Below, in pieces: positions 1-64,000 of a stretch of 64,000 nucleotides of DNA. Source of the stretch: an uncultured Methylomirabilota bacterium (GTDB lineage Bacteria; Methylomirabilota; Methylomirabilia; Methylomirabilales; 2-02-FULL-66-22). The DNA is taken from the NCBI GenBank assembly GCA_963705305.1, contig OY970067.1, positions 3,840,001 through 3,904,000 of the forward strand. The letters are read 5' to 3'. The notes under the pieces were generated by a model. The model had not been told where the DNA came from. It saw nothing but the letters and a program-made list of their open reading frames with translations, and ran no database searches. Both the position numbers and the translations under genes were made by a program. Numbering within the stretch: position 1 is the first letter of the stretch; each line of letters begins with the position of its first letter.

Positions 1-252
1 CCGCTGATCGTGGCGGGGGCGCTCATGATCGAGCCAACCGAGACGGAGAGCAAGGAGACGCTGGACCAGTTCATCACCGCCATGCGGGCGATCGCGCGGG
101 AGGCCGAGGAGCAGCCGGACCTCGTCCGGGAGGCCCCCCACACCCCGCGGGTCGGCCGCATGGACGAGACCCGGGCGGCGCGCCAGCCCGTCCTGCGCTG
201 GCGTCCCGGACGGCGAGCGGCGGGCGGGGACGGGGAACCGCCGGCCTCCTGA
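1..252 (+). CDS. gcvPB: Glycine dehydrogenase (decarboxylating) subunit 2, C-terminal part (runs in from window edge)
   Basis: [25 protein letters not shown]...[23 protein letters not shown] is the characteristic GcvPB C-terminus. Confidence 0.92.
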
Positions 253-274
253 CCGGGCGCGGGGAAGAAGGCAC

Positions 275-1420
275 ATGAAGATCACCGGCATCGAGACCTA
301 CGTCCTGCAGGCGATGCTCGACGGCAAGGCCTTCGGCTGGTCGCAGCGGGTGACGGACCGCCGCCAGGCGGCGCTCTGCGTGATCTCCACCGACGCGGGC
401 ATCCAGGGGGCCGGCGAAGCGTTCTACTTCGGCGGCCCGGCCACAATCGTGGCCCGGATCATGACCGAGGGATTCGGCCCGCTGCTGATCGGCCGGGATC
501 CCCTGGACACCTCGGTGATCTGGGACGGGCTCTACAACTGGACCCGCGACCAAGGGCAGAAGGGGGTCCCCATCTCCGCCATCAGCGCGATCGACATCGC
601 GCTCTGGGACATCAAGGGCAAGGCCCTGGGCCTGCCGGTGTACCGTCTGCTCGGCGGCGCCTACCGGACCCGCGCGCGGGTCTACGCCACGGGGCTCTAC
701 GAGCCCCAGGGGGTCCCCAGCGTCACGGAGGCGCTGGTGGAGGAGGCGCTGGGGTACAAGGCGGCCGGCTTCTGTGGGATGAAGCTGAAGGTGGGGTACG
801 ATCCCGCCACCGATCTCCGGTACATCAAGGCCATCCGGGCGGCCGTCGGCGAGGATCTGCATCTCATGGTGGACGCCAACCACGCCTACAACGCGCCCGA
901 GGCCATCCGCCTGGCCCGCGCCATGGAGCCGTACAACATCACCTGGTTCGAAGAGCCGGTGCCCCCCGAGGATCTGGACGTCTACGCGGAGGTCCGGCGG
1001 GGCTCCCGGGTCCCCATCGCGGGCGGGGAGTGCGAGTACACCCGCTACGGGTTCCGCGAGCTGATCAACCGACGGGCGGTGGACATCCTCCAGCCGGATC
1101 TCTGCGCCATGGGCGGCTTCAGCGAGATGCTGAAGGTCATCTCCATGGCCAGCGCGGCCAATCTCCCGGTCATTCCCCACGTCTGGGGAACCGCCGTGGG
1201 CCTGGCCGCGTCGCTCCAGCTCTTTGCCGCCCTGCCGCACTTTCCCGAGCGTCGCTTCCCGGCCGAGCCGTTCTTCGAGTACGATCGGTCCCCGCATCCC
1301 TTCCGCGATGGGGTGGCCCACGAGCGCTTTGTCATGCGGGACGGGTATCTTGACATCCCGGATCGCTCCGGCCTGGGGGTCACCCTGGACCTGGATTTCG
1401 TGCGTCGCTACGCCGCCTGA
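275..1420 (+). CDS. Mandelate racemase/muconate lactonizing enzyme (enolase superfamily), sugar-acid dehydratase/cycloisomerase-like
   Basis: AISAIDIALWDIKGK, KLKVG, VDAN, WFEEP, GGE, DILQPD, IPHVW motifs. Confidence 0.9.
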   Translation: MKITGIETYVLQAMLDGKAFGWSQRVTDRRQAALCVISTDAGIQGAGEAFYFGGPATIVARIMTEGFGPLLIGRDPLDTSVIWDGLYNWTRDQGQKGVPISAISAIDIALWDIKGKALGLPVYRLLGGAYRTRARVYATGLYEPQGVPSVTEALVEEALGYKAAGFCGMKLKVGYDPATDLRYIKAIRAAVGEDLHLMVDANHAYNAPEAIRLARAMEPYNITWFEEPVPPEDLDVYAEVRRGSRVPIAGGECEYTRYGFRELINRRAVDILQPDLCAMGGFSEMLKVISMASAANLPVIPHVWGTAVGLAASLQLFAALPHFPERRFPAEPFFEYDRSPHPFRDGVAHERFVMRDGYLDIPDRSGLGVTLDLDFVRRYAA

Positions 1421-1599
1421 GGCGCGCGGACGGTCGCGGGACGCGCGACTTCCTCGGGCAGGGAGGCCGGCCCCAGGCACCGCTGAACACGGCGGCGCGG
1501 GCAATGTCCTCGGTCCGCACCCGATTCACGTCAAATCCTTCCAGCCGGCTTCGGACTTTCTCCCAGGCCTGGTCGAATGAGGACAGGGTCTTGCGCGCG

Positions 1600-1628
1600 T
1601 TGACACCCTCCGGGGACCATGCTAAGTT
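1600..1628 (+). promoter_or_regulatory. Sigma70-type promoter (TTGACA-17-TAAGTT, with extended -10 TG)
   Basis: Consensus -35 and 17-nt spacer, just upstream of the ATG at 1645. Confidence 0.6.
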
Positions 1629-1644
1629 CGCGCCCGGTGTCGCG

Positions 1645-1923
1645 ATGGTCCACCACGCGCTCCGCCTCGAACTCTATACCAAGCCAGGCTGTCATCTGGC
1701 GAACGACCTCCGCGCCATCTGCCAACGGCTGGCCGCCGAGGTGGCGATCGAGTTCGCGGAAGTGAACATCGAAGACGATCCGGTGCTCCTCGCCCGCTAC
1801 GAGGGGGAGGTGCCGATCCTGTTCGTGGAGGGGCGGAGGGTGGTAAGATTCCGCACGTCCGAGCGGGAGCTCCGCCGGATCTTGCGGTGGCAGATGCTGC
1901 GTCGGCGTCTGCTGGGAAGGTAG
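1645..1923 (+). CDS. Glutaredoxin-like protein (DUF836 type)
   Basis: LYTKPGCHLA..EVNIEDDPVLLARYEGEVPILFVEG; start reassigned to ATG 1645 behind the promoter. Confidence 0.8.
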   Translation: MVHHALRLELYTKPGCHLANDLRAICQRLAAEVAIEFAEVNIEDDPVLLARYEGEVPILFVEGRRVVRFRTSERELRRILRWQMLRRRLLGR

Positions 1924-2027
1924 TTCAGGCATCGACGGTGAGCCGGGCCTGGGGCAGGCCCGATCATCGGTGAGCCGTCACGGGGCGGGCGGCGAGGAGC
2001 CGCCTGTTACGCCGTGCGAGGAGCGAC

Positions 2028-3410
2028 ATGGGCCAAGGACAGCACAGGGCGGGAGGCGGGCCGCAGCGGGTGTGGGATCTGTTTTCGCGCGCCAATCCGG
2101 GCTCGGCGGCGCTGAGCCGACGATCCGGGGGCAGTATTGCGGGCGGGATCACCCACGACATCCGGCATCTGAAGCCGTTTCCCGTCTACGTCGAGCGGGC
2201 GGAAGGCACCCGAAAGTGGACCGTGGACGGCCAAGAGCTGATCGACTTCTGGATGGGGCACGGGGCTTTGCTCTTGGGACACGGTTACCCGGCGATCCTG
2301 GAGGCAATCCGGGCACAGCTGGCGCGCGGCACCCACTATGGAGCCTGCCACGAGCTGGAGATTCAGTGGGCGGAATGGGTGCAGCGGCTGGTACCCTCGG
2401 CAGAGCGCGTGCGGTTTACCAGCTCGGGAACGGAGGCCACCCACCTGGCGCTTCGACTGGCCCGGGCCTACACGGGGAAACCCAAGATCGTTAAGCTCGA
2501 AGGACACTTCCACGGCTGGCACGATTCCGCTTTGGCGGGTGTGAAGCCCCCGTACGGGATTCCCATGTCGGCAGGTATCCCCGAGGAGGCTCTGACGCAA
2601 GTTCTCCTGTGCCCCCCCAACGACCTGGCCGGCATGGAGAGACTTCTCGGTCAGCGGCAGGATATCGCCGGGGTCATTCTGGAACCGGGCGGGGGCAGCA
2701 GCGGGACGATACCGACTGATCCGGCGTATCTGCAAAGCCTGCGCGACCTGACACGTCGACACAGCGTGGTGCTCATCTTCGACGAAGTGATCACCGGCTT
2801 CCGCTACGCCCCCGGAGGGGTGCAGGAAGTCGTTGGCGTCACACCGGACATGACCGCGCTGGCCAAGATCCTGGCCGGGGGCCTGCCGGGTGGGGCCATC
2901 GCAGGCCGCGCAGACATTATGGCCGGATTGGCATTCGACCGGGATGCCGGGGGAGACCGCCGGCGGCGGGTGGCCCACGCCGGCACCTACAATGCCAACC
3001 CTCTCTCGGCGACGGCCGGGGTTGCCATGCTGAGTCGGATCGCAGACGGCGAGCCGCAGCGCCGGGCGGCGGATGCGGCAGCGGCCCTGCGGACAGAACT
3101 GTCGAATGTTTGGCGGCGACTCGGCGTCCCGGGATGCGTGTACGGAGAGTCCTCGGTGGTCAATTACTCCCTGGAGCCGGACCTCCGGGCGGGGCCCGCC
3201 GTGGGGAGCGGGCAGCATGCTCGGCTCCAACTGACGGCGAATGCCGACGCCTACCATGCGCTTCGCTGCGCGTTGATCATGAATGGGGTGGATATCTGTC
3301 CGCTGCACGGCTGGGTATCGGCGGCGCATGGCCAGCAGGAGATCGATCTGACCGCCCAGGCGTTCGAGAAGGCGTTGCTGCTGCTTCGCGAAGAAGGCGT
3401 CCTTGACTGA
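2028..3410 (+). CDS. Class III PLP aminotransferase, glutamate-1-semialdehyde aminomutase-like
   Basis: RFTSSGTEA, GHFHGWHD, LIFDEVITGFR, ALAKILAGGLPGG (PLP Lys), HAGTYNANP. Confidence 0.88.
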   Translation: MGQGQHRAGGGPQRVWDLFSRANPGSAALSRRSGGSIAGGITHDIRHLKPFPVYVERAEGTRKWTVDGQELIDFWMGHGALLLGHGYPAILEAIRAQLARGTHYGACHELEIQWAEWVQRLVPSAERVRFTSSGTEATHLALRLARAYTGKPKIVKLEGHFHGWHDSALAGVKPPYGIPMSAGIPEEALTQVLLCPPNDLAGMERLLGQRQDIAGVILEPGGGSSGTIPTDPAYLQSLRDLTRRHSVVLIFDEVITGFRYAPGGVQEVVGVTPDMTALAKILAGGLPGGAIAGRADIMAGLAFDRDAGGDRRRRVAHAGTYNANPLSATAGVAMLSRIADGEPQRRAADAAAALRTELSNVWRRLGVPGCVYGESSVVNYSLEPDLRAGPAVGSGQHARLQLTANADAYHALRCALIMNGVDICPLHGWVSAAHGQQEIDLTAQAFEKALLLLREEGVLD

Positions 3411-3499
3411 TGGCGGCGGGCCGTGTCCTTTCCATAGGCGCAGGGACGCTCAGAGGCGTCCCGTCAGCTTGCGATGGCTCTGGGGAGGTGGACAGCCGG

Positions 3500-3528
3500 T
3501 TGACGGGGCCTGGTTCCTCGGGCAGGAT
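3500..3528 (+). promoter_or_regulatory. Putative sigma70 promoter (TTGACG-17-CAGGAT)
   Basis: Spacing and position upstream of the RBS GAAGGAG and ATG 3558. Confidence 0.4.
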
Positions 3529-3557
3529 AGGGCCGAGGTTGAAGGAGTCGCAACACA

Positions 3558-3737
3558 ATGCCTCGCCCTCCCGCCGAAATCCGGCGCCTCGAAGATGAGG
3601 AGCGCCGTCGGCTGCGCGCCCACCGACGGCTGATATGGGGGCGTCGCCTGCGTGCCGGCCTCTGGATCCTGGGTGGCATCTTGGCCTTGGGGGGATTTCT
3701 TATCATCGTGCATCTTTTCGCTGCCTCCTCAGGATAG
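3558..3737 (+). CDS. Small 59-aa membrane protein (not in ORF track)
   Basis: Hand translation MPRPPAEIRRLEDEERRRLRAHRRLIWGRRLRAGLWILGGILALGGFLIIVHLFAASSG*; RBS GAAGGAG; C-terminal hydrophobic helix; hairpin after the stop. Confidence 0.65.
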   Translation: MPRPPAEIRRLEDEERRRLRAHRRLIWGRRLRAGLWILGGILALGGFLIIVHLFAASSG

Positions 3738-3883
3738 GTCCTCTACCGCGAGGGGCCGTCCAATGCCTGCCGCCGATGGAGTCCCGCCAGCGTACCTCCG
3801 GGCCACAAGTATACAACGGGCTGACCCGGCCTCGGCCATATGAAACACTCGGCGGGCAGGATTCGTATTACAAAGTAGGTCTC

Positions 3884-4495
3884 ATGACCAAACCAGAAGG
3901 ACGGGCGAGGGCCGGCGATGGCCCGGATGACAGTGCTTTGGTCGAGCGGGCCCTCCATGGAGACCAGGAGGCCTTTGCATCCCTCGTCCGCCAGCATCAA
4001 CGCCTGGTTTTCCGGATCGTAGGGGGGTTCTTGCGAAACCGGGCGGATGTCGAGGAGGTTGCTCAAGAGGCTTTTTTACGGGCATTTAAGGGCCTATCTG
4101 GCTTCAAGGCCGGCGCCTCCTTCGGCCCGTGGATCGCTCGAATTGCTACTCGGGTCAGCTACGACAGGCTTCGTCAGCGGCGATACGTGAGCGAAACGGG
4201 GTGGGACGATCTGACCCCGGCTGAAGAAGGGGCCACGCGCCAGGCCGCATCCGGAGGCGATCCAGTGGATCGCACCGCCGCCCGGGATCTCCTGGAGCGA
4301 GCCATGGGCTCTCTGGCTCCCAAGGACCGTCAGATCCTCCTGCTGGTGGATGCTCAGGGATTCTCGACAGTTGAGGCGGCGGAGATCATGGGGTGCACGG
4401 CCCTGGCGGCGCGTGTTCGCCTGCACCGCTCCCGTCGAGCCGTTCGAAAGAGTATCGGGTCCTTGATGGATACGCTGGAGGGTTCCCGGGGTTAG
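3884..4495 (+). CDS. ECF RNA polymerase sigma factor
   Basis: DDSALVERALHGDQEAFASLV, DVEEVAQEAFLRA, FGPWIARIA, region 4 EAAEIMG..RVRLHRSR. Confidence 0.9.
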   Translation: MTKPEGRARAGDGPDDSALVERALHGDQEAFASLVRQHQRLVFRIVGGFLRNRADVEEVAQEAFLRAFKGLSGFKAGASFGPWIARIATRVSYDRLRQRRYVSETGWDDLTPAEEGATRQAASGGDPVDRTAARDLLERAMGSLAPKDRQILLLVDAQGFSTVEAAEIMGCTALAARVRLHRSRRAVRKSIGSLMDTLEGSRG

Positions 4496-4573
4496 GGTGG
4501 GGCAAGGGGCCTGTAGTGCCGGCCGCGGCCGGGCAGGTCGCCTGCAATGTCAGGAGCTCGAAAGGAGGACGGC

Positions 4574-5029
4574 ATGAGCGCGTGCAGAGATATGCAAGAG
4601 CGGCTGAGGCAGCTCGCTGCGCTCTCGTCCGATGAGCTGCCACAGGACGCGCAGGAACACCTGGCCGCGTGCCCGGTGTGCCGGCGAGAACTGGCGGCGG
4701 CGCGCCTGACCCGGCATCTCATGACGGCAGCCGCCGAGGGGATGGAACCGCCGCCAGGCTTTCCGGAGCGGGTGGCGGCCGCCATTGCCAGAGAGGCCCA
4801 GCGGGTCCCGGCTGAGGCAGAGGAATGGCGGCTGGGATGGGGGCTGGTGCCGGTGTTCGCCGCCATGACCCTGGCGCTCTTCATGATGGTTCAGAACAGC
4901 ACAGTTCCCGCTCCAAGCGGCCTGGTGAACACCGAGGGACTCTCCACCAGCGAGCAGCTGGTCTTGGAGCAGTCTTCGGCGCGGCCGGACCTGATCCTCA
5001 CCGCGGTCATGGAGGATGAAGGCCGATGA
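4574..5029 (+). CDS. Zinc-binding (zf-HC2/ZAS) membrane anti-sigma factor
   Basis: HLAACPVC (HxxxCxxC) motif and one TM helix; directly downstream of the ECF sigma; RBS AAGGAGG. Confidence 0.82.
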   Translation: MSACRDMQERLRQLAALSSDELPQDAQEHLAACPVCRRELAAARLTRHLMTAAAEGMEPPPGFPERVAAAIAREAQRVPAEAEEWRLGWGLVPVFAAMTLALFMMVQNSTVPAPSGLVNTEGLSTSEQLVLEQSSARPDLILTAVMEDEGR

Positions 5030-5439
5030 GACCGCGAGTGAAAGGGGGGCTCCTCCTCCTGGTGGCCTTCCTGCTGGGCGGGGCCAGCGGAGCCCTCGGG
5101 TTATGCCTCTACCAGCTCCGGACGGGCCACGGCGAGCCCGGCCGCGACCCTGCTCGTTTCCAGCGGCTCGTGCTCGCGCGGCTGACCCGCGACTTGAGCC
5201 TCACGGCGGCTCAACAGCAGCAGGTGGAAGGAATCCTCCGGGAGACAGGCCAGGAGTTTGCCAAGCTCCGGGCGGAATTCCAGCCGCAGCTCGCAGCGAT
5301 CCGCACCGGCAGCCGAGACCGGATTCGCGCTCTTCTGAATCCGGATCAGCAACAGAAGTTCGACGCCCTGGTGAAACGGTGGGAACGACACCGCGAGCGC
5401 GAGGGCGAAGGCGAGCGGGGAAGCCCCAGGGCCCCCTGA
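5026..5439 (+). CDS. Spy/CpxP/ZraP-like periplasmic helical protein
   Basis: N-terminal TM/signal; LSLTAAQQQQV and LLNPDQQQKF (LTxxQ-like) motifs; overlaps the anti-sigma stop. Confidence 0.7.
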   Translation: MRPRVKGGLLLLVAFLLGGASGALGLCLYQLRTGHGEPGRDPARFQRLVLARLTRDLSLTAAQQQQVEGILRETGQEFAKLRAEFQPQLAAIRTGSRDRIRALLNPDQQQKFDALVKRWERHREREGEGERGSPRAP

Positions 5440-5673
5440 GCCCTTCGGATCATACGCCCTGCACCGAATGTATTCACGCGGGACCGCCTGCTGAGCGAGC
5501 CGGCCGTCCGAGGCTCTTCCATCGGATCCGTTTGACAGCCCCCTATCTCTCCAATTACACTCATTTTCATCATCAACTGTGGTCCGGGAGGCACGCGGCT
5601 CGGATGTGGCCTCGCAAGGGGGTCGTGTTGAGATTGGTTGCCTGCGGTTCACCGGCCGGGACGTGAGGGTGAC

Positions 5674-6109
5674 GTGGTGTCGGGGGGCGAAGCGGCTGGC
5701 TTCGAGATCTTTCCGGTGACTGCGGATAGGGGAATCCGTGCTTGGGGACCGGATCTTCCGGAGGTCTTCCGACAGGCGGCCCTGGGCCTCTGGAGCCTCA
5801 TCGTGGAGCCTGCCGCCGTCTCCAGGGTGCAGTCGACTAGGGTGGAGGCCAGCGCCGAGGACCGGGAGGCCCTGCTGGCGGCCTGGCTCAACGAGTTGCT
5901 GTTCCTGTACGAAACCCAGGGGTTTGTGGCCGCGGACTGCGCCATCCAAAGCCTGACGGAGACGACGCTCCTCGCCGAAGTGTGGGGTGAGCCGCTGGAT
6001 CGAAGGCGCCATTTCCAGGTGGGCCACGTGAAGGCGGCGACCTACCACCTGCTTTCCGTGGCTCCCACGGACGGGGGCTGGGAAGGTCGGGTAGTGGTGG
6101 ACGTTCTAG
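5674..6109 (+). CDS. Archease; true end probably VVVDV* at TAG 6107-6109 (one extra T at 6104-6105); as written it reads to 6129
   Basis: TADRGIRAWG, LLAAWLNELLF, VKAATYH, VVVDV motifs; archeases end in D-V/I. Confidence 0.85.
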
Positions 6110-6149
6110 GGACGCGGGAGACCCCGTAGAACAGGAGGGAGCGGATCCG

Positions 6150-6377
6150 ATGGGAGAACAGGTTCTTATTTTCGGGAAGGATACCTGACCCTATACCACT
6201 GCCGCCCGGGAGGACTACGGCAATCGAAAGGTGGTATTCCGGTACGTGAATGTGACTAAGGATCCGGCGGGCATGAAAGAGATGCTCGGATATTCGAAGG
6301 GAGACCGGACGGTTCCGGTGGTGGTCGAGAAGGGAAAGGTCAGCATCGGCTGGGAGGGGGGCGGCTGAGCCGTTTGA
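6150..6377 (+). CDS. Glutaredoxin-like selenoprotein candidate (UXX-star type) with two in-frame UGA codons (6186-6188, 6366-6368)
   Basis: MGEQVLIFGKDT-U-PYTTAAREDY...DRTVPVVVEKGKVSIGWEGGG-U-AV*; RBS AGGAGG; the first UGA is at the glutaredoxin CPY position; TVPV cis-Pro motif; hairpins follow both UGAs. Confidence 0.85.
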
Positions 6378-6471
6378 CAGCCTTCGCCGTGCGCGGAGGA
6401 CCCGAGGGCCAAAAGGCCGGGGGACGAGAGAAGCCTCCGGTTCCGGAAGTTGAAAAGAGGGAGGTGGCGGG

Positions 6472-6885
6472 GTGACCGCCGAGTCGTCGGGCTGGGACGA
6501 GGAAGGCATCCGGGTGTGGCTGGACGAGCTGCGGGGGCTCGACCTCACGGATGCAGAGGTCGAGGCGGCCGCGCAGCGGCTTGTTGAGGGGGGCGAGTCC
6601 GCACTCCCGCTCATTCTGGAACAGTACGGCCAGGAGGATGAAACGCTGCTGGCGGTGGCCACCCAGGCGTTGATGGCCTGGCGGAAGCCGTACCCGGTGG
6701 AGCGGCTGATCGAGCGCTTGCGGGATCCCGGCGTCGATGCATTGGCCAAGGGGCTGATCCTCATGGTGTTGGAGGGATACGGCTTGGACATTCAGGACCT
6801 CCACGTTCTGGGTGTTGGCATCGACCTGGATGCGTTCTTTCAAGAGCCGACGGGCAGCGGCGACGGAGGACAGGAGCCGCGATGA
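6472..6885 (+). CDS. Hypothetical acidic alpha-helical (HEAT-like) protein
   Basis: GTG start with RBS GAGGGAGG; GC3-rich codons; stop overlaps the gpsA start. Confidence 0.65.
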   Translation: MTAESSGWDEEGIRVWLDELRGLDLTDAEVEAAAQRLVEGGESALPLILEQYGQEDETLLAVATQALMAWRKPYPVERLIERLRDPGVDALAKGLILMVLEGYGLDIQDLHVLGVGIDLDAFFQEPTGSGDGGQEPR

Positions 6886-7910
6886 TCTCCCTGCCGACGC
6901 CACTTCCCGACTCGATCGCCATCGTGGGGGCGGGCGCCTGGGGGACGAGCCTGGCGGCCGTGCTCGCGGAGAGGTACCGCCGGATCTCCTTGTGGGTGTT
7001 CGAGGCCGATCTGGCTGCCAGGATGATCCGGACGCGGGAGAATGCGATTTATCTGCCGGGGGTGCGGCTGCCCGATCCGGTCCTCCCGACAGCCTCGGTG
7101 GAAGAGGCCCTGGCTGGCCAGGCTATGGTCGTGGTGGTTGTTCCGTCGCACGTGTTCAGGCCGGTCCTGGAGCGGGCCCGCGGTCTCCTCGATCCGCAAA
7201 CCCTCCTGGTGAGCGCCACGAAAGGGATCGAGGTCTCGAGCCTCTTCACCATGTCCCAGGTGATGCGCCAGGTGCTGCCTTCCCGACACCACGCGCGGCT
7301 GGCGGTCTTTTCCGGGCCCAGTTTTGCGCGCGAAGTGGCGGCGCGACGTCCGACGGCCGTCGTGGCTGCGGCGGAGGAGGCGGACATCGCTCAATCGGTC
7401 CAGCACGCGCTGAGCGGCGGCCCTCTGCGCGTCTACGCCAGCACGGACCCCTTGGGGGTGGAGCTGGGGGGAGCTATCAAGAACGTCATCGCGATCGCGG
7501 CGGGTGTCGTGGACGGCCTGGAGCTGGGGACGAACGCCCGGGCGGCGCTAGTCACACGCGGATTGGCGGAGATCACGCGCCTGGGGCTGGCTATGGGAGC
7601 GCAAGCCGGGACGTTTGCCGGTCTGGCAGGGATGGGTGATCTGATCCTGACCTGCACGGGCGACCTGTCCCGCAACCGCAGCCTCGGGAGGGCCCTGGCC
7701 GCCGGCACCCCCCTGGCCGCGTTCCAGGCCGCGTCCCCGCGCGTGGCCGAGGGGGTCAACACCTGCCGGTCCGTGGTACGGCTGGCCGAGCGATTCAGTA
7801 TCGAAATGCCGATCTGTCGGGCGGTCCACCGGGTGCTGTTCGAGGGGGAGGATCCACGCCAGGCGGTGGTCCGGCTGATGACCCGCGATCTGCGATTCGA
7901 GGGTGAGTGA
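6882..7910 (+). CDS. gpsA: NAD(P)H-dependent glycerol-3-phosphate dehydrogenase
   Basis: GAGAWGTSLA, ATKGIE, SGPSFAREV, GAIKNVIAIAAG, GMGDLILTCTGDLSRNR. Confidence 0.96.
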   Translation: MISLPTPLPDSIAIVGAGAWGTSLAAVLAERYRRISLWVFEADLAARMIRTRENAIYLPGVRLPDPVLPTASVEEALAGQAMVVVVVPSHVFRPVLERARGLLDPQTLLVSATKGIEVSSLFTMSQVMRQVLPSRHHARLAVFSGPSFAREVAARRPTAVVAAAEEADIAQSVQHALSGGPLRVYASTDPLGVELGGAIKNVIAIAAGVVDGLELGTNARAALVTRGLAEITRLGLAMGAQAGTFAGLAGMGDLILTCTGDLSRNRSLGRALAAGTPLAAFQAASPRVAEGVNTCRSVVRLAERFSIEMPICRAVHRVLFEGEDPRQAVVRLMTRDLRFEGE

Positions 7911-8047
7911 GAGCGACGGCGCCGGGTACTCACCCGGGTGCCTCTTGGGCGGGATGAGTGCGGCCCCGGGGCGCAAGGTGTTCCGAGCGGACTGCCTCGC
8001 AAACCGATTGAACTATACCCTTCGGACTGAAAGCGCGCTGAGGGACG

Positions 8048-9028
8048 ATGCCGGCGAATCTCACTCCACAGTACCTGGATGCCGATAAGCGATTCAAGGC
8101 GGCCAAGACCGTCGAGGAGAAGATTGCGGCGCTGGAGGAGATGCTCGCGGTCATCCCCAAGCACAAAGGGACGGAGCGCCTCCAGGGCGACCTGAAGCGG
8201 CGCCTGGCAAAGCTGCGAACGGAGGCAGAGACCAGCCGGCGCCGCGGGGGGTTCTCCCTTTCCGTGGATCGGGAGGGGGCGGGGCAGGTTGTTCTGGTCG
8301 GACCCCCCAACGCGGGCAAGTCGGCGCTGGTGGCGGCGCTCACGAAAGCTCCCACGGACATCGGAGACTATCCCTTCACAACCCGGCGGCCGGTTGCCGG
8401 GATGATGCCCTACGTCAACATCCAGATCCAACTGGTGGACCTGCCGGCCATCTCGGATACCTTCATGGAGGCCTGGGTGCCCGGCCTGATTCGCCCGGCC
8501 GACCTCGTGCTGCTGGTCGCCGACCTGGCAAGCCCCGCCGTCCTGGAGGACCTGCAGGGGATACAGGCAATCCTGGAGCGAAGCAAGCTGGCCCTATCCG
8601 GATTGAGCGAAACCGCAGCCGCTCCGGGCTGGGCCCAGAAGCGGACGATCCTCCTGGCCAATAAACTGGACGTGGCGGGTGCGGACGCGACCCTGGAGAT
8701 CGTGCGATCCATCTACCTGCCTCGCCTTCCCGTCTTTGGCGTCTCCGCGCAGACGGGCGTCGGATTGGAAGCCCTGCGGCGGGCCATTTATGACGGCCTG
8801 GAGATCGTCCGGGTGTACTCCAAACCGCCGGGGAAGGAGCCCTCTACACAGTCGCCCGTCATTCTCTCCAAGGGCAGCAGCATCGTGGAGATGGCGGCGG
8901 CCATCCACAAAGACTTCGCGCGGCAGCTGAAATACGCGCGGGTTTGGGGGTCCACCCGGTTCGACGGGCAGCGGGTTCAGCGAGATTATGTGGTCCAGGA
9001 GGGGGATATCATCGAGCTGCACATCTAG
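8048..9028 (+). CDS. DRG/RBG1-type OBG-family GTPase with C-terminal TGS domain
   Basis: IPKHKGTE, GPPNAGKS, DYPFTT, DLPA, NKLD, IHKDF..YARVWG. Confidence 0.9.
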   Translation: MPANLTPQYLDADKRFKAAKTVEEKIAALEEMLAVIPKHKGTERLQGDLKRRLAKLRTEAETSRRRGGFSLSVDREGAGQVVLVGPPNAGKSALVAALTKAPTDIGDYPFTTRRPVAGMMPYVNIQIQLVDLPAISDTFMEAWVPGLIRPADLVLLVADLASPAVLEDLQGIQAILERSKLALSGLSETAAAPGWAQKRTILLANKLDVAGADATLEIVRSIYLPRLPVFGVSAQTGVGLEALRRAIYDGLEIVRVYSKPPGKEPSTQSPVILSKGSSIVEMAAAIHKDFARQLKYARVWGSTRFDGQRVQRDYVVQEGDIIELHI

Positions 9029-9052
9029 CCTTGAACCGAGAAGACTGTTGAA

Positions 9053-9139
9053 CCGCCATGACGCCACGGGGAAATTCGAATTTCGAAATTGGCAGGGCCC
9101 TCTTGGCGCCTTGGCGGTGAGATATGTTCGGAATGGGGC
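9053..9139. repeat. REP/MITE-like imperfect palindromic element, copy 1
   Basis: Arms CCGCCATGACGCCACGGGG / CCTCTTGGCGCCTTGGCGG around the palindrome AATTTCGAAATT; 9079-9139 matches the reverse complement of 15299-15359 at 60/61 nt. Confidence 0.85.
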
Positions 9140-9148
9140 GAGGCGGGT

Positions 9149-9177
9149 TTGACCGACGCGCCGGAAACGCGTATACT
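9149..9177 (+). promoter_or_regulatory. Sigma70 promoter (TTGACC-17-TATACT)
   Basis: Near-consensus hexamers, 17-nt spacer, upstream of GTG 9218. Confidence 0.7.
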
Positions 9178-9217
9178 GCAAACAGCGCTGGATCTGAAGG
9201 GCGCGGAAGGAGTCATC

Positions 9218-9475
9218 GTGACCGACACAAAGCGGACCGAAGACAAGGCACCGGCAATGTGTCCCTACTGGCACGAGGTCGCCGCCGATTTCACCTCCAT
9301 GTATCCGGCCGGCGGGTACTGCATTGCGGGCTGCCATAAGAAGGTCAAGGCAATGGCCGGAAAAACCGTCGAAGACCTCTGCCTCTTGAACTACGAAGGG
9401 TGCGAGGGCTACCGGCGTGTCCGGGCCGAGGAAGAGGAAAAGGCCGACCAACGGCCGGAGACGCTCCGGCGGTAG
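9218..9475 (+). CDS. Small Cys-rich hypothetical protein (85 aa)
   Basis: [11 protein letters not shown] and own promoter; CPYW...YCIAGCH...LCLLNYEGCEGY. Confidence 0.65.
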   Translation: MTDTKRTEDKAPAMCPYWHEVAADFTSMYPAGGYCIAGCHKKVKAMAGKTVEDLCLLNYEGCEGYRRVRAEEEEKADQRPETLRR

Positions 9476-9750
9476 CCGGCCTCCGGCGGCCTGCTCTCGT
9501 GCGCGCGGTCTAGCCTTCCACCCCCCCCTTGCAACGCGGAAGTTGTGCAGCCGGCTGCGCAGGTCACCGCCCCTGACCCGGGTATTCCGCTGAGCCCCCT
9601 GCCGTTCCGACCCCTGTTCGCTTTCCGGAATGTATCAATGGTCATGAGCTGCAAGGCGCGCGCCGCGCGGGCGGCCATTTTCGTGGCCGTGAGCGGCCGG
9701 CAGTCTCGGCGGAGTCGGGAAAGGAGCGTGATGCGGCGGGCCGGGACGAT

Positions 9751-10176
9751 TCAGGAGGAAAGGGGTGGGGCGGCCGCCAGAAAGTCCTGGGCCTTGGCCA
9801 GCAGGTCGCGAGCGGTCTGGAAGGTCACGCGCTTCAGCGCCTCCGGGTAGGGCAGCCAGACATATCCGCAATGCTCGTGAGACAGCGTCACCTCGCTCGC
9901 TTGGGTCGACGCCAGGAAATAGATCACCTCTTTCAGTCGGGCCTTGCCGGCTTTGCGGTAGACGTACTGCATGCTCTGCCGGAATCCGGGGATGAACCGG
10001 GCCTCCCGAATACCGGTTTCCTCTGCCAGTTCCCGCCGCGCAGTGGTCAGCGGGTCCTCTCCCGTTTCAATATGCCCTTTGGGGAAATCCCAATGGGTTC
10101 CGTAATCAAGGACGAGAAACTCCCGCGGGAGTCCGTCTCGAAAGAGAATGACGCCGGCGGAGACTTCGCGCTGCAT
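9751..10176 (-). CDS. NUDIX hydrolase, Ap4A hydrolase-like
   Basis: SAGVILFR, HWDFPKGHIETGEDPLTTARRELAEETGI Nudix box, LSHEH. Confidence 0.92.
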   Translation of the reverse strand: MQREVSAGVILFRDGLPREFLVLDYGTHWDFPKGHIETGEDPLTTARRELAEETGIREARFIPGFRQSMQYVYRKAGKARLKEVIYFLASTQASEVTLSHEHCGYVWLPYPEALKRVTFQTARDLLAKAQDFLAAAPPLSS

Positions 10177-10289
10177 GGCGCCTCCACTCCACTTATACTG
10201 TGCCAAGCCCTTGGCTGCCAATCTTCTTTCGGATATCCCCTTGCGGGCCGCCGCGCCGGAGGCTAGAGTGTAGAGGAGCGGAGGATGCC

Positions 10290-10415
10290 ATGCGCCCTGG
10301 CGCGCCGAGGATCGGTCGAAAGGTTCCGCGAAGCTCCTATCAGCAGGACCGACGCACGATCCTGAAGCACGTTGCCAAGCTGCGAAAGATCAAGCCCGCC
10401 GGAAGGGGGAAGTGA
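10290..10415 (+). CDS. Small, very basic hypothetical protein (41 aa)
   Basis: RBS GGAGG; MRPGAPRIGRKVPRSSYQQDRRTILKHVAKLRKIKPAGRGK; GC3-typical codons. Confidence 0.5.
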   Translation: MRPGAPRIGRKVPRSSYQQDRRTILKHVAKLRKIKPAGRGK

Positions 10416-10428
10416 CGCCCGTCCCGCA

Positions 10429-10562
10429 GCACGGAGCATGGCGCAGAGGGCACGGAGCATCCAGGTGCCCCGCGCGTGATGGCGAGACCCACTATGCCGC
10501 ATGCTCGTTGCTGCGTGTCCCCGATCGCCGATCCCTGATTCCTGACAACTGACCGCTCACCG
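10429..10562. repeat. Degenerate heptamer tandem repeats (intergenic)
   Basis: GCACGGA-GCATGGC-GCAGAGG-GCACGGA and CCGATCG-CCGATCC-CTGATTC-CTGACAA-CTGACCG-CTCACCG. Confidence 0.6.
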
Positions 10563-10583
10563 ATGCCTCCAAGGAGCCCCAGC

Positions 10584-11033
10584 ATGAATCAACATCGGAC
10601 ACTGCCGACCCGCGCGGACTTCCGATTCTGGCGATCCGAGACCGTCCGCTGGGGGGATATGGACGCCCTGGGGCACGTGAACAACGCCGTCTACTTTCAG
10701 TACCTGGAGTCCGCCCGGGTCGGTTACTTTGAGGCCCTGGGCCGGAACATGCACGGGTCCGGCGAGAGGCAGTTCGCGCCGGTGGTGGTGTCCCAAACCT
10801 TCAACTACCGTCGGCAGGTTCGATATCCGGAGGAGCTCGAGATCGGGGTCTGCTGCACCGAGTTCAGGCATCGGAGCTTCGTGCTGAGCTACGCCATCTT
10901 TCGGAAGGGCAGCGAGACGCTGCTGGGCGACGGCAGCACGGTCCTCGTCTGGATGGATTCCGCCGCCCGGCGGGCCGTCGAGGTGCCGGAGGACCTCCGC
11001 CGCGCCCTCGAAAGCCAGGGAGATCCCCCTTGA
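10584..11033 (+). CDS. Acyl-CoA thioesterase (4HBT/hotdog family)
   Basis: VRWGDMDALGHVNNAVYFQYLESAR. Confidence 0.92.
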   Translation: MNQHRTLPTRADFRFWRSETVRWGDMDALGHVNNAVYFQYLESARVGYFEALGRNMHGSGERQFAPVVVSQTFNYRRQVRYPEELEIGVCCTEFRHRSFVLSYAIFRKGSETLLGDGSTVLVWMDSAARRAVEVPEDLRRALESQGDPP

Positions 11034-11068
11034 AGGCCAAGGGAATCCCCTGTCGATTCCGAGAGTCC

Positions 11069-11968
11069 TTACGCGAACGGCGCCGGATGCCCCAGCAGGC
11101 GGGCGTAGGCCTCCAGGTATTTCTCGCGGGTCCGTGCCACAATCTCGGCCGGCAGCGGCGGCGGCGGCGGCTTTTGCGGCCATCGGATGGAGAGCAGGTA
11201 GTCCCGCAGAAACTGCTTGTCGAATGAGGGCTGGGGACCACCAGGCCTGTAGCCGTCCTTGGGCCAGAACCGGGAGGAGTCGGGGGTCAATACTTCGTCC
11301 ACCAGGATCAGCCCCGCTCCACAGCGTCCGAACTCGAACTTGGTGTCGGCCAGGATGATCCCCCGGCTCTCGGCCAGGTTCCGAGCCCGCCGGTAGACCT
11401 GGATGCTCAGATCTCTCAAACGCTCCGCCACGTCGCTCCCCACGCGCTGCGCCATGTAGGCGAAGGCCACGTTTTCGTCGTGAGTCCCGAGTTCCGCCTT
11501 GGTGGCCGGGGTGAAGATGGGTTCCGGCAGGCGGTCGGATTCCACCAAGCCGGCCGGCAGGCGGATGCCGCACACCGACCCGTCACGCTGATACTCCTTC
11601 CATCCCGACCCGCTCAAGTAGCCGCGAACCACGCACTCGAAGGGGATTACCTCCGCCTTCTTGACAAGCATGGACCGGTCCTTGAGCATGTCCACGTAGG
11701 GCCGGCAGGCCGCCGGAAACTCTTCGGCATTGGCGCTGAGTAGATGGGTGGGGCAGATTCCGGCGATCTGATCGAACCAGAAAGTCGAGATGTGGGTGAG
11801 AATCTTCCCCTTGTCCGGGATGGGGTCGTTCATCACCACGTCGAAGGCCGAGATTCGATCGGACGCCACGATCAGCAGGGCGTCCCCCAGGTCATAGATG
11901 TCCCGGACTTTTCCCCGCCCCCTGAGCGGGAGGGTCGAAAGCTGCGTTTCGAATAGCGCGGCGCCCAT
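11069..11968 (-). CDS. purC: Phosphoribosylaminoimidazole-succinocarboxamide synthase
   Basis: [47 protein letters not shown]. Confidence 0.97.
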
Positions 11969-12154
11969 GCTCTCCTCCGGAATGGTTCTTGGGGGTGAAC
12001 GACGAATCGCTCCATCCTAGCACAGCGCGGGCAGGGGCTGGAGAGAAATTTCTGCCGCGTTTCGGGATCCCGCCCGGAGCCCGTGCGTGCAGGGTCCGGC
12101 CGGGCAACCGGCACCATTTGCAGCGAGGCCTGCGTATGTTAGGATACGTGCATT

Positions 12155-14257
12155 ATGCCCACTCTGTGTAGACCGGCCACACGCCGGTTGCTGGTCGGCG
12201 CGTGGGTCGTGGTGCTGTGCTTCGGCCTGCAGTGCCGACCGGCCGCCGGATTCAGCGCGGATCCGGAGAAGGACCTGGCCCACCTCGACCGTTTGGAGAT
12301 CTTCCAGCCAGGCGAGCCGACCATTCTGTACTCCGTCCGGGGGGAGCCTTTCGCCACTCTGGCGCCCGAATACCGCATCTTCGTCCCGCTGAGCGGAATT
12401 CCCAAGCTGGTGCGCGAGGCCGTGCTGGACGTGGAGGATGCGCAGTTCTATCAGCACGGGGCCATCAGCTTGAAGGGGATGGCGCGGGCGGCGCTCCGCA
12501 ATCTGACGTCGGGCAAGGTCCGGGAAGGTGGGAGCACCATCACCCAGCAGTTGGCCAAGAGCCTCTTCCTCAGCCCGGAGCGGACGCTCAGCCGTAAGTT
12601 CAAGGAAATCGAATTGGCCGTGGAGATCGAGCGCAGGTACAGCAAGGACAAGATCCTGGAAATGTATCTGAACACCATCTACTTCGGGGGCGGGGCCTAC
12701 GGCATCGAGGCGGCGGCGCGGACGTATTTCAACAAGACGGTGGAACAGCTCTCACTGCCAGAGGCCGCGCTGCTGGCCGGACTACCGAAGGCGCCTAGCG
12801 CCTATTCCCCCTTCAACGATCTCAAGCGGGCGCGGGAGCGGCGGAATTACGTGCTGAAACGAATGCAGGAGGAGGGGCACATCACGGCGGCGCAGGCCAG
12901 ACTCGCCATGGCCCGTCCCGTGGTGCTGAGCCCGTTCTTCCGGGTGCGCGGCGCGGCGCCGTATTTCGTGGACTACGTGCGGAAGGAGTTGGTGGCGAAA
13001 TACGGTCCCGTCCAGGCGATGCGGGGCGGCCTGCGGGTGCAGACGACCCTGGACCTGGAGATGCAGCGGACAGCTGCGGAGATCCTGCGCAATGGGGTCA
13101 GGGATGTCGAGAGGACCTTGGCGGGTAAACGGAAAGCCGGCGCTCCCCCGCTGCCGGGGCTCGAAGGGGCCCTGGTGGCGCTGGATCCCGCGACGGGGGG
13201 AATCCGCGCCATGGTGGGAGGGGTGGACTACAACCGCAGCCAGTTCAACCGCGCGGTTCAGGCCCAGCGACAGCCGGGTTCGGCTTTCAAGCCGTTCGTC
13301 TACGCTACGGCCTTCGACCGAGGCTACAGCCCGGCGGGGCTCCTGGATGATTTTCCGATCAGCTACTCCATCCCGCAGGGGGACAAGCTGGTGGAGTGGA
13401 GCCCCGAGAACTTCGATCGCCAGTACCGCGGGCTTGTGACGCTGCGCCATGCGCTGGAGGACTCCATCAATGTTCCGACGGTCCGCCTGATGGAAGGGGT
13501 GGGCGTGGAGCCGGTGATCGCCCTCGCGCACCGGATGGGGATCACCTCCGAGCTTCGGCCGGAGCTGGCCCTGGCCCTGGGGGTCTCGGAGGTGAATCTG
13601 CTCGAGCTGACCTCCGCCTACGGCGTCTTGGCGGACCGCGGGATCCGGGTGGCGCCGAGTGGAATCGGGCGGATCCTTTCCCCCAACGGCAGCGTACTGG
13701 AGACGGTTGCTCCTTTCGGCGAGCGCGTCTTGCGGGAGGGAGTGGCGTTCATTGTCACCAGCATCCTCCAGGGGGCGGTGGAGCGGGGCACCGCCAAGCG
13801 GGCCAAGGTGCCGGGGTGGGAGGTGGCGGCGAAGACGGGAACCAGTCAGGGCGCGGACAACGTCTGGCTGATGGGCTACACCCCGACGCTGGTGACGGGG
13901 CTGTGGCTGGGCTACGATCAGCCCCGCTCTCTGGGGACGTACGAGAGTGCGGGACGGCTGGCGGCGCCCATCTGGGCGGAGTTCATGCGGGCCGTGCTGA
14001 AAGGGCAGACGCCGCAAATTGAGGCCATTCCTGAGAGCGTCTTCCCCGCCTACGTGGATTATCAGACCGGCGCCCCGGCCGAGGCGGGCAGTCCGGACGC
14101 GATTCAGGAATTCTTCCTGCGGGGAGATACCACGCCGGCGGGGACTGCCGGTATCCCCGGGCCCCCGCTCTCCCCCCTGCCCGGCACGCCCCAGGCGCCC
14201 CTTCCTCCTGTCAGCCAGCCGCTGGCACCTCTGCCCGCGGGTGCCGGCGACCGGTAG
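12155..14257 (+). CDS. Class A penicillin-binding protein (PBP1A family)
   Basis: Transglycosylase GGSTITQQLAK and KILEMYLN; transpeptidase SAFK, SIN, KTG. Confidence 0.95.
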   Translation: MPTLCRPATRRLLVGAWVVVLCFGLQCRPAAGFSADPEKDLAHLDRLEIFQPGEPTILYSVRGEPFATLAPEYRIFVPLSGIPKLVREAVLDVEDAQFYQHGAISLKGMARAALRNLTSGKVREGGSTITQQLAKSLFLSPERTLSRKFKEIELAVEIERRYSKDKILEMYLNTIYFGGGAYGIEAAARTYFNKTVEQLSLPEAALLAGLPKAPSAYSPFNDLKRARERRNYVLKRMQEEGHITAAQARLAMARPVVLSPFFRVRGAAPYFVDYVRKELVAKYGPVQAMRGGLRVQTTLDLEMQRTAAEILRNGVRDVERTLAGKRKAGAPPLPGLEGALVALDPATGGIRAMVGGVDYNRSQFNRAVQAQRQPGSAFKPFVYATAFDRGYSPAGLLDDFPISYSIPQGDKLVEWSPENFDRQYRGLVTLRHALEDSINVPTVRLMEGVGVEPVIALAHRMGITSELRPELALALGVSEVNLLELTSAYGVLADRGIRVAPSGIGRILSPNGSVLETVAPFGERVLREGVAFIVTSILQGAVERGTAKRAKVPGWEVAAKTGTSQGADNVWLMGYTPTLVTGLWLGYDQPRSLGTYESAGRLAAPIWAEFMRAVLKGQTPQIEAIPESVFPAYVDYQTGAPAEAGSPDAIQEFFLRGDTTPAGTAGIPGPPLSPLPGTPQAPLPPVSQPLAPLPAGAGDR

Positions 14258-14285
14258 GCCGCGCCGGCCAAGGCGGAGTAGGATT

Positions 14286-15251
14286 TCACGGAATGAGCAG
14301 CACCTTTCCTGCGGTCTCCCGGCCTTCCAAAAGGCGATGAGCCTCCGCGGCCTCGCTCAGGGGGAGCGACCGGTGGATGTGGAGCCTGAGCTGGCCCGCT
14401 GCAATCCAGCCGAACACCTCGCGCGCCCGCTGGAGTAGCTCGTCCCGGGTGGCCGTGTACTGTGTCAGACCGGGGCGCGTCAGGAAGACCGCAAGCTTGG
14501 CCAGCCGGGCGGGATCGAAGGGGGGCACGGGCCCGCTGGACTGGCCGAAAAGCGCCAGCGTGCCCCGCAACCCCACGCACTGGAGGCTCTTGTCGAATGT
14601 GGTCTTACCCACGGAATCGTAAACGACGTTGACCCCCTTTCCGCCGGTGAATCGCATCACCTCCGCCTCGAAGTCCTGCTCGGCGTAGAGGATCACCTCG
14701 TCCGCCCCCGCCTCGCGCGCCAGCGCTGCCTTCTCCCTGGTGGAGACGGTCCCGAAGACGCGCGCCCCCCGTTGCTTCGCCAGCTGGATCAGGAGCAGTC
14801 CAACCCCGCCGGCGGCCGCGTGGACCAGGGCCGTATCACCAGGCCTCAAAGGGTAGGTGCTGGAGGCCAGATAGTGCGCGGTCATTCCCTGGAGAGTGGC
14901 GGCGGCGGCGGTGCGGGCGTCGATGGTCGCGGGGAGGGGGATCAAGCGGTCGGCGGTCACCACGGCATATTCCGCGTACGCGCCGAGGGACGGCGCATAG
15001 CTCACCCGATCGCCCACCGCGACCGCCGCGACGTCCGGCCCCACCGCGACGACCGTTCCAGCGGCCTCGCTGCCGGGGATCAGGGGCAGAGGGGCCTTGT
15101 ACAGGCCGGCCCGGAAGTAGCAATCGAGGAAGTTGAGGCCGATCGCCTCCACCTTGACGAGCGCCTGCCCGGGCCCGGGTGTCGGCTGGGGGATGTCCTC
15201 GGAGCGCAGCACCTCGGGCCCCCCCACTCCATGTATGCGCACGGCTTTCAT
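14286..15251 (-). CDS. qor: NADPH:quinone oxidoreductase (zeta-crystallin family)
   Basis: MKAVRIHGVGGPEVL, LQGMTAHYL, VHAAAGGVGLLLIQLAK, YDSVGKTTF, GKVLLIP. Confidence 0.9.
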   Translation of the reverse strand: MKAVRIHGVGGPEVLRSEDIPQPTPGPGQALVKVEAIGLNFLDCYFRAGLYKAPLPLIPGSEAAGTVVAVGPDVAAVAVGDRVSYAPSLGAYAEYAVVTADRLIPLPATIDARTAAAATLQGMTAHYLASSTYPLRPGDTALVHAAAGGVGLLLIQLAKQRGARVFGTVSTREKAALAREAGADEVILYAEQDFEAEVMRFTGGKGVNVVYDSVGKTTFDKSLQCVGLRGTLALFGQSSGPVPPFDPARLAKLAVFLTRPGLTQYTATRDELLQRAREVFGWIAAGQLRLHIHRSLPLSEAAEAHRLLEGRETAGKVLLIP

Positions 15252-15298
15252 CGTCTCTCCTTTCCGGGGGCGCAGCCGACCGCGTGTCGGACCGGCGA

Positions 15299-15359
15299 GC
15301 CCCATTCCGAAAATATCTCACCGCCAAGGCGCCAAGAGGGCCCTGCCAATTTCGAAATT
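15299..15359. repeat. Dispersed repeat, copy 2 (half element) abutting the truncated cytochrome c'
   Basis: Reverse complement of 9079-9139 with one mismatch. Confidence 0.88.
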
Positions 15360-15759
15360 TGACCATGCCCTGGACGGCGGCGGCGTCCTTGGCCGCGGCG
15401 GCATCGCGGAGCTTTTCGGCCAAATTCTGCATGGTCGAGGCTTCCTTGACGAAGGCATCCCAGTTCTGCCAGATCTCCGGCTTGGCCTTGGACTTGTCGC
15501 TGAGGGATCCCTCCGGGAAGAGGACAGGGATGTGCATGGCGTTGACGGCCAGGGTCTCGGCATTGACGGCCACCGCCTCGATATTGCCCGCCTTGACCTT
15601 GTCCTGAATGTCCTTCCAGCTGGCCCCGTTCAACTTCATGAGTCGCTGGCGATTGGCGATCACATCGCCGGATCCCACCTTGGCGGCCTGCATGGCCGCG
15701 TAGGCCACGGTCCCGAAGAGAACCGCGCTGCCCAGCGCCAGCGCAACGAGAGAAGCCAT
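15360..15759 (-). pseudogene. Cytochrome c' (class II cytochrome c), 3'-truncated before the heme motif
   Basis: Signal peptide, IANRQRLMK, LFPEGS..SKAKPEIWQNWDAF..LRDAAAAKD; the C-terminal CxxCH is absent and replaced by the repeat. Confidence 0.8.
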
Positions 15760-16487
15760 GTGAGTCCGGTCGTCGGATCCGGAGTGATGTTGGGGACCAC
15801 AGAATTCTCCGGGCCGTTCTGGTTGCCGGCCAGGAAGCGGGAGTTGTCCACCGCCATGGTGAGGCCGCGCGGGGTGTGGCATTCCCCGCAGTGACCGACG
15901 GCCCGAACGAGGTACTCGCCACGGGCGGGGCCCGAGGTGGGGGCCGTTGGCGGCGGCGTCTCCTTGGGGGCGAATGCGGCCAGCCAGGCGGGGAGGAAGA
16001 CGCTTTCAAAAAAAGGGACGATGATCTTCTTGGGCTGGTTCGGTCGGTGGATGGGAGGGAGGGAGCGCAAGTAGGCCACCAGGGCCCGCAGGTCCTCCTC
16101 CGCCATGCCGTTGAAGACAGTATAGGGATGGACGGGGATCAGCCGTTCGCCATCGGGCCTTCGGCCCAAGCGGATGGCGGCGATGATCTCGTCGTCCGCC
16201 CAGGATCCAATGCCGGTTTCCCGGTCGGGAGTGATGTTCGAAGAATACACCGTACCGAACGGCCCGTCGTAACGGCGTCCCCCCGCGTTCAGGAGTGTTG
16301 ACGCCTTGCCCGGCTCGGTATGGCAGCCGCCTGCCGCTCCAAAGATATATTTCCCTCTGGCCAACACATCCGGCGGAAGCGGGGCCGCCGACGCTGAAAG
16401 AGCCAGACAGAGAATGCCGGCCCCGACGAGCAGGAGGGCCGCCGTCTGCCGGAGACCGAAGTCAGTCCAGAGCAGGGGTCGAGTCAT
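15756..16487 (-). pseudogene. Diheme cytochrome c (dehydrogenase cytochrome-subunit-like), truncated
   Basis: RGKYIF..GGCHT (first motif has only one Cys), SSNITPDRETGIGSW, RGEYLV..HCGECHTPR, PNITPDPTTGLTW, then runs out of frame into the cytochrome c' sequence. Confidence 0.75.
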
Positions 16488-16921
16488 GTTGCCTGTGCGC
16501 GCTTCGTCTTCTGGGATTGGGCCAAGGTTGCCGGACTATAGCACGGCAACCCGGTTGCGCCTAGCATGCAGAACCGGTCAAAGGGCGGGGAAGTCTGTAG
16601 GCTCATTCACCGATTTTACGCATCCATGCGGCTCGGCCGATTTCCCGCCGGGAAGGGTATTCAGGGGGTCTCGGCAACCCTTCCATTCAGGGTGCATTGA
16701 CAAGTGTGCAACCCGCAGGTATATAAGGTTTACAAAATTGAGTAAGTCCGCCTGATGAAGGGACGCGACGGCTCTTGGGTCGGGCATTGGTCGCCCGACT
16801 GGATGGCTGAAATCGCGTCCGCAGGCCATTCGGCCCTGTGGCGGATCATCAGTGCACCCGGAATGTCCGGACCGACCTTCCAGGGGGCCACCCAAGCCGC
16901 GGGAGAGAACTGGGAACGCCC

Positions 16922-19900
16922 ATGGCCAGATTCTCCCTTTCCAGTCTTCGGACTCGTTTGCTTCTGCTGGCGGTGATTGCCGTGGTCCCGGCACTGGCCC
17001 TGATCATCTCCGCGGGGCTGGAGCAGCGACGGCACGCTGCGACTGATGCGCAGCGGGAGTCGCTGATGTTGGCGCGCTCGACAGCCGCCGAGTACGGGCG
17101 GGACAGCGAGGGCATCCGGCAGCTGCTGATCGGCCTGGCGCAGGCTCCATTCGTGTGGTCGCCCAAGCCCGGTCGCTGCGATTCCTTTTTCGCCGATCTC
17201 CTGAAGCGTTTTCCTTCCTACGCCAATGTCGCCCTCGCCGGGCTGGACGGAAATGTGGTGTGCAGCGGGCTACCGTTCCCACGTCCGGTCAATATCAAAG
17301 ACCGTACGTTCTTCCAGAAGGCCGTTCAGACCAGGGATTTTGCCGTCGGGGAATACCAGATCGGTCGCATCACCGGCAGAGCCGAGCTCAACTTCGGGTA
17401 CCCGGTTCTGAACGCCGGCGGCGACATCAGAGCCGTGGTTTTTGCGGCGCTTGATCTGAACCGGCTGATCCGGGTCGCGGCCGAGGCGTATCTGCCTGCC
17501 GGGAGCACGGTGACCCTGTTGGATGGCTCCGGGAAGGTCCTTGCTCGCCGTCCGGATCCGCAAAGGTTGGTGGGACAGATACTGCCGGAGGCGGCACTGA
17601 TCCGCGCGGCGGCGGCCGAGAAAGGGGAGGGGACGATCCAGCTGGCCGGCCTCGACAACCGTCCCCACATTTACGCCATAGCCCCTCTACGCGGCCTTTC
17701 AGGGGGGGGAATCACCTGCGTGGTGGCGATTCCCACCCGCCTGGTCTTCACCGAGGCCGACAGACTCCTAGTCCGCAACCTGGTGGGGCTGGGGATCGTG
17801 GGTCTATTGACGCTCGTCTTGGCGTGGGTAGGTGCGGACGTGTTCGTCCTGCGCCAGGTGAATGCCCTCACGCGCACCGCTCAGAAATTGAGCGATGGCG
17901 ACATGAGCGCCCGAACAGGGATGCGCCCCGGATCCGGAGAGCTGAGCCGGCTCGCCGGCACGTTCGACCACATGGCGGCGTCGGTCGAGCGGCACCTGGC
18001 GGCCCAAAAACAGGCGGAGGATGCGCTGAGGCGGGTCAACCTGCTGCTGAGGACGATGAGCGAGTCGAACCAAGCCCTGGTGTGCGCAAGGGACGAGGTC
18101 AGCCTCCTCCATCAGATTTGCCAGATCGTGGTTGAGGTCGGCGGGTACCGGCTGGCATGGGTCGGCGTCCCGGATCAGGACCAGAACAAGAGCATCCGCC
18201 CCGTGGCTCAGTGGGGGTACGAGGCCGGCTACCTCGAGACACTCAATCTCTCGTGGACGGAGAGGGAGCGGGAGGACGGGCCCACCGGCAGGGCGATCCG
18301 AACGGGTCAACCTATCCTGACCAAGGATATCCTCACGGATCCCCGCTTTGCCCCGTGGCGTGCCGAGGCCGTCAAGCGGGGCTATGTCTCGTCACTGGCG
18401 CTTCCGATAAGGGCAAATGGGGAGATTTTGGGGGCCCTCAGCGTGTACGCGGCAGAGGCCAACCGATTTGACGAGGAGGAGATCAAGCTCCTCTCGGAGC
18501 TCTCGGACGATCTGGCCTATGGGATTGAGTCGCTGCGCACGCGAGTGGCGCGGCAGCTGGCGGACACCGAGCGGGCCGCCCACGCCCATCGGCTGGAGGT
18601 GGTGCGCGCGATCACCACGGAGCTCACGCGGGAGCTGGACCTGACCACCCTGCTGCAGTTAATCGTCCGGGAGGCGGTGGGGCTGGTGGGAGCCGATTCG
18701 GGGATGCTGCGCCTCTTGGACGCGGACGGCCAGACGCTCGTCCCGCACGCCTGGACCGGCTACGGCACCGCCCGACCGGATCTGCCGCTCGCGCTCGGCG
18801 AGGGGGCGAGCGGGACGGCCGCCCGGCGGCGGGCCGGCCTCTGTGTGAACGATTTCCGGACGTCCCCTTACGCCACGGCTGCCCTCCTGGAGGCGACGAC
18901 TCACCACGCGGTCCTGGCCGAGCCGCTGCTCTACCGCGAACGGCTGTTGGGCGTCATCAACGTAAACCTCGAGGAGGCGGGCCGCCCCTTCACCCCGGCG
19001 GACCAAGAGATGCTGACTCTGTTTGCGAGCCAGGCCGCCATCGCCATCGAGAACGCCAGGCTATACGAGGAGACCCGCCGCCACGCCGCCGCCCTGGAGG
19101 AGCGGGTCGCCGAGCGGACGGCGGCGTTGGAGCGGGCCAACCGCGAGCTCGCCGCCGCCTCTCAACACAAGTCGGCGTTTCTCGCCAACATGTCCCACGA
19201 GATCCGGACGCCGCTCAATTCCGTCCTTGGCTTTGCCCAGGTCCTGCAATTGCAGACGGCGAATGTCCTGTCGGAGAAGCATACCCGATTCCTGAACAGC
19301 ATCTATTCCAGCGGCCTGCACCTCCTCAGCCTCATCAATGACATCTTAGACCTGTCCAAGGTTGAGGCAGGAAAGATCAGCCTCCGGCCGCAGCCCCTGC
19401 CCGTGGCCTCGACCGTGGAGGACGTCCTCGTCATTGCGCGGGGCCTGGCCAACAAGAAGTCGCAGACGATCGAAGTGGATATTGCCCCCGACCTGCCGAG
19501 CGTTCCCGCCGATCCCGTGCGCTTCAAGCAGATCCTGTTCAACCTCCTCTCCAATGCTGTGAAGTTCACCCCCGAAAGCGGGCGGATCACCCTCACGGCC
19601 CGCACGCTCGTAGAGGCGCCGGGGCGTAGAGGCGCCGAGGCGCAGGGAGACACGGGAGACAACTCACCCCGGCACCCCGGCACCCCGGCACCCCGGCAGT
19701 TCCTCGAAATCGCCGTGACCGATACCGGGATCGGGATCGAGGCCGAAGACCTTCCCAAACTTTTTCAGGAGTTCGTCCAACTCGACGCCGCGCGAAACCA
19801 GTCGCATGAAGGCACCGGCCTTGGCCTCGCCCTCACCAAACGGCTGGTCGAACTCCATGGGGGACGGATCTGGGCCACCTCGGCCGGTGAAGGACAGGGG

Positions 19901-19945
19901 AGCATGTTTACTGTCCTGCTGCCATTCGCCGGGTCGGGAGTCTGA
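16922..19945 (+). CDS. Membrane sensor histidine kinase (Cache, HAMP, two GAF, HisKA, HATPase)
   Basis: Two TM segments; IKDRTFFQKAV..VGEYQIGRITG Cache; FLANMSHEIRTPLN; NLLSNAVKFT; DTGIGI; GTGLGLAL. Confidence 0.95.
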   Translation: MARFSLSSLRTRLLLLAVIAVVPALALIISAGLEQRRHAATDAQRESLMLARSTAAEYGRDSEGIRQLLIGLAQAPFVWSPKPGRCDSFFADLLKRFPSYANVALAGLDGNVVCSGLPFPRPVNIKDRTFFQKAVQTRDFAVGEYQIGRITGRAELNFGYPVLNAGGDIRAVVFAALDLNRLIRVAAEAYLPAGSTVTLLDGSGKVLARRPDPQRLVGQILPEAALIRAAAAEKGEGTIQLAGLDNRPHIYAIAPLRGLSGGGITCVVAIPTRLVFTEADRLLVRNLVGLGIVGLLTLVLAWVGADVFVLRQVNALTRTAQKLSDGDMSARTGMRPGSGELSRLAGTFDHMAASVERHLAAQKQAEDALRRVNLLLRTMSESNQALVCARDEVSLLHQICQIVVEVGGYRLAWVGVPDQDQNKSIRPVAQWGYEAGYLETLNLSWTEREREDGPTGRAIRTGQPILTKDILTDPRFAPWRAEAVKRGYVSSLALPIRANGEILGALSVYAAEANRFDEEEIKLLSELSDDLAYGIESLRTRVARQLADTERAAHAHRLEVVRAITTELTRELDLTTLLQLIVREAVGLVGADSGMLRLLDADGQTLVPHAWTGYGTARPDLPLALGEGASGTAARRRAGLCVNDFRTSPYATAALLEATTHHAVLAEPLLYRERLLGVINVNLEEAGRPFTPADQEMLTLFASQAAIAIENARLYEETRRHAAALEERVAERTAALERANRELAAASQHKSAFLANMSHEIRTPLNSVLGFAQVLQLQTANVLSEKHTRFLNSIYSSGLHLLSLINDILDLSKVEAGKISLRPQPLPVASTVEDVLVIARGLANKKSQTIEVDIAPDLPSVPADPVRFKQILFNLLSNAVKFTPESGRITLTARTLVEAPGRRGAEAQGDTGDNSPRHPGTPAPRQFLEIAVTDTGIGIEAEDLPKLFQEFVQLDAARNQSHEGTGLGLALTKRLVELHGGRIWATSAGEGQGSMFTVLLPFAGSGV
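19612..19698. repeat. Octamer repeat element inserted in frame in the kinase HATPase domain
   Basis: AGAGGCGC/CGGGGCGT-type units, then (CCCCGGCA)x4 at 19667-19698. Confidence 0.75.
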
Positions 19946-20194
19946 TTGCGGAATGCGGACTCGTCAGCACGGCGGCGGGGGCACGCAGGCAACCAAAGCC
20001 AGGAAAGCCCCGACAGCATCGCAGCGCATGCCTCCGCCGCGGCAGAGTCTCCCGACCTCGTGCGCTCCGGTGCCGGGATGCCGGGCCCGGAGGATTCGCT
20101 CTCTGCGAGCCGTGAAGCGGATGAAGGAGCCGGGGCGGCTGACCAGGAACGTGGGCCCAGCGGGGCGAGGTGATTCACCCAGCGGAGGCGGGAT

Positions 20195-21151
20195 ATGACG
20201 GAACACATCCTGGTCGTGGATGACGAGGCAGCCAATCGCGAGCTCTTGGAGGCAATACTGGAGCGAGCAGGCTACAAGGTCAGCCTGGCTCCGGACGGCC
20301 CAGCGGCGCTGGCGCAAGTAGCCAGCGATCCTCCCGACCTGCTGCTCCTGGACCTGCTGATGCCTGGGATGCATGGGCAGGAGGTGATCCGTCGACTCCG
20401 GGACGACCCCGCCACCGCGTCCCTTCCGATCATCGTAGTGACAGCTGTCGGCCAAGTCACCGTCAAGGAGGCCACCCTGACCGGCGGGGCCGACGACTTC
20501 GTCACCAAGCCGGTTCGGGCCGACGACCTCATCGTCCGTGTCCGGGCCATGCTGGGCGTCCGAAGCATCCGGGCCGCCCTGGACCGGACGCTGGCCTACT
20601 TGCATGAGCTGGAGGCCGGGCGGCACGCCAGGCGCCGCGCCGTCCTGGAAGAGTTGGGAGCCGGATCCCTGCCGCCAACCTCAGGAGATCCCGGCATCCC
20701 GATCCTTCTCATCGACGACGAAGAGCTCACCCGCCAGTTCTACGGTGATCTGTTGGCGGAGCACGGGTTTTGGGTCTTTGCGGCGAGCTCGGGAGCGGAG
20801 GGGCTGGAACTCATTCGCCGCCATCGCGTCGAGGTCGTCGTCCTGGACATCCAGATGCCCGGGATGTCCGGTCTCGAGGTCCTGGGCCGCCTGCGGGAGG
20901 AGGAGCCCTACCTGCCGGTAATCATGCTGACCGGCCATCCGACCTCCCAGGCTGCCATCGCCTCCCTCAAACTGGGAGCGTTCGATTTCATCGTCAAAGG
21001 CCTGGACCATAGCTTGGTGGTACTCGCCGTGCATCGAGCCGTGCGCTTTCGGCGAGAAACCCTCCACCAGAAAGAAGAGGTGGAAGGCCTCCGCGAGCGG
21101 CTTGCCCGGCTGGGGGGGACGCCGACCGGCGGGGAGGCGGGCCAGTCGTGA
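20195..21151 (+). CDS. Response regulator with two receiver domains and no output domain
   Basis: ILVVDD..LLLDLLMPG..FVTKP, and ILLIDD..VVLDIQMPG..FIVK. Confidence 0.9.
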   Translation: MTEHILVVDDEAANRELLEAILERAGYKVSLAPDGPAALAQVASDPPDLLLLDLLMPGMHGQEVIRRLRDDPATASLPIIVVTAVGQVTVKEATLTGGADDFVTKPVRADDLIVRVRAMLGVRSIRAALDRTLAYLHELEAGRHARRRAVLEELGAGSLPPTSGDPGIPILLIDDEELTRQFYGDLLAEHGFWVFAASSGAEGLELIRRHRVEVVVLDIQMPGMSGLEVLGRLREEEPYLPVIMLTGHPTSQAAIASLKLGAFDFIVKGLDHSLVVLAVHRAVRFRRETLHQKEEVEGLRERLARLGGTPTGGEAGQS

Positions 21152-21233
21152 CGGCGCCTCATGCAGGATAAGCAATCGGCCGTTTCGGGTCCCTCGGGGA
21201 GCGGGGGACCTGGCTGAAAGATAGGAGGTACCC

Positions 21234-22037
21234 ATGATTCGGCGAGCAGCGGTAGCCGGGACCTTCTACGCGGGAACGCGGCAGCAGCTGCGGCTCCAGG
21301 TAGAGGACCTCCTGTCGCGAGAGGCAGCGCCGACGCCGGCCATCGGCGTCGTGGTCCCCCACGCCGGCTATACCTACTCGGGGCGCGTGGCCGGCGCCGT
21401 CTATTCACGGGTGAGCCTGCCGGATACGGTGGTCATCCTGGGTCCGAATCATACTGGATTGGGCGCCGGGGCGGCAATCATGACGGCGGGTGAGTGGGAG
21501 ACCCCGCTCGGCCCCGTCCGGATCGATACGGATCTGGCGCGGGCGATCCTGGCCAACGCCAGGGTGCTGGAGGAAGATCACCTGGGACATCTCCGCGAAC
21601 ACTCGATCGAAGTCCAGCTGCCCCTCCTGCAGTACTTCAAGCCGGCCATTACCTTCGTTCCGATTTGTCTCTTCAGCCACGAATATGGTGCGTGCTGTGA
21701 CGTTGGCCAGGCCGTGGCCGCCGGTCTGCGTTCCGCCGGAAAGAATGCCCTGCTGATCGCCAGCACGGACATGAGCCATTACGTTTCGCGCGAACAGGCC
21801 GCGCTCAAGGACCGGATGGCGATCGAGGCCATCCTGGCGTTGGACCCGGAGAGGCTGCACCGGGTCGTCCGGCAAGAAGGCATCAGCATGTGCGGGTTTC
21901 ATCCGACCGCGGCCATGCTGGTGGCGGCCAAGGCGCTGGGGGCCACGCAGGCGGAATTGGTGCTCCACACAGACTCCGGCGAGGTGACCCGGAACACCTC
22001 CGAGGTAGTCGCATACGCCGGCCTGGTGGTTCGCTGA
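21234..22037 (+). CDS. amrB: AmmeMemoRadiSam system protein B (MEMO1 family)
   Basis: MIRRAAVAGTFY, VPHAGYTYSG, GPNHTG, EHSIEVQLP, ASTDMSHY, SMCG. Confidence 0.93.
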   Translation: MIRRAAVAGTFYAGTRQQLRLQVEDLLSREAAPTPAIGVVVPHAGYTYSGRVAGAVYSRVSLPDTVVILGPNHTGLGAGAAIMTAGEWETPLGPVRIDTDLARAILANARVLEEDHLGHLREHSIEVQLPLLQYFKPAITFVPICLFSHEYGACCDVGQAVAAGLRSAGKNALLIASTDMSHYVSREQAALKDRMAIEAILALDPERLHRVVRQEGISMCGFHPTAAMLVAAKALGATQAELVLHTDSGEVTRNTSEVVAYAGLVVR

Positions 22038-22235
22038 GGCCTTCGATGCAACAGGTCGGCGGCGAGCGCACCGGCTCAGGTCTTCGGGCGGAGCGGGCGA
22101 ACAAAGCCATGGGTGGGAAGAAGAGGCGATCGCATTTGCGAATCGAGGCACAGCGGCTGCCCGGGTGAACACCCCCCGCCGCGCTGCGGTCGGACGGCCA
22201 CAGGCCATACAAGGTCATTTGAGTCCTCTTCGGGG

Positions 22236-22264
22236 TTGACGCCATCCCGCAGACCGCGTAAAAT
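22236..22264 (+). promoter_or_regulatory. Sigma70 promoter (TTGACG-17-TAAAAT)
   Basis: Near-consensus hexamers upstream of the ferredoxin gene. Confidence 0.7.
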
Positions 22265-22356
22265 CCCGCAGACCCTAAGGGTGCCGAATCCCCGCGAAAT
22301 ACCGCGAAGCCCGAGTGAGCCTCGACGGAGGCTGAGACCAGAAGGAGGGGAGCGAG

Positions 22357-22698
22357 ATGACATATATCGTCGCCGAGCCGTGCATCGGGACCAAGGATCA
22401 CGCCTGCGTGGATGTGTGTCCCGTGGAGTGCTTCTACGAGGGGGAGGATATGCTGTACATCCACCCCGAGGAATGTATCGACTGCGGGGCATGCGTTCCC
22501 GAGTGCCCGGTGGCGGCGATCTTCGAGGAGAGCGATACCCCCGAACAGTGGAAAGATTACATCGCCAAGAACGCGGACATCTTCAAGGAAAATCCGAACC
22601 TCCCCAAGGCCCCCACCCGCGAGAAGTGGGAGGAAATGAAGAAAGCGCCCGACAGCGAGGCGGCAAAGTACTACGAGAAATACCCGCCCAAGTCCTAA
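22357..22698 (+). CDS. 7Fe-type ferredoxin with C-terminal extension
   Basis: [38 protein letters not shown]. Confidence 0.93.
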
Positions 22699-22729
22699 AC
22701 GTTGCCCCCACCCTCGATGAGCATGCGTC

Positions 22730-22775
22730 GGCGCCCAGGCGATTCCGAAAGGATGCCTGGGCGCCGCTTTTTGTT
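22730..22775 (+). terminator. Intrinsic terminator after ferredoxin
   Basis: GGCGCCCAGGC/GCCTGGGCGCC stem followed by GCTTTTTGTT. Confidence 0.8.
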
Positions 22776-23024
22776 GGCGCCGCGAGCCGTTGGCCCGATC
22801 ATCGGTTCCGAGCGGAATCTCATGCGTTGGATGAGGCGGGGATACCGGGTGAAAGTGACGGTTGAAGTTCCACGGCAGACCTCTGACGCCGCGTCAGATT
22901 TTGCCGGAAGCCAACGAAAGGCGGCCTCTCCTCGTGCGGCGGCTCGGGCAGCGCAGCGGAGACGGCGGGCCCGCAGCTGGTGGAGTTGCCGGAGAGACGC
23001 GCCGGCGGGGATGCGGGCGGTGGG

Positions 23025-23627
23025 CTACGTGCCCGCGTGGGGCGGGGGATCCGTCGGCCGGGACTGCGGCAGTTGTGCGAGCCAGGGCCGGGCGGCTCGA
23101 AGGCCGAGGCGCGCGATTCCCCACCCGAGCAGGCCGCCGAAGAGGGCGCCGGCCAGGACGTTGCCGGGGTAGTGGACGCCCAGATACACCCGCGAGTAGC
23201 CCACCCCGGCGGCCAGGACGAGCAGGGTCCAGCGCCACCGCCAGCGGGAAGCCCACACGACGCCTGCCAGGGCGAACATGTTGCTGGCGTGATTGGAGGG
23301 CATCGAGAACGACCGGGTGCAGCCGGCCAGCAGGTGGATGGCGGCGATGGCCTGGCAGGGGCGAATCCGCTGCGCAATCCCTTTGAAGAGGTCCGCGCCC
23401 AGGTCACTCAGACCGACGGCGATGCCGGCCGCAGCGACGAGGAGCCACGCGCTTCGGTCTCCCCGGCGCCAGAGCAGCGCCAGAGCCAGCAGGACGGGGA
23501 GGACCAGGGAGCGCTTGTCGCTCAAGACGGGCATCACGATATCGAAGAGCGGGTTCCGCAGGGACTGGTTGACCAGCAGGAACAGGCGGGTATCGAGGGC
23601 TCGGAGCAAGGCGGCAATGTCGGACAT
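23025..23627 (-). CDS. PAP2-family membrane lipid phosphatase
   Basis: K..RIRP, SMPSNHA, SRVYLGVHYP motifs. Confidence 0.9.
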   Translation of the reverse strand: MSDIAALLRALDTRLFLLVNQSLRNPLFDIVMPVLSDKRSLVLPVLLALALLWRRGDRSAWLLVAAAGIAVGLSDLGADLFKGIAQRIRPCQAIAAIHLLAGCTRSFSMPSNHASNMFALAGVVWASRWRWRWTLLVLAAGVGYSRVYLGVHYPGNVLAGALFGGLLGWGIARLGLRAARPWLAQLPQSRPTDPPPHAGT

Positions 23628-23635
23628 GGCGCGCC

Positions 23636-24619
23636 TCAGGCCTCGATTCGCTTGGCGGTGTGCTCGTTGAGCAGGAAGGCCAGACCCCCCAGGCTGCTCA
23701 CGACGAGGGTAAGCGAGAACCAGATGAGCGACATGCTGAGGGCCGTCGCCGGGTCCACGCCCGCTTTCCCGAAAAAGTAGACGACGCCACCCTCACGAAC
23801 CCCCAGGCCGGCCACCGAGACGGGGAGCATGGACAGCACCGTGATCAGGGGAACATACAAAAAGAAGTAGGCCAGGGGCACGCCCAGCCTCAGCCCGGCG
23901 CCCACCAGGTAGTAGGTGACGATGATCAGCGCCTGCAACACCAGAGAAAGGACCAGCGCCTGGCCCACCGCCCACCGATGCCCGCGGTAGCGATGGAGGG
24001 CATCCATCAGCCCCTGCAGCTTGACTTGGAAGCGTGTCAGGCCCACCATCCGCAGGACCCCCGCCATCCGCTCTTGCGGGCTGTTGTGGAGCAAGAAGGC
24101 GACCAGCACGAAGAACGCCACGGCGATCGCCAGGATCATTCCCGCCACCAGCGGGTCATGAATCCTCCGGTAGGCAAGGGCCAGCGCCACCACGGCGATC
24201 GAGACGAGGGCCACGAAACCGGAAAGCCGATCCACCAGGATGGAAGCGATGGAGGCCTGGTGTCCCCGCGTGATCTTGTAGATGGAGTAGCCCCGCACGA
24301 TGTCTCCGCCGATGAGGGTCGGAAGGAAGAGGTTGAAGAACGCCCCCTCGAAATACACCAGGCCCACGCGCCAGATGGGGAGGCGGATGTCCTCGGCCAG
24401 CAGCAGGCGCTGCCAGCGGACAACACTGATCACGTACCCGAGGAAGTAGAGACCCGCGCATCCGAGGAAGAGGGACAGAGGCAGGGATTGGATGGTGCGG
24501 AGGAGGACGGTCCGGTCCGCGCGCCAGAAGAGAAATGCCAGCAGCAGCCCGCTGACCGTCAGCTTGCCGGCGAAGACCAGGCGTCGGGCCGGCCGCGGCG
24601 GCGAGGAGGGCGGCATCAC
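23636..24619 (-). CDS. Flippase-like membrane protein (lysylphosphatidylglycerol synthase TM / UPF0104)
   Basis: RWQRLL, FFNLFLPTLIGGDIVR, LVDRLSG, LPVSVAGLGVREG. Confidence 0.88.
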   Translation of the reverse strand: MMPPSSPPRPARRLVFAGKLTVSGLLLAFLFWRADRTVLLRTIQSLPLSLFLGCAGLYFLGYVISVVRWQRLLLAEDIRLPIWRVGLVYFEGAFFNLFLPTLIGGDIVRGYSIYKITRGHQASIASILVDRLSGFVALVSIAVVALALAYRRIHDPLVAGMILAIAVAFFVLVAFLLHNSPQERMAGVLRMVGLTRFQVKLQGLMDALHRYRGHRWAVGQALVLSLVLQALIIVTYYLVGAGLRLGVPLAYFFLYVPLITVLSMLPVSVAGLGVREGGVVYFFGKAGVDPATALSMSLIWFSLTLVVSSLGGLAFLLNEHTAKRIEA

Positions 24620-25593
24620 GCCTCCGGCGCGGGGCGGCCCGCCACCCGTTTGACCATGTAGATCGGCTTGCGCTGGGATTCGTGGTAGATCCGGACCAGC
24701 ATCTCCCCCAGCAGTCCCATGACGATGAACTGGACCCCCACCACAATGAGCAGAATCGCCAGGAAGAGCAGCGGGCGATTGCCGATGTGCGCCCCCAGGA
24801 ACAGCTTGAGGAGGCTGAGGTAGAGGCCGATGAGGATGCCGATGCCGGAGGCCAGCATGCCGAGCATGCCGAACACCTGGATGGGCTTGGTGGCAAAGCT
24901 CAACAGAAACTTCACCGTGAGAAGGTCCAGGATCACCCGCAGGGTCCGGCCGATCCCGTACTTGGATTGACCGTAGCGCCGGGGCCGGTGGTGCGTCTCG
25001 ACTTCGGTCAAGGTGATTCCCATCCAGCTGGCGATGGCGGGGATGAAGCGATGCATCTCCCCGTACAGGTGCAGATGCTCCACCACCTCCCGGCGGTAGG
25101 CCTTCAGCGTGCAGCCATAGTCATGGAGTCGGACACCCGTGACCCGGGAAATGACCCAGTTGGCCACCTGCGAGGGCAGGCGCCGGCTGAGGAAGGGATC
25201 CCGCCGCTGGTGGCGCCAGCCGCTGACCACATCGTAGTCCCGGGCCAAGGTCAGCAATCGCGGGATGTCCGCCGGATCGTTCTGGAGGTCGGCGTCCAGG
25301 GTAACGATCACTTCCCCACGGGCGTGGTCGAAGCCGGCGGACATGGCCGCTGTTTGCCCGAAGTTTCGACGCAGTCCCACCAGGATCCAGCGTTGGTCCT
25401 GCGCCCGCAGCCGCTCCAGACAAGTCCAGGATCCATCCGCCGAGCCGTCGTCGACCGCGATCACCTCGTAGGCGAGCCCCAGCGGATCCAACGCCTGCCT
25501 GATCTCGTCGGCCAGGAGCGGAAGGTTCTGCTCTTCGTTGAAGACCGGGATGACGAGGGAGAGGAGCGGCGCAGTCGCAGGGGGCACGTGCAT
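24616..25593 (-). CDS. GT2 polyprenyl-phosphate glycosyltransferase (ArnC-like)
   Basis: VIPVFNEEQN, VDDGSADGS, RNFGQTAA, DADLQNDP, HDYGCTLKAYR, two C-terminal TMs. Confidence 0.92.
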   Translation of the reverse strand: MHVPPATAPLLSLVIPVFNEEQNLPLLADEIRQALDPLGLAYEVIAVDDGSADGSWTCLERLRAQDQRWILVGLRRNFGQTAAMSAGFDHARGEVIVTLDADLQNDPADIPRLLTLARDYDVVSGWRHQRRDPFLSRRLPSQVANWVISRVTGVRLHDYGCTLKAYRREVVEHLHLYGEMHRFIPAIASWMGITLTEVETHHRPRRYGQSKYGIGRTLRVILDLLTVKFLLSFATKPIQVFGMLGMLASGIGILIGLYLSLLKLFLGAHIGNRPLLFLAILLIVVGVQFIVMGLLGEMLVRIYHESQRKPIYMVKRVAGRPAPEA

Positions 25594-25597
25594 CTCC

Positions 25598-27127
25598 TCA
25601 GAAGCCGGCGAACGGCTGGGCCGGGAATCCCCGGAAATCCCGTCCCCAGAAGATGGAGAAATCACGGAGGTGCTCTCCTCGATAGTCGAACGGCACGACG
25701 CGCACCCTCTCGACTTCCCGGAAGGCCGCTCCAAGCTGCGGAGGCGGCTCGCCGGCACCATAGGTGACAAACAGGCCGTCGCGTCCGCGAAGCGCCTCCC
25801 AGCCGCCCCAGAGGTCGTACTGGTTCATGCGCCGGCCCAGGTTGGCGTTGTACACCCGGGGATGCCCCGGGACGTAGAACGCCAGCTCGCTGGAGATCTG
25901 ATACCGGTCGCTCACCAGGAACGTCCCGTCGGGTGCAGTCCGAAGCGCCTGGCCCACCGCCTGGCCCAGCTGGGGCCATCCCCGCAGCCGCTTGCTCACC
26001 AGATCCACGGCGGCGGGAAGCCGGGCGCCCAGAATTGCCAGCATGTCGGGGAACACGGCCACCGGCACCAGCAGGGCCGGCAGAATTATAGAGGCCAGGA
26101 GGAATTGCTTCAAGCGTCGCGTCTCGCGGTGCCTGGGGCCGTGCTCCGGCCAGCTGGCACACCAGCCTGCAGCGGCGATGGCGGCCGTGAAATAGGCATG
26201 AGCCGCCCAGTTGGCTTGGACCTTGACGACAAAGCTCCAGACCTGGAAGAAGAGCAGAACGGGCGCTGACAGGAAGACGAGCAGCTGAATGTCATCTCGA
26301 TCCCGCCGGATCCCCTCCCGCCACGCCCAGATCAGCCCGAGGACGAGCAGGGCGAAGAGCAGGGGAGTGACCAGCCCGAGCTGCGTCGCGAGGAATTCCG
26401 GGCCTCCCAGCAGGGAGACCAGCACCCCTCGTGCGCCGCGCCCTGCGGCCTGGGTCAGAACGTGGCGCCCCGAGAGCCATCCGTGGCGCGCGTTCCAGAC
26501 GATGACCGGGCTGAAGATCAGGAGGCCCAGCACGGTGGCTTCGTATGGCTCGCGCCGGAGGAGCCAGGGGCGCAGGCGAGGCGAGCACAGGAGCCACAGG
26601 AAGACGCACGGCAGCAGCATGAGCATGGTGTACTTGGCGAGCAGGCCGATCCCCAGAGCCGCGCCGGCACCGTACCAGGCGAGCTCGCCGCGGCGCTCGA
26701 TCGCCCGGCATAGGCACAGGGCGGCCAGCGCCCAGCAGAAGACGAAGGGGGCGTCGATGGTCATGAGGAAGGAGCCGGCAATGTAGAGCGGCATGACGCT
26801 GAGAAAGAGGACGCTCAAGAAACCGGCCCGCTCGCTCTGAAAGATGCGGCGCGCCACGAGGTAGGCCAGCAGGGCCGAGCCGGTCCCCAGCAGGACCGCC
26901 GGAAGGCGCACCCAGAAGGCGCTGGTGCCGCCCAGGCGCGTGCTCAGGGCAATCAGGTAGGCCACCATGGGTCCCTTGCTGTAATAGCTCCAGTCCAGGC
27001 GGCGGGACCACTCCCAATAGTGGGCCTCGTCGGGTGACAAGGGCCAGCGGCCTCCGCTGATCAGCCAGAAGTGGAACAGGGTCAGCCCCAGGATCCACAC
27101 CAGGGTCAACTTGCGGTAGGAGATCAT
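25598..27127 (-). CDS. GT-C/ArnT-like (PMT family) membrane glycosyltransferase
   Basis: [27 protein letters not shown], multiple TMs. Confidence 0.9.
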
Positions 27128-27218
27128 GCAGCCAAGCCCCCCGCGGCAGGGTCGGCCCCCTCAGGCACGGGCGACGGGTCCGGGACCGGGGCAGGTCCGA
27201 ACGGGCCCGCCGTCCGGC

Positions 27219-27740
27219 TCACGCCCCACCGTCCCGCAGCCGGCGATCCTTGGCGGCCACGTCGGCGGCCATGCGCGCCCGATGCTGGAGGAGCCGCCGG
27301 CGGAGCCGGGCGTCGCCGAGCGCCAGAATTTGGATGGCCAGCAGGGCGGCGTTCCTGGCCCCGGCCCGCCCGATGGCGACGGTGGCGACCGGCACGCCCG
27401 CCGGCATCTGGACGGTGGCCAGCAGAGCGTCCAGTCCGCCCAGGGATCCTCCCTCCATGGGCACACCGATGACGGGCAGGGTCGCATGGGCCGCGACGAC
27501 GCCGGCCAGATGGGCGGCTCCGCCGGCGCCGGCGATCAGGACGCGCAGGCCGCGGCCCGCCGCCTCCCGCGCGTAGCGCATCACCCGCTCGGGGGTGCGA
27601 TGCGCGGACAAGATGTGGACCTCGGCAGGAACGTCGAACTCCTGCAGCATCTTGAGGGCATCCTGCATGGTGGGGAGGTCGGAATCGCTGCCCATGAGGA
27701 TGCCGACCAGGGGGGATCGGAGTGCGTGTGCGCGCGGCAT
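27219..27740 (-). CDS. purE: N5-CAIR mutase
   Basis: [37 protein letters not shown]. Confidence 0.97.
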
Positions 27741-27753
27741 GCTGCCTCCCACA

Positions 27754-29073
27754 TCAGTCGGCGGCGGCTCCCGGCGGTTCGGGCGCGGGCCCGGTCGGGG
27801 CCTCTCGGGTGAGGGCCTTTCGGCCGATGTCGGTCCGGTAATGGACCCCGTCCCAGCGGATCCTCTCCACGGCACGGTACGCGCGCCGCATGGCCTCGGA
27901 AACATCCGTCCCGATGGCGGTGACTCCGAGGACGCGGCCGCCGCTGGTGACAATCTTTCCTCCCACCAACGCCGTTCCGGCGTGGAATACCATGACATCT
28001 TTGAGGCGGGCAGCGGATCGTAATCCGGTGATGACCTTGCCGGTGTCATAGGGCCCCGGATAGCCGCCGGCCGCCATGACGACGCACACGGCCGCCTCGG
28101 GCCGCCAGCGGATGGCCACATCGTGCAGGCGTCCTTCCGCCAGCGCCTCCAGGATCGGCACCAGATCGCTTTCCATCTGCATCAAGAGGGGCTGGGCTTC
28201 CGGATCGCCGAAGCGCGCATTGAACTCCAGCACCTTCGGCTCGCCGTCCTTGATCATGAGGCCGGCGTACAGGATCCCCCGGTAGGGGCGGCCTTCGGCC
28301 GCCATGGCCTTCACGGTGGGGATCATGATCCGGTCCATGATCTTCTGGTGCACCTCCGGCGTCACCAGCGGGGCGGGGGAGTAGGCCCCCATCCCTCCGG
28401 TGTTGGGGCCCCGATCGTCATCGTTGACGGGTTTGTGATCCTGGGAGGAGGGCATGGGCAGGACGGTCTGGCCGTCCGTGAATGCCAGAAAGGAGACCTC
28501 CTCCCCGGTGAGAAATTCTTCCACCACGACCTTCTCACCGGCGTCGCCGAAGACGCGATCCTCCATGATCCGCTTGACGGTATCCGTCGCCTCGTCCACG
28601 CTGCGGCAGACGACGACTCCCTTGCCCGCGGCCAGCCCGTCGGCCTTCACTACGACGGGCGCTCCGACATCCTGAATGTAGCGCTTGGCGTCGTCGCTCC
28701 GGTAGAAGGTCTGGAAGAAGCCGGTTGGAATCTTGTACTTCTTCATCAGCCGTTTGGCGAAAACCTTGCTGCCCTCCAGGATGGCCGCCTGCCGGGAGGC
28801 CCCCACGACCCGCAAGCCGCGGCTCTCGAATTCGTCCACGATCCCCAGGGTGAGGGGGAGCTCCGGCCCAACCACCGTCAGGTCGATGCTCTTCCGGCCG
28901 GCGAAATCCGCCAGGCGCCTGATCTCCGAAGCATTGAGGTCCGTGCACTCTGCCAGCTCGGCGATGCCGGCGTTCCCCGGGGCCGCGTAGATGTGCGTGA
29001 CGCGCTGGCTCTGCTTGAGTTTCCAGACGAGGCTGTGTTCTCGTCCGCCTGCCCCCACAACCAACACTCGCAT
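27754..29073 (-). CDS. purD: Phosphoribosylamine-glycine ligase
   Basis: [42 protein letters not shown]. Confidence 0.97.
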
Positions 29074-29110
29074 GGTGGCTCCGTTCTGGTAGCGCGGCCC
29101 CGTTCAGCCA

Positions 29111-30685
29111 TCAATGCCGGAAATGCCGCATGCCGGTGAACAGCATGACCATACCGCGCTCGTCCGCAGCGGCAACGACCTCTCCATCCCGGACCGAGCC
29201 GCCAGGCTGGATGATGGCGGTGACCCCCGCCTCTGCGGCGGCGTCCACGCCGTCCTGGAAGGGGAAGAACGCGTCCGAGGCCAGCACCGTCCCTCGGGTG
29301 GGGAAATTGGCCTTGCGCGTGGCCAGCGTGACCGAGTCGACCCGGCTCATCTGTCCGGCGCCGATCCCCACGGTGGCGTCCTCCACAGCCAGCACAATGG
29401 CGTTGGATTTCACGTGCTTGGCGACTGTCCAGGCGAAGCGCAGAGCGCGTAGCTCGGCCTCCGTAGGGGCGCGGCGGGTCATCACACGCGGGTCGGCCGT
29501 TCCCAGCAGGGTGGCATCCCGTTCCTGGACCAGCATTCCTCCGCTCACCCGACGGACCTCGTAGCTAGCGGCGGCCGCACGATCCCCGGCCGCCGGGAGG
29601 GGCAGCTCCACCAGACGGAGGTTCTTCTTGGCCGCCAGGCACGCCAGGGCCTCCGGGGCGAAGCTCGGGGCGATAACGGCCTCGGCGAAGGTGGAGGCAA
29701 TGGCGGCGGCCGTGTGCGGGTCCAGCGTCCGGTTGACCGCGATGATCCCCCCAAAGGCGGACACCGGGTCGGTGTCGCGGGCGCGGAGGTAGGCGGCATG
29801 TAGCTCGGCGGCTCGCGCCACCCCGCACGGATTAGTGTGCTTGATGATCGCCGCCACGGGCTCGTCGAACTCCTGGGCCAGCTCCCAGGCCGCCTGGAGG
29901 TCCAGCAGGTTGTTGTAGGACAGTTCCTTGCCCTGGAGCTGCCGGGCCGCCGCGAGGCCGCCGCGAAGGGACAGGTCTCTGTAGAAGGCAGCGCGCTGGT
30001 GCGGATTCTCCCCGTAGCGGAGGTCCTGAAGCTTTTCCAAGCGGAGGTGGAGCAGTGACGGGAGCGGGGTCCCTGCGGGCCCCTCCGCTCCGACCGTGAG
30101 CCCTTCCAGATAGCTGGCGATGAGACTGTCGTAGCGGGCGGTGTGCGCGAACGCCTTGCGCGCCAGCCGCAGGCGGGTTTCTCGTGCCAGGGCTCCCCCG
30201 GTCGCCCGCAGCTCTTCCAGGACCGCTGGATAGTCGTTCGGGTCGGTGATGGCAGCCACCGCTTCGAAGTTCTTCGCGGCCGACCGCAGCATGGCGGGCC
30301 CCCCGATGTCGATCTGCTCGACAGCCTCGCCGAGGGAGACGCCGGGATGGGCGATCGCAGCCTCGAAGGGATACAAGGTGATGGCCACCAGGTCGATAGG
30401 GGCGATGCCGTGGGCGGCCATCTGTCGTGTGTGCTCCGCATTTCCCCGGATGCCCAGAAGACCACCGTGAATGGCCGGGTGCAGGGTCTTCACCCGCCCG
30501 TCCAGCATCTCCGGGAAACCGGTGACCTGAGAGACATCCGTGACCGCCAGTCCGGCCGATCGGAGGAGGTGCGCGGTGCCGCCGGTGGAGATGAGTTCCA
30601 CCGACAGGCCGGCCAAGCCAGCGGCGAATTCGACCAGCCCCGTTTTCTCCGAGGCACTCAAGAGGGCGCGACGTACCTGCGTCAT
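29111..30685 (-). CDS. purH: Bifunctional AICAR transformylase/IMP cyclohydrolase
   Basis: [44 protein letters not shown]. Confidence 0.97.
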
Positions 30686-30997
30686 CGGCTCACCGTGCGG
30701 ACGAGGTGTCGGCTGCCGCGGGGATCGCACATCCGGCGCCCGCGGGTGCCGGCAGCAGCCGCGCACCGAAAGAGAGCCCCGTTGCGGTCGGTCCGCCAAA
30801 ACACCGCTCGGGGGGTTCGGTGCATCATCGTTGCGGGGCGCGCCGTCTCACTGCGCAGCTTCCTGCGGACCGAGAGGACCGCGACAGGAACGGCTGAGGG
30901 AGTGCGGGAGAAGCCTGCGGACGCGCACGAAAACGGTACGGATGCTAACAGAAAGGCCGGAAAGCGGCAAGAAAAATTGGCCCCGGGGCGCGCCCTG

Positions 30998-31576
30998 TCA
31001 GGGCTGCTCTTGTTCAATCGGCACGCCGTCGCTGAAATGGTCGACGGTGAAGACCTGGATCTCCGCGCCGTGCCGCCAGGCATCCGGCGGGAGGCCGGCT
31101 TTGAGGCACGTCTGCCGGAGAAAAATCTCGCGGCCCCACCCGTATTCGGTCGCAACCTGGGGAAGCAGAAGGCCGTGCCGCGCCCCCTGGCGGATATAGA
31201 GGCCGTGGGTGCCGACCTGAATCGCGTTCGGGTCGCGCAGGGGCTGCAGGGGAGAGAGGACGGAAATCTCCAACTGGAGGTGGGAGAGCTCCTCTGCGGT
31301 GGCGGCGGGAAAGCGCGGATCCGATGTGGCGGCAGCAACGGCACAATGGGCCACCACCTCGGCCAGCGGCTGCACGGCTTGAATGAATCCAATGCACCCC
31401 CGCAGGGCGCCATCCTTGGTGAGGGTTACAAAAGCGGCCCCGGGGGCGTCCAGGACCGAGTCGGGGGGGTGCGAGGCGGCGGGGGGAAGTTTGCGAACAT
31501 GGCTGCGAATCGCCTGTCGGGCGATGGCGAGAAGGGTGGCGCGGTGCTGCGGAGACAGCACGGGGGCCGGATGCAT
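30998..31576 (-). CDS. amrA: AmmeMemoRadiSam system protein A (AMMECR1 family)
   Basis: AFVTLTKDGALRGCIG, DPRFP, EISVLSP, GLLLPQVA, KAGL. Confidence 0.93.
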   Translation of the reverse strand: MHPAPVLSPQHRATLLAIARQAIRSHVRKLPPAASHPPDSVLDAPGAAFVTLTKDGALRGCIGFIQAVQPLAEVVAHCAVAAATSDPRFPAATAEELSHLQLEISVLSPLQPLRDPNAIQVGTHGLYIRQGARHGLLLPQVATEYGWGREIFLRQTCLKAGLPPDAWRHGAEIQVFTVDHFSDGVPIEQEQP

Positions 31577-31920
31577 ATCAGCAGCTGGAGACATCGTCGG
31601 ACCGGGAGGGGTGCGGTGTGACGCGCCGCAGGGAGTGCCGGGCTCTCGAAAGGGACGCGGCGGGACGGGCCGAGACGGAGAGCGGCGCTCGGAGCGAGAC
31701 ATGAGAAGCGAATATGGGAAGGTGGGGGAGCATGCCGGTATTCACTGCGTGCCTCGTGCATCAACCCACGGGTGTATCCATTCCGGAGCGCATGAATGCT
31801 CCGGAATATATGCCAGACACCCCGGTTTTGCAATTGGTGGTTTCAACAGGCCCGGCCGAGACGGTTGCCCCGTGTCGATCGACGCCTGTGTCCGCTTGAC
31901 ACCCGGTATGTAGCGTGTTA

Positions 31921-31945
31921 AAAGCTGACGGAATCGGTCGGGAAT
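31921..31945. promoter_or_regulatory. IscR type-1-like operator overlapping the putative promoter of the Rrf2 gene
   Basis: AAAGCTGACGGAATCGGTCGGGAAT matches the IscR type-1 consensus ATASYYGACTRWWWYAGTCRRSTAT at 21/25 positions (hand count). Confidence 0.65.
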
Positions 31946-31976
31946 GCGTAATATTATTCGGTGAGGCAGGACAGGC

Positions 31977-32423
31977 ATGAAGATCTCGACAAAGGGCGAT
32001 TATGCGACCCGGGCGCTGTAGGAACTGATCCTTCATTACGAGGAGGGGCCTATCCCGGTGGATGCCATTGCCGCTCGGCAGGGATTGCCTGTCCGCTATC
32101 TGGAGCAGTTGCTGCTGGCCCTGAAGCGCGCCGGTTTCCTCGGCAGCAAGCGGGGGGTGAATGGCGGCTACTACTTGGCCAAGCCGCCGCGCGAAATCAC
32201 GCTCGGCCAAATCCTGCGTGCAGTAGATGGTCCCGTCACTCCGATTTTCTGTGCGGCGGAGGGTCCCCGAGAGCAGTGTCCCCGCGAGGCAGACTGTGTC
32301 CTGCGCGATGTGTGGGCGGAGGTGCGGGATGCGGTGTCGGCCATCGTGGACCGGACGACGCTGGCGGATATCGGCGAGCGGATCAAAGCCAAGCGGCAGG
32401 ACCGGATCACGTATCAGATCTGA
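31977..32423 (+). CDS. Rrf2 family regulator (IscR/CymR-like) with an in-frame TAG at codon 15 (32019-32021)
   Basis: MKISTKGDYATRAL*EL..YLEQLLLALKRAG..SKRGVNGGYYLA; three C-terminal Cys. Confidence 0.88.
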
Positions 32424-32608
32424 GACTGCTCCAAGGGCGCACGCAGCATCCGGTACCAGCGGAGAGCCATGGGGGTGCGGCCGCGCAGGTGTGATGCCTG
32501 CGTCCAAGAGGCGTCACCGGGATCTCCGGCGCGGAGACTGTTCCGATCGTTCGCCGCTCTTCCCGCAGAGGCCGATGTCGCGTCAAATTCGGAGAGGCCA
32601 ACAGGAGG

Positions 32609-33724
32609 ATGCCCATGGGCGTCACGGTCTACATTCCCACTCCGTACCGCCAATTCACGAACAATCAGGGGCGGGTGGAGGTCGAGGGGAATGATGTCTT
32701 GGCACTGATCCGGGAACTGGAGCGGCGCTACCCCGGGCTGCGCGAGCGGATCCTGGCGCCGGATGGCAGCCTGTTTCGCCACTTGAACGTGTACGTGAAC
32801 GACCGCGCCGTGGAGGAGCTGCAAGGCGTGCAGACTCCGCTCCGGGACGGCGACCGGGTGGCGGTCATTCCCGCCATGGCGGGCGGCACGGACAAGGCCG
32901 GGGGAGGACTGGCCTTCACCGAGGACCAGATCCGGCGCTACAGCCGCCACATCATCCTGCCCGATGTCGGCGGCAAGGGGCAGCGCCGCCTACTCAACAG
33001 CAAGGTGCTGCTGATCGGGGCCGGAGGGTTGGGTTCGCCGGCGGCGCTCTACCTGGCGGCGGCGGGAGTCGGGACGCTGGGGATCGTGGACTTCGACGCG
33101 GTGGACCTGAGCAACTTGCAGCGTCAGATCCTACACCACATGCACGATATCGGACGGCCCAAGGTGCAGTCGGCCGCGGAAAGCATCGCCGATCTCAATC
33201 CGGATGTGAAGGTCATCCCCTATGAGACGGCGTTGTCCTCCGAGAACGTCCGCCGGATTTTTGCCGACTACGATGTCATCGTGAACGGATCGGATAACTT
33301 CCCCACGCGATACCTGGCCAATGACGCCTGCGTGCTTCTGGGGAAGCCGATGGTGGATGGAAGCATTTTCAAGTTCGAGGGACAGGTCACCGTCTTCGTG
33401 CCGGGACAGGGCTGCTACCGCTGCCTCTACCCGGCCCCGCCGCCTCCCGGCGTGGTCCCGAGCTGTCAGGAGGCCGGGGTCCTGGGGGTGGTCTGCGGCG
33501 TAGTGGCCTCGATTCAAGGGGTGGAGACCATCAAGCTGCTCCTGGGGTTGGGCGACCCCCTGGTCGGACGCCTGCTGTTCTTCGACGCCCTGGCGATGGA
33601 GTTCCGGCAGGTCAAGTTTCGGAGGGACCCGAGCTGCCCCGTGTGCGGGGACAACCCGACGGTCACCGAGCTTATCGACTATCACGAGTTCTGCGGGATG
33701 CCGCCCACGGCGCGCGTGAGCTAG
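32609..33724 (+). CDS. MoaD/ThiS ubiquitin-like domain fused to a MoeB/ThiF (E1-like) adenylyltransferase
   Basis: Ubl ending IPAMAGG (GG at 32882-32887), then RYSRHIILP, GAGGLGSP, DLSNLQRQ, CYRC, CPVC; no rhodanese domain. Confidence 0.93.
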   Translation: MPMGVTVYIPTPYRQFTNNQGRVEVEGNDVLALIRELERRYPGLRERILAPDGSLFRHLNVYVNDRAVEELQGVQTPLRDGDRVAVIPAMAGGTDKAGGGLAFTEDQIRRYSRHIILPDVGGKGQRRLLNSKVLLIGAGGLGSPAALYLAAAGVGTLGIVDFDAVDLSNLQRQILHHMHDIGRPKVQSAAESIADLNPDVKVIPYETALSSENVRRIFADYDVIVNGSDNFPTRYLANDACVLLGKPMVDGSIFKFEGQVTVFVPGQGCYRCLYPAPPPPGVVPSCQEAGVLGVVCGVVASIQGVETIKLLLGLGDPLVGRLLFFDALAMEFRQVKFRRDPSCPVCGDNPTVTELIDYHEFCGMPPTARVS

Positions 33725-33803
33725 GCGTGGGGTGCCGGGGCAGACTGGCGGTGAGCCGCGTCCCCGTGCGTCCGGGGGGGGCGAGGCCGGAAGCGGAGCC
33801 TTG

Positions 33804-34304
33804 ATGCGGGATGGCACTGCCGGCGGGACATTCCTGGATCTTCCGGAAACGCAGATGCGAGAGATCGTCCGCCAGGCAGAGGCGGGGTATCCGGAGGAAA
33901 TATGCGGGGTCGTCGTGGGACGGCCTGGCGCGCCCGAGACCTACCAGGTCCGCCAGATCCGGAATATTGCCAACGCCGACCCGCAACGGGATCCCAAGGG
34001 GGTGCCCCGGGACGCGCGCACGGCCTATCGCATGGATGACCTGGAGCTCCTACGCGTCCTGCGGGAGGCTGAGAGCCTGAGACACGAGGTGGTGGCCTTC
34101 TACCATTCCCACCCGGACCATGATGCCTGCTTCTCCGCCATGGACCGTGATCGGGCACTTCTCTCCGGCGAGCCGCTCTGGCCCGGAGCCAGTTATCTGA
34201 TCGTGTCGGTGCGCTCCGGCCGGGCCCGCGACGCGCGAGCGTACTTCTGGAACGGCGCGGCCCGGGGTTTTGTCGAGTGCCCGGCTGTGCTCCCTCCCTC
34301 CTGA
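33804..34304 (+). CDS. JAB/MPN+ (M67, Mec+-like) metallopeptidase
   Basis: YPEEICG and YHSHPDHDACFSAMD (E..HxHx7Sx2D). Confidence 0.92.
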   Translation: MRDGTAGGTFLDLPETQMREIVRQAEAGYPEEICGVVVGRPGAPETYQVRQIRNIANADPQRDPKGVPRDARTAYRMDDLELLRVLREAESLRHEVVAFYHSHPDHDACFSAMDRDRALLSGEPLWPGASYLIVSVRSGRARDARAYFWNGAARGFVECPAVLPPS

Positions 34305-34419
34305 ACCAGCTCGCCGCGAGCGCCTGGGGCGGGAAAAGAGGCTTTGCACCGCGATACTTTTGCGTTATGGTTTCCGCAGGATCGGCGAGGGGTGTTTCGT
34401 CGCGTCCGAGGAGGGGGAG

Positions 34420-34920
34420 GTGAAGACGCAGGAGGCGCTGAGTCTGCTCATTGCGCTCGAGGAGCGCGTCGCACGAATCTATTTCCAGTTCTTCCGGCGG
34501 TTTCGCGACGACCGGGCGGTGGCGTGTTGCTGGTGGGACATGGCCGGCGACGAGTACGGCCACGCGGGCATCCTCAAGATGGTGCGGGATCTGGTCTCGC
34601 CCCAGGCGGAATCTCGCGAGATAGGCGCTCGTCTCTGGTCGCTGGTCGAGGTGGTCGAGCGCTGCGAGCAACAGGCTGCCGACGCCGACACCTTGCCCCG
34701 GGCTCTGGAGCTGGCCGTCAAGCTTGAATCGTCGGAGCTGGACGTTCTGGGGCATCGGATCGTTCAGTCCATGCGTGCGCAGTTGCCGGAGGGGGCCGCG
34801 CGCCCCTTCATCGACGAGGATGGTCACTGCCGACGATTGGTGGAGGCGGCGGGAGAGCTGCAGGATGCCAGGCTGCGGCAACGCCTGGAGGCGCTGCTCT
34901 CCAGCGCCAGGGGCCGCTGA
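34420..34920 (+). CDS. Ferritin-like (rubrerythrin-type) four-helix protein
   Basis: LEERVARIY, MAGDEYGH, LESSE, DEDGH: paired E / ExxH di-metal pattern. Confidence 0.65.
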   Translation: MKTQEALSLLIALEERVARIYFQFFRRFRDDRAVACCWWDMAGDEYGHAGILKMVRDLVSPQAESREIGARLWSLVEVVERCEQQAADADTLPRALELAVKLESSELDVLGHRIVQSMRAQLPEGAARPFIDEDGHCRRLVEAAGELQDARLRQRLEALLSSARGR

Positions 34921-34932
34921 CCGGGGTGAAAC

Positions 34933-35175
34933 ATGGCGAAGCGACGCGTGCACTTGACCTTTCAGGGGCAACTGGCGGACGAGCCGGCGATCTGGAACAT
35001 GAGCCGGGAGTTCGATCTGGTGTTCAATATTCGCCAGGCGGATCTGGTGGACGGGTTCGGCTGGATCATGCTGGAGCTGGAGGGGGATTCCCAACGGCTG
35101 GCCGACGCAATGCGATGGCTGGAGGATCGTGGCGTTATCGTTGCCCCCATCGAGCAGGACATCGTGACAGGCTAG
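34933..35175 (+). CDS. Stand-alone NIL domain protein
   Basis: VHLTFQGQLADEPAIWNMSREFDLVFNIRQA..GWIMLELEG..WLEDRGVIV. Confidence 0.88.
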   Translation: MAKRRVHLTFQGQLADEPAIWNMSREFDLVFNIRQADLVDGFGWIMLELEGDSQRLADAMRWLEDRGVIVAPIEQDIVTG

Positions 35176-35274
35176 ATCGCCCCCCGTGCCGCCTGAGAAA
35201 TATGCCTGGTTTGTGAGTCGGATTTTTGCTTGACATGTTTCTGTTGGGCTGGTTAAATCCGCCAGCATCGCTGA

Positions 35275-35397
35275 CTCATCCAGAGTGGCAGAGGGACTGG
35301 CCCTGAGAAGCCACGGCAACCCCGGTTGAAACGTCGGACGAGGGGTGCCAACTCCAGCCTCTACCCTGGTGGTCGAACGGGGGAGGGGAGAGATGAG
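35275..35397 (+). ncRNA. SAM-I (S-box) riboswitch
   Basis: CTCATCCAGAG-TGGCAGAGGGACTGGCCCTGAGAAGCCACGGCAACC...GGTGCCAACTCCAGC...AGATGAG; P1 CTCATC/GATGAG; TTGACA at 35230 upstream. Confidence 0.96.
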
Positions 35398-35421
35398 AAG
35401 GCGGCTGACGATCGGTTTCGT

Positions 35422-35458
35422 GAGCCCCTTCTCGGAGTGAGAGGGGGCTTTTTCTTTT
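35422..35458 (+). terminator. Riboswitch expression-platform terminator
   Basis: GAGCCCCTTCTC/GAGAGGGGGCTT stem followed by a T tract. Confidence 0.88.
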
Positions 35459-35475
35459 GTCTGCGGAGGCGGACC

Positions 35476-35703
35476 GTGGCGACATTGCGCGTGAGGCTCA
35501 TCTTCCCGCCCGATCTTGTCCGCGAGCCGGTGATCTACAACGTGGCCAAAACCTACGGCCTCGTTCCAAACATTCGCCGGGCGCGGGTGACGGAATCGGC
35601 GGGAGAGACGACACTGGACTTCACGGGGACAGAGGACGATCTGAAGCGGGGGCTCGAGCATCTGACCGGGCTGGGAGTCCGCGTGAAGCCGGTCAAGGAG
35701 TAA
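35476..35703 (+). CDS. Stand-alone NIL domain protein (first gene under SAM control)
   Basis: GTG start, RBS GGAGG; VRLIFPPDLVREPVIYNVAKTYGLVPNIRRARV..HLTGLGVRV. Confidence 0.88.
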   Translation: MATLRVRLIFPPDLVREPVIYNVAKTYGLVPNIRRARVTESAGETTLDFTGTEDDLKRGLEHLTGLGVRVKPVKE

Positions 35704-35730
35704 CGGGACACCCGGGAAGGTGGGGGTTCG

Positions 35731-37002
35731 ATGGGACACGTGAAAGGCCTGAAGTGTCGTGAGTGTGCGCGGCCGTATCCCGCCCAGCCACGGCACGTCT
35801 GCGAGTTCTGTTTCGGCCCGCTGGAGGTGGATTACGATTATCAGGCCATTCGCCAGCAGCTGACGAAGCAATCCATCCAGGAGGGGCCGCCCACCATGTG
35901 GCGCTACCGCGCGCTGCTGCCGATTGACGGCGAGCCGGCGGTGGGCCGCCATTGCGGTTTTACCCCGCTGGTGCGGGCGCGCAACCTCGGGAAGGCCCTG
36001 GGGCTCCTCAATCTGTACGTGAAGAACGACACGGTGAACCACCCCACGCTGTCCTTCAAGGACCGGGTCGTCGCCGTGGCGGTGAACAAGGCGATGGAGT
36101 TCGGGTTCCCTGTGGTCGCCTGCGCCTCCACCGGGAACTTGGCAAACTCGGTGGCGGCGCATGCGGCGGAGGGGGGACTGACCAGCTTCGTCTTCATCCC
36201 CTCCGACCTGGAGCAGGGGAAGGTGGTGGGAACCGCCATCTATGCTCCCAACGTCATCGCGGTGGATGGGACCTATGACGAGGTGAACCGCCTGTGCAGC
36301 GAAGTGGCGGACAAGTACGGCTGGGCCTTCGCCAACATCAACCTGCGGCCCTACTACGCCGAAGGCTCCAAGACCTTCGGCTACGAGATCGCCGAGCAGC
36401 TGGGCTGGCGGGCGCCGGATCACATCATCGTCCCGGCCGCCGGGGGATCGCTGATCACCAAGGTCTGGAAGGGCCTGCAGGAGTTCTGTTCGATGGGACT
36501 CATCCCGGAGGTGCCTACGCGGATGCACGTCGCGCAGGCGGCCGGCTGCGGCCCGATCGTGACCGCGGTCAAGGCGGGGAGCGAGGTGATCCGCCCGGTC
36601 AAGCAGCCGCGGACTATCGCAAAGTCGCTGGCCATCGGGAATCCGGCCGACGGCTACTACGCCTTTAAGGTCGTGAAGGGGAGCGGCGGATCAGGCGAGC
36701 ATGCCAGCGACGAGGAGATCATCGACGCGATGAAGCTGCTGGCATCCACCGAGGGCATCTTCGCCGAGACGGCGGGGGGCGTCACCGTGGCCGCGACCAG
36801 GAAATTGGTCCAGCAGGGGCTCATCGGGCGGCACGAGGTGACCGTGATCTCGCTGACGGGAAACGGGCTGAAGACCCAGGAGGCGGTCGCGGGCACTCTG
36901 CGCACCGCCGCGCACATCAAACCGACGTTGAAATCGTTCGACGAGGCGCTGAGCCAGGCCCCGCCAGCAGTCGAGGCGAGCCGGAGAGCCGACGCGGCCT
37001 GA
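35731..37002 (+). CDS. Threonine-synthase-like PLP enzyme, probably an O-phosphohomoserine sulfhydrylase (MetM-like)
   Basis: N-terminal CxxC..CxxC; NHPTLSFKDR (PLP Lys), ASTGNLA, EGSKT, TGNGLK; SAM riboswitch upstream and Ubl downstream. Confidence 0.88.
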   Translation: MGHVKGLKCRECARPYPAQPRHVCEFCFGPLEVDYDYQAIRQQLTKQSIQEGPPTMWRYRALLPIDGEPAVGRHCGFTPLVRARNLGKALGLLNLYVKNDTVNHPTLSFKDRVVAVAVNKAMEFGFPVVACASTGNLANSVAAHAAEGGLTSFVFIPSDLEQGKVVGTAIYAPNVIAVDGTYDEVNRLCSEVADKYGWAFANINLRPYYAEGSKTFGYEIAEQLGWRAPDHIIVPAAGGSLITKVWKGLQEFCSMGLIPEVPTRMHVAQAAGCGPIVTAVKAGSEVIRPVKQPRTIAKSLAIGNPADGYYAFKVVKGSGGSGEHASDEEIIDAMKLLASTEGIFAETAGGVTVAATRKLVQQGLIGRHEVTVISLTGNGLKTQEAVAGTLRTAAHIKPTLKSFDEALSQAPPAVEASRRADAA

Positions 37003-37031
37003 CATCATCGCATTCGAGGGGGGCAACGACG

Positions 37032-37310
37032 ATGAGCGTGCTCGTACGCATTCCCACACCGCTGCGCCCGCTCACCAAAGGGCAGGGCGAGCTCAATACG
37101 GATGCGGCAAGCGTGAAGGAATTGATCGACAGGCTGGAGCGAGACTACGCAGGGATCAGGACGCGCATCTGTGAAGACGACGGCAACGTCCGCCGCTTCA
37201 TCAACATCTATGTCAACGAAGAGGACATCCGGTTCCTGCAGGGGACCGAGACGGCTTTGAAGGCCGGGGACGAAGTATCCATCGTGCCGGCCATCGCCGG
37301 CGGGCGCTGA
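37032..37310 (+). CDS. MoaD/ThiS/CysO-like ubiquitin-like sulfur carrier ending GG-R
   Basis: VRIPTPLR, RFINIYVNEEDIRFL, VSIVPAIAGGR*. Confidence 0.93.
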   Translation: MSVLVRIPTPLRPLTKGQGELNTDAASVKELIDRLERDYAGIRTRICEDDGNVRRFINIYVNEEDIRFLQGTETALKAGDEVSIVPAIAGGR

Positions 37311-37573
37311 TGCCGTACCGGCCGAGCATCCGCTGACGCGTCGGCAGGACCGGCTCCGAAAGCGAGACTTCCGGCCCCCTGGTGTCGCGTTGCGGTTTTT
37401 CCCACCACGGGCCAGCATTCGGGTCTTGCCGCGGGCTGCCGGAGATGGTGCCGCATGGCCGCCGGAGAGTCGTCCGTCTGGCAGGCCTGGCTCTCTCGGA
37501 TGAGCGGTCGCCTCCATACTGACAATCCAATCAATTCAGCGTCTTTGCTTGACAGTGTAGCTGGGTTTTGAAA

Positions 37574-37598
37574 ACATCTGACATCAGATGTCAGATGT
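37574..37598. promoter_or_regulatory. 25-bp palindromic operator upstream of the GntR/FadR regulator
   Basis: ACATCTGACATC-A-GATGTCAGATGT, a perfect 12-bp inverted repeat; TTGACA at 37549. Confidence 0.75.
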
Positions 37599-37659
37599 AT
37601 CTCCGTGGATCCGCTCTATCGGCGAAAGAATCAATAGAATTGAATAGGTAGGGACGCCG

Positions 37660-38508
37660 ATGCCCTCAGGGGTGGTTCGGAATGCTCGGGATGTTTTTGG
37701 CTCCTTGAACGCCCCCGTGGGACAGAGCTCCGTCGTCTCTCAAGTGATCGAACGGATCAAGGACGCGCTGATCCGAAAAGATCTGAAGCCGGGCGACTAT
37801 CTCCCTTCGGAGGCAGACCTCAGCCGAAACCTCGGTGTCAGCAAGTCGACGATTCGCGAGGCCGTCAAGATGCTCCAGGCCCTGGGGGTGGTCGAGGTCC
37901 GCAGGGGACAGGGGACGCTCGTTCGGAAGCATCCCAAGGCCGACTACATCAGCCCCCTGGTCTTTCATCTCATCATGGAGAGCGGCTACCCGGACGACCT
38001 GGTCGAGCTGCGATTGATGTTTGAGCCCGCGTTCTCGGTCATGGCGATGCAGCGGGCCACGCCGCAGGATCTGGAGCGCATCCGGCAAGCGATGGAGCGT
38101 CTGGAATCCTCCGTCCAGGCGGCGAGCCACATCGCCGACGAGGACATTGCCTTCCACCTGGCGATTCTGCACGCCACGAAGAACCCGCTGGTCATCCGAA
38201 TCGGCGAGACCCTGTTTCAACTCTTCAAGCCCTCCATCAGCGTCTCCATGAAGAACATTCCGGAGCGCGCCATCCAGGATCATCGAAGGATCTTCGAGGC
38301 CTTCTGCTCGGGGGACGCCGTCCTGCTCCGCGAAGCGGTTCTGAACAGCTACGAAGGCTGGAAGGAGAGCCTGTATGGCAGGCCGGGGAGGCCGGAGCAC
38401 CGGTCCGGCGGCGAGCGTGAGGGCCGGAGTCCGTCGGAGGGCGCGGGGTCGGATCGGGTGGGTCTTGGGATGCAGCGCGCGGGGCGGACGGGGCGCATGC
38501 GCCGATGA
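37660..38508 (+). CDS. GntR/FadR family regulator (HTH + FCD)
   Basis: LKPGDYLPSEADLSRNLGVSKSTIREA, RRGQGT, DIAFHLAI..TKNP. Confidence 0.93.
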   Translation: MPSGVVRNARDVFGSLNAPVGQSSVVSQVIERIKDALIRKDLKPGDYLPSEADLSRNLGVSKSTIREAVKMLQALGVVEVRRGQGTLVRKHPKADYISPLVFHLIMESGYPDDLVELRLMFEPAFSVMAMQRATPQDLERIRQAMERLESSVQAASHIADEDIAFHLAILHATKNPLVIRIGETLFQLFKPSISVSMKNIPERAIQDHRRIFEAFCSGDAVLLREAVLNSYEGWKESLYGRPGRPEHRSGGEREGRSPSEGAGSDRVGLGMQRAGRTGRMRR

Positions 38509-38729
38509 CGGCCCTGCTGTGGGACGGAGGCCGGACCGTTCTGCCCATGCAGGGGTGGGATGTCGCGGGGGCGGGGCCCGGTCCCTCTCGATTCTTGCGC
38601 CTGACCGGGCGGCCTCGGACCTCCGAGACGGTTCGGGTGATCGGGACCGTGCGCGCCCGATCGAATTCGGCCGCGACGGCGCATTGCTGCGCCGGCGGAG
38701 AGTAACCATCACGCAGAGGAGGGACAAGC

Positions 38730-39236
38730 GTGACCTCGGCCTTGTGCTTTCTGAGCGATTGGACCGACCGGCTGACGCGTTGGCTGCTGGTGCCGATCGG
38801 CGTGCTGTTCGTGGCCGTGGTGTTCCTGGCGGTGCTCACGCGCTATGTCTTCCGGGCGCCCATCATCACCTCCATCGAGCTGGCCCGCATCGGGTTTGCC
38901 TGGTGTGCGTTTCTTGGGGCGGTGATGTGTTTGAAGCGGGAGAAGCACACCCAGTTCCTGTTCCTGCTGGACCGATTCCGCGGGAGAGCCAGGCACTGCC
39001 TCGACACCGGCATCGCAGCGCTGTCGCTGGGCTTCTTTGCCGTGGTGACCTTCAAGGGCGTGCAGATGGTCCAGGCGGTGCAGGATACGTACTTCCCCGC
39101 GCTGGGCTGGTCCCAGGTCTGGCTGTACCTTCCAGTCCCCGTCTGCTGCGCATGCATGTTCGTCCATACGACGGCCCAGTTGGCGCGGGACGTCCAGGCG
39201 CTGCTCCGGCCCGCTGAGCAGGGGGGCCGGTCATGA
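38730..39236 (+). CDS. TRAP transporter small permease (DctQ family)
   Basis: Four TMs; VLTRYVF, ELAR..AW..FLGA; adjacent to the DctM gene. Confidence 0.88.
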   Translation: MTSALCFLSDWTDRLTRWLLVPIGVLFVAVVFLAVLTRYVFRAPIITSIELARIGFAWCAFLGAVMCLKREKHTQFLFLLDRFRGRARHCLDTGIAALSLGFFAVVTFKGVQMVQAVQDTYFPALGWSQVWLYLPVPVCCACMFVHTTAQLARDVQALLRPAEQGGRS

Positions 39237-40516
39237 TCGGGCCCATGCTCCTCGGCTTCGCCGTGCTGGCGGTCTGCGGCGTTCCCATCGCAGTGGCCAT
39301 GGGGATCGCCGTCCTTCTCACGATGGGATTCCTCACGCCCTTCCCCATCCTCGGCATGGTGCAGCGGATGGTCACCGGCATCGACTCGTTCGTGTTGATC
39401 TCCATCCCGCTCTTCCTGCTGACCGGCCGGCTGATGAATGTCGGGGGGATCACGAACGACCTGTTCGCCTTCGCCAGGAGCCTCGTCGGGCCGATCCGGG
39501 GAGGGATGGCCCACGCCAACGTCATCGCCAACATGATCCTGGCCGGCATGTCCGGTTCGGCCGTGGCCGACGCGGGCGGGATGGGTGTGGTGGTCATCAA
39601 GGCCATGAGCGATCAAGGGTACCGCCGCGACCTGGCGGGCGCCCTTACCGTCGCCGCCTCGACCATCGGCCCCATCATCCCCCCCAGCATTCCCATGGTT
39701 ATCTATGGTGCCATGGCCGATGTGTCGGTAGGAAGGCTGTTTCTGGGCGGCTGCGTGCCGGGTGTTCTTATGGGGCTGGGACTGATGGTGCTGATCTGGA
39801 TGCTCAGCCGGCGAGAGCGGATGCCCAAGGATAAGCGCTACAGCCTCAGGGAGGTCTGGGCGGCGTTTCGGGCGGCCTTTCTGTCCCTCCTCACGCCGGT
39901 GATCCTGATCGGGGGAATCCTCAGCGGGATCTTCACCCCGACGGAGGCGTCCGCCGTCGCCGCCGTGTACGCCTTTCTGCTCTGTTTTCTCGTGTACAAG
40001 AGCGTGAGTCTCCGGGACGTGCCTTCCATTATCGTGGATACGTTTGTTACGACGGCGGTCGTCACGTTCATCATTTCCGTGACCTCGGGCTTCTCGTATC
40101 TTCTCATCATCGGACGGATCGGCAGCCTGCTGGTGGATCAGACTCTGGCGTTCACACGGAACCCGTTCGTGGTCCTGTTCATCGTGAACGTCGTCCTGCT
40201 CATCCTCGGCTGCCTGATGGAGGCCGGAGTTCTGCTCATTCTCCTCACGCCCATCCTGGTTCCCATGATGGCTGCGCTGGGAGTCGACTTGGTGCACTTC
40301 GGCGTCGTCATGGTCCTCAACCTCATGATCGGCGTGGCGACGCCGCCGGTCGGCATGTGCCTCTTCGTCGTGAGCCAGGCGAACGACATCAAGCTCGAGC
40401 GGCTGATGCGAGAGGTCATCGTGTGGATCCTTCCGTTGATCGCGACACTGTTTCTGATCACCTACTTTCCCGGCCTGGTCATGACAGTTCCCAACTGGCT
40501 GATGCCGGGAAAATAG
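39233..40516 (+). CDS. TRAP transporter large permease (DctM family)
   Basis: AGMSGSAVAD, IIPPSIP, FTPTEAS, TPPVG. Confidence 0.95.
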   Translation: MIGPMLLGFAVLAVCGVPIAVAMGIAVLLTMGFLTPFPILGMVQRMVTGIDSFVLISIPLFLLTGRLMNVGGITNDLFAFARSLVGPIRGGMAHANVIANMILAGMSGSAVADAGGMGVVVIKAMSDQGYRRDLAGALTVAASTIGPIIPPSIPMVIYGAMADVSVGRLFLGGCVPGVLMGLGLMVLIWMLSRRERMPKDKRYSLREVWAAFRAAFLSLLTPVILIGGILSGIFTPTEASAVAAVYAFLLCFLVYKSVSLRDVPSIIVDTFVTTAVVTFIISVTSGFSYLLIIGRIGSLLVDQTLAFTRNPFVVLFIVNVVLLILGCLMEAGVLLILLTPILVPMMAALGVDLVHFGVVMVLNLMIGVATPPVGMCLFVVSQANDIKLERLMREVIVWILPLIATLFLITYFPGLVMTVPNWLMPGK

Positions 40517-40598
40517 AGTAGAAAAGGGGGTGGTTCCAGGGCGGACAGGCTCAGGCGGGCGGATGTGGATTCCAGTCTGACAACAGGAGGATCTGCAG

Positions 40599-41582
40599 AT
40601 GAAGTGCGTCTATGCAGGATTCATCGCGTGTGTTGTGATCGTGAGCCTGGCGGTGCTGCCCTCGGTATCGGGGGCACAGACGTACACGGCGAAGATAGGA
40701 ATCGGGCATCCGCCTGGACAGTCGTTCGTCGTGGCCTCCGAGAAGTTCAAGGAGATGGTTGAGCAGCGGACCAACGGGCGCCTGAAGGTGCAGATCTACC
40801 CCAGCAGCCAGCTCGGCGGCGAGCGGGAGATGCAGGAGATGGTGGCGCTGGGAACCCTGGAGATGAGCGTGAGCGGCGTCGCGGTCGTGTACGAACCGCT
40901 CTTCGCCCTGCTGGAGGCGCCGTACCTGTTTCGCGACCGGGAGCAAATCAGAAAGGTGTACGCGAGCCCGGTGGTGGCGGACCTCTCGCAGGGATTGCTG
41001 GCCAAAGGGATCCGGGTTGTCGGCTTCTATGAGAACGGATTCCGGCAGATCACCAACAGCACGCGGCCCATCAATACCCCCGCCGACGCCAAGGGACTGA
41101 AGATCCGCACCCCCGAGAACCTGGCCCAGATCGAGACGTTCAAGGCGCTGGGAGCGATTCCGACCCCCATGGCCTACAACGAGTTGTACAATGCCATGGC
41201 CCAGGGGGTTGTGGACGGGCAGGAAAATCCGCTGCAGAACATCTGGACCGGCAAGATGTATGAGGTGCAGAAGTATCTGGCCATGACCGGCCACATCTAC
41301 AACAGCGCCTACGTCATCGCCAACAACAAGTTCTGGACCGGCCTCCCCGCCGATATTCGCAAGATCGCCGACGAGTCGCTGACGGAGGCCTGCAACTGGC
41401 AGATGGACTACGTCGCCAATCTGGACAAGAAGCTGCTGGAGGATCTCAAGGCCAAGGGCATGCAGGTGACCTCTCCCGACCGGGAGGCCTTCCGCAAGGC
41501 CACCGCCCCCGCGTACGATGCCTTCTACGCCAAGTTCGGGGATCGCGCCCGGAAGATCATCGACACCATTCGAGGCATGTGA
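40599..41582 (+). CDS. TRAP transporter substrate-binding protein (DctP family)
   Basis: Signal peptide, YPSSQLGGE, NGFRQIT, GLKIR, GVVDGQENP. Confidence 0.95.
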   Translation: MKCVYAGFIACVVIVSLAVLPSVSGAQTYTAKIGIGHPPGQSFVVASEKFKEMVEQRTNGRLKVQIYPSSQLGGEREMQEMVALGTLEMSVSGVAVVYEPLFALLEAPYLFRDREQIRKVYASPVVADLSQGLLAKGIRVVGFYENGFRQITNSTRPINTPADAKGLKIRTPENLAQIETFKALGAIPTPMAYNELYNAMAQGVVDGQENPLQNIWTGKMYEVQKYLAMTGHIYNSAYVIANNKFWTGLPADIRKIADESLTEACNWQMDYVANLDKKLLEDLKAKGMQVTSPDREAFRKATAPAYDAFYAKFGDRARKIIDTIRGM

Positions 41583-41686
41583 CCTGCATCAATCACGAAG
41601 AGTGCAGGATGGGTCATTGCTCATGTGATCCGGGGCCGGGGCCGATGCGGAATCGGCCCCGGCCGATCTGAAAGGAAGGCGGCGGC

Positions 41687-42029
41687 ATGGCAGGGCGCGA
41701 CGTAGCGGTCGTGGTGCAAAAGGGGGATCATTCCCTCGGCTACTACGATTTTCACACCGGCGAGGAAATCGATCGCGTGCTGCCGACACGCGGACGGGGC
41801 TCCCATATGGTCAATCGGGAGAGCGCCGAATCAACCCAGCCGGCAGCAGGTGGTGCCTCTTCCGGCCAAGGCCATTTCGGTCGGATACTATGCGGCCAGC
41901 CAGACGGCCCTCCTCAGCACGCACGCTCACGAAGTGTGTCTGGTGGATGTGAAGGCGGGCCGGCTTATCCGGTCCATCCGAACGCGCAGCGATCCGGATC
42001 CCGTATCGGTGATCTCTCTGGAAGCCTGA
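41687..42029 (+). pseudogene. Remnant of a YVTN/YncE-type beta-propeller gene with large internal deletions
   Basis: RBS AAGGAAGG; N-terminus VVVQKGDHSLGYYDFHTGEEIDRV; in another frame, C-terminus HEVCLVDVKAGRLIRSIRTRSDPDPVSVI. Confidence 0.55.
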
Positions 42030-42086
42030 GGTCGGACGGCACGTGAGGGCGGGTTGCCCCGCGGCTGCCGGTGGAGGTGAAGTGCG

Positions 42087-42833
42087 ATGGATCTTACGTT
42101 GCGTGACACGTTCGTGAGTCGCTGGCGGCAGCGTTTTGGCTCGGCGGAGCTTCCCATGACCTTCCAGTACACCAACCAGGATCGCGGCCTGGAGGCGGTG
42201 AAGCCACCTGCCGGACACTGCTGTATCCTGGCCACGCTGGCCCGGGTCCGGGCGGGCGAATCGTTGCGGTTCGACGTGCAGGGCGTCGGCTGCGGCGGAG
42301 GACAGCGATACCTTGGATTCACCGAGGCGATCCGGCCGAAGTTCGAGTACTTCCTCTCCGTCGGCATTCCCGGCGAGCTCGAGGGGGAGCGCTACAAGAA
42401 ATCGCCGGAGCTGGTGCGGGAGGTCCTGAGGCACCAACCCGGGTTCAAGGCGCCGGCGCCGTTCATCGTCTTCAAGCGCTGGGATGTCCTGCAGGCGGCG
42501 GATGAGCCCGCCGTGGTCGTGTTCTTTGCCCGGCCGGATGTGCTCTCGGGGCTCTTCACGCTGGCCAATTTTGACGAGGCAGAGCTGAATGGTGTCGCCG
42601 CGCCCTTTGCCGCGGGCTGCGGCTCCATGGTGCAGTACCCGTTTCTGGAAGGGTTGGCGGAACGGCCGCGGGCGGTGCTGGGGATGTTCAACGTCTCGGC
42701 GCGCCCATTTGTGCCTGCCGACACGCTGAGCTTTGCGGTCCCCATGCGCAAGTTTCGCCGCATGGTGGAGAATATGGAGGAGAGCTTCCTGATCACGCCC
42801 TCGTGGGAGAAGGTCCACAGGCGGATCGGGTGA
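42087..42833 (+). CDS. DUF169 family protein
   Basis: GCGGGQRYLGF, EGERYKKSPE, PDVLSGLFTLANFD, PFAAGCGS, SARP; family call by recognition. Confidence 0.75.
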   Translation: MDLTLRDTFVSRWRQRFGSAELPMTFQYTNQDRGLEAVKPPAGHCCILATLARVRAGESLRFDVQGVGCGGGQRYLGFTEAIRPKFEYFLSVGIPGELEGERYKKSPELVREVLRHQPGFKAPAPFIVFKRWDVLQAADEPAVVVFFARPDVLSGLFTLANFDEAELNGVAAPFAAGCGSMVQYPFLEGLAERPRAVLGMFNVSARPFVPADTLSFAVPMRKFRRMVENMEESFLITPSWEKVHRRIG

Positions 42834-42855
42834 GACTGGGGGAGAGGACAGCCCA

Positions 42856-43917
42856 ATGAGCAGACAGCTGTTTCTGGACCTGGCCCGTTCCGGACTCCGC
42901 ATGCCCATCGCCACGGACCTGGTTCTTCACGAGCACCCGGATCCGGACGGCATTCTCCTCGACGGCCAGGCGCTGGGCCGGGTGGTCGAGGAGACGGCTC
43001 GACGCTACCAGACACCGCTGGCCTTCGGCCACATGGACCTGAGCCGAGAGAAGGCCGCTCTCCTCAGCTGTCTCGGCGTCCCGCCGGAGCGCATTCCCAC
43101 CTACCATTTCGAGGAATGCCCGACGCCGGACATGATCGCTCACCTGGCCGAGCGCCTGGCGGGGCGGCTGCACCCCCAGCTCCAGGCGCAGGTGGATGCC
43201 GTGCGCCACATCGCGACCCGGACGAACCTGGTCCCGATCGGCATGGCCATCGGCCCCTTCTCGCTGATGACCAAGCTGCTGGCAGATCCGATCACGCCCA
43301 TCTACCTGGCGGGTTCGGGTGTGACGGGAGAGGACGACCCCGACGTGCAGATGGTCGAGCGGCTGCTCGAGCTGTCCACCCGGGTCGTCCTGCGGACGGT
43401 CACAGCCCAGGTGGAGGCCGGGGCGAGAGCCGTATTCATGGCGGAGCCGGCGGCCAACGTGGTCTACCTCTCACCCAAACAGATGGCGGCGGGCTCCGAC
43501 ATATTCGAACGGTGCGTGATGGCATGGGATCGTCGGGTCAAGGCCGAGCTGGACCGGCTGGGGGCGGAGCTCGTCTTCCACTGCTGCGGGGAGCTGACCG
43601 AGCACATGCTGCGGGCCTTCACCACGCTGCACCCGGCCCTGCTCAGCCTGGGCAGCTCGCGGCGGCTCTGGGAAGACGCGGCCCTGGTTCCCAAGGACAT
43701 CGTGCTGTACGGCAACCTGCCGACCAAACACTTCTACTCCGACGCACAGGTCAGCCTGGAGGAGGTCCAGCAGCGGACCTGTGAACTGATCCACCGCATG
43801 CGCGAGGTCGGGCATCCCCTGATCCTGGGCAGCGAATGCGACGTCCTGAGCGTTCCGGGCTCCGAGCGGAGGATCAAGGAGAAGGTGGACGCGTTCGTCC
43901 GGTGCCGATGCGACTAG
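42856..43917 (+). CDS. Uroporphyrinogen decarboxylase / MtaA-CmuA methyltransferase superfamily protein
   Basis: GPFSL, AQVEAGA, FHCCGE, YGNLP, ILGSECD. Confidence 0.8.
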   Translation: MSRQLFLDLARSGLRMPIATDLVLHEHPDPDGILLDGQALGRVVEETARRYQTPLAFGHMDLSREKAALLSCLGVPPERIPTYHFEECPTPDMIAHLAERLAGRLHPQLQAQVDAVRHIATRTNLVPIGMAIGPFSLMTKLLADPITPIYLAGSGVTGEDDPDVQMVERLLELSTRVVLRTVTAQVEAGARAVFMAEPAANVVYLSPKQMAAGSDIFERCVMAWDRRVKAELDRLGAELVFHCCGELTEHMLRAFTTLHPALLSLGSSRRLWEDAALVPKDIVLYGNLPTKHFYSDAQVSLEEVQQRTCELIHRMREVGHPLILGSECDVLSVPGSERRIKEKVDAFVRCRCD

Positions 43918-43981
43918 GATCGAAGTCCGCCGGGCGTGGACCCAGGGCCGACATGCCCATTGTCCGACAAGGAGGAGACGA

Positions 43982-45619
43982 ATGAAGGTCGCTGCCGCCA
44001 TTGCCGATATCCTGAAGCGAGAAGGGGTGGAGCGTCTCATCGGCTACCCCGTCAATCCGGTCATCGAGGCCGCCGCGCAGGCCGACATCCGGACCCTCAT
44101 CGTCCGCCAGGAGCGGGTGGGACTGCACATGGCCGATGCCATCAGCCGCCTCAGTTCGGGGCGGCAGATCGGCGTCTTCGCCCTCCAGCACGGCCCGGGG
44201 GCGGAGAATTCGTTCGGCGGGGTCGCCCAGGCGTTCGGGGAGTCGGTGCCGATCGTCGTCCTGGCGGCCGGCTACCCGCGGCGGCTGAACAACTTCCCCC
44301 CCTATTTCAACGCTTACTTGAACTATCAGCATGTCACCAAGTCGATCGAGCAGGTCACCTGCGCCGACGCAGTGCCGGACATTCTCCGGCGCGCCTTCAT
44401 GCAGGCCCGGAACGGCCGGCCGCGGCCCGCGCTGGTGGAGATTCCCACCGATGTGTTTCCCGAGGAGGTGCCGGAGCCGTTGGCCTACCGCCCCGCGTTC
44501 ACCGCCCGCTGCGCCCCGGACCCGCGGGACGTGACGGCCGCAGCACGGGTCCTGGTCGAGGCGCAGCGTCCCGTCATCTATGCGGGGCAGGGGGTTCACT
44601 ACGCGCGCGCCTGGGAGTCCCTGCGCGCCCTGGCGGAGCTGCTGGAGGCCCCGGTAGTGACGAGCCTGGAGGGCAAGAGCGCCTTCCCCGAGGAGCACCC
44701 CCTGTCCCTCGGCTCGGGGGGCCGCTCCGTCCCGAAGACCGTCCATCACTTTTTGCAGACCGCGGATCTCATCTTTGGGATCGGCTGCAGCTTCGTCACC
44801 AGCAACTTCGCCGTGCCCATCCCGCGCGGCAAGACCATCGTGCACGCCACGCTGGATCCGGGCGATTTGGGGCGGTGTGTGCCGGTGGACCACGGGCTGG
44901 TCGGCGATGCCGGGCTGACCCTGGAAGCGCTGCGGGTCGAGATCGAGGAGCGGCTGGGGAGCGCGCCACGCGGGCGCGCCGGCCAGCTGGCGCAAGAGAT
45001 CGCGGCGGTGCGGGCCGAGTGGCTGGCCCAGTGGCTGCCCAAGCGATCCTCGGATGCGGTGCCCCTGTCGCCGTACCGGGTCCTGCGCGATCTCGCCCAG
45101 ACGGTGGATCGAGCCAACACCATCATCACGCACGATGCGGGAAGCCCCCGCGACCAGCTCTCTCCGTTTTGGAACACGGTGGAACCGCAGACCTACATCG
45201 GCTGGGGAAAGACCACCCAGCTGGGGTACGGCTTGGGGTTGATGATGGGGGCCAAGCTGGCGCGCCCCGAAAAGCTGTGCATCAATGTCTGGGGCGACGC
45301 AGCCATCGGGTTCACCGGGATGGATTTCGAGACCGCAGTGCGGGAGCGGATTCCCATCCTGTCGGTGCTTCTGAACAACTCCTCCATGGCCATGGAGATC
45401 CCGGTCATGAAGGTCGCCACCGAGAAGTACCGGAGCACCGACATCTCGGGTCACTATGCCGATATGGCGCGGGCGTTCGGAGGCTACGGAGAGCGTGTCA
45501 CCCAGCCGGGGGAGATCGTCCCCGCCATCCGGCGCGCCATCCGCCAGACCCAAGAGGGCGTGCCGGCGCTGCTGGAGTTCATCACCGCGCGCGAGATCGA
45601 GTACTCGCTGTATCGGTAG
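43982..45619 (+). CDS. Thiamine pyrophosphate-dependent enzyme (acetolactate synthase-like family)
   Basis: VRQERVGLHMADA, GPGAEN, RPVIYAGQG, WGDAAIGFTGMD..LLNN TPP motif. Confidence 0.92.
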   Translation: MKVAAAIADILKREGVERLIGYPVNPVIEAAAQADIRTLIVRQERVGLHMADAISRLSSGRQIGVFALQHGPGAENSFGGVAQAFGESVPIVVLAAGYPRRLNNFPPYFNAYLNYQHVTKSIEQVTCADAVPDILRRAFMQARNGRPRPALVEIPTDVFPEEVPEPLAYRPAFTARCAPDPRDVTAAARVLVEAQRPVIYAGQGVHYARAWESLRALAELLEAPVVTSLEGKSAFPEEHPLSLGSGGRSVPKTVHHFLQTADLIFGIGCSFVTSNFAVPIPRGKTIVHATLDPGDLGRCVPVDHGLVGDAGLTLEALRVEIEERLGSAPRGRAGQLAQEIAAVRAEWLAQWLPKRSSDAVPLSPYRVLRDLAQTVDRANTIITHDAGSPRDQLSPFWNTVEPQTYIGWGKTTQLGYGLGLMMGAKLARPEKLCINVWGDAAIGFTGMDFETAVRERIPILSVLLNNSSMAMEIPVMKVATEKYRSTDISGHYADMARAFGGYGERVTQPGEIVPAIRRAIRQTQEGVPALLEFITAREIEYSLYR

Positions 45620-45978
45620 CCGGCCGCCGCACGGACCGCAGGCGGGCGAGCGGCCCGTTAGGAAACCTCACGGGACAGATCCGGTCCGCATTCGCGTCGG
45701 CCCCGACCGCACGCGCTTGCTCTCGTGTTTTCCCGCCTTGAATAAGTCTCCTGTGTGGGCCATATTTAGTCCGACGATTTCGGGGCGAGCGGGGGCCGCG
45801 CGACGCGGGTGTGGCGGCGCGTCACGCTGGAGGCCGATCCGGTTTCGGGGGGCCGTGCAGGGTGTCGACCGGGGTCGCCCGGGTTGGCGGCGAGAAGGAA
45901 GGAGGTGAGAGGCAGGCACCGGAAGTGGAGCGTTGCAGAGCGTGATCCGTGGATGGCCAGCCTACAGGAGGGAATGCC

Positions 45979-47181
45979 ATGGCAGAGAAAGAGGAGCCGC
46001 GGGGCACGGGAGAGTCGTCGGACGTTGACCGCCGAACCTTCCTGAAGTACAGCGCGGCGGTGGGGAGTGCGGCCATGCTGAGCGGGGTCGCGTTCGAGAC
46101 GGCGAGTGCGATGGACACGGAGCGGAGCACTGCCGGAGGCGTTCGCGTGTTGGGCTGCAATCCCATGACCTCGACCGACGGATACTGGGACAACTCCAGG
46201 CCCCCGGCGATCCGGGTCAAGTCGGGGGATGTCGTTCAGGTGGAGACCGGAACCCACCTGATGGGAAAGATGGTGCCCGGAGCGGACATCAACGACTGGA
46301 TGAAGTGGTATCAGGAGGTCATCGATCGGACCCCCGAGACCTACACCTATCCCGACCCAACGACGGGGTCCAAGAAGATCAAGAAGGGGGGCGGGCATCA
46401 CCATTTGACCGGTCCGATCTATATCGACGGGGCCGAGCCCGGCGATATCCTGCAGATCGAAATTCTCGACATCGTTCCGAATGCCTACGGCTTCAACCTC
46501 TACCCTGAGACGTTATTCATGAAGCTGGGTCTCCTGCCCGAAGAATACCCGCATGGCGTGGTCAGATGGTATTATGCCGACCTCGAGAAGAAGAAGTTCG
46601 AATTCCTCCCGGGAATCGAGATCCCGATTCGCCCCTTCCCCGGGACCATCGGTGTGGAATTGCCGGACGCGGGCATGTGGAGCAACGTCCCGCCCGGGAG
46701 GCACGGCGGGAACCTCGACAACAAGGACCTGGTTGCCGGAACCGTGCTGTACCTCCCCGTGTGGGTGAAAGGGGCCAACCTCAAGACGGGTGATTCCCAT
46801 CTGGCGCAGGGTCACGGCGAGGTGGACCTGAACGGATTGGAGGGGGCCTTCCGGAACATCACGCTCCGCGTGACGGCGCGGAAGGATCTGAAGGAGCTCG
46901 TGGATTGGCCCATGGCGTCCACTCCGACCCACTGGATGACCATGGGGATCCATACCGACCTGCTGGAATCCTCCAAGATGGCAGTCCGGAAGGCGATCAC
47001 TTTCCTGAACAAATACTACGGGCTGTCCAAAGGGGAGGCCTACGCGTTCTGCAGCATGGCTGTGGATCTGCATGTCACCCAGCTGGTGGATTACACGCTG
47101 GGAATCCACGCCATGATTCCCAAGACGGTTTTCGTGGGGAAGCAGTATGCGGAAAAGAACGAGCTGCTCTTGAAGGCCTGA
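45979..47181 (+). CDS. Acetamidase/formamidase family protein with a twin-arginine signal
   Basis: VDRRTFLK; HHLTGPIYIDGAEPGD, HGGNLDNKDL, GDSHLAQGHGEV, AYAFCSMAVDL. Confidence 0.9.
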   Translation: MAEKEEPRGTGESSDVDRRTFLKYSAAVGSAAMLSGVAFETASAMDTERSTAGGVRVLGCNPMTSTDGYWDNSRPPAIRVKSGDVVQVETGTHLMGKMVPGADINDWMKWYQEVIDRTPETYTYPDPTTGSKKIKKGGGHHHLTGPIYIDGAEPGDILQIEILDIVPNAYGFNLYPETLFMKLGLLPEEYPHGVVRWYYADLEKKKFEFLPGIEIPIRPFPGTIGVELPDAGMWSNVPPGRHGGNLDNKDLVAGTVLYLPVWVKGANLKTGDSHLAQGHGEVDLNGLEGAFRNITLRVTARKDLKELVDWPMASTPTHWMTMGIHTDLLESSKMAVRKAITFLNKYYGLSKGEAYAFCSMAVDLHVTQLVDYTLGIHAMIPKTVFVGKQYAEKNELLLKA

Positions 47182-47305
47182 GGCCCGCCGGCCGGTCCGC
47201 CCGGGGTGCGTGCCCGGGCGGACCGGCCGAGACCGCCCGGCGACCGCACACGTCCACCGGTGTGGGGCCCACCGACCGCCCGCGAGCTTCTCCCTGTCGC
47301 TGCCT

Positions 47306-49976
47306 CTACTCCGGCACGGGACCCAGCGTCACCTGGACAAAATCGCCAGGCCGGATCCATTTGGCAAAGGCCTTCTGGACGTTCCTGCGCGGAAATCTCC
47401 AGATAGCGGCGGGCCGCGCGCGCCGGCTCATCCAGCGGAAGGTCCCGCTGAGACAACCTGAGCAGTTCGCCCGCGATGCTGTCCATGCTGGATTGCGAGA
47501 GGGGAATCTGGCGAAGGAGCAGCGTCTTGGCCTGCTGCAGCTCGGCCGGTGTGACCGGCGCGCCCTGCATCTGCTGGAGGTCCTTTTCGAGGATGGCTCG
47601 GGCCTTGGAGACGTTGGGGGGATCGCAGCCGTACACGACAGCGAAGATCGATCGCGTCTTGCCGACGTCCAGCACGGCATCCACATAGTAGACGAGACCG
47701 CGCTCCTCGCGCAGGTCCCGGAAAAGCCGGGTGGCGTAGAAGGCTCCCGCCAGGACGTGCCGGCCGACCTGCAGCGCGTAGTAGTCGGGGTCGGATCGCA
47801 CGAGGCCGAGCGTCTCGGCCAGCGTCACCTCGTCCTGCACCCGGCTGGTATCCGGCACCGCGGTGGTGGCCGGAGTGTTCAGGGGGACGGGCGGCAAATC
47901 GGTTTGGGGCTTCGGTCCTACGGCCTTCCACCCGCCGAAGTATTTTTCAACGATCGAGCGGGCTTCCTCCGGAGAGACGCGGCCGATGACGACAATGGTG
48001 GTCATGTCGGGGCGGAACGTCGCGCGATAGTACGCCGCGACATCCTCCAAGGTCAGCGATTTTACGCTGCCCGGAGTCGCCTGGCGAAGGGCGGGGTCGT
48101 GTGGCGGGTAGAGCCCGGCCCGGACCGCCCGGTGGGCCAGATGGGACGGGGAGCGCAGCCGGCCCACCAGCGCACTCGCAATCTCCTCCTGTGTGATCTT
48201 GAATGCGGCGGGCGGGAGCGCCGGGGAGAGCAGGTTCTCGGCGAGCAGGCGGACCCCCTGGTCAAAGTGCTGCGACAGGACCTGCAGAGAAAAGCTCGAG
48301 CCCGCGGAGAGGTTCGCCGCGATCCCGTCCACGGCTTCCTGGAAGGCCAGCCGATCCAGGGTGGTCGTCCCGTAGGAGAAGAGGCTGTCCAGGAGCTCGG
48401 CCACGCCATCCTGGCCCGGGGGTTGCTGGAGGTCGGGGTTGGTCTTGACGCTGCCAAGGAGGGTGATGGTGGGGCTGATGGTCTCCGGCTGGACGATCAG
48501 CCGCAGACCGTTGGGAAGAACCATCGCGGACGGATGGGCCATCGAAACCGGGGCAACCGGGGGCTCCAACGCCTTCTGCGCCCAGTCGGGGACCGGGACG
48601 GGCTTGGTCTCCTTGGGGGTGAACGACTCCGGCCCGCGCCCGAACCCGCCAGAGGCAACCGGCTGTCCCGAGGGGTGCGGCGTGAGGATGCCGACGATCG
48701 CGGTGTCGTTCACCAGGTATTCCCTGGCCACGCGATTCACGTCGGCGACGGTGACCTGCTTGATGGCGTCGATGTCGGCGTCGGGAGAGGGACGGCCTTC
48801 GACGGCCAGCGCCTGGGACCAGGCGGACGCCAGGCCCGAGATCGAGTTTTTCTCGAACTCCGCGTCGGCGATCTCGTGCTGCTTGGCGGCTTCCACCAGA
48901 TCCGACGGGACACCGTCCTTGGCGTAGGCGGCGATGATGTCCTTCAGGACTCCGACCAGCGCCTGCCCGTCGGTGCCGGGAGGGAAGGCGGCGGTCGCAA
49001 ACCCCATGGCGGCCTTCGGCAGGGGGCTCGCGTCGAACCCTGCGGAGAGGGCCTTGCCCTCCGTCACGAGGGCGTACAGTTTGGCGCGCTGGCTGTCCAG
49101 GATATCCGCCAGGACCTCGCCGGCGGCGAAATCGGGGCTGTCAAACCCCGGCAGGCGATACGCCACTGTGACCGTGCCGTAGGGCCGGTCCGTCTCCATG
49201 GCGATCGTCGCCGGCGTCAGCGGCTGCAAGTGGATCTCTGGTCGCGGAGGGAGGGGCAGGGAGGGAATGGGCTCGAACAGCTGCCTGACGATTTCCAGCG
49301 TGCGAGCGGGGTCGATATCGCCCACGATCACCAAGATGGCGTTGTTCGGTGCGTACCAGGTGTCGTGAAACTTTTGGAGCATGGCGCCGGTGGTCCGGGC
49401 GAAGGACTCGCGCGTTCCGAGCGCGTCGTGGGCATAGACGGTGCCGGCGTACATGACCTGGAGCAGCTTGGTGTAGAAGAGATACTCGGGGTTCGAAAGG
49501 TCCTGGGCGACTTCCTGGTCGATCGCCCCCCGCTCCTGCTGCCACAACGTCTCCGAGTCGAGGACGCCGCGCATCCGGACGGCCTCGATGTGGAGCGCGA
49601 TCTCGAGATCGTCGGCCGGGACTGAGAAGACATATTGCGTGACCGTCTGCTGGGTATCGGCGTTGAAGTCTCCGCCCATGGCGGCGGTGATCGTGGCCAG
49701 CTGCGCCGCGGAGAGGCCCGGGCTGCCCCGGAACATCATGTGCTCCTGGGCGTGCGCTGTGCCGGGAAAGCCCGGAGGGGCTTCGTTCGACCCCACCAGG
49801 TAGTTGAGCTCCGTCGTCACGACGGGTGCCAGGGCATTGTGCACGATAACCACCCGCAGGCCGTTCTTCAGCGTGGCCTGCAGAACGCCCTCGGCCGCCC
49901 CGGCAGCCGTAGAGCCGGCCAGCACGGTCAGCATCGCGATGAGCGCCGCCAGGATCGGCAGCCGTTTTGGTGTCAT
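47306..49976 (-). CDS. Secreted M16 (pitrilysin-family) zinc peptidase; one-base frameshift at 47378-47384
   Basis: Signal peptide, AHAQEHMMFRGS (HxxEH), LREERGLVY; removing one base restores ..AQDVQKAFAKWIRPGDFVQVTLGPVPE*. Confidence 0.9.
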
Positions 49977-50347
49977 GGTGTTCCTCCTTGGAGTGCGCTG
50001 CCAAACGCGTCGGTCGATTGTCGGATGCTACCATGCTATCGAATCCTCCGAAAGCAATGTGACCGACCGAGCCGGGCCTGACCGGGACGGGGCGCGGCGG
50101 GAAGGGAAGCCAAGGCGATGCCCGGGGGGGTGCCGATCTCGCGACGAGCGCTCGCCGCCGGAGCGGGAGATCGGCGCACGTTGCCGGGAAATCGCTTGAC
50201 AGGCCTGCTGGGCGTCGATACGATTTTTTCAGATGGAAGCGCCCGTTCTGGCGTGATCCGCGGACCGCGCCAACGTTGAAACGCTCATCGAGAGTCCGGG
50301 AGCGAGGGGTTTGACGGCCGTCCAGGCCCCGACGCCGGAGACGCAGT

Positions 50348-51200
50348 ATGGAGATCAAGACGCTGGGGGTCATTGGCGCCGGGACGATGGGCCATGGCAT
50401 CGCACAGGTGGCCGCGCAGAGCGGATTGCGGGTGATCGTGCGCGACGTTCGATGACCGGATCCTCCAGCAGGCGCGCTCGCGGATCGAAAAGGGGCTGGA
50501 TCGGCTGGTCGAGTCGGGGAAGATCGCCGGGAGCCAGAAGGCGGACATTCTGAAAATGCTGATCTTTACGACAAATCCGGCCGAGTTCAAGAGCTGCGAC
50601 GTGGTTGTCGAGGCCGTCTTCGAGGATTTTGCGGCCAAACGGGCGTCTTCCTGGAGCTGGATAGGACGTGTCGGCCGGCGGCCGTGCTCGCCAGTGACAC
50701 CTCCTCCATCTCGATCACCCGGATCGGCGCGGCGACCAGGCGGCCCGACAAGGTGATCGGATTGCATTTCATGAACCCGGTAACCGTCCTGCCGCTGGTG
50801 GAAGTGATTCGGGGCATGGAAACGAGCGCGGACACGGCCGCCGTCGCCCATGAGCTGGCCAAGCGGATGGGCAAGACGACGGTCGAGGCCAAGGATTCCC
50901 CGGGATTTCTCGCCAACCGGATCCTCATGCCCATGATCAACGAGGCGATTTTTGCCTTGATGGAGGGGGTGGGGACCGTGGATGCCATCGACAATGTCAT
51001 GCATCTGGGCATGAAACACCCCATGGGTCCGCTGGCACTGGCTGATCTCATCGGCCTGGACGTTCTGTCTCGCGGTCCTGCGCGTCCTCCATCAGGAGTT
51101 GGGTGATCCGAAGTACCGGCCGGCGCCGCTGCTGGTGAAGATGGTGGACGCGGGCCACCTCGGCCGGAAGACGGGTCGCGGATTCTACAAGCACTCATAG
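50348..51200 (+). CDS. hbd: 3-hydroxybutyryl-CoA dehydrogenase, split by three frameshifts (about 50448, 50642, 51063)
   Basis: [57 protein letters not shown] spread across frames. Confidence 0.88.
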
Positions 51201-51371
51201 CCGGCGGGCCTGGCGCCGGGCATCCCGTCTCAGCCCTCCCCCTGTCGTGATGCTCCGGACACGGCACTCTCCGGGGCAGTTTTCGGTTGACAGGGAGCGG
51301 ATTCGCGGGCGATCCTCAGGAGACTTGAAACCGGTTTCAACCATTGCGGGACGAGGAGCGAAGGCGCGCGC

Positions 51372-52172
51372 ATGCATATCATCGTCTGCATCAAGCAGAT
51401 CATCGACCCCGAGATCCCCAGCGAGCAGTTCCGCCTGGATCCGGCCGCCAAGCGCCAGGTGCGGGGCGGGCTCTCTTTGGTCATCAGCGCCTACGACCAG
51501 AATGCGCTGGAGGTCGCACTGCAACTGAAAGAGAAGAGCGGCGGGATCGTCACCGCCCTGACCCTGGGGGAGGCGGAGGCCCAGGGGGCCGTGAAGAGCG
51601 CCATGGGCATGGGGGCGGACGCGGGGGTGCTGGTGCAGGATCCGGCGCTGGCGGGGAGCGACCCCTTCGGGGTTGCCCACATCCTGGCCCGGGCCATTCA
51701 CACGGTGGGGATGCCGGATCTGATCTTGACCGGCTGCGTCTCCGGGGACCTCGGGCACAAAGTGGTCGGGCCGCTGCTGGCGGAGGAGCTGGAGCTGCCC
51801 TGTCTCGCGTTCGTGAGCCGGATCGATGCCCGCGACGGCCGCGTGGTCGCCCGCCGCATCGTCGAGGAGGGCTACGAGCTGGTCGAGGCCCCGCTGCCGC
51901 TGGTGGCCACCATCTTGAGCGACGACAGCAACGTTCCGCGCTATTCGAAATTGAAAGACATCATGGCGGCGGCGCGGAAGTCGGTACGCGTCCTGAAGGC
52001 CGCCGACCTGGCGCTCGATGGCGCGCGGGTGGGGGCGGCGGCGGCGCGCAGCATCGTCCGCGAGGTGACCATCCCGACACGGGAATCGCGCTGTGAGCTG
52101 ATCGAGGGGGAGACCCCCGAGGAGCAGGGCGCACGGCTGGCCCTGCGGCTGCACGAGCGACAGGTGATCTGA
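51372..52172 (+). CDS. etfB: Electron transfer flavoprotein beta subunit
   Basis: IIVCIKQIIDP, YDQNALEVALQLKE, AMGMGAD, NVPRY. Confidence 0.92.
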   Translation: MHIIVCIKQIIDPEIPSEQFRLDPAAKRQVRGGLSLVISAYDQNALEVALQLKEKSGGIVTALTLGEAEAQGAVKSAMGMGADAGVLVQDPALAGSDPFGVAHILARAIHTVGMPDLILTGCVSGDLGHKVVGPLLAEELELPCLAFVSRIDARDGRVVARRIVEEGYELVEAPLPLVATILSDDSNVPRYSKLKDIMAAARKSVRVLKAADLALDGARVGAAAARSIVREVTIPTRESRCELIEGETPEEQGARLALRLHERQVI

Positions 52173-52257
52173 CAGCGAGCCGGGCCAGGGCCGGGCGCAG
52201 CACGGGGATGACCCTAAAGGACTCCCAGGAGAATGCTGAAGGACTCGTTTTCGCTCA

Positions 52258-52420
52258 GGCTGCTCAAAAAGGCCCAGATGCAAGGCGCTACCCCGGGTAC
52301 CCGCCCATAGGGTGGGTGCAGGCGCGAGGCGTACTTCGCGCGTACGTCGCAGCCCCGCAGGAGCGCGGGGGGTACCCGTCCCCAAGACGGGTCCCCGCAG
52401 ATGGGCCGTTTTCAGCAGCC
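52258..52420. mobile_element. MITE-like non-autonomous element between etfB and etfA
   Basis: Terminal inverted repeats GGCTGCTCAAAAAGGCCCAGATGC / GCAGATGGGCCGTTTTCAGCAGCC (20/24 match); no transposase. Confidence 0.7.
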
Positions 52421-52437
52421 CGTTAGGAGAGACGGGC

Positions 52438-53421
52438 ATGGCGGATGTGCTGGTGATCGCCGATGGGCGGGAGCCGGAGCCCTCGCGGAACACGCTCGAG
52501 GTGCTGGCTGCCGCTCGGGCGCTGGCGGACGAGGACCGCAGCCGGGTGAGGGTGGTACTTCTGGGCGACGAGGCGGGCGCCGTGTCGTCCGAGTTGATCG
52601 CCCATGGCGCCGATCAGGTGATCCGTGTGGAGCACCCCCTGCTGGAGAGCCGTCAGGCGGATGCCGTTGTGGCGGCTGTCCAGCAGGTTGTCGCGCAGGT
52701 GCCGGCGGCGATCATCCTGCTGCCGGATGACTCCCGCGGCCGCGAGGTGGCTCCACGCCTGGCCCACCGGCTCGGGGGGGTGGTGGTGACCGAGGTCATC
52801 GGGCTGCAGGGCGCTGGAGAGACGCTTCGAGCTCGCCGCCAGCTGTACGGCGGGCGGTGCGTGGCCGAGATTGAGGGGAGGCGGCTGCCAGTCGTGGCCA
52901 CCCTGAAGCTTCGCAGTCGCGAGCCCGCGACAGAGCAGTCGGGCCGGACGGGCGAGGAGATTCGGATGGCAGTGGCCCTGGATGCCGGGAGTGTGCGGAC
53001 GCGTCTGCTGGAGCGGGTGACCGAGGAGACCCGCGGCGTCAAGCTGGAGAACGCCCGGGTGGTGGTGAGCGGCGGCCGCGGCCTGAAGGGCCCCCAGCCC
53101 TTCGAGCAGTTGGGGGAGCTGGCCCAACTGCTCAAGGGAGCGGTGGGGGCGTCGCGCGCGGCCACCGACGCCGGCTGGGTCCCGCTGTCCCGGCAGGTCG
53201 GCCAGACCGGGAAGTGCGTGAGTCCCGATCTCTACATCGCGGTGGGGATTTCGGGAGCCATCCAGCATCTGGCGGGCATGAGCGGCTCCAAGACGATTGT
53301 CGCCATCAATAGCGACCCGGATGCGCCGATCTTCAAGATGGCGCACCTGGGGGTGGTGGGCGATTTCAAGGCAGTGCTGCCTCCCTTCATCGCCAAGGTC
53401 AAAGAGGTGATCGAGCGGTAG
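52438..53421 (+). CDS. etfA: Electron transfer flavoprotein alpha subunit
   Basis: [48 protein letters not shown]. Confidence 0.96.
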
Positions 53422-53509
53422 GTGCGGGGGTCCGGATGCGCCTGATCAGACGAGCGGGCGGTCAGATGCGGCCGACATGCCATCTGGGCTCCGCTCCGGA
53501 GGAGGGCGC

Positions 53510-55492
<1,983 letters not shown>

Positions 55493-55860
55493 CCGTCCGG
55501 CGGGCCCCGGGCTTCCCCTGCGGGGGCGAAGCCGCTGGATAACCCATCCGGAGGCGCCAGAGTTTTTTCTTGACGGCTCCGAATAATCTGTGGCAGAAAT
55601 CTACCTAGCTACTCTGTCTCACCACATTCAGACCTTACGGTGTCCAGCAGTATCGGCGTCGGAGTTCGGCGCATCCCCGGGCGGGTGTTTGGCACCGGGG
55701 CGCGTCGGCCACTCCTTCTGCCTTCACACCGACGAGCCAGCACGAGCTGTATCGGGAATAGCCTCGGGGATGAGAGCGAGAGTTCTCTGTCGGGATGGTC
55801 GCGGACGCCGGCGTCCGCGCCGCCGTTTCTGCTCACCCATCAACACAGGAGGGATCGAAC

Positions 55861-56865
55861 ATGACGGGGAAGCTGACGCGGTTCATGCTGGTGTTGGCGC
55901 TGGGCGTGGCCCTTGCCGCGATCGCCGGGCCGCCGGCACTGGCGCAGACGATCACGCTACACGGGGCGAGCCAGTTCGACGACACCCACTCCTACAACCA
56001 GACCATGCTCAAGTTCGCCGAGCAGGTCCAGAAGTACTACGGGAAGCCGGTCAACTTCGTCCTCCATCGCAACCGGGAGCTGGGCCTGGAGAAGGACTAC
56101 TTTGCCTACATGAGCCAGGGCCTCTCCGTGGACTATGCGGTGGTGGCCCCCTCGCACATGTCCACCTTCTCCAAGCAGGCGACCCTGATGGACATGCCCT
56201 TCCTGTTCCGGAGCGTGGAACAGTGGGAGAAGGTCCTCTCCACCGGTGACGCGCTCAAGCCCATCGCCGACGATGTGTTGAAGAAGGCCAACGTCATGCT
56301 GATCGGCTACGCGGGCGGCGGCGTGCGCAACATCGTCTCCAAGAAGCCGGTCCGCAACATGGCAGAGCTGAAGGGTCTGCCCATCCGCGTGATGGGCGCC
56401 CCCATCCAGATCCAGATGTTCCAGGCCCTGGGGGCGGCTCCCACCGTCGTCGCCTACGACGAGGTGTACAACGCCATCCAGACCGGCGTCATCCAGGCGG
56501 GCGAGAACGAGGCCGCCGGCTGGTCGCAGATGAAGTGGGACGAGGTGGCGGAGAACGTCGACCTGACCCAGCACGCCATCACCGTCCGGCCTCTCTGCTT
56601 CAGCGGCAAGACGTTCCGCAAGCTGCCCGCAGATCTTCAGGCCGCCATCCTGAAGGCCGGGAAGGACGGGGCCGCCTGGGGCCGGAAGTGGGAGCGCGAG
56701 GCGGATGGGAAGATCCTGAAGCAGTACGAGGCGGAAGGCAAGATCAAGATCTGGAAGTTTGCGGACCGGGCCAAGCTCCTGGAGCTGGCCGCTCCGGTGC
56801 GGGTGTCGTTCGCCAAAGAGATCGGGGCGGAGAATGTCCTGGCGGCCATCGACGCGGTGAAGTAG
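55861..56865 (+). CDS. TRAP transporter substrate-binding protein (DctP family)
   Basis: Signal peptide, DMPFLFR, GLPIRVMG, YNAIQTGVIQAGENE. Confidence 0.93.
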   Translation: MTGKLTRFMLVLALGVALAAIAGPPALAQTITLHGASQFDDTHSYNQTMLKFAEQVQKYYGKPVNFVLHRNRELGLEKDYFAYMSQGLSVDYAVVAPSHMSTFSKQATLMDMPFLFRSVEQWEKVLSTGDALKPIADDVLKKANVMLIGYAGGGVRNIVSKKPVRNMAELKGLPIRVMGAPIQIQMFQALGAAPTVVAYDEVYNAIQTGVIQAGENEAAGWSQMKWDEVAENVDLTQHAITVRPLCFSGKTFRKLPADLQAAILKAGKDGAAWGRKWEREADGKILKQYEAEGKIKIWKFADRAKLLELAAPVRVSFAKEIGAENVLAAIDAVK

Positions 56866-56883
56866 CGACGCTCGATCTGCGTG

Positions 56884-56930
56884 AAGAGATCGGGTCCCCG
56901 GGCCGGCTGTGCCCGGGGACCCGATCTTTT
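56884..56930 (+). terminator. Long intergenic hairpin (attenuator or mRNA-stabilising stem) after the DctP gene
   Basis: AGATCGGGTCCCCGGGC/GCCCGGGGACCCGATCT perfect stem followed by TTT. Confidence 0.7.
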
Positions 56931-56949
56931 CCATAGAAAAGGACCGGCC

Positions 56950-57456
56950 ATGCGGATGAACATCGGGAAGACCATCCTAGCGGGATACCATCGGGTGCTG
57001 CAGGCGCTGATGACATTCCTCATGGGCGTCATGATCATTCCCGTCACCCTGCAGATCTTCTCCCGGTACACCGGCCTCATCCCCCGGTATATCTGGACCG
57101 AGGAGGCCGCCCGCTTCTGCTTCATGTGGGTCATCATGACCGGCGCGATGATCGGGGTGCGCGATGGGACCCACTTCAACGTCGATGTGATCCCCCTGCC
57201 CTCCTCTCCCAGGGGACGGGCGATCTCGGAGTTGGTGGTGGATTTCTTCCTGCTCATCATGGCCGTTGCGTTCACATGGTACGGATACGGGTATGCGGTC
57301 TTCGGCTACAACCAGATCTCGGAGCTGACCGGCATCAACCTCGCCTGGATCTACTCGATGTATTTCGTCACTGGATTGACGTGGCTGGCTTTTCTGGGTG
57401 AGCGGGTTCTGGACGCCGTGAATACCTTGCGGGGAGGCCAGCATGACGCCAGGTGA
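56950..57456 (+). CDS. TRAP transporter small permease (DctQ family)
   Basis: LQIFSRY, WTEEAARF, HFNVD; four TMs. Confidence 0.9.
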   Translation: MRMNIGKTILAGYHRVLQALMTFLMGVMIIPVTLQIFSRYTGLIPRYIWTEEAARFCFMWVIMTGAMIGVRDGTHFNVDVIPLPSSPRGRAISELVVDFFLLIMAVAFTWYGYGYAVFGYNQISELTGINLAWIYSMYFVTGLTWLAFLGERVLDAVNTLRGGQHDAR

Positions 57457-58744
57457 GGTTTCGCTGATCCTATTCGGCGTGTTCATTCCCCTGATCACTT
57501 TGCGCGTCCCCGTCGCCTTCGCCCTGGGCTTGGCGTGCGTCCCCATCTTTTTCCTCGACAGCCACCTGACCCCCATCCTGCTCATCGGCGAGATGACCAA
57601 GGCCTACAACTCCTTCGTGCTGCTGGCGGTGCCGTTCTTCATCCTGGCCGCCAACCTCATGAACTCGGCGGGCATTACGCAGCGGCTGATCGATCTGTCG
57701 CGGACCATGGTGGGCCATTTCAAGGGCGGCCTGGGCCATATCAACGTCGTCGTCAGCATGATCTTCGCGGGCATCTCCGGATCGTCGACGGCCGATGCGG
57801 CCGGCATCGGGTCCGTGCTGATCCCGGCCATGAAGAAGCAGGGGTACGACAGCAGCTTCACGGTGGCCATCACCTCCTGTTCTTCGGTCATGGGCGTCAT
57901 CATCCCCCCCAGCATTATGATGGTCGTCTGGGGCGGCATCATGAACGTCTCTATCGGGGGCCTGTTCCTGGCGGGATTTCTGCCGGGGATGATGATCGGC
58001 GGCTCCCAGATGATCGCCGTCCGCATCTATGCGGGCATTCGCGGATATCCGGTCTACACGCGCAGCAGCTTCCGGGAATTTCTCCAAACCTTGGGCGGGG
58101 CCTTCTTCGCCCTCATGTCGCCGGCCATCGTCGTCGGGGGGGTGGTGTTCGGCTTCGTGACGCCAACCGAGGCCTCGGTCCTGGCGGTCCTCTACACCTT
58201 CGTCATCGGCCTGCTGGTCTACCGCTCCTTCACGATTCCGCAGGTTCCGACGGTCCTGTATGAGACGGCGCGGCTGGCGTCCCTGTCCCTGTTCTGCATC
58301 GGGACGGCCTCGGCGTTCGGATGGATCCTGGCCTTCTACCAGATCCCCATCGGGGTCGTGAAGGTGCTGGCGCCGTATTGCACGGGCGTGACGGCCATGG
58401 GGCTCATCGAGGCGGCGATCTTTCTCTTCATCGGCTGCTTCATCGACGCGATCCCGGCCATGATCATCCTGGGCCCGCTGCTCGAGCCCCTGGCGCGGCA
58501 TGTCCACATGCACCCCGTCCACTTCGCCATCATCGGCGTCGTGTCGCTGGCCTTCGGCCTGGTCACCCCTCCCTACGGATTATGCCTTTTGATCGCCTGC
58601 GCCATCGGCGAGATCAACGTGTCCGACGCGATCCGGGATGTCTGCATCATCCTCGTCCCCATGCTGTTGATGCTGTTTCTGGTCATCCTCTTCCCGGACG
58701 TGATCCTGTATCTCCCGAGGCTCATCATGCCCAAGTTCATGTGA
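57443..58744 (+). CDS. TRAP transporter large permease (DctM family)
   Basis: FAGISGSSTAD, IIPPSI, TPTEAS, TPPYG. Confidence 0.95.
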   Translation: MTPGEVSLILFGVFIPLITLRVPVAFALGLACVPIFFLDSHLTPILLIGEMTKAYNSFVLLAVPFFILAANLMNSAGITQRLIDLSRTMVGHFKGGLGHINVVVSMIFAGISGSSTADAAGIGSVLIPAMKKQGYDSSFTVAITSCSSVMGVIIPPSIMMVVWGGIMNVSIGGLFLAGFLPGMMIGGSQMIAVRIYAGIRGYPVYTRSSFREFLQTLGGAFFALMSPAIVVGGVVFGFVTPTEASVLAVLYTFVIGLLVYRSFTIPQVPTVLYETARLASLSLFCIGTASAFGWILAFYQIPIGVVKVLAPYCTGVTAMGLIEAAIFLFIGCFIDAIPAMIILGPLLEPLARHVHMHPVHFAIIGVVSLAFGLVTPPYGLCLLIACAIGEINVSDAIRDVCIILVPMLLMLFLVILFPDVILYLPRLIMPKFM

Positions 58745-58868
58745 GGAAGAGGGCAGAACAAGTGTCGGCCGGGCCGGCGCCAGCTGCGGGTGGCGCCGGC
58801 CCTCCTGTCTCAGGAGCGGTGGCCCGCCTGTGAACCCGCGGTGCCCGCGGGACTGAGGTGCATACCCT

Positions 58869-60069
58869 ATGGACCTCGAAAGGGTCATTCCCACACACGA
58901 GTTGGACATGCGGCTGTCGCGCCTGCAGGCGCGGCTGGCCGCGGCGGGTGACGCCGAGGCCGTCTTCATCTTCCAGCCGGCCGATCTGTTCTACTGGAGC
59001 GGGACGGTTCAGGACGCCTGGCTGGTGATCCCGCGGGAGGGGCCGGCGCTGCTCCTGGTCCGGCGCAGCCTGGAGCGGGCGCAGGCCGAGTCCGGGCTCT
59101 CCCGCATCCTTCCCCTGGGCGGCCTGCGCGGCGTGCCGGGGCTCCTGGCGTCCCAGGGCCTGGGGAGCCTCCGCCGCGTCGGCCTGGAGTTCGAACGTCC
59201 TGCCGGTCGAACGATACGCCGGCCTGGCTCGCCTTTTCCCGCTGATGCAGTTTGTGGACGTCTCCCGGATGCTGCGGGAGATCCGGATGATCAAATCCGC
59301 CTATGAGATCGGCCTGATCCGGCAGGCGGCGATTATCCAGGATCATATGGCGCGGCGCCTGCGGGAGGTGGTGCGGCCGGGGATGACCGAACTGGAATTG
59401 GCCGCGGAGGTGGAGGCGGAGGCGCGCCGCCACGGCCATCAAGGATTCGTGCGGGTCCGGCGATTCGGCCAGGAATTCTACTACGGCCACCTCCTCTGCG
59501 GTCCGAGCGGGGAGATCCCTTCCTGGCTGGATGCCGCCACAGGGGGGACGGGGCTTTCGCCCGCGTTCGGGACGGGGCCCGGATGGCGACAGATCCAGCC
59601 CCACGAGCCGATCCTCCTGGATTACGCCGGCGTGTACTGCGGCTACCATTCCGACCAGACCCGGTTGTTCGCTTTGGGGGCGCTGCCGGAGGCGCTGACT
59701 CGGGCATACGAGGCCTGCCTGGCCATTCGCGAGGAGATCCTGGCCGTCCTGTGTCCGGGGACCACAACCGGTCACGTCTTCCGTCGCGCCCAGGCCCTGG
59801 CCGACCGGCTCGGGTATGCGGACCGGTTCATGGGATTGGGCGCCGACCGGGTGCACTTCGTCGGCCATGGGGTGGGGATCGAGCTGGACGAGCTTCCGGT
59901 GCTGGCCGCGGGAGGGGAGGCCACCCTGGAGGGCGGAATGACCGTCGCCGTGGAGCCGAAGATCGTGTGCCCCGGGCTGGGAGTGGTCGGAGTAGAAGAT
60001 ACCTTCCTGATCACGGACGGGGAGCCGGAGTGCCTGACGGTGACGGGTCGCGAGATGGCGGTCCTGTAA
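58869..60069 (+). CDS. Xaa-Pro (M24) peptidase family protein; one-base frameshift at 59193-59199
   Basis: Creatinase-like N-terminus; removing one A gives LEFDVLPVERY..RMIKS; YHSDQTR, GHGVGIELDE, AVEPK, GVEDT. Confidence 0.9.
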
Positions 60070-60073
60070 TCGG

Positions 60074-60102
60074 TTGACTTCACCCGGGAAATCACGTAGG
60101 GT
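60074..60102 (+). promoter_or_regulatory. Putative recA promoter (TTGACT-17-TAGGGT)
   Basis: Spacing and position upstream of recA. Confidence 0.55.
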
Positions 60103-60147
60103 AAAACTTTAAGTAACTCCACGAACCCAAAGGGCTAGGGGGAATGT

Positions 60148-61206
60148 ATGGCCGAGGTGGTGACGCGGAGGGTGCCGGGGAAGGACGAGCGCAAGGAGCG
60201 GGAGAAGGCGCTGGATCTGGCGGTGTCCCAGATCGAGAAACAGTACGGGAAGGGTGCCATCATGCGCCTGGGGGCCTCGGGCGCGCTTTTGCCGGTGGCG
60301 ACGATCCCCACCGGCTCGCTGGAGCTGGATTTCGCCCTGGGGGTCGGCGGGGTGCCGCGCGGGCGCGTCCTCGAGATCTTCGGTCCGGAATCGAGCGGGA
60401 AAACGACCCTGGCGCTGCACATTATCGCCGAGGCACAGAAGCTGGGCGGGGCCGCCGCCTTCGTGGACGCGGAGCACGCCCTGGATGCCCCCTACGCTCA
60501 GAGGCTTGGGGTCAACATCGACGAACTGCTGATCTCGCAGCCGGACACCGGCGAGCAGGCCCTGGAGATCACCGAGGTCCTGGTGCGGAGCGGGGCCGTG
60601 GACGTGATCGTCATCGACTCGGTGGCGGCCCTGGTGCCCCGGGCGGAGATTGACGGCGAGATGGGGGATTCGCTGCCGGGTCTCCAGGCCCGTCTGATGT
60701 CCCAGGCGCTGCGAAAGCTGACGGCCGCAATCAGCAAGTCCCGCACCTGCGTCGTCTTCATCAACCAGATCCGGGAGAAGATCGGCGTCATGTTCGGAAA
60801 CCCGGAGACGACCACGGGCGGGCGGGCGCTGAAGTTCTACACCTCGGTCCGGCTGGACATCCGGCGGATCTCGGCGCTGAAGGACGGCGAGGAGGTCATC
60901 GGCAGCCGGGTGAAGGTCAAGGTGGTCAAGAACAAGGTGGCCCCCCCGTTCCGCGAGGCGGAGTTCGACATCATCTACGGCGAGGGGATCTCGCGGCTGG
61001 GGAGCGTGCTGGACATGGGGGTCACCCACAAGGTCGTGGACAAGACCGGCGCCTGGTACACCTACGGCGGGGAGCGGATCGGCCAGGGGCGCGAGAATGC
61101 CAAGCGGTTCCTGCAGGAGAACCCCGCCATGGCCAGCGAGATCGAGGGCAAGATCCGATCGGCCCTGGGCATGGTGGCGACCTCCTCGGCGGAGACGGAG
61201 GCATAA
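60148..61206 (+). CDS. recA: Recombinase A
   Basis: [56 protein letters not shown]. Confidence 0.99.
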
Positions 61207-61210
61207 GACG

Positions 61211-62357
61211 ATGGAACTGGCAGATCTTTTGAAGGTCGCGGTGGAGCGGAAGGCGTCCGACCTCCATATCAAGGTAGGAACGCCCCCCGTCCTGCGCATC
61301 GACCACCGGCTGTTCGCGCTGACCGAGATGCCGCGGCTGACCCAAGATACGGTGGTGGCCATGGCGGCCACGGTGATGAATGCGCGGCAGCGCGAACGGT
61401 TCAAGGAGCACAACGAGGCGGATCTGGCCCACAGCGTCCCCGGGCTGGGCCGCTTCCGCATCAACATCTTCCAGCAGCGGGGTATGGTGGGGATGGTCCT
61501 CCGGCTCATCCCCCTCAAGGTCCAGACCATCAGCGAGTTGAACCTGCCGCCGGTTTTGGAGAAAATCGCCATGGAGCCGCGGGGCCTGGTGCTGGTGACC
61601 GGCACGACGGGCTCGGGCAAATCCTCGACCCTGGCGGCGCTGATCGATTACATCAACACCAATCGGACCGGCCACATCATCACCATCGAGGATCCCATCG
61701 AGTTCCTGCACCGCGACAAGCGCTGCCTGGTCAGCCAGCGCGAAGTGGGCATGGATACCATGTCGTTCAGCGAGGCGCTGCGCAGCGCCCTCCGCCAGGA
61801 TCCCGACATCATCCTGGTCGGAGAGATGCGGGACTTCGAGACGATCTCCACCGCCATCCTGGCCGCCGAGACGGGCCACCTGGTGATGAGTACCCTGCAC
61901 ACGCTGGATGCCACCGAGACGATCAACCGCATCATTTCGGTGTTCGCCCCGTACCAGCAGAAGCAGATCCGCCTGCAGCTGGCGTCGGTGATCAAGGGGG
62001 TGATTCTCGCAGCGGCTGATCCCTCGCGCCGACGGGAAAGGGCGGGTGCCCGCGGTGGAGGTCTGCGTCGCCACCGCCACCGTGCGGGACTGCATCTCGG
62101 ACCCCGACAAGACGCGCAAGCTCCAGGACGTCATCGCGGGCGGGGTCAGCCAGTACGGCATGCAGACCTTCGACCAGTCCCTAATGACACTGTACACCCG
62201 CGGCCTCATCACATACGAGGAGGCGCTGCACTGGTGCAGCAACCCCGACGATTTCGCGCTGCGGGTCCGCGGCGTGGAGTCCACCTCGGACGAGACGTGG
62301 CGAGGCGAGGATGCCGGCGTGCCGGCGAAGGGCATGCCGGACATGACAAAGTTTTGA
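61211..62357 (+). CDS. pilT: PilT/PilU family ATPase; one-base frameshift at 62002-62006
   Basis: ASDLHIK, GTTGSGKS, TIEDPIE, ALRQDPD, GEMRD, TLHT; removing one T restores GVISQRLIPRADGKGRVPAVEV..GMQTFDQSL. Confidence 0.92.
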
Positions 62358-62887
62358 TTCCTGCCTGCGGCGGACAGCCCGACGGCCGGGAGAAGGCGCC
62401 GCCGGAGCGGGCCCCGGCCTGGGACGAGGCCGTTCGCTGGCTGGCCCTCCGGGCCCGCAGCACCTCCGAGGTCGGCTGGAGGCTGCGTCGGCTGGGCTAC
62501 CGGCCGGACGAGATCGCCGGGGTGATCGGGCGCCTGACGGCGTCCCGCTACCTGGACGATGCCGAGTTCGCGCGCTCCTGGGTCCGCAGCCGGGCCGAGC
62601 GGGCCGGCTACGGCCCGTCGCGCCTAAGGCGGGAACTTCGCGACAAAGGGATCGACGAGGCCGAGATCGCCGGGGCGTTGGCCGAGCTCACGGCAGAGCG
62701 GGATGTGCGTGACTTGGCGGCGGAGGCCGCCCGCCGCCGGCTGCCGGCATTGCGGGGGTTGGCCTCCGCGGTGGCCCGGCGCCGCATGGCGGGATATCTT
62801 TCGCGGCGAGGATTCGGGGCGGAGGTCATCCTGGAGCTGTGTCGCCGCCTATTCCCGGCCGACGCCGACGACCCGGACCCGCAATGA
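62354..62887 (+). CDS. recX: Regulatory protein RecX (TTG start uncertain)
   Basis: LALRARSTSEV..L, YLDDAEFA, GPSRLRRELRDKGI, YLSRRGF. Confidence 0.88.
   Translation: MIPACGGQPDGREKAPPERAPAWDEAVRWLALRARSTSEVGWRLRRLGYRPDEIAGVIGRLTASRYLDDAEFARSWVRSRAERAGYGPSRLRRELRDKGIDEAEIAGALAELTAERDVRDLAAEAARRRLPALRGLASAVARRRMAGYLSRRGFGAEVILELCRRLFPADADDPDPQ

Positions 62888-64000
<1,113 letters not shown>

Follow-up and report, generated by a model that had tools for sequence, protein, structure and literature searches.

A small glutaredoxin-like gene with two probable UGA-encoded selenocysteines in a Methylomirabilota genome

Organization of the locus

The DNA analysed here (the window) is a stretch of 64,000 nt, and the gene of interest lies on its forward strand. 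An ATG at 6150 opens 75 sense codons, which end at a TGA terminator (6375-6377). Translated with TGA as selenocysteine (Sec, U), the candidate coding sequence (6150..6377, including the stop) gives a 75-residue glutaredoxin-like selenoprotein, MGEQVLIFGKDT-U-PYT...GGG-U-AV. Read directly from the sequence, a Shine-Dalgarno-like element, AGGAGGGAG (6133..6141, forward strand), precedes the start; AGGAGG occupies 6133-6138, GGGAG reaches 6141, and the last base is 8 nt before the ATG. The first in-frame UGA is codon 13 (6186..6188, context GKDT-U-PYT), at the nucleophilic-Cys position of the glutaredoxin CPYC motif. The second is codon 73 (6366..6368, context GGG-U-AV-stop), which would specify the third residue from the C-terminus, as the codons of relatives indicate. 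The gene ends TGA (6366), GCC, GTT, TGA (6375), that is, a Sec codon, exactly two codons and a stop. This real stop (6375..6377) is a UGA too, 9 nt beyond the Sec UGA, and a stop occurs at the same place in 80 of 80 relatives (the best 80 of 221 loci confirmed in a scan of species-representative genomes, the source of the counts given here for codons 13 and 73 and for the stop).

An earlier note on this DNA, made from the sequence alone, had described a strong ribosome-binding site, a 75-codon reading frame with UGA in DT-U-PYT and in GGG-U-AV*, and the absence of the gene from the open reading frame track; all three descriptions agree with the sequence. In the standard-code list, the frame of the gene contains only a 45-aa ORF with a GTG start (6231..6368). 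A reassigned genetic code was considered as the origin of the in-frame TGAs and is ruled out, since 26 of the 42 family-supported genes of the 64-kb window end with TGA as their ordinary stop.

An archease-family gene (5638..6129, forward strand; PF01951, 134.7 bits) ends 20 nt before the start of the selenoprotein gene, and the two are probably co-transcribed; a promoter-like site (5532-5561) lies ahead of the archease gene. Downstream of the selenoprotein gene are a hypothetical 137-aa gene and then gpsA. Among the 61 ORFs scanned in the 64-kb window, selA, selB and selD were not found, and no tRNA, tRNA-Sec included, was found in the window. A search for further selenoprotein genes in the window with a strict flank filter gave three candidates, none of them convincing. 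With a looser filter there were 105 candidates for TGA read-through; in the seven scanned against Pfam, no domain spanned the TGA.

Several other features of the window were recorded. In an M24 peptidase gene (59026-60069, forward strand), coding signal begins at an in-frame TGA at 59026, and the first ATG, GTG or TTG follows 72 codons on, at 59245; when the gene is read through this TGA, no Pfam domain spans it and the M24 domain starts at residue 153. A 3-hydroxyacyl-CoA-dehydrogenase-like gene (50348-51195, forward strand) is spread over two frames with at least three frame switches, either as a pseudogene or through assembly indels. A 596-aa ORF (61097-62887, forward strand) joins a PilT/T2SSE ATPase (residues 43-303, with the profile cut at 277 of 370) to three RecX domains (441-579) and shares about 110 nt with the 3' end of recA (60148-61206); it could have arisen by fusion or through a frame error. 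A MoeB/E1-type adenylyltransferase with an N-terminal MoaD/SAMP-like domain (13-93), followed by a JAMM desampylase-like gene (together 32609-34304, forward strand), looks like a ubiquitin-like sulfur-carrier module. A SAM riboswitch (RF00162, 74.1 bits; 35273-35399, forward strand) lies upstream of a threonine-synthase-family gene (35731-37002). The genes for AmmeMemoRadiSam system proteins B (21234-22037, forward strand) and A (30998-31702, reverse strand) are 9 kb apart on opposite strands.

Family membership and predicted fold

Profile searches of the 75-residue protein were run with Cys written for Sec. In hmmscan the protein scored 108.6 bits (curated cutoff 72; E 1.3e-31) with the NCBIfam model NF041114, "UXX-star selenoprotein family 1", and residues 5-75 covered the entire model (profile positions 1-70 of 70). 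An E-value of this size places the small gene at 6150-6377 beyond chance. The parent subfamily NF041212 scored 91.4 bits (cutoff 66), and the Pfam glutaredoxin family PF00462 scored 41.6 bits (gathering threshold 22.9). The earlier note had proposed a glutaredoxin-like protein of a UXX-star (U-x-x-stop) family with its first UGA at the glutaredoxin nucleophile, and these scores bear out both the fold and the family.

With U13-P-Y-T16 and U73, the protein carries a UxxT motif and two predicted Sec residues. When the profile of the 81 members was aligned with solved glutaredoxins, residue 13 coincided with the first CPYC cysteine of E. coli glutaredoxin 3 (Grx3) and Thr16 with the second. Thr is invariant at position 16 (81 of 81 sequences), so the active site is neither C-P-Y-C nor C-G-F-S.

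An AlphaFold2 model built on the 81-member alignment (mean pLDDT 90.8, pTM 0.77) contains a strand at 5-9, a helix at 14-25, a strand at 30-34, a helix at 39-49 and strands at 57-60 and 63-66. No helix is predicted past residue 49, and the usual C-terminal helix of glutaredoxins is missing. The top PDB matches in Foldseek were again glutaredoxins (TM 0.76-0.78), many of them with probability 1.00. The best were cGrx1 (7C12/7C10; TM 0.77, rmsd 1.5-1.9), the A. fulgidus glutaredoxin 3IC4 and the thioredoxin-like protein BC3987. As modelled, the protein is a glutaredoxin fold in which the C-terminal helix and the second Cys of the active site have been lost and a Gly-rich tail ending U-x-V has been added.

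Conservation of both UGA codons

Protein identity to the window sequence was 53-78% across the best 80 of the 221 loci, codons 14-72 included. At codon 13 these 80 relatives have TGA (45), TGC (21) or TGT (14); one of the two genome search patterns had Cys at this position, which may have skewed the proportion of UGA and Cys forms. At codon 73 there are 78 TGA, one TGC and one TCA, and the double-Sec form is thus the commonest (45/80). The earlier note had named Cys at the UGA positions of homologues as a check; the relatives bear the selenoprotein reading out, with UGA either retained or exchanged for Cys (Cys in 35/80 at codon 13, in only 1/80 at codon 73). The only two loci of the best 80 with a codon other than TGA at position 73 are L043 (3217), whose TCA (Ser) differs from TGA by a single base, and L051 (2727), which has TGC (Cys). 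The downstream hairpins of both are weaker (n = 2).

A stop follows exactly two codons past codon 73 in all of the best 80 loci (TGA 51, TAG 20, TAA 9). Codon 75 encodes Val in 81 of 81 sequences through four synonymous codons (GTC 44, GTG 20, GTT 15, GTA 2), and codon 74 encodes Gly in 66 of 81, again with four synonymous codons in use. This synonymous spread points to selection on a translated peptide and not on an untranslated tail. Together with the identity over codons 14-72, it upholds the proposal that translation continues past both UGAs. By these codon comparisons, both in-frame UGAs are conserved over about 80 species-level genomes, and the frame is under protein-level selection past each of them.

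The gene is represented differently in a predicted-protein database, where 43 homologues were found. Cys occupies position 13 in 41 of them. One of the others has Trp at positions 13 and 73, which indicates that its gene caller had read TGA as Trp, and the remaining one starts downstream of position 13. Exactly before position 73, 41 of the 43 stop, as gene callers do at TGA. On the best tree (70 columns, weakly resolved), the Sec/Cys state of codon 13 switches at least about 12 times.

The closest relatives (65-78% identity, among the best 80 of 221 loci) are Methylomirabilota MAGs with the tail GGG-U-[EAHS]-V; the commoner tail is GGT-U-G-V. The order archease/hypothetical gene/gpsA is common only to the seven closest of these 80 loci, where gpsA is 70-74% identical. 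These seven (L001-L007) belong to Methylomirabilota or unclassified MAGs and form a clade with the window at 98% SH-aLRT. Elsewhere, in Acidobacteriota and further phyla, the gene is flanked by housekeeping genes unrelated to these (thioesterase, NUDIX, deformylase, LolA-like, MBL-fold). Clustering of neighbours across the loci was noisy, and no conserved partner or pathway was found.

RNA signals downstream of the UGA codons

The earlier note had placed a hairpin after each UGA. Both stems are present in the window, but neither is more stable than dinucleotide shuffles when the window is taken alone (z -0.44/+0.16 and -0.30/+0.24 for the two hairpins; -0.48 for a 32-nt piece), so that the only support for either hairpin is comparative, drawn from the relatives. 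Searches with the Rfam SECIS families gave no match, either over the whole window at gathering thresholds or over 6050-6550 at permissive E-values.

The first SECIS-like element (6200..6222, forward strand) lies within the coding sequence and pairs UGCCG with CGGCA (6200-6204 with 6218-6222) around a 13-nt loop. Its loop region carries GCCCGGGA (6204-6211), the CGG variant of a motif that is restricted to UGA forms. Across the family, GCCCG[U/G]GA is present at +18..+25 in 46 of 46 UGA-13 forms against 3 of 35 Cys forms. The same signal appears in codon usage: the third base of Ala19 is C in 46/46 UGA forms versus 10/35 Cys forms, and at Arg20 the third base is U or G in 46/46 versus 8/35, CGU being an unusual Arg codon in these G+C-rich genes. 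The G at +22 and the U or G at +23 fall at what we take to be the positions of the SelB-contacting loop bases in the E. coli fdhF SECIS.

Pairing after UGA-13 is less regular than the motif. A short 5' arm (about +14..+20) has two possible partners, 3' arms at +32..+36 and +37..+42, which gives at least two registers; with either partner, CGUGAGGA lies within a large loop. Variation in the arms is compensating (GGCCG/CGGCC, GGCG/CGCC, UGCG/CGCA, UGCA/UGCA), again in a register that is not uniform. RNAalifold found no consensus pairing on the ungapped alignment of this region, and the minimum free energy after codon 13 was no discriminator, with means of -15.9 kcal/mol for the 46 UGA forms and -18.3 kcal/mol for the 35 Cys forms. 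On the weakly resolved tree the motif follows the Sec/Cys state in three of three independent pairs on supported branches (p 0.25); with only three such pairs, the association of the motif with UGA-13 is not phylogenetically independent. The SECIS-type signal that had been proposed after UGA-13 is thus recovered as a sequence motif, with a pairing register that varies.

The second SECIS-like hairpin (6381..6399, forward strand) is in the 3' untranslated region. A 7-bp stem, CCUUCGC/GCGGAGG (6381-6387 with 6393-6399), encloses the loop CGUGC (6388-6392), which corresponds to +22..+26 from the U of UGA-73. At nearly all loci a G+C-rich hairpin of 6-9 bp begins 13-17 nt after this U, just beyond the true stop. 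Its loop has 3-5 nt at about +19 to +28, mostly with G first (common loops are GUC, GGU, GGC, GUU and CGUGC). A helix of at least 6 bp with a loop start at +19..+26 and G within the first two loop bases was present after UGA-73 in 67 of 79 sequences, the window included, as against 11 of 430 stops of neighbouring ORFs at the same loci. The mean minimum free energy was -13.6 kcal/mol after UGA-73 and -6.5 kcal/mol at the control stops; the mean shuffle z over the 79 sequences was -1.57.

A covariance model, R1, was built from nine in-register relatives and recovered the site in 65 of 78 UGA-73 loci at E<=1. In the model-fitted R1 alignment (69 rows, four of them off-target, the window's own site not among the rows), 95.6% of cells pair; shuffles reach 54.0%, and sliding the partner gives no more than 43.5%. 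The alignment holds 161 double changes versus 44.5 in shuffles, and all seven pairs show compensatory changes. This covariation in relatives, with the hairpin frequencies above, sustains the proposal of a SECIS-type signal after UGA-73. Run unfiltered on 6100-6600, R1 aligned only the linear UGAGCCGUUUGAC (10.5 bits) and skipped the window's helix, which begins two bases later than that of the model and has a 5-nt loop. RNAalifold gave no consensus on the ungapped alignment after UGA-73, in which MAFFT had left the hairpins out of register. A further R1 match, at 50303-50340, begins with CGA instead of UGA and was taken as chance. Beyond the SECIS-like hairpin lies a second small one (6401-6423, forward strand), GGCC-AAAA-GGCC enclosed by an outer stem of 3 bp, which lacks a T-run. 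As far as these comparisons can tell, an RNA signal lies at about +14 to +36 nt from each of the two UGAs and goes with the UGA state of the codon.

Proposed decoding and chemistry

In bacterial Sec decoding, SelB with Sec-tRNA(Sec) is recruited to a UGA by a SECIS element. At this locus, SelB and Sec-tRNA(Sec) would be brought to UGA-13 by the SECIS within the coding sequence (6200-6222) and to UGA-73 by the hairpin just past the stop (6381-6399). Translation would then end at the terminator UGA, 9 nt past UGA-73; we infer that excessive closeness to the hairpin at 6381-6399 makes this UGA a stop. In the protein, Sec13 would sit at the N-terminus of helix 1, the classical position of the glutaredoxin nucleophile. 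Thr16 replaces the second active-site Cys, and the partner of Sec13 would be Sec73, borne on a flexible Gly-rich tail that appears to take the place of the C-terminal helix. Chemically, a thiol/selenol oxidoreductase cycle is most likely, in which one Sec would attack the substrate and the other would resolve the intermediate. A putative intramolecular Sec13-Sec73 diselenide, as suggested in the earlier note (a selenenylsulfide in the Cys-13 relatives), would be formed and then recycled by some reductant. Taken together, we regard 6150-6377 as a genuine 75-residue member of NF041114, with a truncated glutaredoxin fold, two SECIS-decoded Sec residues and a thiol/selenol redox cycle, and assign this reading a probability of about 0.88.

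Three other readings of the locus were weighed. If UGA-73 were the true stop, the product would be a single-Sec protein ending at Gly72, and the hairpin would be a transcription terminator or an mRNA-stability element. Gene callers do end 41 of 43 homologues at this codon, a G+C-rich hairpin right after the end of a gene has the look of a terminator, and Cys replaces UGA-73 in only 1 of the best 80 of 221 loci. A peptide of exactly two codons before a stop in 80/80 of these loci, with Val75 in 81/81 sequences through four synonymous codons, would nevertheless be difficult to reconcile with an untranslated tail. Moreover, a terminator scan found no T-run at 6381-6399, only 11 of 430 other stops at the same loci have a comparable hairpin behind them, and the two loci without TGA at codon 73 have the weaker structures (n = 2). 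We consider termination at UGA-73 highly improbable. An origin of the in-frame TGAs in sequencing errors or in a decayed pseudogene could draw on the dehydrogenase-like gene split over two frames, which indicates that indel errors or pseudogenes do occur in the window sequence. Among 80 independent genomes of several phyla (the best 80 of 221 loci), at 53-78% protein identity, the same TGAs recur, both of them in 45 and the second in 78, and this recurrence effectively refutes such an origin.

The main rival keeps the gene and its two Sec residues and differs in function: the protein would bind or carry a metal or metalloid, with the selenolates as ligands. A metal-binding role is mentioned in passages of a 2026 review (PMC13188914). 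Within the window, an ECF sigma/anti-sigma pair lies upstream, and an ORF at 5026-5439 matches the Pfam family Metal_resist below threshold (23.4 bits, cutoff 29.2). Against this stand the conserved neighbours, among which there is no metal transporter, chaperone or reductase, and the fold together with the position of Sec13, which is that of a thiol oxidoreductase nucleophile. We judge a metal-binding function unlikely, and prefer the redox cycle.

Within the redox cycle, the two Sec residues may have unequal roles. Sec73 is more constant than Sec13 (78/80 versus 45/80 in the best 80 of 221 loci), which suggests that it is probably the indispensable reactive centre. By analogy with the C-terminal tail of thioredoxin reductase, Sec73 may also be the residue that meets the substrate. 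In mammalian thioredoxin reductase, a C-terminal redox tail, Gly-Cys-Sec-Gly, is thought to shuttle electrons from a buried centre to the substrate; that enzyme is a flavoprotein, its Sec pairs with an adjacent Cys, and it uses a eukaryotic SECIS in the 3'-UTR. The two proteins are unrelated and may share no more than a near-terminal Sec on a Gly-rich tail, which we use as a working analogy.

We tentatively propose, at somewhat less than even odds, that the Gly-rich tail is a swinging arm that carries Sec73 across the active site to a putative diselenide with Sec13, and that the gene offers a natural test of the SECIS spacing rule. The first part, if true, would provide a natural diselenide redox couple between distant residues of a bacterial protein. 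The second follows from the arrangement of two UGAs 9 nt apart before one hairpin, where the first would be read as Sec and the second as stop; UGA-73 together with a UGA stop occurs in 51 of the best 80 of 221 relatives.

Relation to known families and significance

In comparison with NF041114, the window gene is a full-length member with UxxT, two Sec and a Sec third from the C-terminus, and no difference was found. The other UXX-star families resemble it in combining a glutaredoxin-like core with a Sec three residues from the end, and the window protein stays below their cutoffs: 63.3 versus 100 for family 2 (NF041211), 55.0 versus 97 for family 3 (NF047338) and 52.3 versus 325 for the HUGP/GUXX-star fusion (NF045501). 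E. coli Grx3 (PDB 1FOV/3GRX), a dithiol glutaredoxin, has the same fold, and K-x-T-C/U-P-Y and the cis-Pro motif T/E-V-P align with it over profile positions 1-58. Unlike Grx3, the window protein has neither a second Cys nor the usual C-terminal helix. The selenoprotein glutaredoxin of Clostridia, whose Cys forms cGrx1 (PDB 7C10/7C12) are the best structural match, has Sec or Cys at the first active-site position, as the window protein does, and is listed as UxxC type in the table passages of the review (PMC13188914). The clostridial protein lacks a Sec at the C-terminus and retains the second Cys of its active site (the solved chain reads CPHC), whereas the window protein has Thr and a proposed partner on the tail.

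In a table of the same review (PMC13188914), the family appears as 'Distant Grx-like protein 1' with UxxT and two Sec. There, family 1 is credited to Zhang and Gladyshev (2008) and the related UXX-star families to Haft and Tolstoy (2025, mSystems). In a full-text literature search, "UXX-star" occurred only in this review; the phrase 'distant Grx-like' was not found in main-text passages of Zhang and Gladyshev (2008) and may be in the tables or supplements of that paper. Since the family is present both in NCBIfam and in a published table, the gene is of an already known kind, a correct catch rather than a discovery.

Methylomirabilota are reported in passages of the review to be very selenoprotein-rich, including a MAG of this phylum with 63 predicted selenoprotein genes (PMC13188914). 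The gene described here escapes standard ORF finders, and 41 of 43 homologues were cut short at the second UGA by gene callers, so that genomes like those of Methylomirabilota call for recoding-aware annotation. The comparative data presented here, namely a near-invariant C-terminal Sec, Sec/Cys switching at codon 13, a motif after UGA-13 and a covarying hairpin, do not alter what kind of thing the gene is, and could guide experiments on the function of the family.

Follow-up and report, generated by a model that had tools for sequence, protein, structure and literature searches.

Mycobacterium tuberculosis makes cysteine by the CysO/CysM/Mec+/MoeZ pathway, and a protein-thiocarboxylate pathway to methionine with the components HcyS, HcyD, HcyF and MetY was reportedly described in Wolinella succinogenes by Krishnamoorthy and Begley in 2011. 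In the latter system, an extra residue behind the Gly-Gly of the carrier is said to be removed by a JAMM protease, the E1 reportedly has no obvious sulfurtransferase, the genes are linked to sulfate assimilation, and the condensing enzyme is an O-acetylhomoserine sulfhydrylase of the PF01053 fold. A different route, in which MetM and MetO convert O-phospho-L-homoserine to homocysteine, was described in Streptomyces albulus (Hasebe et al. 2024, Appl Environ Microbiol 90:e0124724, via PMC13759103 and PMC12172450); this is the Streptomyces report to which the first-pass annotation of the locus had referred. MetM, MetO, Mec and MoeZ are listed as pathway members (PMC13759103 Table 2), MetM is described as often misannotated as threonine synthase (PMC13759103 S1D), and a SAM riboswitch is given as present at S. 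albulus metM (PMC12172450). Methanogens and Desulfovibrio have a homocysteine pathway of DUF39 and a NIL/ferredoxin protein (+COG2122), according to PMC5764234, which also mentions 'the protein thiocarboxylate pathway'.

The locus lies in a 64,000-nucleotide stretch of DNA from an uncultured Methylomirabilota bacterium, referred to as the window. All elements listed by the first-pass annotation were found on the + strand of 31921..37310, with three corrections: the Rrf2 gene contains a TAG codon, the riboswitch reaches only part of the locus, and the ferritin-like protein is weakly supported as such. The gene content, the riboswitch, the conservation and the gene fusions reported below were observed directly. 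The features are:

31978..32423, + strand: Rrf2-family regulator gene, interrupted (translation; Pfam Rrf2)
32609..33724, + strand: fusion of a Ubl of ThiS/MoaD fold with a ThiF/MoeB-type E1, Ubl::E1 (Pfam ThiS + ThiF)
33732..34304, + strand: JAMM/JAB metalloprotease, Mec/HcyD-like (Pfam Prok-JAB)
34420..34920, + strand: helical protein of 166 aa, possibly of ferritin/rubrerythrin type (below the threshold of every Pfam family)
34933..35175, + strand: NIL1, stand-alone 80-aa NIL-domain protein (Pfam NIL)
35230..35258, + strand: promoter-like element (read from sequence)
35273..35399, + strand: SAM-I (S-box) riboswitch aptamer (RF00162)
35422..35460, + strand: intrinsic terminator of the riboswitch expression platform (stem + T-run)
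35476..35703, + strand: NIL2, stand-alone 75-aa NIL-domain protein (Pfam NIL)
35731..37002, + strand: MetM-like ThrC-fold PLP enzyme with an N-terminal 4-Cys ribbon (PALP)
37032..37310, + strand: MetO-like sulfur carrier of ThiS/MoaD fold (Pfam ThiS)

Since the same gene order is seen again across the phylum and beyond, the cluster is not a product of chance. Taken as a whole, the locus is likely to encode a single sulfur-carrier system that is transcribed as two units. Unit A would comprise, in this order, the broken Rrf2 gene, the Ubl::E1 fusion, the JAB gene, the ferritin-like gene and NIL1, and Unit B the promoter, the SAM-I riboswitch, the terminator, NIL2, the MetM-like gene and the MetO-like gene. 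As part of this explanation, Unit B is probably a methionine-repressed homocysteine operon of the MetM/MetO type.

The aptamer matched RF00162 over the full model (1-108) with 74.1 bits (E 1.7e-15; gathering score 44.4), and it is the sole match to this family in the 5.65-Mb genome. In an alignment with 10 orthologous leaders, the core was invariant and the stems variable. A putative promoter, TTGACA-17 nt-TTAAAT, is located 14 nt 5' of the aptamer; a consensus scan missed it because the scan accepts only -10 hexamers with A as their second base. The terminator hairpin of 12-13 bp (35422-35450), followed by the T-run TTTTCTTTTGT, forms beside the aptamer in the MFE fold. At high SAM, the aptamer would be closed and the terminator would halt transcription. 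Because the riboswitch and its own promoter separate NIL1 from NIL2, the predicted SAM control is limited to NIL2, the ThrC-like gene and the carrier; the proposal that the riboswitch governs the locus stands for these three genes and falls for those upstream. NIL2, the first gene 3' of the riboswitch, starts at GTG 35476 with GGAGG ahead of it, and a start at 35326 was rejected on these grounds. A SAM-I riboswitch lies immediately 5' of the MetM-like orthologue in 32 of 37 genomes of the order, and immediately 5' of the enzyme-carrier operon in 24 of 80 named loci from other phyla (Nitrospirota, Planctomycetota, Chloroflexota, Cyanobacteriota, Verrucomicrobiota, Actinomycetota and others).

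The enzyme encoded at 35731-37002 matched PALP with 2.2e-67. Its score on the threonine synthase profile TIGR00260 (278.5-279.3 bits) is over the equivalog cut-off of 167.1, and threonine synthases are also its closest matches of known structure (2zsj, 2.6e-62). These matches favor a second genuine threonine synthase, or an enzyme of the threonine/serine dehydratase type, next to a carrier that serves molybdopterin, thiamin or another pathway; so do the threonine-related activities that PMC12172450 reports, with no proof of MetM function, for a Microcystis homologue. However, a search for a second, canonical thrC, which the first-pass annotation had suggested, found one elsewhere in the genome with a higher TIGR00260 score (335.5 bits). 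Four ThrC-like genes are present in total, and in a tree built with FastTree only, 90 context-defined sequences and 14 representatives formed one clade with 100% local support that contains the window enzyme and leaves out the other three, canonical ThrC among them. The neighborhood survey, likewise suggested there, showed the carrier adjoining the enzyme in 40/40 loci of the phylum and 71/80 named loci of other phyla (111/120), and SAM-I ahead of the gene in several phyla is a methionine rather than a threonine signal. We therefore consider a second threonine synthase very unlikely and regard the enzyme as a candidate carrier-thiocarboxylate-dependent homocysteine synthase.

The MetM-like clade also takes in the Microcystis homologue, 58% identical to the window enzyme, and sequences from Actinomycetota; the best 120 matches of one actinomycete member were all from Micromonosporaceae. 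The Microcystis enzyme is reported to be 51.6% identical to S. albulus MetM and its neighbor 47% identical to MetO (PMC12172450), and through it an indirect orthology of the window enzyme to S. albulus MetM (UniProt A0A059WBP2) can be proposed. In many phyla the identity of MetM-like orthologues is 57-86%, while paralogues reach 41% at most, and an orthologue at E <= 1e-136 was detected in 104 of the 121 genomes sampled in the phylum.

The adjoining carrier matched Pfam ThiS (2.9e-17) and ends in VPAIAGG-R. Across 71 carrier sequences, five residues (P86, A87, A89, G90 and G91) never change. The orthologues differ in what follows the Gly-Gly (nothing, R, A, H, C, K, W, RR or longer), as expected of a cap that gets removed. 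The GG-R carrier and the JAMM protease of the window resemble the carrier trimming ascribed to the Wolinella system. The likeness extends to the E1 and, in the relative G008, to the linkage with sulfate-assimilation genes, but the condensing enzyme here is of the ThrC fold, and a search of this genome gave no homoserine acetyltransferase. Shared with the S. albulus system are a ThrC-like enzyme that is distinct from the housekeeping ThrC and adjoins a ThiS/MoaD-type GG carrier, a SAM riboswitch ahead of the pair, the availability of a JAMM protease and an E1, and O-phosphohomoserine supplied by ThrB. The differences are that the E1 of the window lacks the rhodanese domain of MoeZ and has its own fused carrier domain, that the enzyme-carrier pair here is joined by one or two NIL proteins, and that the E1 and the JAB protease are encoded beside the operon.

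Every chemical step of the route proposed for Unit B is one that we infer from such comparisons. Homoserine kinase would provide O-phosphohomoserine, the JAB protease would take off the Arg capping the Gly-Gly of the carrier, and the E1 would adenylate the carrier C-terminus for conversion to a thiocarboxylate, no rhodanese domain being present to indicate the sulfur donor. The ThrC-like PLP enzyme would then swap the phosphate of O-phosphohomoserine for the carrier sulfur, homocysteine would be released, probably by the JAB protease following an S-to-N shift, and MetH would methylate it. The first-pass annotation had put forward the same core of ThrC paralogue, E1 activation and JAB trimming of GG-R, and the suggestion gains comparative support from the separate thrC, the carrier linkage, the sole SAM-I riboswitch, the presence of thrB (262.3 bits, over cut-off), a source of O-phosphohomoserine, and the failure to find MetX, HTS/MetA or HcyBio/DUF39 in the genome (98.9% complete), in which the annotation had advised a search for metA and metX. 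MetH is present in the genome; MetE was looked for there and not found.

Two PLP enzymes of Cys/Met metabolism (PF01053) are encoded in the genome (454 and 414 bits) and could in principle make most of the homocysteine in the plant manner, from O-phosphohomoserine and cysteine or sulfide, leaving the MetM-like operon redundant or making cysteate or another thio-amino acid. One of the two comes near the mycobacterial-type cystathionine gamma-synthase, with 455 bits where the cut-off is 513, and cysteate synthase is a relative of ThrC. Yet no homoserine acyltransferase turned up that would supply the usual bacterial enzymes of this kind, neither PF01053 gene lies behind a SAM riboswitch, the only one in the genome preceding NIL2, and the cysteate synthase profile gave the enzyme at 35731-37002 a score of 56.8 against a cut-off of 324.9, so we regard this explanation as unlikely. 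MetX-like genes co-occur with the MetM-like orthologue in 44/121 genomes of the phylum, and there is therefore no clean either/or pattern.

In Unit A, the Rrf2 frame opens at ATG 31978 and its translation meets an in-frame TAG at 32020-32022 (codon 15). Pfam Rrf2 matched the portion 3' of the TAG with 6.6e-33, beginning at profile position 27; this portion keeps three Cys (C-x8-C-x5-C), and the closest NCBIfam equivalog is CymR (81.9 bits, under its cut-off). The gene in this genome lacks an intact frame with the N-terminal winged helix. The orthologue in the same-genus relative G053 is intact (148 aa) with Gln at the codon of the TAG, and the region 31917-32089 showed 0 differences in a separate contig of the public run X1 (depth ~2; possibly the source sample). 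The nonsense codon leaves the suggested Rrf2 control unsupported in this genome.

The Ubl::E1 fusion matched Pfam ThiS (9.1e-15) and ThiF (1.3e-84). Its carrier domain (residues 1-93) ends in AMAGG, and GxGxxG and two CxxC motifs can be seen in the translation. The NCBIfam MoeZ profile was matched only at positions 15-275 of 392, the rhodanese domain being absent. Our E1 profile found just one more match in the whole genome, a 319-aa protein with no room for a C-terminal rhodanese domain, as the match reaches its last residue. The JAB protein, the only strong JAB match in the genome, matched Pfam Prok-JAB (2.5e-20) and scored 79.9 bits on the desampylase profile, under cut-off; the JAMM signature HSHPDHDACFSAMD (HxHx7Sx2D) is intact, and the true start is likely ATG 33804. 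The protein at 34420-34920, named ferritin-like by the first-pass annotation, reached the threshold of no Pfam family (E 0.11 for Rubrerythrin), and Foldseek gave nothing at E <= 0.001 for its AF2 model (pLDDT 77). It obtained an Atlas score of 0.95 to clusters with Rubrerythrin in 12-39% of members, and the top VIA-align rows include ferritin-like proteins at Z 11.3-10, below the ~13 advised for helical bundles, with 1vjx at Z 11.3 (22% identity) likewise below that level. One ExxH (E45-H48) is conserved in 5 aligned sequences, and among the loci examined homologues occur at 5 same-genus loci only. The fold evidence is suggestive only, and a ferritin-like identity of this protein is weakly supported.

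Co-oriented and closely spaced as they are, the nine genes had been read as one relay with two carriers. The same-genus relatives G053 and G051 have the order Rrf2-CysK (444 bits, over cut-off)-Ubl::E1-CysM-like (349 bits, cysKM)-JAB, with the Rrf2 gene heading this module intact, and G048 carries Ubl-CysM-like-JAB; apart from the cysteine-module genes, the relatives' regions are collinear with the window. Neither CysK nor a CysM-like gene is present in the window, and no close orthologue of the CysM-type synthase was found elsewhere in this genome; the comparison is unrooted, so that the genes were either lost here or gained in the relatives. Because the Ubl::E1 and JAB of the relatives belong to a CysK/CysM module, of which both synthases are missing here, the two carriers represent two modules, and the upstream Ubl::E1-JAB block is most likely the remains of the cysteine module known from the relatives. 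The relatives' block, with carrier, CysM-like synthase, JAMM protease and E1, resembles the mycobacterial cysteine pathway, whereas the window has neither CysM-like nor CysK, a carrier fused to the E1, and a broken regulator. An integrated homocysteine relay, in which the two carriers and the two NIL proteins work together with Rrf2 and the ferritin-like protein, would account for the E1 and JAB genes having been retained without CysM, and for NIL1 lying beside the riboswitch operon throughout the order. Nevertheless, with the cluster split by the riboswitch and its promoter, the ferritin-like gene limited to one genus, Rrf2 broken here, and NIL1 following sulfate-assimilation genes in other families of the order (relative G008), we find such a relay highly improbable. 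Under the two-unit explanation, the E1 and JAB genes, kept despite the missing synthases and the broken Rrf2 gene, may be needed by MetO.

The first-pass annotation had presented the combination as an uncharacterised system; the core pathway is already published and built into GapMind 2026, and the NIL proteins are an addition to it. NIL1 and NIL2 matched Pfam NIL with 2.5e-17 and 3.1e-12, respectively, and neither contains cysteine, so they are probably not sulfur carriers. In the DUF39 pathway, genetic evidence shows that a NIL protein is needed to make homocysteine, in a molecular role described as unexplained (PMC5764234); it is fused to a ferredoxin domain and acting with DUF39 on aspartate semialdehyde, whereas NIL here is stand-alone (carrier-fused in other phyla) and the genome has no DUF39. 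The position of NIL1 is conserved in 11/11 loci of the order examined, and a NIL gene lies close to the enzyme-carrier pair in 34/40 loci of the phylum and 41/80 of other phyla, so that the NIL proteins appear as conserved partners of this pair. Tentatively, we see them as a subunit that binds a ligand (Met, Hcy or SAM) or docks the carrier. In an alignment of 65 NIL sequences, P18 is invariant and R34, A36, V38, G43, E48, G67, V70 and P72 are at least 90% conserved. Seven single-frame MetO-GG-NIL fusions were found, with NIL placed behind the Gly-Gly of the carrier.

The source genome (G000) consists of one contig of 5.65 Mb with 66% G+C, and the closest protein relatives of the window are named NC10 or Candidatus Methylomirabilis. 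Every gene at 31978-37310 lies on the plus strand.

Features of the cluster, in gene order (window positions where given; strand; description)
Frame from ATG 31978, plus strand, Rrf2 gene with an in-frame TAG
Plus strand, Ubl::E1, a ThiS-fold carrier domain fused to a ThiF/MoeB E1, 371 aa
Plus strand, Prok-JAB protease with intact JAMM motif
Plus strand, helical ('ferritin-like') protein, 166 aa
34933-35175, plus strand, NIL1, 80 aa
35273-35399, plus strand, SAM-I aptamer, 74.1 bits (gathering score 44.4)
35422-35460, plus strand, terminator behind the SAM-I aptamer
35476-35703, plus strand, NIL2, 75 aa, start GTG 35476 preceded by GGAGG
35731-37002, plus strand, ThrC-like PLP enzyme, 423 aa, with an N-terminal four-cysteine ribbon
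37032-37310, plus strand, ThiS/MoaD carrier, 92 aa, C-terminal end AGG-R

The flanks, with AMMECR1, purH and purD on the opposite strand at the 5' side and a GntR/FCD regulator and TRAP transporter genes at the 3' side, are unrelated to the cluster. The elements listed in the first-pass annotation are real, but three points required correction, namely the state of the Rrf2 gene, the reach of the SAM-I riboswitch and the ferritin label. Rrf2 control is doubtful in G000 because the frame is interrupted by a TAG at 32020-32022, where an intact same-genus orthologue has Gln. A contig assembled separately from a public sequencing run (X1), which yielded only short DNA contigs covering 20 of 30 bins, is identical to the window over 31917-32089, TAG included, so the TAG is unlikely to be an assembler artefact; the depth of this contig is about 2 and X1 may be the source sample, so strain independence is not implied. 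The ferritin label of the 166-aa protein is weak. No Pfam family reached threshold (Rubrerythrin E 0.11), a Foldseek search of its AF2 model (pLDDT 77) against PDB gave no match with E ≤ 0.001, and 12-39% of its neighbours in a language-model search carry Rubrerythrin. VIA-align placed many ferritin-like proteins in the top rows (Z 11.3 to 1vjx, 22% identity), a range (Z below about 13) that the tool warns is common for helical bundles. Among the loci examined, this gene is restricted to the genus.

A perfect TTGACA, 17 nt and TTAAAT, read from the sequence 14 nt 5' of the aptamer, divides the cluster into two units, so that control by SAM would be limited to NIL2, enzyme and carrier. The window's SAM-I was the single match in an RF00162 search of G000, and no methionine-codon leader was seen at 35400-35475, between the riboswitch and the first gene. 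Within the order, 32 of 37 genomes have SAM-I directly upstream of the enzyme, with contig and strand shared, against none of 84 sampled genomes from the other families of the phylum. Using a covariance model made from 11 leaders of the order, we found such an element directly upstream in 24 of 80 named-species loci (the best 80 of at least 600 matches). The same-genus genome G054 has a second SAM-I (G054:C390:9429-9535), about 1.6 kb 5' of a MetX-like gene (11107-12159, 484 bits), which suggests that a conventional route is carried there beside the MetM/MetO-type one.

The first-pass annotation proposed to look for a second canonical thrC and for metA or metX elsewhere in the genome. Four ThrC-like genes are present in G000: a canonical thrC (353 aa), the window enzyme, a ThrC-LeuA_dimer fusion and a fourth paralogue. 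The canonical thrC scores higher on TIGR00260 than the window enzyme (335.5 versus 279.3 bits) and the latter falls in a separate clade, so we rejected it, on these comparisons, as the probable threonine synthase of the genome. A homoserine kinase and MetH were found, MetE was not, and MetX, HTS/MetA and DUF39 gave no match in G000 (rated 98.9% complete); its two PF01053 enzymes score below every equivalog cut-off. The MetH match (G000:C1:4441317-4444734) comprises two adjacent frames with a 14-nt overlap (584 and 698 bits), as a split gene or a frameshift would give. The fusion, a ThrC-like protein of 619 aa with a zinc ribbon and a C-terminal LeuA_dimer (LeuA allosteric) domain, lies about 50 kb beyond the window (G000:C1:3954313-3956172; L002:6314-8173), and many phylum genomes, as well as representatives P0196 and P0231, have frames of 631-656 aa with this match pattern. 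Among 11 long representatives there were no NIL-MetM fusions; the fusions seen were one of ThiF-PALP, with others to LeuA_dimer and PadR. Enzyme relatives carry a fused ThiF E1 domain in P0179 and a C-terminal PadR regulator domain in P0203 and P0223.

With the window enzyme as the query, 104 of 121 phylum genomes (four of them unpublished: G047, G101, G029 and G058) gave a match at E ≤ 1e-136 with 60-86% identity, paralogues reaching at most 41%. We fetched 40 loci from the phylum and the best 80 of at least 600 matches in named-species genomes (56-68% identity), which came from Rokubacteria, Nitrospirota, Planctomycetota, Chloroflexota, Cyanobacteriota, Verrucomicrobiota, Thermodesulfobacteriota, Actinomycetota, Aquificota and others. 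Searched with profiles iterated from the window's own proteins, the carrier adjoins the enzyme in 40/40 phylum and 71/80 named loci (63/71 among named loci with at least 900 bp downstream), and the gene linkage thus held up in relatives. In a FastTree phylogeny of 125 sequences, the only tree made and one with several long branches flagged, 90 context-defined sequences and 14 representatives formed one clade with 100% local support, which leaves out the three other ThrC-like genes of G000, as expected if the enzyme is distinct from ThrC. MetX and MetM as strict alternatives within the phylum were rejected: 44 of the 121 genomes gave MetX-like matches, frequently along with the orthologue, and so did only 6 of the 17 genomes without it.

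The route from O-phosphohomoserine to homocysteine via a carrier thiocarboxylate was first described in 2024 in Streptomyces (Hasebe et al. 2024, as cited in PMC13759103 and PMC12172450). PMC13759103 (GapMind 2026) gives it as four steps of a thiocarboxylate pathway in S. albulus, warns that MetM frequently carries a wrong threonine synthase annotation, and includes a diverged Mec from a Nitrospirota isolate. PMC12172450 reports 51.6% identity between a Microcystis enzyme and S. albulus MetM and 47% between the neighbour of that enzyme and MetO, and assigns a SAM riboswitch to S. albulus metM. With a Microcystis novacekii homologue, the window enzyme shares 58% identity. No Streptomyces was among the best 80 of at least 600 named-genome matches, and a homologue search from a Micromonosporaceae member returned only Micromonosporaceae among the named matches listed; membership in the MetM/MetO route is therefore argued from the Microcystis identity chain and the gene context, and is probable on that indirect basis. 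The mechanism proposed in the first-pass annotation was thus largely right for the core, but it is an already known pathway. Unlike MoeZ of that pathway, the window E1 has no rhodanese domain. The locus and its relatives point to MetM/MetO as the principal source of homocysteine throughout Methylomirabilota (NC10 and Rokubacteria), and to wide occurrence of the route in Nitrospirota, Chloroflexota, Planctomycetota and others. The annotation 'threonine synthase' persists for the enzyme in all of them, so that metabolic models of these uncultured groups contain a false methionine gap.

Residues after the GG vary among carrier orthologues, as expected of a cap removed by a protease. In a tally that includes a few mis-picked ORFs, the tail was absent in 39 orthologues and was R in 24, A in 3, H in 3, C in 2, K in 2, W in 2 and RR in 2, the remainder having longer tails.

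The idea that all genes form a single relay did not survive comparison with same-genus genomes. In G053 and G051 the upstream block reads Rrf2 (intact, 148 aa), CysK (444 bits, above the cut-off), Ubl::E1, CysM-like (349 bits, cysKM) and JAB, followed by the ferritin-like gene (G051), NIL1, SAM-I, NIL2, enzyme and carrier; in G048 the carrier stands alone, with CysM-like and JAB genes. The window lines up with these relatives at 70-80% nucleotide identity apart from both cysteine synthase genes, which it lacks; the comparison is unrooted as to loss here or gain in the relatives. From this gene order, the two carriers are most simply read as belonging to two modules, one for cysteine of the CysO/CysM/Mec type, headed by a CymR-like Rrf2, and one for methionine. 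CysK is present elsewhere in G000, which has no close CysM-like orthologue and, with our own profiles, only two E1 genes and one strong JAB. The fused carrier shares 46% identity with MetO and 70% with its fused counterpart in G053. Retention of E1 and JAB though CysM is absent fits a role in serving MetO, and the locus amounts to a natural experiment in which the neighbouring module's cysteine synthases and regulator are gone and E1/JAB are kept. A repeated element, found at L038:7841-8137 and 17 or more times in G000 (for example at C1:3815407-3815685), has a spurious 98-aa frame that matches many sites in G000, and a copy lies inside the cysteine module of G051 and G048. In G048 (L158:1-600, contig C229), the 5' part of Ubl::E1 is swapped in frame for unrelated repeat-like sequence, reducing the carrier domain to its last residues before E1; rearrangement and assembly chimera are both possible causes.

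A NIL gene accompanies the enzyme-carrier pair in 34/40 phylum and 41/80 named loci. An alignment of 65 NIL sequences (A3) contains an invariant P18 and eight positions conserved in at least 90%, but no conserved cysteine, which makes persulfide relay unlikely. In seven loci (L079, L082, L084, L085, L088, L089 and L124; Thermodesulfobacteriota, Planctomycetota, Omnitrophota, Sumerlaeota and unclassified bacteria), carrier and NIL form one open frame, with NIL straight after ...AIAGG; an actinomycete locus, L097, has a carrier-E1 fusion beside the enzyme. PMC5764234 describes a NIL/ferredoxin protein as needed in the DUF39 homocysteine route. Our literature search, which covered neither most subscription papers nor the primary MetM paper and supplements, found NIL in the DUF39 context only and none with MetM/MetO. 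A complex prediction for MetM, MetO and NIL2 (own alignments, NIL2 as the partner) gave a score of 0.00 and a mark of 0.32, and carries no verdict on binding.

NIL could be an obligatory, undescribed third component of MetM/MetO, a proposal that, taken jointly with all the parts that follow, is possible but somewhat doubtful. NIL would be a cysteine-free, ACT-like module docking on the carrier or the enzyme, and may sense methionine, homocysteine or SAM. Certain lineages would make it as a C-terminal carrier cap (MetO-GG/NIL) that has to be cut off by the JAMM protease, and cap removal could couple carrier activation with release of a regulator. In this order there would have been a split into two NIL paralogues, one inside SAM control and one outside it, the latter perhaps tied to sulfur assimilation or to the cysteine module. 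A recurring partner that is required also in the unrelated DUF39 route poses a concrete, testable question in sulfur amino-acid metabolism. At the locus L040:306-6143 of G008, from another family of the order, NIL1 comes after genes for sulfite reductase, a beta-propeller protein, APS/PAPS reductase and ATP sulfurylase, and the other strand encodes a two-domain rhodanese. Judged by eye in alignment A3, each NIL paralogue of the window resembles a subtype found elsewhere: NIL1 the 'GW..LELEG ... PIE' form, which is common in Rokubacteria and Nitrospirota, and NIL2 the 'ARVTE..GE' form, which occurs in Planctomycetota and Thermodesulfovibrionia.
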